Positions 1-20,496 of a stretch of 20,496 nucleotides of DNA are shown here, piece after piece (position 1 is the first letter of the stretch; each line of letters begins with the position of its first letter). This DNA is from Promethearchaeia archaeon. Lineage in GTDB: Archaea > Asgardarchaeota > Lokiarchaeia > Sigyniarchaeales > SOKP01. The translations under genes were made by a program, and so were the position numbers. A model generated the notes under the pieces. That model searched no databases, was not told the DNA's origin, and worked only from the letters and a program-made list of their open reading frames with translations. The stretch covers positions 1-20,496 of the forward strand of contig JAWOCD010000044.1 of NCBI GenBank assembly GCA_046483985.1. Direction: 5' to 3'.

Positions 1-363
1 TTGTGATTCTTTCGTTTTTCGCGATTCTTTCCATTTTTTTCAACTAATTTGAATACCAAAAACCAAATATAAAAATGTTTGTATAATATACGAGATTCAT
101 CCGACAAAAATTACTTCAAGACTTTCTTTTCTTGTTGTGCTAAATTAAAATAGGAAAAAGAAGATAGTTATCTTTATGTCGAGTAAAAATATCTGCTTAT
201 GGAAAAATCCACGTTCTTCTTTTTCCCAATTAAATATAGGTGCGAGGTTTAATAAAAGGTTTTTGGTCTATATTATTAAGTCGTTTTGTAAGCCGGTACG
301 GAAACGATATGACGGACACTCGAGCGAGGAGTTTCCTATCGTTACTTTGTTTTAATCTAGTGA

Positions 364-1025
364 TTATTTCATCGCCCCATTTGACCAGAGATCATAAGCC
401 TTCTGTTCTTTTTCCTTGGACTCGACCAAGTATTTCCACAAATATTTCCCTTGTAGCCTTGCCGGAGGGAAATGTCCGTGCTCCGAGATATATGCATGTA
501 ATACAAACTCTTGATGCTGATAAACGGGGTCGGGCTGTTTTCTAAGGTTTCCATTCGCCTTAATCCGGGAATGTTTTCCCTCTACCACGTTCGAGGTCAA
601 GTGTTTTCCCTTAAAAATTTTTAACAAGGGTGTTAACATCTCCGTCATCCACGTGGAGGAGCCGGCACGCAACGAGACCTTGCCGTTCTCGGGATTTACA
701 AATACTTTTGCCGTCCCTTCTCGCTTTTTCTTGTATTCTTTATACTTCTCGTATTTTTGCCGCCATCGGGAACCGCAGTATTCCGTCCATGCGCGTCGGA
801 TTTCGTCCTTACTGGGACGCCCCCTCCTGGAAAAGAGTTTCTTGTTTTCCTTGGCAAAATATCTTCGTGTTTTCCTTGGCAAAATATCTTCCAATGGGTC
901 TTAAGTTGATAATGGAGCAAATGCGACCCTAAGCATTCGTGTTTGTTGATTAAGATAGTGCCAAGCTTCTCGGGATCGTGTAATTGCTGGACATGAATGA
1001 CGTCGGGAAAGTTCCGTGCTGCATA
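364..1025 (-). pseudogene. DDE-type IS transposase, 5'-truncated and frameshifted
   Basis: The upstream frame (about 1025-870) reads YAARNFPDVIHVQQLH, resembling the transposase 'FP..hq...H' segment. The downstream frame (894-364) has TSNVVEGKHSRIK, a T-N-x-x-E-x(6)-K catalytic Glu motif. The frames are disjoined at the 843-891 duplication, and no N-terminus is visible. Confidence 0.7.
843..891. repeat. Direct tandem duplication, 24-bp unit with 25-bp period (TGTTTTCCTTGGCAAAATATCTTC x2)
   Basis: Identical copies at 843-866 and 868-891, read directly. Confidence 0.95.
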
Positions 1026-1246
1026 TTACTATATTCTCTCTCATTTTATCTCGTTTTTTCAGTATGTTATAATCCTATACGATTCCGATAATTTATAGTT
1101 CCGAATATCCAGCAATTCACATAATCATACCGGACAGACTCGGCCCGTATGAATTAACGGTGTCTATTTATAAATTGGTTTTAATATCTAAAGGGCAAAA
1201 TGAGGTTTCTAACCAGAGCAATAATATCGAGTTTTTACTAAATCAA

Positions 1247-1891
1247 TTATAGAGAAACAAAATCCTCATCTATGATTTCCATCTCTTGAATAAGATTATA
1301 ATAATTCTTTCTTAAAGTGAATTGAATATGCGTCATATCTTTAAGAACCCCTGAATAAAATATATCTTTTCCGGCGGGAAACGCGCCTCTCACAGATTTT
1401 ACTTCAAATCCAAGATCATATGCTAAGTGGCAAATAGTTTCCACGATGGAATTATCTAAATAGTGATAAGCTTCTTGATTTTCAATAGTCCAATTCATTT
1501 TTTCCAAATAATGGTCATATATTTCACGGATCCTAAGAAATAACGATTGAGCAGGCTTCCCACAGAAACACAGGCAATTAATTAAGTTTATATTTGCTTT
1601 CATTACTCTAAACCGAATTCTATTTTTTTCAGTAGTAAGTTTCTTCCGTGTTATGAACTTAGCCCACCCTCTTGCGTATAAAGGGGCATCTTGAAAGAAA
1701 TATAATCCCGTGCCTAACCAATTACCGTTATGGGTGGACAAATGGAATTTTTTTGATTCATAATCATTAAAGCGTTCTTCCCAATACCCATGATATCCAG
1801 TCACAGGACCGATATTTTTTAATGAATCGCGAAAAAATCTTTCAGCTTCTTTTTTGGAATACTCTTTGAAGAATTTTTCGGAAAAAGACAT
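1247..1891 (-). CDS. Putative ADP-ribosyltransferase-fold (PARP-like) protein, possible toxin
   Basis: GYHG near the N-terminus, WLGTGLYFF, AxxWA, VRGAF and a C-terminal THIQF. This is the motif order of HYE-clade ART domains. Confidence 0.65.
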   Translation of the reverse strand: MSFSEKFFKEYSKKEAERFFRDSLKNIGPVTGYHGYWEERFNDYESKKFHLSTHNGNWLGTGLYFFQDAPLYARGWAKFITRKKLTTEKNRIRFRVMKANINLINCLCFCGKPAQSLFLRIREIYDHYLEKMNWTIENQEAYHYLDNSIVETICHLAYDLGFEVKSVRGAFPAGKDIFYSGVLKDMTHIQFTLRKNYYNLIQEMEIIDEDFVSL

Positions 1892-1908
1892 AGTTTATTT
1901 CTTAATTA

Positions 1909-2139
1909 TTACTCATCTTCAAAATCATATTCATCAAGGAATTTATACATTGGAGGTTCCTCGCATCCACCCGCTTCATCTTTTATAACTATTTTATTAT
2001 CCTTGACGGATAACCCTCCCAATTCAATACATTTTTTAAACGAATATTCAGGATGCTCAAATACCTTATCAAGAAATCTCTCTTGTTGTTTCTTAATTTC
2101 GGAATAATCCACAATCCCTTTTTTTTTATCTTTTTTCAC
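1909..2139 (-). CDS. Small hypothetical protein, candidate antitoxin or partner of the ART gene
   Basis: 76 aa, GTG start, basic N-terminus and very acidic C-terminus (DEYDFEDE). It ends 17 bp before the ART start on the same strand. Confidence 0.55.
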   Translation of the reverse strand: MKKDKKKGIVDYSEIKKQQERFLDKVFEHPEYSFKKCIELGGLSVKDNKIVIKDEAGGCEEPPMYKFLDEYDFEDE

Positions 2140-2264
2140 GGACTATTGAACCTCTATTACTATTTATAATAACTTTTATGTGCTTTTAAATCTCACTATA
2201 AATAAGGTATTTTTCCTATAAATGTTTAAGTGTTAATAATATTTTTAATTAATCCATTTGCCCA

Positions 2265-2456
2265 TTTGAAGATAATATTTTAACAATATTAATTAAATAT
2301 GGCAATGTTAGTACAATTGGTGGGAGAGATTCGACAATTATTCACTCTATGGATTCTCATACGGTTAGAAATATTATTACAAATGATAAGGGATTAGAGA
2401 AAGTTGAGTTCATTGAAGTCCATAATCCATTGAGTCAACTTAAAGAATTCGATTAA
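2265..2456 (+). pseudogene. PIN-domain (VapC-like) toxin C-terminal remnant
   Basis: Hand translation gives FEDNILTILIKYGNVSTIGGRDSTIIHSMDSHTVRNIITNDKGLEKVEFIEVHNPLSQLKEFD*. GGRD and IITNDKG match the PIN C-terminal acidic motifs. There is an in-frame TAA at 2250-2252 and the N-terminal half is missing. Confidence 0.7.
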
Positions 2457-2466
2457 TATTAATTTT

Positions 2467-3654
2467 TTAGGTTTTTAATGAGGAGAAGACTTGATTCCCA
2501 AGAGGAGTAATTTTCACCTTAAACTCATCGAAATTTGAGAGATCACTTGGGTCATTAGAATTCAAATCGAATAGTCCAAAATGCTTGAATAAAAGTAATA
2601 ATTTGTCCAAAAAGAGTCCAAAATAATACAGCCTTTTACTAAAACCAAGGCTTTCTTGAACATTTCTATCCACCAAGGCGAGAAAGCTCCTAATAGGGAA
2701 CCATTTATCTACAGGGATGGTTGAGAATGAATCTGAAAGGAGATACCTATCGGCAAAAAGCCATCGTGGGCGACCAGCACAACTATATTCATTTAACCGA
2801 TACCAGCTTATTTTATCCCATAACCCCCGAAATAAGATCAAATATTGGTGCTCTGGGGTAAATTTTAAATAATTCTGAAATAATGGGGTTGTTTTGAACC
2901 TCATCTTTGGCGTGTATGTACAAAATCCCAACCTTTTGGCGACCAAGAAAAAGAAATGTATCAAAACCGTGTCTTGTTGGTCCACATAGTCATCTAATTC
3001 TTCAGAATTATTCACCATTGAATTTATTTTAAGAATATCTTCCCTTTTTAGACAAAATAACCCATTAGTTAGGTTTACTCCCTTTTCAAAATTAGATATA
3101 TAATTACAAAATATTTTAAAATCTTCTACGATGGGACGCATATTGGGAAAAAGGCTTTCAGGTATGCCTTCAATGAATCCCTTTTCCGCTTCTAATAGGG
3201 ACGTTAATTCATGTTTTAAATCTTCTTCATTTTTTACATCTTTATCACATAACCATCCTTCAAAATCCTCGTTCCACGTCTCAGAATCTGGATTAAGATC
3301 AATGTACCGCTCAAATTTTTCAACAAAGACTTTAGGATATTTATATGTCTGCTTTAAAGAATCGTATTGGTCTCGAGAAATTATTTCGGAATGGTAAAGA
3401 AAACTCGAAAACTTCTTAAATTTCCTCAACATAGGTTGGATGTCGCCTTTACCAAAATCGCCAATCTTACGAATTGCCCAATCTCCCAAGAAATCTTGGA
3501 TTGTAATATCATTTAAGTCCGATAGATGTTGTCCATTATAAGGGCTCAGATAAGCATCTCTAAAAAACTTAAAAAACCCGATGTGGTCGTTAATGTATTC
3601 CTCTCTATGACCTTTTTCTTCTAAATATTCTTTATATTCCTTTAAGATTGTCAT
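2467..3654 (-). CDS. Hypothetical protein; N-terminal helical region resembling integrase SAM-like domains, with no catalytic recombinase motif seen
   Basis: Intact 395-aa ORF. The N-terminus pattern 'EYKEYL..F..F..YL..LSDLNDITIQDFL..KKFSSFLY' is integrase N-domain-like. The C-terminal part (IVEDFKIFCNYI..GVNLT) loosely recalls regions found in pRiA4b ORF-3-type proteins. Confidence 0.5.
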   Translation of the reverse strand: MTILKEYKEYLEEKGHREEYINDHIGFFKFFRDAYLSPYNGQHLSDLNDITIQDFLGDWAIRKIGDFGKGDIQPMLRKFKKFSSFLYHSEIISRDQYDSLKQTYKYPKVFVEKFERYIDLNPDSETWNEDFEGWLCDKDVKNEEDLKHELTSLLEAEKGFIEGIPESLFPNMRPIVEDFKIFCNYISNFEKGVNLTNGLFCLKREDILKINSMVNNSEELDDYVDQQDTVLIHFFFLVAKRLGFCTYTPKMRFKTTPLFQNYLKFTPEHQYLILFRGLWDKISWYRLNEYSCAGRPRWLFADRYLLSDSFSTIPVDKWFPIRSFLALVDRNVQESLGFSKRLYYFGLFLDKLLLLFKHFGLFDLNSNDPSDLSNFDEFKVKITPLGNQVFSSLKT

Positions 3655-3982
3655 ATTTTTATCATGAAATATTCTGAAAGTTAAGTTCTATTATGCTGCA
3701 GTTAATTAAATCATCTTCCCTTAATTAAAAACCATATTAAAGAGAAAATAACCTTTTTTTTGATAAACTTATGAAATTTTTCTATGGCTCGAGAAATTTA
3801 GGAAGCTACTTCTTTTCTGTAATACCTTTAGGCATGTTCCTTTTATCATTTGATATGCGAGAAAAATGAATAAAAATTTAAAGTACTTTTTCTACTTATA
3901 TATTGTATTATTTCAATATGATACCCAATGAATAATTGAGGCTGTAAATTGGATATCATTCCAATAAATCATTTGAGTTATT

Positions 3983-4158
3983 ATGAGTAAAGAAAAAGTG
4001 GAGTTATTTTTTGAACGAGCAGAGAATTTTTTAAAGGGGGCGTGTGAGCGATTCGAGGATGAAGACTGGGATCTTACATGTTTTTTAGCAGAACAATCCG
4101 CTCAACTTTATTTAAAAGCATTAATTTTAGAACAGACCGGCGATTTTCCGAGAATACA
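3983..4158 (+). pseudogene. HEPN-domain protein, 5' half only
   Basis: ERAENFLKGA..WDLTCFLAEQSAQLYLKALIL..GDFPRI is a typical HEPN N-terminal half and parallels the ORF at 14686-15123. It breaks where the H-x-L motif should follow. Confidence 0.8.
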
Positions 4159-4360
4159 AGCGTGACGGATATGGAAGGGATGTTGAATGGAACTGCCTTC
4201 ACAACGGCGAATTATGACAGCTTGCTGGTTGAGTGGTCCAATCTCACAACCTTGCAAACCGGCGTCACCTTGGGCGTGGGCGATGTGCAATACACCCCGG
4301 GGGGCGATGCGGAGAATGCCCGTGATTACTTGGTGAACACGAAAGGCTGGAAAATTAACT
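4156..4360 (+). pseudogene. BspA/DUF285-type surface protein fragment (last repeat plus capping region)
   Basis: TSVTDMEGML..TTANYDSLLVEWS..LQTGV..QY..ARDYLV..GWKI, in a visibly more GC-rich patch than the flanks. Confidence 0.75.
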
Positions 4361-4361
4361 A

Positions 4362-4575
4362 TTAGGACAGTACGGTAAAAATGAATTGGAAAAACGTGAA
4401 GGAATCTCTGCTTGGGATATTTTTGTTTCGCAATTCAAGGATTTCCTGGTTTATCTCTTGCTATTTGCTATTGCTATATCGATTTTTGTTGGGCTTTATG
4501 AACTATCCCCGGGGAATGAACCATCGGAATTTCTAGATGCCTTGGTTATTTCCATTATCCTAATAGTAAATGCGA
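4362..4575 (+). pseudogene. Third P-type ATPase copy, M1-M2 fragment only
   Basis: QYGKNELEKREGISAWDIFVSQFKDFLVYLLLFAIAISIFVGLYELSPGNEPSEFLDALVISIILIVNA aligns without gaps to both full ATPases in the window. Similarity stops abruptly after VNA. Confidence 0.9.
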
Positions 4576-4651
4576 AGTCTTTTTCAACTTTTCGGTATTA
4601 TTGTCGCCACCTACAAGCCCAATAAACACTAAGACTAATTTGCTAATTTAT

Positions 4652-4661
4652 AAAAAAAAAA
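4652..4661 (-). terminator. Oligo-T terminator for ATPase 1
   Basis: T10 on the minus strand, 16 bp downstream of the stop at 4678. Confidence 0.55.
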
Positions 4662-4677
4662 TTAGAAATAAAAACTT

Positions 4678-7530
4678 TTAACTTGTGAATTGGGTCATAT
4701 CTTTCTTAACTCTAATTCTCCATTTTCGTATCTCGTCTACAACAAATACGCTGAATGCGGCTAATAGAAGAATGATCCAATAGTAGGGATGAAATAATGG
4801 AACTACATTGAATACTATTCCCAAAGGAGTATAAAGGATTACTAATTGTAATATGAAAGAGGATCCAGTTGCCCAGAATAGATGTTTGTTTGGAAACTTC
4901 CAGAAAGGTTTCACATTTGAAGTACAAGCATATACAAATATCAACTCACATACAACTAAGTTCGTAAATACTATTGTTTGGGCCAATGCGATTTTATATT
5001 CTGTGGCAGTGAATGCTACACCAAAAAATGTTCCTCCATTTAACAAGAATGGATCAATACCAGTCGTCTCCCATATTGGAAATATTACTGTCCATAATAA
5101 CACATAAAGCAGAATGTCTGTAATTGCGGTGTATATTCCAATTAATAGAACTGGACCTTTAATCTCTGAAACAAGTGAAAATCCTTCTCTGGGTTCATCT
5201 TTCATGACATCAGGGTCCGTGGGTGTCAGCCCGAGTACCATTGCCGGAATCCCATCTGTCGCAATATTCAACCATAATATTTGGACTACTGTGATGGGTA
5301 AAGCGAGGAATATCCCTCCGAAAAATGCCATAACAACATAGGCTGTGAGAAGTAAGAAAATCTCATCGAAATTCGTACTTAACATGTATCTGAAGAATCC
5401 TTTTGTCGTTTCAAAAATCCCGCGCCCTTCCTCTATAGCAGCTACGATTGTGGAGTAATCGTCATCCAGCAAAATCATATCGGACGCTTCACGGGTGACT
5501 TCGGTACCCTTAATTCCCATCGCTACCCCTACATTCGCACCCTTTACCGCGGGGGCATCGTTTACGCCATCTCCCGTCATTGAAACCACCATTCTCTCAC
5601 TCTTTAATGCTTTAAGGATTCGTAGTTTATCTTTTGAAGTGACTCGAGCAAAAATATCTACATCTTCAACTCTTCTGAGTAAATCACCATCGGTCATTTC
5701 TTCTAGTTCTGCGCTTGTTATTGCTTCCTCATTATCCGTTAATCCAATCTCCTTGGCAATTGCTATTGCTGTAATTTTATGATCTCCCGTGAGCATGATT
5801 GTTCGAATACCTGCTCTTCGTGCTTCTTCAATGGATTGCTTGACCTCATCTCTTGCGGGGTCAATAATCCCCGCCAATCCGAGATAAGTGAAACCTTGCT
5901 CAATATCCTCTTCGGAATAGTCTTCTTCCAAAGGTTTATATGCGATCCCTAAAACCCGTAGGGCATTTTCGGCAAATTCATTATTTTTGGAAAGAATTTT
6001 TTCCCTTACTTCTCCAATATCTTTTATTTCACCGTTATAAAGCCCTTTTCCAGCTTTCTCTATAAGCACATCTGGAGCCCCCTTAATCAATGAAAATAAT
6101 TCTCCGTCCTTTCTAACCACGACGGACATCATTTTTCGATCGGAATTAAAGGGAATTTCATCAATTTTTTCTACTTCCGTGTTAAGATTCATTTTTTTGG
6201 CAAGAATTTTTAGTGATATTTCCGTAGGATCTCCGATAACATCTGTTTTATTTGTTCCGTCTTCTCGTGGGGTGACTGTAGAGTTATTACAATACTGGCA
6301 GACTTCTAAATATTTCTTTAAATGTTTATTATCATCAATTGGTACGCGCTTTCCCGAATTTCCTACAATTTTTCCTTCGAGAGTATATCCAATCCCCTCT
6401 ACGTCATATTCTTCTCCCCCAAGAAATACTTTCTTAACCGTCATCTCATTTTTCGTTAAGGTTCCTGTCTTATCAGAACAAATAATATTGACCCTTCCTA
6501 GCGTCTCTACAGCAGTTAAAGTTTTCACTAAAGCATTTCGCTGGGCCATTCTTCGCATACCTATGCTCATAACCACGGTAATTACCACTACAAGTCCTTC
6601 TGGTACAGCTGATACAGCAAGACTAATAGCTAGTTCAAATGCATGGATAAGCTCTTGAATTTGATCCGGATCGAATGTAAACCCCTCTATTGCCAGTATG
6701 ATTAATTCTACTATAAAGATAGAAAAACAGAGAATTAGGATAATTATACCTAATGTTTTTCCAAAACTATCAACTTCTTTTTGGAAAGGGCTTTTTTCAT
6801 GGGTTTCTTCCTGTATTTTTTCGGCAATTTTACCCACTTCGGTGTCCATTCCGGTTCTTACTACAATCGCAAGACCATTTCCACGCGTCATCACTGTATT
6901 ACTAAAGACCATGTTTTTTCTATCTGCTAACATTGTTTTTTCGTCATATAATTTAAGATCTTTCTTAACTGGTTGTGATTCTCCCGTAAGAATCGCCTCG
7001 TCAGCGTAGAGTGAATATCCTTTTATTAATCTTGCATCTGCGGCAACTTTATCTCCCTCATTTAATTTAAGTAAATCTCCCGGGACAATGTTTTTAGCAT
7101 CAATTTTCTTAACTTCCCCCTCTCTAATCACTTTTGCGTAATGTGGAGCCATTTTCTTTAAGCTTTCTAAAGCTCTTTCCGCCTTATATTCTTGATAAAA
7201 TCCTAATATAGCGTTTACTATAAGAATAACAGCGATAACAAGGGCATCTATAAATTCCGAAGCCTCTTCACCTATGGATAAGTTATAAATCCCAATAATG
7301 ATGGATATAGCAATAGCAAAAAGTAATAGGTAGACCAGGAAATCTTTAAACTGACTTAGTAAAATTTTCCATGGTGAAACTCCTTTAGATTTCTTAACTT
7401 TATTAGTTCCGAATTTTTCAAGGCGTCTTTTTGCCTCTTCTTCGCTAAGACCATTCTCAATGGATGTATCTAATTCTTGCTCGATTTTTTCAACTTCTAA
7501 CGTGTGTGCATGTATTTCTTTGTTTTTCAT
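4678..7530 (-). CDS. P-type IIA (SERCA/PMR1-like) cation-transporting ATPase, probably Ca2+
   Basis: Motifs TGES, PEGL, DKTGTLT, KGAP, DPAR, TGDGVND, M5 STNFDE and M6 WLNIATDG; 950 aa. Confidence 0.95.
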   Translation of the reverse strand: MKNKEIHAHTLEVEKIEQELDTSIENGLSEEEAKRRLEKFGTNKVKKSKGVSPWKILLSQFKDFLVYLLLFAIAISIIIGIYNLSIGEEASEFIDALVIAVILIVNAILGFYQEYKAERALESLKKMAPHYAKVIREGEVKKIDAKNIVPGDLLKLNEGDKVAADARLIKGYSLYADEAILTGESQPVKKDLKLYDEKTMLADRKNMVFSNTVMTRGNGLAIVVRTGMDTEVGKIAEKIQEETHEKSPFQKEVDSFGKTLGIIILILCFSIFIVELIILAIEGFTFDPDQIQELIHAFELAISLAVSAVPEGLVVVITVVMSIGMRRMAQRNALVKTLTAVETLGRVNIICSDKTGTLTKNEMTVKKVFLGGEEYDVEGIGYTLEGKIVGNSGKRVPIDDNKHLKKYLEVCQYCNNSTVTPREDGTNKTDVIGDPTEISLKILAKKMNLNTEVEKIDEIPFNSDRKMMSVVVRKDGELFSLIKGAPDVLIEKAGKGLYNGEIKDIGEVREKILSKNNEFAENALRVLGIAYKPLEEDYSEEDIEQGFTYLGLAGIIDPARDEVKQSIEEARRAGIRTIMLTGDHKITAIAIAKEIGLTDNEEAITSAELEEMTDGDLLRRVEDVDIFARVTSKDKLRILKALKSERMVVSMTGDGVNDAPAVKGANVGVAMGIKGTEVTREASDMILLDDDYSTIVAAIEEGRGIFETTKGFFRYMLSTNFDEIFLLLTAYVVMAFFGGIFLALPITVVQILWLNIATDGIPAMVLGLTPTDPDVMKDEPREGFSLVSEIKGPVLLIGIYTAITDILLYVLLWTVIFPIWETTGIDPFLLNGGTFFGVAFTATEYKIALAQTIVFTNLVVCELIFVYACTSNVKPFWKFPNKHLFWATGSSFILQLVILYTPLGIVFNVVPLFHPYYWIILLLAAFSVFVVDEIRKWRIRVKKDMTQFTS

Positions 7531-7618
7531 AATTATTTCAAGTATAATATTTAGTGATTAATAAAATATTTGAGTTTATTTTAAATTTAACTTCCAAAGT
7601 GGGTAAATATTTCCTTGC

Positions 7619-7693
7619 GTAGAGATATTAGATAGGGTAATTCAAAGAACAAAGGATAATGGAAAGAAGACTGTTAAACCAAGAGATATTTAG
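7619..7693 (+). pseudogene. Histone-fold protein, 3' remnant
   Basis: Hand translation gives VEILDRVIQRTKDNGKKTVKPRDI*, matching the alpha2-L2-short alpha3 end (R..NG.KTV..RD) of short archaeal/bacterial-type histones. There is an in-frame TAA at 7604-7606 and no N-terminus. Confidence 0.7.
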
Positions 7694-7723
7694 AAAATAA
7701 AATCTTTCGCAATGAGAAAAGAT

Positions 7724-7738
7724 AAAAAAAAAAAAAAA
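7724..7738 (-). terminator. Oligo-T (T15) terminator downstream of the SECIS-bearing gene
   Basis: A15 on the plus strand, about 40 bp beyond the SECIS hairpin. Confidence 0.6.
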
Positions 7739-7777
7739 GAAGTTCAAATGAAACTTTAAAAACGGTTGCTTATACCG

Positions 7778-7819
7778 AAAATCACTCACCTTCTAACATT
7801 TGTAAGGGAGGTCATTTTT
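7778..7819 (-). promoter_or_regulatory. Putative eukaryote-like SECIS element (3' UTR)
   Basis: The minus strand reads AAAA-AUGA-C-CUC-CCUU-AC-AAA-UGUUAG-AAGG-U-GAG-U-GA-UUUU. It has an AUGA/GA core, CUC:GAG and CCUU:AAGG pairing, apical AAA and an outer A:U helix. The AUGA begins 4 nt after the stop of a gene with an in-frame UGA. Confidence 0.8.
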
Positions 7820-8188
7820 TTATGCATTTAACTTTTCCATGGTAAGTTGGGCCATCTTTCTACCGAAACGATTAGTAACTTTCACATCTATCATAATAGT
7901 ATCGTAGGTGTTTAATGTATCGAAAAGACTTTCCTCTATATAGACATCGATTAGTTTATTAAGTTCATTTCTTCCTTCGAATTCATTATATTGCCTAAAT
8001 CGTTCTCTCTCCGATAACTCAGACTTAGATATGAGTTGGACCACATCTTGACAGTAATACCCTGATCAAGATCGGGTCGATTGCTGATACATCGCAATGA
8101 CGAAATCTTTGTTTTTCTGGTCTTGTAGATGTTTATCAAAGTAATCGTTAATTATTCCGGTTGCTTGTTTGCTAATTGCTATTTTCAT
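7820..8188 (-). CDS. Putative selenoprotein (122 aa, Sec41), HesB-like / CC-Se-motif-like
   Basis: ATG at 8188, a single in-frame TGA at 8068-8066 and TAA at 7822-7820. Sequence: MKIAISKQATGIINDYFDKHLQDQKNKDFVIAMYQQSTRS-U-SGYYCQDVVQLISKSELSERERFRQYNEFEGRNELNKLIDVYIEESLFDTLNTYDTIMIDVKVTNRFGRKMAQLTMEKLNA. There is a purine-rich AAGGA/AGGA upstream and a SECIS-like hairpin downstream. Confidence 0.8.
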
Positions 8189-8388
8189 AGTAAATCCTAA
8201 TTCCTTGTAGTTATATAATAAAACCAGTGAAAATTATAAAACATTTAGATTTTAAAATATAATAACGTGAAGGAAATCGCCTTATTTATATAATCTTATA
8301 TTTCTAATCTAAAACAATATAAAATATCGAAATTTAATTTAAATACTATCATATTTGTTTTAAAAATCTACTAAAAAATGAAATAAAA

Positions 8389-11256
8389 ATGGAAAAAAAC
8401 AATTTTAAAGCTCATTCGTTAGAAGTTGACAAAATTGAGGAGTTAACAAATACGGATATTGAAACGGGATTAACAGAAAAGGAAGTAGAGAATCGTCTAC
8501 AAAAATACGGGACAAATGAGTTAGAAAAACGAGAAGGCGTGTCCGCGTGGGCAATTTTTATCAGTCAATTCAAGGATTTTTTAATCTATCTTTTATTCTT
8601 TGCAATTGCAGTTTCATTGGTGGTTGGGTTTTATGAATTATCAAAAGGAGAACAGCCAACAGAATTCTTAGATGCTTTAGTAATTTTTATAATTCTGATC
8701 GTAAATGCGATTTTAGGATTTTATCAAGAATTTAAAGCGGAGAAATCACTAGAAGAATTGAAAAAAATGGCGCCTCATGATGCAAAAGTAAGACGTGAGG
8801 GAAAAGTTAAAAAAATTGATGTAAAAAACATTGTCCCGGGCGATATATTACTCTTAGAAGAGGGAGATAAAGTACCCGCAGATGCCAGATTATTCAAAGG
8901 CTATTCCTTGTATATTGATGAGGCAATACTCACCGGAGAGTCAAATCCAGTTCATAAAAAGCTAAAAGTATGTGAGGAAAAAACCATACTCGGTGACCAG
9001 AGGAATATGATTTTTAGCGGTACAATTGTGACCCGTGGAAATGGAGAAGGAATCGTAGTAGGGACAGGAATGAGTACAGAAATAGGAAAAATCGCAGAAA
9101 GCTTACAAAAGGAGAAACAAGAGGCCAGCCCCTTTCAAGTCGAAGTTGATAAGTTTGGTAAATTATTAGGGAAATTCATACTACTTCTATGTGCTATTGT
9201 TTTTATCGTTGAGTTAATCACAATTATTATCGTAGATGTAGATGCGATGGTAATCAGTGAAGAGGAAATTGAGCAAATTATAACTGCCCTCACAATAGCT
9301 ATTAGTTTAGCTGTATCCGCGGTACCAGAAGGGCTTGTCGTGGTTATTACTGTCGTGATGAGCATCGGAATGCGAAAGATGGCTGAACGGAATGCCTTAG
9401 TCAAAACCCTCACCGCTGTTGAAACGTTAGGACGCGTAAATATAATTTGTTCTGATAAAACGGGAACTCTTACGAAAAACGAAATGACGGTAAAGAAGAT
9501 ATATATGGGAGGAAAGGAATATGATGTAGAGGGTGTCGGTTATGCAATAAAAGGAAGAATATTGGACGATTCCGGTGAACCCGTGGAAATGGATGAATAC
9601 CTGAGGCGATATTTGGAAGTGTGTAGATACTGTAATAATGCAGTTGTGAACCCTAAAGAGGATGGGACTAAAAACACCGATGTTATAGGGGATCCCACTG
9701 AAATATCGCTAAAAGTGTTAGCCATGAAGGAGGGGTTTAAAGAAGATGTTGAAAAACTCGATGAAATCCCTTTTAATTCCGACAGGAAAATGATGTCAGT
9801 AGTGGCAAAAATCGATGGACAACTCTTTGGCTTAATCAAGGGGGCACCCGATGTTTTAATGGAAAAAGCGGGAAAAGCTGTAGATGATGGCGAAATTAAG
9901 GCAATCTCAGAGGTCAAAGATAAAATTCTTGAGCGGAATGAAAAATTTGGAAAGAATGCCCTTCGTGTTTTGGGAATTGCCTATAAACCTTTAGAAGAGG
10001 ATTACGATATTGACACAATTGAAGAAGATTTTACTTACTTGGGATTGGCGGGAATTATTGATCCAGCAAGAGACGAAGTAAAAGCTTCTATTAAAGAAGC
10101 AAGAATGGCGGGAATAAGAACGATTATGATCACCGGAGATCACGAAGTTACAGCAGTTGCCATCGCTCAAGAGATTGGATTAACGGATCGGGATAATGCA
10201 ATCACGGGTACTGAATTGGAAGAAATGACAGACGAAGAATTGAGTAAAAGAGTAGATGGGGTGGATGTTTTTGCACGCGTAACGTCCGACCACAAACTAA
10301 GAATCCTAAAAATCCTCAAATCAAAGGATAAAATCGTTTCAATGACCGGAGATGGGGTAAATGATGCTCCCGCAGTAAAAGGTGCAAATGTCGGAGTTTC
10401 CATGGGAATTAAAGGAACTGAAGTAACCCAAGAAGCATCGGATATGATTCTATTGGATGATAACTATTCGACAATCGTAAATGCGATCGAAGAAGGAAGG
10501 GGAATTTTCGAAACAACAAAAGGATTCTTTCGTTATATGTTAAGTACCAATTTTGATGAAATATTCTTAATTTTAGTGGCATACGTTCTTGCTAAAATTT
10601 CCGTGAATATGTCGGGAATCTTTTTTGGATTTCCGCTCCAACCCATTCAGATTTTATGGCTAAATATTGCCACAGACGGAATTCCGGCTATGGTTCTTGG
10701 ATTTACGCCCACCGATCCAGATGTTATGAAAGATAAACCGCGTGAAGGATTTACATTAATTGAGGAAATAAAAGGACCTGTATTATTGCTTGGAGTTTAT
10801 ACAGCTATTACGGATATTACACTATATGTATTATTATGGACTGTCCTAATACCCGCATGGGCTGAAGCTGGAATTGATCCGAATTTGACAATGGAATTTA
10901 TGAAGGCAGGGACTGAGGCACGCTCATACGCAATTTCATTAAGTCAGACGATTCTTTTCACAAACTTGGTAATTTGCGAGTTAATGTTTGTATTTGCATG
11001 CCCTTCTAATATAAAACCATTTTATCTCTTTCCGAACAAGCACTTATTCTGGGCTACAGGTATTTCGTTTATATTACAGTTAGTTATTCTATACACACCG
11101 TTGGGAATTGCGTTCCATGTTGTACCACTAATACATCCATATTACTGGATAGCTGCGTTTCTTGGAGCGTTTAGTGTGTTCTTGGTAGATGAGATAAGAA
11201 AATACCTGAGACGGAGAAAAAGAAGAGATCGAGAAACAAATCTACTCACTCTATAA
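8389..11256 (+). CDS. P-type IIA (SERCA/PMR1-like) cation-transporting ATPase, paralog 2
   Basis: Same full motif set as 4678-7530, with long identical peptide stretches; 955 aa. Confidence 0.95.
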   Translation: MEKNNFKAHSLEVDKIEELTNTDIETGLTEKEVENRLQKYGTNELEKREGVSAWAIFISQFKDFLIYLLFFAIAVSLVVGFYELSKGEQPTEFLDALVIFIILIVNAILGFYQEFKAEKSLEELKKMAPHDAKVRREGKVKKIDVKNIVPGDILLLEEGDKVPADARLFKGYSLYIDEAILTGESNPVHKKLKVCEEKTILGDQRNMIFSGTIVTRGNGEGIVVGTGMSTEIGKIAESLQKEKQEASPFQVEVDKFGKLLGKFILLLCAIVFIVELITIIIVDVDAMVISEEEIEQIITALTIAISLAVSAVPEGLVVVITVVMSIGMRKMAERNALVKTLTAVETLGRVNIICSDKTGTLTKNEMTVKKIYMGGKEYDVEGVGYAIKGRILDDSGEPVEMDEYLRRYLEVCRYCNNAVVNPKEDGTKNTDVIGDPTEISLKVLAMKEGFKEDVEKLDEIPFNSDRKMMSVVAKIDGQLFGLIKGAPDVLMEKAGKAVDDGEIKAISEVKDKILERNEKFGKNALRVLGIAYKPLEEDYDIDTIEEDFTYLGLAGIIDPARDEVKASIKEARMAGIRTIMITGDHEVTAVAIAQEIGLTDRDNAITGTELEEMTDEELSKRVDGVDVFARVTSDHKLRILKILKSKDKIVSMTGDGVNDAPAVKGANVGVSMGIKGTEVTQEASDMILLDDNYSTIVNAIEEGRGIFETTKGFFRYMLSTNFDEIFLILVAYVLAKISVNMSGIFFGFPLQPIQILWLNIATDGIPAMVLGFTPTDPDVMKDKPREGFTLIEEIKGPVLLLGVYTAITDITLYVLLWTVLIPAWAEAGIDPNLTMEFMKAGTEARSYAISLSQTILFTNLVICELMFVFACPSNIKPFYLFPNKHLFWATGISFILQLVILYTPLGIAFHVVPLIHPYYWIAAFLGAFSVFLVDEIRKYLRRRKRRDRETNLLTL

Positions 11257-11270
11257 AGAACTGACCTTTA

Positions 11271-11288
11271 TTTTTTTTTTTTTTTTTT
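11271..11288 (+). terminator. Oligo-T (T18) terminator
   Basis: T18 tract 14 bp after the ATPase 2 stop. Confidence 0.65.
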
Positions 11289-11399
11289 ATTTTTTGTCTT
11301 GTAAATCTTTTAACCCGCTTGGCTAGATATTTAACTAAATTTTAATTAACCTATTCTTAAAAATAATAGAATCTTTTAATCCTTCCCAGAATTTGTGCT

Positions 11400-12491
11400 T
11401 CAATTTCCCTCAGAAAGATTATCCCCTAGACTTTGAAAAACCAAGTCAATTCCTATGAGTTTAAATGCGTCTTGTACGTTGACATTTTCCAGTGCTGAGG
11501 TTTCAATGAATAAACTTCGGATTTTTTCGGATTGGGTAAATCCTTCTTCCTTGGAGACCTCTCGTTGGTCTTCTAAATCGATTTTATTGCCCACTAAGAC
11601 AAAGGGAATGTTTCCCAGTTCTTTTCGAGCATCTTTGTACCAGAAATTGAGTGCCTCGTCAAAGGTTTCCGGGCGGGTCACATCATAGACAATAAACGCG
11701 CAGTTTGCGCCTTCATAGTAGTCGTGTCGTACACGTTTGAAGAAATCCTGACCCGCCAGGTCATAGATAAGGAATTTGACTTTATCGTCTTTAAATCCTT
11801 GAAGATAATAATCCTTTTTCGAAATTGCGGTTCCTAAGGTGGGGCGATAATCAAGCACCCTCTCATTCTTTAGGAAACTATTCACCAAGGTGGTCTTTCC
11901 CACCGCTTTAGAGCCAAGTAGGATTAGTTTGAAATATCGGGGACGGGATTTGGTGGTTTGAATATGATGACTCATCTTTATATTTTCACCCTCCACTTCC
12001 GGATCTTTTACTGCAAAATTGGACAGCTTTAGGTTGTAATCGTCGGCGATTTTCAAATCCGGAATGCTAAGCGATTGGTATTTTGGGTCGAAACTGTCCT
12101 CTAAAATTTCAGCTATCTTCTCGACAACCAAGTAGGCAACGGTAAATAATTTGTTTAAATCGGTGTGATAACTGCAAACACATAATAAAATTGCATCCGG
12201 ACCCGCTTCCAAATAGATGATACGATGGTCGGGCGTTTCAAAGGAGCCCGTCCCAAAACTTCCAATCTCATATTCCGTAGAAATTCGCTCTAATAAGCTT
12301 TCAATCTGGGCACTGATAGCTCCATGAATCGCATCTATATCATCATCATTTAATGTGGTTTCAGCAATTTTCCCGAATTTTTCAATAAGCAATCCCTCTC
12401 GTGAGTAAATAAATGCCATCTGCAGATCATCTTGGGAGAGGACAAAATTCTTTAATAATGTAGAGAGCCTTTTTTGTTTAGTGATAACCAT
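11400..12491 (-). CDS. Roadblock/LC7 domain fused to a Rab-like small GTPase
   Basis: The N-terminal 130 aa or so show a roadblock pattern (AFIYSREGLLI..GAISA..RIIYLEAGPDAILLCV). The C-terminal domain has G1 GSKAVGKT, G2 YRPTLG, G3 DLAGQ, G4 NKID and G5 ETSAL. Confidence 0.9.
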   Translation of the reverse strand: MVITKQKRLSTLLKNFVLSQDDLQMAFIYSREGLLIEKFGKIAETTLNDDDIDAIHGAISAQIESLLERISTEYEIGSFGTGSFETPDHRIIYLEAGPDAILLCVCSYHTDLNKLFTVAYLVVEKIAEILEDSFDPKYQSLSIPDLKIADDYNLKLSNFAVKDPEVEGENIKMSHHIQTTKSRPRYFKLILLGSKAVGKTTLVNSFLKNERVLDYRPTLGTAISKKDYYLQGFKDDKVKFLIYDLAGQDFFKRVRHDYYEGANCAFIVYDVTRPETFDEALNFWYKDARKELGNIPFVLVGNKIDLEDQREVSKEEGFTQSEKIRSLFIETSALENVNVQDAFKLIGIDLVFQSLGDNLSEGN

Positions 12492-12697
12492 ATGTCTTTC
12501 AAATACCTTCTTTCAAATAAACCATATTTTAGTTTCTGATCTAATTTTTGGTTACAATCGTATTTAATTTTTAATGAAAAATTTGGGAGCCGCGCCTTCT
12601 TTTTTGAAAAATTTTAAATTTTTAACTAAATTATCCTTTATTAAATATTTCAATCTGAAGTTTATCTGTTCTAAATTTTGAAGAAGTGAAGCAAATA

Positions 12698-13387
12698 ATG
12701 AATATCTCGCAAGTAATAAATAAAAAAAAGGAGATGGGGCAGACCGTACTTACGGAGTTTGAATCAAAAGAATTACTCCAAGAAATCGGAATTCCCATTC
12801 CCGCCCAAAAACTGACAAAGACCAAAGAAGAGACCGTGCAAGCCGCGGATGACATGGGATATCCGGTCGTAATGAAATTAATGGCAGAGGATATCGTGCA
12901 TAAGTCCGATTCGGGAGCCGTAAAGTTGGACATTCAAAACGGCGAAGAGGCGGCGAACGCCTATGAGGAGTTAATGCAAATTCCCGCAGAGTCCGAAAAG
13001 AAAGTATCCGTTCAGCAAATGGCAAAAGAGCCCATCACCGAACTGATCATCGGGATGACCACCGACCCGCAGTTTGGACCCAGCTTGATGTTCGGCATTG
13101 GAGGAATCTTGGTCGAGCTGTTAGAGGATGTCAGCTTTCGCATCGCCCCCATTACCGAATACGATGCAAGGGAAATGATTCACGAGATTAAAGGGTTTCC
13201 GCTTTTAGACGGGTACCGCGGAAAACCGAAAGCGGATATCGATGCCATCGTGGAGGTCTTGATGAAGATCTCGGATTTAGTAATGGAACACGAAGAGATT
13301 TACGAGATGGACTTGAATCCCGTGTTTATCTACGAGGATGGGATCAGCTGCGTTGATGCCCGCATTATCTTGAAAGAAAAAGATTGA
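12698..13387 (+). CDS. acdB: Acetate/acyl-CoA ligase (ADP-forming) beta subunit, ATP-grasp
   Basis: Motifs LTEFESKELL, GYPVVMK, HKSDSGAVKL, DPQFGP..MFGIGG, DVSFRIAP, EMDLNPV and VDARI. ATG 12698 is preferred over GTG 12686. Confidence 0.9.
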   Translation: MNISQVINKKKEMGQTVLTEFESKELLQEIGIPIPAQKLTKTKEETVQAADDMGYPVVMKLMAEDIVHKSDSGAVKLDIQNGEEAANAYEELMQIPAESEKKVSVQQMAKEPITELIIGMTTDPQFGPSLMFGIGGILVELLEDVSFRIAPITEYDAREMIHEIKGFPLLDGYRGKPKADIDAIVEVLMKISDLVMEHEEIYEMDLNPVFIYEDGISCVDARIILKEKD

Positions 13388-13494
13388 AGTCACTCATTTT
13401 TTACTTATATTCTAAATAGTGATAATTTTAAAATAGTAAAAAATCTGTTTATATAATAAATTAAATTATTCAAGATTTAGATTTTATTTAAGAT

Positions 13495-13914
13495 ATGGAA
13501 AAGCAGAGGATACTACGTTATCGGGAAAAATTTGATTTTGTTCAAGAGAAAATTCAATATTTCAATATAAAACCGGAAAAGAAACTCGAAAAATGGGGTT
13601 TGTTCTATGCGGTTCAAACGTCCATAGAATCAATTTATGATTTAATCGCAATGCTTGTAAAAGATATAGGTTTACAAGTTAAAGATGACGAAAATAATGT
13701 TAATGCTTTAATAAATGAAAGAAATTTAGATCCAGAAATAGGTAAACAACTAAAAGATGCAAAAGGAATGAGAAATGTCATAGTTCACCAGTATAACGGC
13801 GTTAATGAACAAATTGTCCTGGAGTCTCTCCCAACATTGAAATCATTAATTAAGACATGGCTGAATGAAATTGAGGTGATTTTGAATGAAATCGGAGTTA
13901 AAAACCAAGATTAA
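13495..13914 (+). CDS. hepT: HepT-like (DUF86) HEPN RNase toxin
   Basis: The RNVIVHQY sequence fits the RX4HXY motif; 139 aa; overlaps the downstream MNT gene. Confidence 0.85.
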   Translation: MEKQRILRYREKFDFVQEKIQYFNIKPEKKLEKWGLFYAVQTSIESIYDLIAMLVKDIGLQVKDDENNVNALINERNLDPEIGKQLKDAKGMRNVIVHQYNGVNEQIVLESLPTLKSLIKTWLNEIEVILNEIGVKNQD

Positions 13915-14308
13915 GCAAGATTTACAAGAACTGGGGGACAAATACGAAGTGGTTGTATACGGGTCACATATAAGTGGAGGGACTCGTCCAAACTCGGATA
14001 TAGACATTGCACTTATTACCCGCGTTCATGATGAACAAAAAAACATCAAGATCTGGAAAAATATCATAAGCTATAACTTGCAGCCCTATGATATTAAGAT
14101 TTTTGAATTATTGCCGCTTCGAATTAAGATGTCAATTATTCATGATTATGAGGTCATTTTTGGCGAATTATTAGAGATCTCTGAATATTTTTATAAATAC
14201 CGGAAGATATGGGAGGATTGCAAGCATCGCATTTTTGCCAATCAGTTTCAAAGTATCCAGGCAAAACAAGAACAAAGAAAGAAGTATCTTGCACGTCATA
14301 ACAAATAA
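13886..14308 (+). CDS. mntA: Minimal nucleotidyltransferase (MntA-like antitoxin)
   Basis: YGS-X10-DID motif; overlaps the HEPN gene by 29 bp. Confidence 0.85.
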   Translation: MKSELKTKIKQDLQELGDKYEVVVYGSHISGGTRPNSDIDIALITRVHDEQKNIKIWKNIISYNLQPYDIKIFELLPLRIKMSIIHDYEVIFGELLEISEYFYKYRKIWEDCKHRIFANQFQSIQAKQEQRKKYLARHNK

Positions 14309-14318
14309 TAAATCCGGG

Positions 14319-14744
14319 TTAGAAAGGAGGAGAATACGTGACATTTACCTTTTTCTTCCCTCGTTCACGCCATTTTCTTAATTGCCTTTCGGGAATGGTA
14401 TTATAAAGAATATATCCTTCGCTGAAGATATGATGCAAAAATGAATTTCCCTGTAGGAGGTTTTTCTTCAATTCGGAAAAAGTAATGGTTTTTGGCTGGA
14501 CTAATCCTTCACTATATTTATACGATTGGAGGAATCGTTCTCTCCGGTCCGTAAACTCTTTATCATAAACACATAAAACATCTATATCGCTGCGCTGGGT
14601 ATATGTCCCTATGGCTAAGGAGCCAAATAAGAGGATTAATTTTAGATTTTCTTTCTCTATCGCATTAATAAAATTCTCCAGTTCATTAAGATGAGGATAA
14701 TTTTTCAATTTTTTCCTTAACGAATCTATTGATATACTCTGCAT
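14319..14744 (-). CDS. Minimal nucleotidyltransferase (MNT)
   Basis: LFGSLAIGTYTQRSDIDVL motif. The likely start is ATG 14744 (MQSISID), overlapping the upstream HEPN gene. Confidence 0.85.
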   Translation of the reverse strand: MQSISIDSLRKKLKNYPHLNELENFINAIEKENLKLILLFGSLAIGTYTQRSDIDVLCVYDKEFTDRRERFLQSYKYSEGLVQPKTITFSELKKNLLQGNSFLHHIFSEGYILYNTIPERQLRKWRERGKKKVNVTYSPPF

Positions 14745-15123
14745 ATTTAATGCACCTCTTTGCGACTTTTTTATTGTAATATTCTGCAGGGTGACCGCTC
14801 GCAAACCCGTTTGGATTTCGGGGTTGGATATAATGCCTATCCAATTCTTGACATCTTTCTTTTAAAGCTTTCTTTTCCTTTATAGGTTCTTCATCCACAT
14901 CTTCATAATTTCCTTTTAGTGCTTGATTTATTTCTTGAAACAAATGAATTAATCCGTGCCCCCACGAATCAATGTTTAAATATAAAAGAAAGGCTTTTAG
15001 ATATTTCTCCGCCGATTGCTGTGCTTGAAAACAGGCCCACTCAAAATGTTGCGTCTTTTCACTATCTTGTGCTGCATTAAGATCCTTTTCAGCTTGTTCC
15101 AGCCAGTCTTTATATCTTTTCAT
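14686..15123 (-). CDS. HEPN-domain protein
   Basis: WLEQAEKDL..A, WACFQAQQSAEKYLKA, WGHGL and LDRHYI motifs. Confidence 0.88.
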   Translation of the reverse strand: MKRYKDWLEQAEKDLNAAQDSEKTQHFEWACFQAQQSAEKYLKAFLLYLNIDSWGHGLIHLFQEINQALKGNYEDVDEEPIKEKKALKERCQELDRHYIQPRNPNGFASGHPAEYYNKKVAKRCIKYAEYINRFVKEKIEKLSSS

Positions 15124-15243
15124 GTTATTAACTCTATTGTTTTCTTCTTACTAATCTCTAGACAATATTACCTTTTAATTATACCTCTATGTTTCTTTTA
15201 AAAGGGATTTGAATGGCAATTTGGCATACTTATTTTACTATGG

Positions 15244-15284
15244 TTCCTATTAGGAAATATATAGGAAAAAACTTATATTTAAAT
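15244..15284 (+). promoter_or_regulatory. Palindromic operator-like site plus BRE/TATA-like promoter of the SDR gene
   Basis: TTCCTA-T-TAGGAA at 15244-15256, an extra TAGGAA at 15262-15267, then an A-run and TTATATTT at 15273-15280, about 55 bp before ATG 15335. Confidence 0.4.
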
Positions 15285-15334
15285 AAAACAGATACAGAAG
15301 TATAGAATAAAGTTAGAGATGATAATTAAAAAAT

Positions 15335-16408
15335 ATGTCAAACATCGGAAAACGAGCCTTGGTGACCGGGGCGTGCGGATTTTCTGGAAGTTATGTGGTT
15401 GATCTGCTCCTCCAAAAAGGCTGGGATGTGGTGGCAACCGATTTAAAAACCGCAGATCGAAGTGCTTTGGAGCAATTCGGGGACGAAATTGAATTTATTC
15501 CCGCAAATCTCACCGATAAAAAGTCGCTAAAGGCGACGGTGAAAGATATCGATACCGTCTTTCATACTGCGGCGGTTTTTAGTTATTCAGCGCCGATGGA
15601 TATATTGCGGGCGGTTAATGTGGAAGGCACGGAGAACTTAATCGAAGTAGCTATGGATGCCGGGGTAGAAAAAATGGTTACATGGAGTTCCGTGGCTTTA
15701 TACGGAACTGCAGATTCGGATTTTTATGAAATGCCAATTACCGAAGATCAAGAACTGAACCCGGAAAATGAGGGGAAATATGATATCAGTAAACGGGAAC
15801 AAGAAACCGCCGCCATGCGATATTATGAAGAAAATGGCTTTCCCATCTCGTTCATCAGACCCGCCCCCATGTATGGACCGAGATCATATTACGGAATGTA
15901 TACGCTTTTTAAGTATGTAAAGCAAGGGACGCTCTCCCTCTGCCCGCGCTACTTACATAAATATAATATTCCCTTAGTTCACGTGGAAGACGTAGCTGGG
16001 TCCGCCTTATTTCTTGCCGATAAGAACAAGTTCAATGGAGAGGCCTACAATGTTGTCGACGACTATGAGTTGGACATGGTACAGACCTTGAAATTCATCG
16101 CAAATCTGACAAATTCGACCATGAAAGTCATTTTGCCCATTCCATTGGTGATCTTTAAGCCGTTTCTCAAATTATTGGGAAAATGGTCATACTGGGAAGC
16201 ACAGCATCTCAGAAAAAAGATCAACGGAAAAGCACCAGTCCCCAAATTGGAGTCGGATTTATTGGTATATATGTTTGGCAATTATTTCTTTTCCAATGAA
16301 AAACTCAAGGACGCGGGCTATGAGTTTAAATATCCGGACCGACGGATTGGGTTAGTGGAGACATTGGTATGGTATGATAATAACGGGTGGAAACAGCCCC
16401 AAAAATAA
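15335..16408 (+). CDS. NAD-dependent epimerase/dehydratase (extended SDR, 3-beta-HSD-like)
   Basis: TGACGFSG Rossmann motif, HTAA, VNVEGT, SSVALYG, catalytic YDISK, RP..YGP and VHVEDVA. Confidence 0.9.
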   Translation: MSNIGKRALVTGACGFSGSYVVDLLLQKGWDVVATDLKTADRSALEQFGDEIEFIPANLTDKKSLKATVKDIDTVFHTAAVFSYSAPMDILRAVNVEGTENLIEVAMDAGVEKMVTWSSVALYGTADSDFYEMPITEDQELNPENEGKYDISKREQETAAMRYYEENGFPISFIRPAPMYGPRSYYGMYTLFKYVKQGTLSLCPRYLHKYNIPLVHVEDVAGSALFLADKNKFNGEAYNVVDDYELDMVQTLKFIANLTNSTMKVILPIPLVIFKPFLKLLGKWSYWEAQHLRKKINGKAPVPKLESDLLVYMFGNYFFSNEKLKDAGYEFKYPDRRIGLVETLVWYDNNGWKQPQK

Positions 16409-16423
16409 TGGAGGGATTATAAA

Positions 16424-16921
16424 ATGTCATTTTATTTAGATTGGTGGATGTTGATAGGGATTGGAGTGTTTATTGCTCTGCTCTGTCGGATTTTCTATAA
16501 GGAAGATAGTTTTCTCATGTATGAATTGGGTGCCTTGGCACTCGTGGTGTTTTTAACCTTTTCAATTGCGCTGTTTGCCGAATTAAACGCGTCCGAGCAC
16601 GGATTTTTGGGACTTTTAAATGAAACCTTTTTTGACATTGTCAAATGGATGTTTCCGGAATATTATGAAGCACATCCCGACGCTACCAGTGCAGAATTTA
16701 TGTTTACGTCGGCAGAACAGTGGTTAAAGGATTTGTATGAGAGTAACGGGTTTAAATTCAGTAATTTGCAAGATCTGACCCAAGGGAAAAATAAACTCCT
16801 GCTTTTCTTCGGCGTGGCCATGTTTTGCACTTATCCGGGATGGTTGATTCTGGGTGTCAAAATCGGGTTCTTATTATTCGGTCGGAAAACCGGAGATAAG
16901 GGACTACTCGGGTTACTCTAA
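16424..16921 (+). CDS. Hypothetical membrane protein (about 3 TM), probably co-transcribed with the SDR
   Basis: Three hydrophobic segments; GGAGG upstream; 15 bp from the SDR stop. Confidence 0.75.
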   Translation: MSFYLDWWMLIGIGVFIALLCRIFYKEDSFLMYELGALALVVFLTFSIALFAELNASEHGFLGLLNETFFDIVKWMFPEYYEAHPDATSAEFMFTSAEQWLKDLYESNGFKFSNLQDLTQGKNKLLLFFGVAMFCTYPGWLILGVKIGFLLFGRKTGDKGLLGLL

Positions 16922-16966
16922 AACGTGAGAAAACTCAACTTCTCAAGCAAAACTAATTTCTTTCTT

Positions 16967-17020
16967 TTTTCATTTTCATTTCCATTTTCATTTCCATTTT
17001 CATTTCCATTTCCATTTTCA
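16967..17020. repeat. Hexamer microsatellite (TTTYCA)x9
   Basis: Nine contiguous TTTTCA/TTTCCA units flanked by T-runs. Confidence 0.9.
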
Positions 17021-17232
17021 TTTTTTTCCTTAGTGTGCGCATTATCGGGTGAGATTTATTGTTGATCTTAGTTTATTATAGGTCCCCAGAAAGTTCTACG
17101 GTTCATTCCAAATGAATCCCGAAATTAAATCTCAATTCAAATATAGATTAAACAATTTAAACTAGAGATAGAAGAAGCAAATAAATAAGATATGAATCTG
17201 AATATGATAAATTAAATAAAATAATAAAAAAG

Positions 17233-20200
17233 TTATGTTAGTTTTTCGTATTTCTTGGCCTTTTTCTTCAGACGCTTGACTTCCTTGGTCATCTTCGTCT
17301 TACCGAGTTTAAAGGTTTCGGAGGCTAAGGTGGCGGCTTTACTGAATTTTTTCGCCGCTTGTGTGTAATCCTCTTGTTTTGCCGCTTTTTTGGCTTCTTC
17401 TTCCAACCGTTCCATTTCTTCTTCGTGGGAATCCACCTTAATTATTCTGATTTTATCTTGCATTTCCATAAATTTCCCGGAAAGATCCCAACTGGTAGCA
17501 ATCATGGCGGCATTTTTCAAAATTTCTATTGCCTTCCCGTAGTTATCATCCTTTCTCTGTTTCTTTGCTTTTTTTGCGAGGTTCTTGATCTCCTCTTTTG
17601 CATCATCAGCGCTATCAAGCACAGAAGTCCCTGTTTTTGATTGAATGGACTCCGTTTTAATTTCGTGGCTCTCTTCTAAACTTGTGAAATATGCCTCTCG
17701 TTCAGCCGGTCCCATCTTGGCTAACTCCTCGACCACCGTTTCCTTTTCCTCTTCGGAGAGATTCGGTAACTTAGAGAGCCTTTGTTCAATTTGTCGGTAT
17801 TCTTGCTGAGAAACTTCCCGTTCTTCCAATTCGCTGATATCGATCGGCACCAAGATATTTTTTTCGCGTAACTCCTTAATGCCCAGAAAGATCTCATCGG
17901 TTCCTCTTTTGGATTTTTCTCTTGCCTCTTCCAGGAGCGTTGCAATAAAGAAGAAATCACGCTTTGAAGTCTCCACCAGATCGTTCGCCATCTTTAACAC
18001 CGCCTTGGAATGGGGACTTTTTAGTTCCTTTACTTTGGAAAACTTGTAGGTAACCTCGTGCGGAAGGATAATGGACGTGTTCAATGTCTCATCGACCAAT
18101 TTTCCCGCATCTCGGAATACATCAATCTGTCCTCTCCATTTGGGCAAGATATTGCTGTAGCGATCCTCAAATTCCTTGATAAACTCCGTTAAATGTTTAC
18201 GCAGAATGACCGAGGCTTGTTTTGCCAATACAAGGGCCACCCTGATATACTTTCCGTCCGCCAGGAGGATCATTTTATCGCCGTATGAGATTTCACTGAG
18301 CGCTTCTTTTGATTTCATCTCCCTGCCGAAGGTCGACACTGCGGTGATAAGACCCGATACCATCTCGGGATCGACCTCCTCAGAGGCAAACGATTTAAAG
18401 TAAATACACGTTCCCGAGCCCTTATATAGGACTAGGATATGCTCGAGGTTTATGGCATCATCGAACATCGTCTTGACTTCGGCCATCAATCTCTGTTTCT
18501 TCAATTTTCTGGGCTGAATTACCCCTTTATAGACGCCGACTGCGGCAAGCACTACGCCCGCGGCAACGGCGGCGAGAATGAGGTAAACCATTAAATCTTC
18601 CCACGCAATACCGGATTCAATAGATTCGACTTCAAGGTCGGCAAAAGTCTGAGAAGTTGCATTATAATAATATCCTGAATCCACCTCTATTTCAAGATCT
18701 AAAACCTCCGATCTGCTGGGAAGTGTAAATCCGAACTCAACGAGACCATTCTCATCGGTTATGCCCATGTCCGTCTCATAGTTCTCTCCGTTTATATAAG
18801 AGATAAGCCGAACCGATGCTCCCGAGAGAGTCTGCCACTCTTCAGTATCGTTTGCGCGATATTCTACCTTTAAGACAATGTCAAACCGTTCTCCTGCGGT
18901 AATATCCTCGGTTTGCTCTTGCACGGAAACTCTTACCTCATATTTAGAGATGATAGACACATTAAAGGTAAAGGTTGCATTCTGGTAATTCTTCTTCTCT
19001 GCGGTAAGATTGAATGTATAAAAGCCAGTCGTGAGATTGGAAAGGTTTAACGTCCCACTATGATTCCCATCGTCTTCTTTAGGTGTAAATGGAATTGTGC
19101 CGTTCTCTCCCGTCTCGTTCTTCACATAGGCCACATAATATGCATCCGCTTCGCCCACTATAAGTTCATCGGAAAAATCGGCATCCGTCATATTGAATTT
19201 GACCTTTAATTCTGCATCGTAGAAAATCTCATAGGCGTCATCATCCGTCTGATTCAACACATCGCCCAAGGGATCTCTCATGGAGATCAGGTTTATCTGC
19301 GACTCGTTGCCAATTAAATTGAAACTGAATGGTTCCACGCTCCAGTTGTAATTCGGATAACCCGAAATATTGAGTATGATATCATACCATCCAGAATCGT
19401 AGTTTTCGCTCTTCACACTGATGTTAAGCGAGTAATTTCCCCCTCCCCCATCTAATTCCTCTAAGGTCCAGTTATTTTGCCAATTATCTTGCGTAGCTTG
19501 ATTAATTACGGTAATATTTTCTGTTTTCAATCCCAGAACGGGTTTATCATTCACCGTGTCATTTACATGAAGGAAGACCTCTTGTGTCGGATCGTCCTTC
19601 CGGTACAACGACTGATTCCATTCGTGGATGGTAACGGCGGTCTGAGTTTTTTGTATGTCGAGCGTGAGACTGACATTTTGCGGGGCTTTTGCGACTTTCG
19701 AGACGGTGAAATTGTAGTCTAACGGGGAGTTAAGTACATTGACTTGACTGGTATTCAGGTGGATGGTATAGTTTCCCTCTCCAACTTCTTGAAAATGCGA
19801 TTGAATGGAGTCCGGTTTATAGTCTTCCGTAAGTAAAGCATCGGTTATGGGCGTTCCGTCTTCTTCTTCTTCTTCTTCGGTATAATTGAAGGTATAGGTA
19901 ATATTTTGACCTCTAATCGCAGAAAGGTCCGTTTCGGGTCCATCCAGAAATGTAGTAACCTCCTCAAGTATAGTAAGGTTAACTTCTTGGAATCCCGCTG
20001 CGGTTTCATTATTCCAGAGGGCTTGCACCCGAAAATCGCCAAAATCTGTCACATTCTCCGCAACATCCCACTCCGTTATATTTATCTCAGTGCCACCCTC
20101 GAACTCAGAGAGTTCTTTTGTGAAGTTGAGATGGTCGCTTTTATTTTCTGGACTATAGATGCTTAAATTAACATTCCCGCTATCGGTAGGGATAAACTGG

Positions 20201-20496
20201 GAAAATGACACATTAAATGTAACAACACTCGATTCGCTGGCATTTGTTATCTCTTCGGTCGTGCCTTCGAGGTACATATCAATCGACTCAATCAAGTTGG
20301 GCGAGGTGGCATTGAGGAACCAATAGGTGCCGTTGCCGGCGTTGTACACGGTGACATCGCGGTAGCCGTTTTTCGGATCGTATTTAGCGATATCATCCGT
20401 TCTATTTTCAGTGCCGTTCCATACCTCAATGTTCTTCCAAGAGGCGGGGATGGTGAAATTGATCTTTTTATTGGTAAACCCGTCTTCAAAGAAGTT
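17233..20496 (-). CDS. Large single-pass surface glycoprotein with cytoplasmic longin-like and helical-repeat domains (5' end outside the window)
   Basis: The frame is open to the window edge (NFFEDGFTNKKINFTIPASW...). It has an acidic, beta-rich ectodomain with many N-x-S/T sequons, a TM segment LMVYLILAAVAAGVVLAAVGVY, a longin-like region (ILVLYKGSGTCIY..DPEMVSGLITAVSTFG..FIKEFE) and a C-terminal K/E/A-rich helical region. Confidence 0.85.
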   Translation of the reverse strand, partial: NFFEDGFTNKKINFTIPASWKNIEVWNGTENRTDDIAKYDPKNGYRDVTVYNAGNGTYWFLNATSPNLIESIDMYLEGTTEEITNASESSVVTFNVSFSQFIPTDSGNVNLSIYSPENKSDHLNFTKELSEFEGGTEINITEWDVAENVTDFGDFRVQALWNNETAAGFQEVNLTILEEVTTFLDGPETDLSAIRGQNITYTFNYTEEEEEEDGTPITDALLTEDYKPDSIQSHFQEVGEGNYTIHLNTSQVNVLNSPLDYNFTVSKVAKAPQNVSLTLDIQKTQTAVTIHEWNQSLYRKDDPTQEVFLHVNDTVNDKPVLGLKTENITVINQATQDNWQNNWTLEELDGGGGNYSLNISVKSENYDSGWYDIILNISGYPNYNWSVEPFSFNLIGNESQINLISMRDPLGDVLNQTDDDAYEIFYDAELKVKFNMTDADFSDELIVGEADAYYVAYVKNETGENGTIPFTPKEDDGNHSGTLNLSNLTTGFYTFNLTAEKKNYQNATFTFNVSIISKYEVRVSVQEQTEDITAGERFDIVLKVEYRANDTEEWQTLSGASVRLISYINGENYETDMGITDENGLVEFGFTLPSRSEVLDLEIEVDSGYYYNATSQTFADLEVESIESGIAWEDLMVYLILAAVAAGVVLAAVGVYKGVIQPRKLKKQRLMAEVKTMFDDAINLEHILVLYKGSGTCIYFKSFASEEVDPEMVSGLITAVSTFGREMKSKEALSEISYGDKMILLADGKYIRVALVLAKQASVILRKHLTEFIKEFEDRYSNILPKWRGQIDVFRDAGKLVDETLNTSIILPHEVTYKFSKVKELKSPHSKAVLKMANDLVETSKRDFFFIATLLEEAREKSKRGTDEIFLGIKELREKNILVPIDISELEEREVSQQEYRQIEQRLSKLPNLSEEEKETVVEELAKMGPAEREAYFTSLEESHEIKTESIQSKTGTSVLDSADDAKEEIKNLAKKAKKQRKDDNYGKAIEILKNAAMIATSWDLSGKFMEMQDKIRIIKVDSHEEEMERLEEEAKKAAKQEDYTQAAKKFSKAATLASETFKLGKTKMTKEVKRLKKKAKKYEKLT

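Follow-up and report, generated by a model that had tools for sequence, protein, structure and literature searches.

A probable selenoprotein with a predicted IscA/HesB fold, annotated as fragments, in Loki-type Asgard archaea

The minus-strand frame from ATG 8188 to TAA 7822-7820 is very probably a genuine but mis-annotated selenoprotein gene, which encodes one protein of 122 residues with selenocysteine (Sec, U) at position 41. It is located in a stretch of 20,496 nucleotides (the window, in whose numbering all positions are given) that forms one contig of a 4.06-Mb, 97%-complete Asgard genome. This judgement rests on the comparison of sequences, and there is no experimental evidence, neither 75Se labelling nor a peptide. 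The initial annotation of the window had proposed a probably unannotated selenoprotein at this place. The proposal is borne out by a UGA column that is conserved among homologues, by selection on both flanks of the UGA, by a covarying SECIS element and by the Sec machinery encoded in the genome. The features referred to in the following are:

7820 to 8188, minus strand: putative complete selenoprotein coding sequence, subfamily A (122 codons plus TAA, translated with TGA as U; motif TRS-U-SG-x-x-C)
8066 to 8068, minus strand: UGA codon 41, predicted to be read as Sec (same column in 39 of 39 unique Sec forms; Cys in the Cys forms)
8051 to 8053, minus strand: codon of Cys46, the +5 partner of Sec (U-x4-C), present in 39 of 39 Sec forms; the tandem Cys paralogues have Ser or Leu instead
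7782 to 7815, minus strand: SECIS element of the lokiSECIS or eSECIS-like type I (from sequence reading, family covariation and a covariance model)
7763 to 7777, minus strand: second small hairpin, CGGU / loop AUAAGCA / ACCG, 4 nt after the 3' GA of the SECIS
7724 to 7762, minus strand: oligo-U tracts (U5 at 7762-7758, T15 at 7738-7724)
8189 to 8388, no strand: divergent intergenic region of 200 bp between the selenoprotein and ATPase genes
8389 to 11256, plus strand: neighbouring gene of a PMR1/SERCA-like (type IIA) P-type ATPase (Pfam and NCBIfam matches)

Reading frame and conservation of the UGA codon

The frame contains a single internal stop, the TGA at codon 41, in the surroundings R-S-U-S-G-Y-Y-C. 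ORF lists made with translation table 11 divide it into a 40-aa ORF (8066-8188) and a 74-aa ORF (7820-8044). Translation with TGA as U confirms that the 74-aa ORF can be extended through one TGA to ATG 8188, giving the 122 residues claimed in the initial annotation. The accompanying expectation that gene callers would shorten the gene is met as well: the only protein-database entry from the window is the 74-aa piece 7820-8044, and the gene of the relatives is called as 40-aa and 74-aa pieces.

Homologues were found by profile search in 53 of the 161 genomes of the class, all of them belonging to one taxonomic family. Nearly all of the approximately 70 genome matches contain exactly one in-frame TGA, and a phylum-wide search agrees with this result. 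A TGA in the same column is present in about 65 homologues from 53 genomes. The alignment used here comprises 42 unique sequences from 36 loci (39 Sec forms and 3 Cys paralogues). In each of the 39 unique Sec forms U occupies a single column and is accompanied by Cys at +5, leading to the clade motif U-[ST]-[GMRL]-x-[FY]-C. The U-x4-C arrangement, which had been described as unusual, is present as claimed but is not peculiar to the window copy, as it is conserved throughout the clade. The U/Cys column is the only invariant column in a 31-sequence alignment of the family.

Three paralogues located in tandem between Sec copies are uninterrupted, carry Cys in the U column and have lost the +5 Cys; no SECIS-like sequence was found 3' of the stop in these three genes. 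Cys in the U column also occurs in five database proteins. Close orthologues from metagenomes and metagenome-assembled genomes share 68-84% identity over the full length, with the TGA kept and both sides matching. A paralogue from the same genome (contig C107) is 26% identical and possesses a TGA at the aligned codon and Cys at +5 (U-T-M-S-F-C).

A search of 1.84 billion representative proteins retrieved 42 relatives, comprising fragments of the C-terminal part that begin just past the UGA, N-terminal fragments of 40 aa, records of full length in which the codon is given as W, and true Cys forms. Genuine Trp homologues were rejected, since all three W records that were checked are reproduced only by gene calling with TGA as W, on short metagenome contigs. 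The aligned codon is therefore TGA or Cys, which is the pattern that the initial annotation had predicted for a selenoprotein, and the apparent Trp is an artefact of the TGA=W calls.

Selection acts on both sides of the codon. For codons 1-40 we obtained dN/dS values of 0.049 and 0.113 against two orthologues, and for codons 42-122 a value of 0.19 against orthologues; the two orthologues keep the TGA at a dS of 0.6-1.5. The low values in codons 1-40 indicate translation of this frame, and selection on it, already ahead of the UGA. A lack of conservation in these 40 N-terminal codons would have counted against the initial annotation; they are conserved and under purifying selection.

SECIS element, transcript end and selenocysteine machinery

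The hairpin of the form AUGA-stem-AAA-stem-GA that had been noticed 4 nt past the TAA is indeed present at 7815-7782. The AUGA core (7815-7812) is followed by one base, C, and by the 5' stem arm CUCCCUU (7810-7804). The loop ACAAAUGUUAG (7803-7793) contains AAA and has a terminal AG. The 3' stem arm AAGG(U)GAG (7792-7785) includes a bulged U7788 and is followed by U and then by GA (7783-7782). With 7 bp and a bulge the stem is weaker than the 8-bp consensus of the family. One of two orthologues has a bulged C and the other a bulged U with 8 bp, so that the bulge can be regarded as a feature of subfamily A.

Elements of this type have been named lokiSECIS (Mariotti et al. 2016, PMC4989117) and eSECIS-like type I (Huang et al. 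2024, PMC11227280). The window element shares with them the location in the 3' UTR near the stop, the AUGA...GA core, an A-rich apical loop ending in A-G, the absence of an apical mini-stem, and a short stem of 7-8 bp compared to 12-14 bp in eukaryotes. The earlier wording of a eukaryote-type SECIS is thus appropriate as far as an AUGA...GA element in the 3' UTR is concerned; the element is however of the short-stem Lokiarchaeial type (PMC4989117) and not a full-length eukaryotic one. It differs from lokiSECIS in that its stem of 7 bp contains a bulged U, in that the pairs below the core are exclusively A:U and, compared to the published descriptions, in the second conserved mini-hairpin that follows. 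Its 3' core reads UGA, whereas GGA is found after the PrxL and VhuD genes of the same genome.

The 34 distinct SECIS elements of the family align nearly without gaps. U and G of the AUGA and the 3' GA are invariant, both A's of the AUGA are conserved in more than 90%, and the AAA of the loop and the A-G at its end are conserved or nearly invariant. Standard pairs occupy 95.2% of the cells of the 8-bp helix, and none of 500 shuffles reached any of the measures. Double-sided changes occur in six of the eight helix pairs (29 cells), and if the helix is slid by 1-3 columns only 40-61% remain paired. The paralogue on contig C107 has the same element with compensatory changes in the stem.

A covariance model built from the family elements recovers the window copy in a search of the whole genome with 53.6 bits (E 5.5e-7). 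This search returned only the two family copies and no SECIS of other selenoprotein genes. The model is too sequence-specific for that purpose, and the elements of other genes were therefore found with a hand-written pattern. In its strict form the pattern occurs only 15 times in the 4.06-Mb genome, counting both strands, and several of these occurrences are 3' of known selenoprotein genes, which argues that the hairpin is more than a chance occurrence. Matches lie 15-50 nt after the gene of a two-Sec peroxiredoxin-like protein (PrxL) and after the HdrA/VhuD pair. The PrxL and HdrA-VhuD elements have the same architecture: AUGA, one base, 8 bp, an AAA loop of 9-11 nt ending in AG, 8 bp, one base, GA. 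No SECIS family of Rfam, which holds eukaryotic and other models, was matched in the region 7000-9000 at E <= 10, and the few hits to other families were at chance level. This is consistent with the report that standard SECIS tools miss the elements of Loki archaea (PMC4989117). The folding energy of the 3' region as a single sequence is unremarkable (z = -0.28).

The second small hairpin recurs across the family, with stem sequences that vary between copies. The 26 nt past the SECIS have a mean folding energy of -4.4 kcal/mol across the family, compared to -2.27 +/- 0.35 for shuffles (reached by 0 of 200), and the region further downstream has -0.4 kcal/mol. A second hairpin is also observed after the other SECIS elements of this genome. 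No description of it was found in the main text of PMC4989117 or PMC11227280. The oligo-U tracts behind it are likely to be the transcription stop, which is read from the letters alone. Archaea terminate transcription at oligo-T. The terminator of 15 T assumed initially does exist at 7738-7724, with the qualification that the U5 tract after the second hairpin is closer to the SECIS.

The genome encodes components for the synthesis and insertion of selenocysteine, whose presence the initial annotation had asked to confirm. A tRNA-Sec with the anticodon TCA is found on contig C17 (61 bits, above the Rfam cut-off), directly adjoined by SepSecS; a SelB-like GTPase gene lies about 4 kb from the tRNA-Sec. 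The genome further contains SelD, in whose gene there is one in-frame TGA. Scores of 158 bits for the PSTK-like gene and 236 bits for the SelB-like gene fall short of the respective models, which derive from other lineages. Among the 135 genomes of the same taxonomic family, 129 possess SepSecS.

These observations can be weighed against three other readings of the frame. A decayed gene, in which the TGA is a nonsense mutation of a Cys or Trp codon and the hairpin is incidental, might be considered, as gene fragments occur elsewhere in the window and nonsense changes most commonly take the form of a single TGA. The recurrence of the TGA in one column in so many homologues, its persistence at the orthologue distances given above with dN/dS of 0.05-0.19 on both sides, and a SECIS conserved with covariation leave this reading a negligible chance, and on the sequence evidence a nonsense pseudogene may be considered excluded for practical purposes. 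We regard it as exceedingly improbable that the UGA is a true stop separating two small genes of 40 and 74-81 aa, the 3' hairpins being only structures at the transcript end. Gene callers do annotate the locus in this manner and oligo-U tracts do follow the hairpins, but the frame is continuous in all homologues with a fixed TGA column, the paralogues of the Cys form run through as one protein without a break, both halves are required for the predicted fold, in which strand 29-40 pairs with strand 43-54, and the hairpin carries a SECIS core of AUGA...GA and an AAA loop that are absent after the Cys forms.

Reading through UGA41 as an amino acid other than Sec, either by genome-wide reassignment to Trp or Gly or by near-cognate suppression, would explain the several database records with Trp at this codon. 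The three of these records that were checked go back to gene calls with TGA as W on short metagenome contigs. In addition, other genes of the genome have no internal TGA, the TGA codon terminates three genes of the family itself, the natural substitute is Cys, the usual counterpart of Sec, and a dedicated tRNA-Sec and Sec synthesis genes are present, which makes this reading very improbable too.

Predicted fold and relation to IscA/HesB families

An AlphaFold model based on the 31-sequence alignment has a pLDDT of 87.9 and a pTM of 0.79. It spans both halves of the protein, and strand 29-40 pairs with strand 43-54. The best Foldseek matches of the model are IscA (1r94, E 8.6e-5), SufA, other IscA structures, a "putative Fe-S biosynthesis" protein and HesB-like proteins, with a probability of 1.00 for 1r94, 2d2a and 1s98. 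Structural superposition with VIA-align yields Z 8.9 for IscA (rmsd 3.1-3.2 Å over 94-95 of 97 residues), 8.2 for SufA, 8.1 for 1x0g and 7.6 for DsrR, compared to 2.5 for unrelated chains.

At the sequence level the relation is much weaker. A comparison of the family with 15 PF01521 proteins of other Asgard genomes by hhalign resulted in a probability of 25% (E 7.6e-4). Its register places U41 on the Cys of the GGC(A/S)G motif of the Asgard PF01521 proteins, in agreement with the IscA superposition. Model and searches together show an IscA/HesB fold for the window protein, which remains a prediction with a weak sequence link. In the same alignments, subject to the low hhalign probability, Sec41 is aligned with the first cluster-binding Cys of IscA. 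A-type carriers possess three Cys residues as cluster ligands, one in GGCSG and two in a C-terminal CxC. The window protein fills only the first of these positions, by Sec, and has no C-terminal Cys.

The window protein alone matched nothing meaningful in Pfam or NCBIfam, and a profile search of the PDB sequences gave one chance match and nothing relevant. Among the 31 family members three match PF01521, the best with E 1.3e-3 (the gathering score is 26.3 bits), and further weak matches were obtained to NF038090 (three members), NF041239 (five) and TIGR01911 (one). The window protein has no match to TIGR01911, nor does any protein of the whole genome at E <= 10; the single family match is a Cys form with 22.1 bits compared to a cut-off of 66.35. 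NF041239 is not matched by the window protein at E <= 1, and the clade of this protein reaches at most about 13 bits where the cut-off is 40. Being below the thresholds of TIGR01911, NF041239 and PF01521, the protein is filed under none of these families. A 109-aa Cys paralogue on contig C45 of the same genome has weak links both to the family and to the PF01521 proteins, and it also matches NF041239 weakly.

The nearest known counterpart is the HesB-like selenoprotein (TIGR01911; PMC13188914, PMC1794560) of Methanococcales and anaerobic bacteria. Both have about 100-130 aa, an IscA/HesB fold and one Sec at the first conserved Cys of the HesB domain; Cys homologues exist in both cases, and both occur in Sec-using anaerobes including archaea. 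They differ in the motif, which is U-S-G-Y-Y-C (U-x4-C) in the window protein and UxGP in the HesB-like proteins (PMC13188914), and in the decoding signal, a lokiSECIS in contrast to the euryarchaeal GAA_A SECIS or the bacterial in-frame SECIS. The HesB-like layout suggested by the initial annotation therefore holds for the fold and the register, and the window protein resembles HesB-like selenoproteins in fold and Sec position, but it is not a member of the curated TIGR01911.

NF041239 (Moor_selen_rel, with a CC/Se motif; predicted in Moorella thermoacetica, PMC13188914) likewise comprises small predicted selenoproteins of unknown function, and has the family motif CxxU (PMC13188914). With IscA and SufA (PF01521; 1r94, 1s98, 2d2a, 1x0g) the predicted fold is shared at Z 8.1-8.9 and an rmsd of 3.1-3.6 Å over 91-96 residues. 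In contrast to these proteins the window protein has Sec in place of Cys and an extra Cys at +5, and it lacks the C-terminal Cys-x-Cys.

Distribution, gene neighbourhood and possible function

In the phylum as a whole, strong matches of the family are restricted to one large Lokiarchaeial taxonomic family, where they occur in 53 of 134 genomes (approximately 40%). Weaker matches with one TGA were obtained in seven other Asgard families. Six distant relatives that were inspected have U in the same motif (for example RG-U-CG, SSS-U-SG), a SECIS-like 3' element and C-terminal cysteines. One distant Sec relative nearly reaches NF041239 with 38.3 bits (cut-off 40) over 85 of 91 profile positions, and two distant Asgard relatives approach PF01521. 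The U motif, the SECIS-like element and the C-terminal Cys of the distant relatives indicate that the clade of the window protein is a derived branch of a wider group of Asgard selenoproteins with a HesB fold. In this clade the Cys at +5 is a gain, and the C-terminal Cys residues have disappeared. A search of 25 genomes of the taxonomic family revealed no canonical PF01521 protein.

Of 34 homologous loci, 30 have a gene of a type IIA (PMR1/SERCA-like, PEGL motif) P-type ATPase adjoining that of the family, nearly always in divergent orientation across 120-350 bp. In the window the intergenic region 8189-8388 presumably holds both promoters, as judged from the gene positions only and without promoter mapping. 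The ATPase encoded at 8389-11256 is the orthologue of this conserved neighbour, with 80% identity to the ATPase beside an orthologous selenoprotein gene, and the downstream co-directional ATPase (4678-7530) is its 70% paralogue. Close relatives have the gene order ATPase, subfamily A, subfamily B and aconitase; in this genome subfamily B and aconitase are located on another contig. Subfamily B stands alone in many genomes. Subfamily A is rarer and accompanies B in several genera, where a Cys form may lie between the two. Two conserved downstream genes encode a protein with a single transmembrane segment and a beta-rich domain and a protein with about four transmembrane segments; neither belongs to a Pfam or NCBIfam family, and they therefore provide no functional clue. 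A Ras-family GTPase with an N-terminal extension is also encoded in the window.

We propose the following mechanism, of which the decoding part is supported by the comparative evidence. The lokiSECIS, a short kink-turn 4 nt past the stop, would direct the archaeal Sec elongation factor with Sec-tRNA(Sec) to UGA41, which is located about 250 nt upstream and would be read as selenocysteine. The product would be one protein of 122 residues instead of the pieces of 40 and 74 aa. In the model Sec41 lies at the tip of a β-hairpin, where A-type carriers have their first cluster-binding Cys, with Cys46 on the next strand, and both residues might form the active site, which is an inference. They could serve as a pair of selenol and thiol ligands by which a metal or Fe-S centre is bound or passed on, probably between the two subunits of a dimer, following the example of IscA. 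Alternatively they could be a redox pair that works through a Sec41-Cys46 selenenylsulfide. By inference from the fold and the position of Sec we lean slightly towards ligand binding.

A plain oxidoreductase that works through the selenenylsulfide, unrelated to metals, Fe-S centres or the ATPase, is a competing assignment of function only, and we take it as a serious possibility without expecting it to hold. Selenoproteins in which a Cys lies near the Sec are mostly redox enzymes (PMC13188914). The strictness of U-x4-C in the Sec forms together with the loss of the +5 Cys once Sec is replaced by Cys would suit a pair with a resolving Cys, and the C-terminal ligands of IscA are missing. This is opposed by the fold, which is that of an A-type carrier and not thioredoxin-like, by the Sec at a cluster-ligand position, by the C-terminal Cys that the distant Asgard relatives retain as IscA does, and by the lack of a canonical PF01521 protein in the 25 genomes searched. 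The divergent pairing with the PMR1/SERCA-like ATPase suggests a shared regulon or task, based on the gene order among related genomes only. A more far-reaching reading is speculative and in our estimate unlikely: the family could represent a selenium-dependent metallochaperone or redox sensor that loads or gates the paired ATPase via the Sec-Cys site or, alternatively, a working A-type Fe-S carrier with selenium as cluster ligand in a lineage without canonical IscA.

No publication describing this family was found. Five Lokiarchaeial selenoprotein families have been reported (Mariotti et al. 2016, PMC4989117). In over 400 Asgard genomes, Huang et al. 2024 (PMC11227280) looked for homologues of known families; their list comprises seven families and makes no mention of HesB or IscA. 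A 2026 review (PMC13188914) gives eleven archaeal families, among which HesB-like (TIGR01911) is regarded as archaeal and is not counted with the Asgard ones. These three surveys are mainly searches for homologues of known families, and none lists an Asgard protein with a HesB/IscA fold.

The family is thus common in Loki-type Asgard archaea, systematically mis-annotated as fragments and absent from the published lists of Asgard selenoproteins consulted here. The dozens of new covarying SECIS examples and the conserved second hairpin can be used to refine models of the transition from archaeal to eukaryotic SECIS elements. The gene pairing further points to a connection, which can be tested, of a Sec protein with a P-type ATPase of the Ca/Mn type. 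Coupling between selenoproteins and SERCA is known in animals. If the reading of the ATPase as partner is true, the family would provide an archaeal precedent for it.

Neighbouring P-type ATPase genes

In 30 of 34 homologous loci (L018-L053) the family selenoprotein gene or genes adjoin a gene for a PMR1/SERCA-like type IIA P-type ATPase, and the ATPase gene is nearly always transcribed divergently, with 120-350 bp between the two. The opposite flank is variable, with two membrane proteins of no assigned family in 15-18 loci and aconitase in 7. In the window the selenoprotein gene is flanked by two ATPase genes:

4678-7530, minus strand: second flanking ATPase gene, a paralogue
8389-11256, plus strand: PMR1/SERCA-like type IIA P-type ATPase gene, the divergent neighbour

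The two are paralogues with 70% identity. The divergent copy is orthologous to the ATPase that neighbours the family at the other loci, sharing 80% identity with the copy in L022. The ATPase duplication in the window's genome, G000, splits subfamily A, to which the window's gene belongs, from subfamily B and aconitase, both of which are found on contig C107.

A second hairpin and further candidate genes

The SECIS of the window's gene is followed by a further structure:

7763-7777, minus strand: second mini-hairpin, 3' of the SECIS

A GC-rich mini-hairpin of this kind, with 4-6 bp and beginning 3-5 nt past the 3' GA of the SECIS, is found at most family loci and in every family member, as well as 3' of PrxL, VhuD and other SECIS elements of G000 (contigs C24, C85, C18 and C8). 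Its loop is frequently UUGC(A/G)A. In a subset of genes the SECIS and the mini-hairpin seem to be enclosed together by a lower helix. The main texts of PMC4989117 and PMC11227280 yielded no description of the mini-hairpin. Two of these elements lie behind open reading frames with in-frame TGA:

C18:75252-75710 (L099:106-561), minus strand: 152-codon ORF, two consecutive in-frame TGA, context D-A-D-U-U-S-T
C8:26876-27172, plus strand: short ORF with in-frame TGA, context G-G-U-S-T, SECIS at 27198

The ORF on C18 matched no Pfam family and carries a lokiSECIS with mini-hairpin 21 nt 3' of its stop; it may represent another unlisted selenoprotein. The short ORF on C8 has a hydrophobic segment at its N-terminus and a good lokiSECIS with mini-hairpin 25 nt downstream.

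Sec genes, distant relatives and a Cys protein

Genes for a SelB-like GTPase, tRNA-Sec and SepSecS are clustered within approximately 6.5 kb in G000 (C17:62760-69118). Other Asgard taxonomic families contain more distant relatives that also have Sec (L088-L095, from G007, G197, G223, G011, G195, G004 and G017). Their motifs include RG-U-CG and HT-U-GGS, and they have both C-terminal Cys residues and SECIS-like elements of their own; one falls just short of the NF041239 cut-off. Only one G000 protein comes near PF01521, at 21.5 bits, or NF041239, at 16-17 bits:

C45:31952-32281 (L056:1501-1830): 109-aa Cys protein, its Cys in register with U41

A search of 25 genomes of the window organism's taxonomic family detected no canonical IscA.

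SECIS variants and the double role of TGA

The 5' core AUGA is replaced by AUGU in three family elements (L044:1436-1478, L046 and L053:1037-1079) and by GUGA in one (L041:515-557), the remainder of each being intact. One assembly of the close orthologue (L024:3228-3270; GCA_053584915.1) lacks approximately 9 nt spanning the 3' GA core of the SECIS, which two further assemblies of the same sequence retain; the gap probably reflects a deletion in the assembly or the strain. In the subfamily B genes of L026, L045 and L049 the terminal stop is itself TGA, located 1-11 nt ahead of the SECIS. As these genes also hold an internal Sec TGA, one codon therefore serves as both Sec and stop in the same mRNA, the two presumably being distinguished by their distance to the SECIS.
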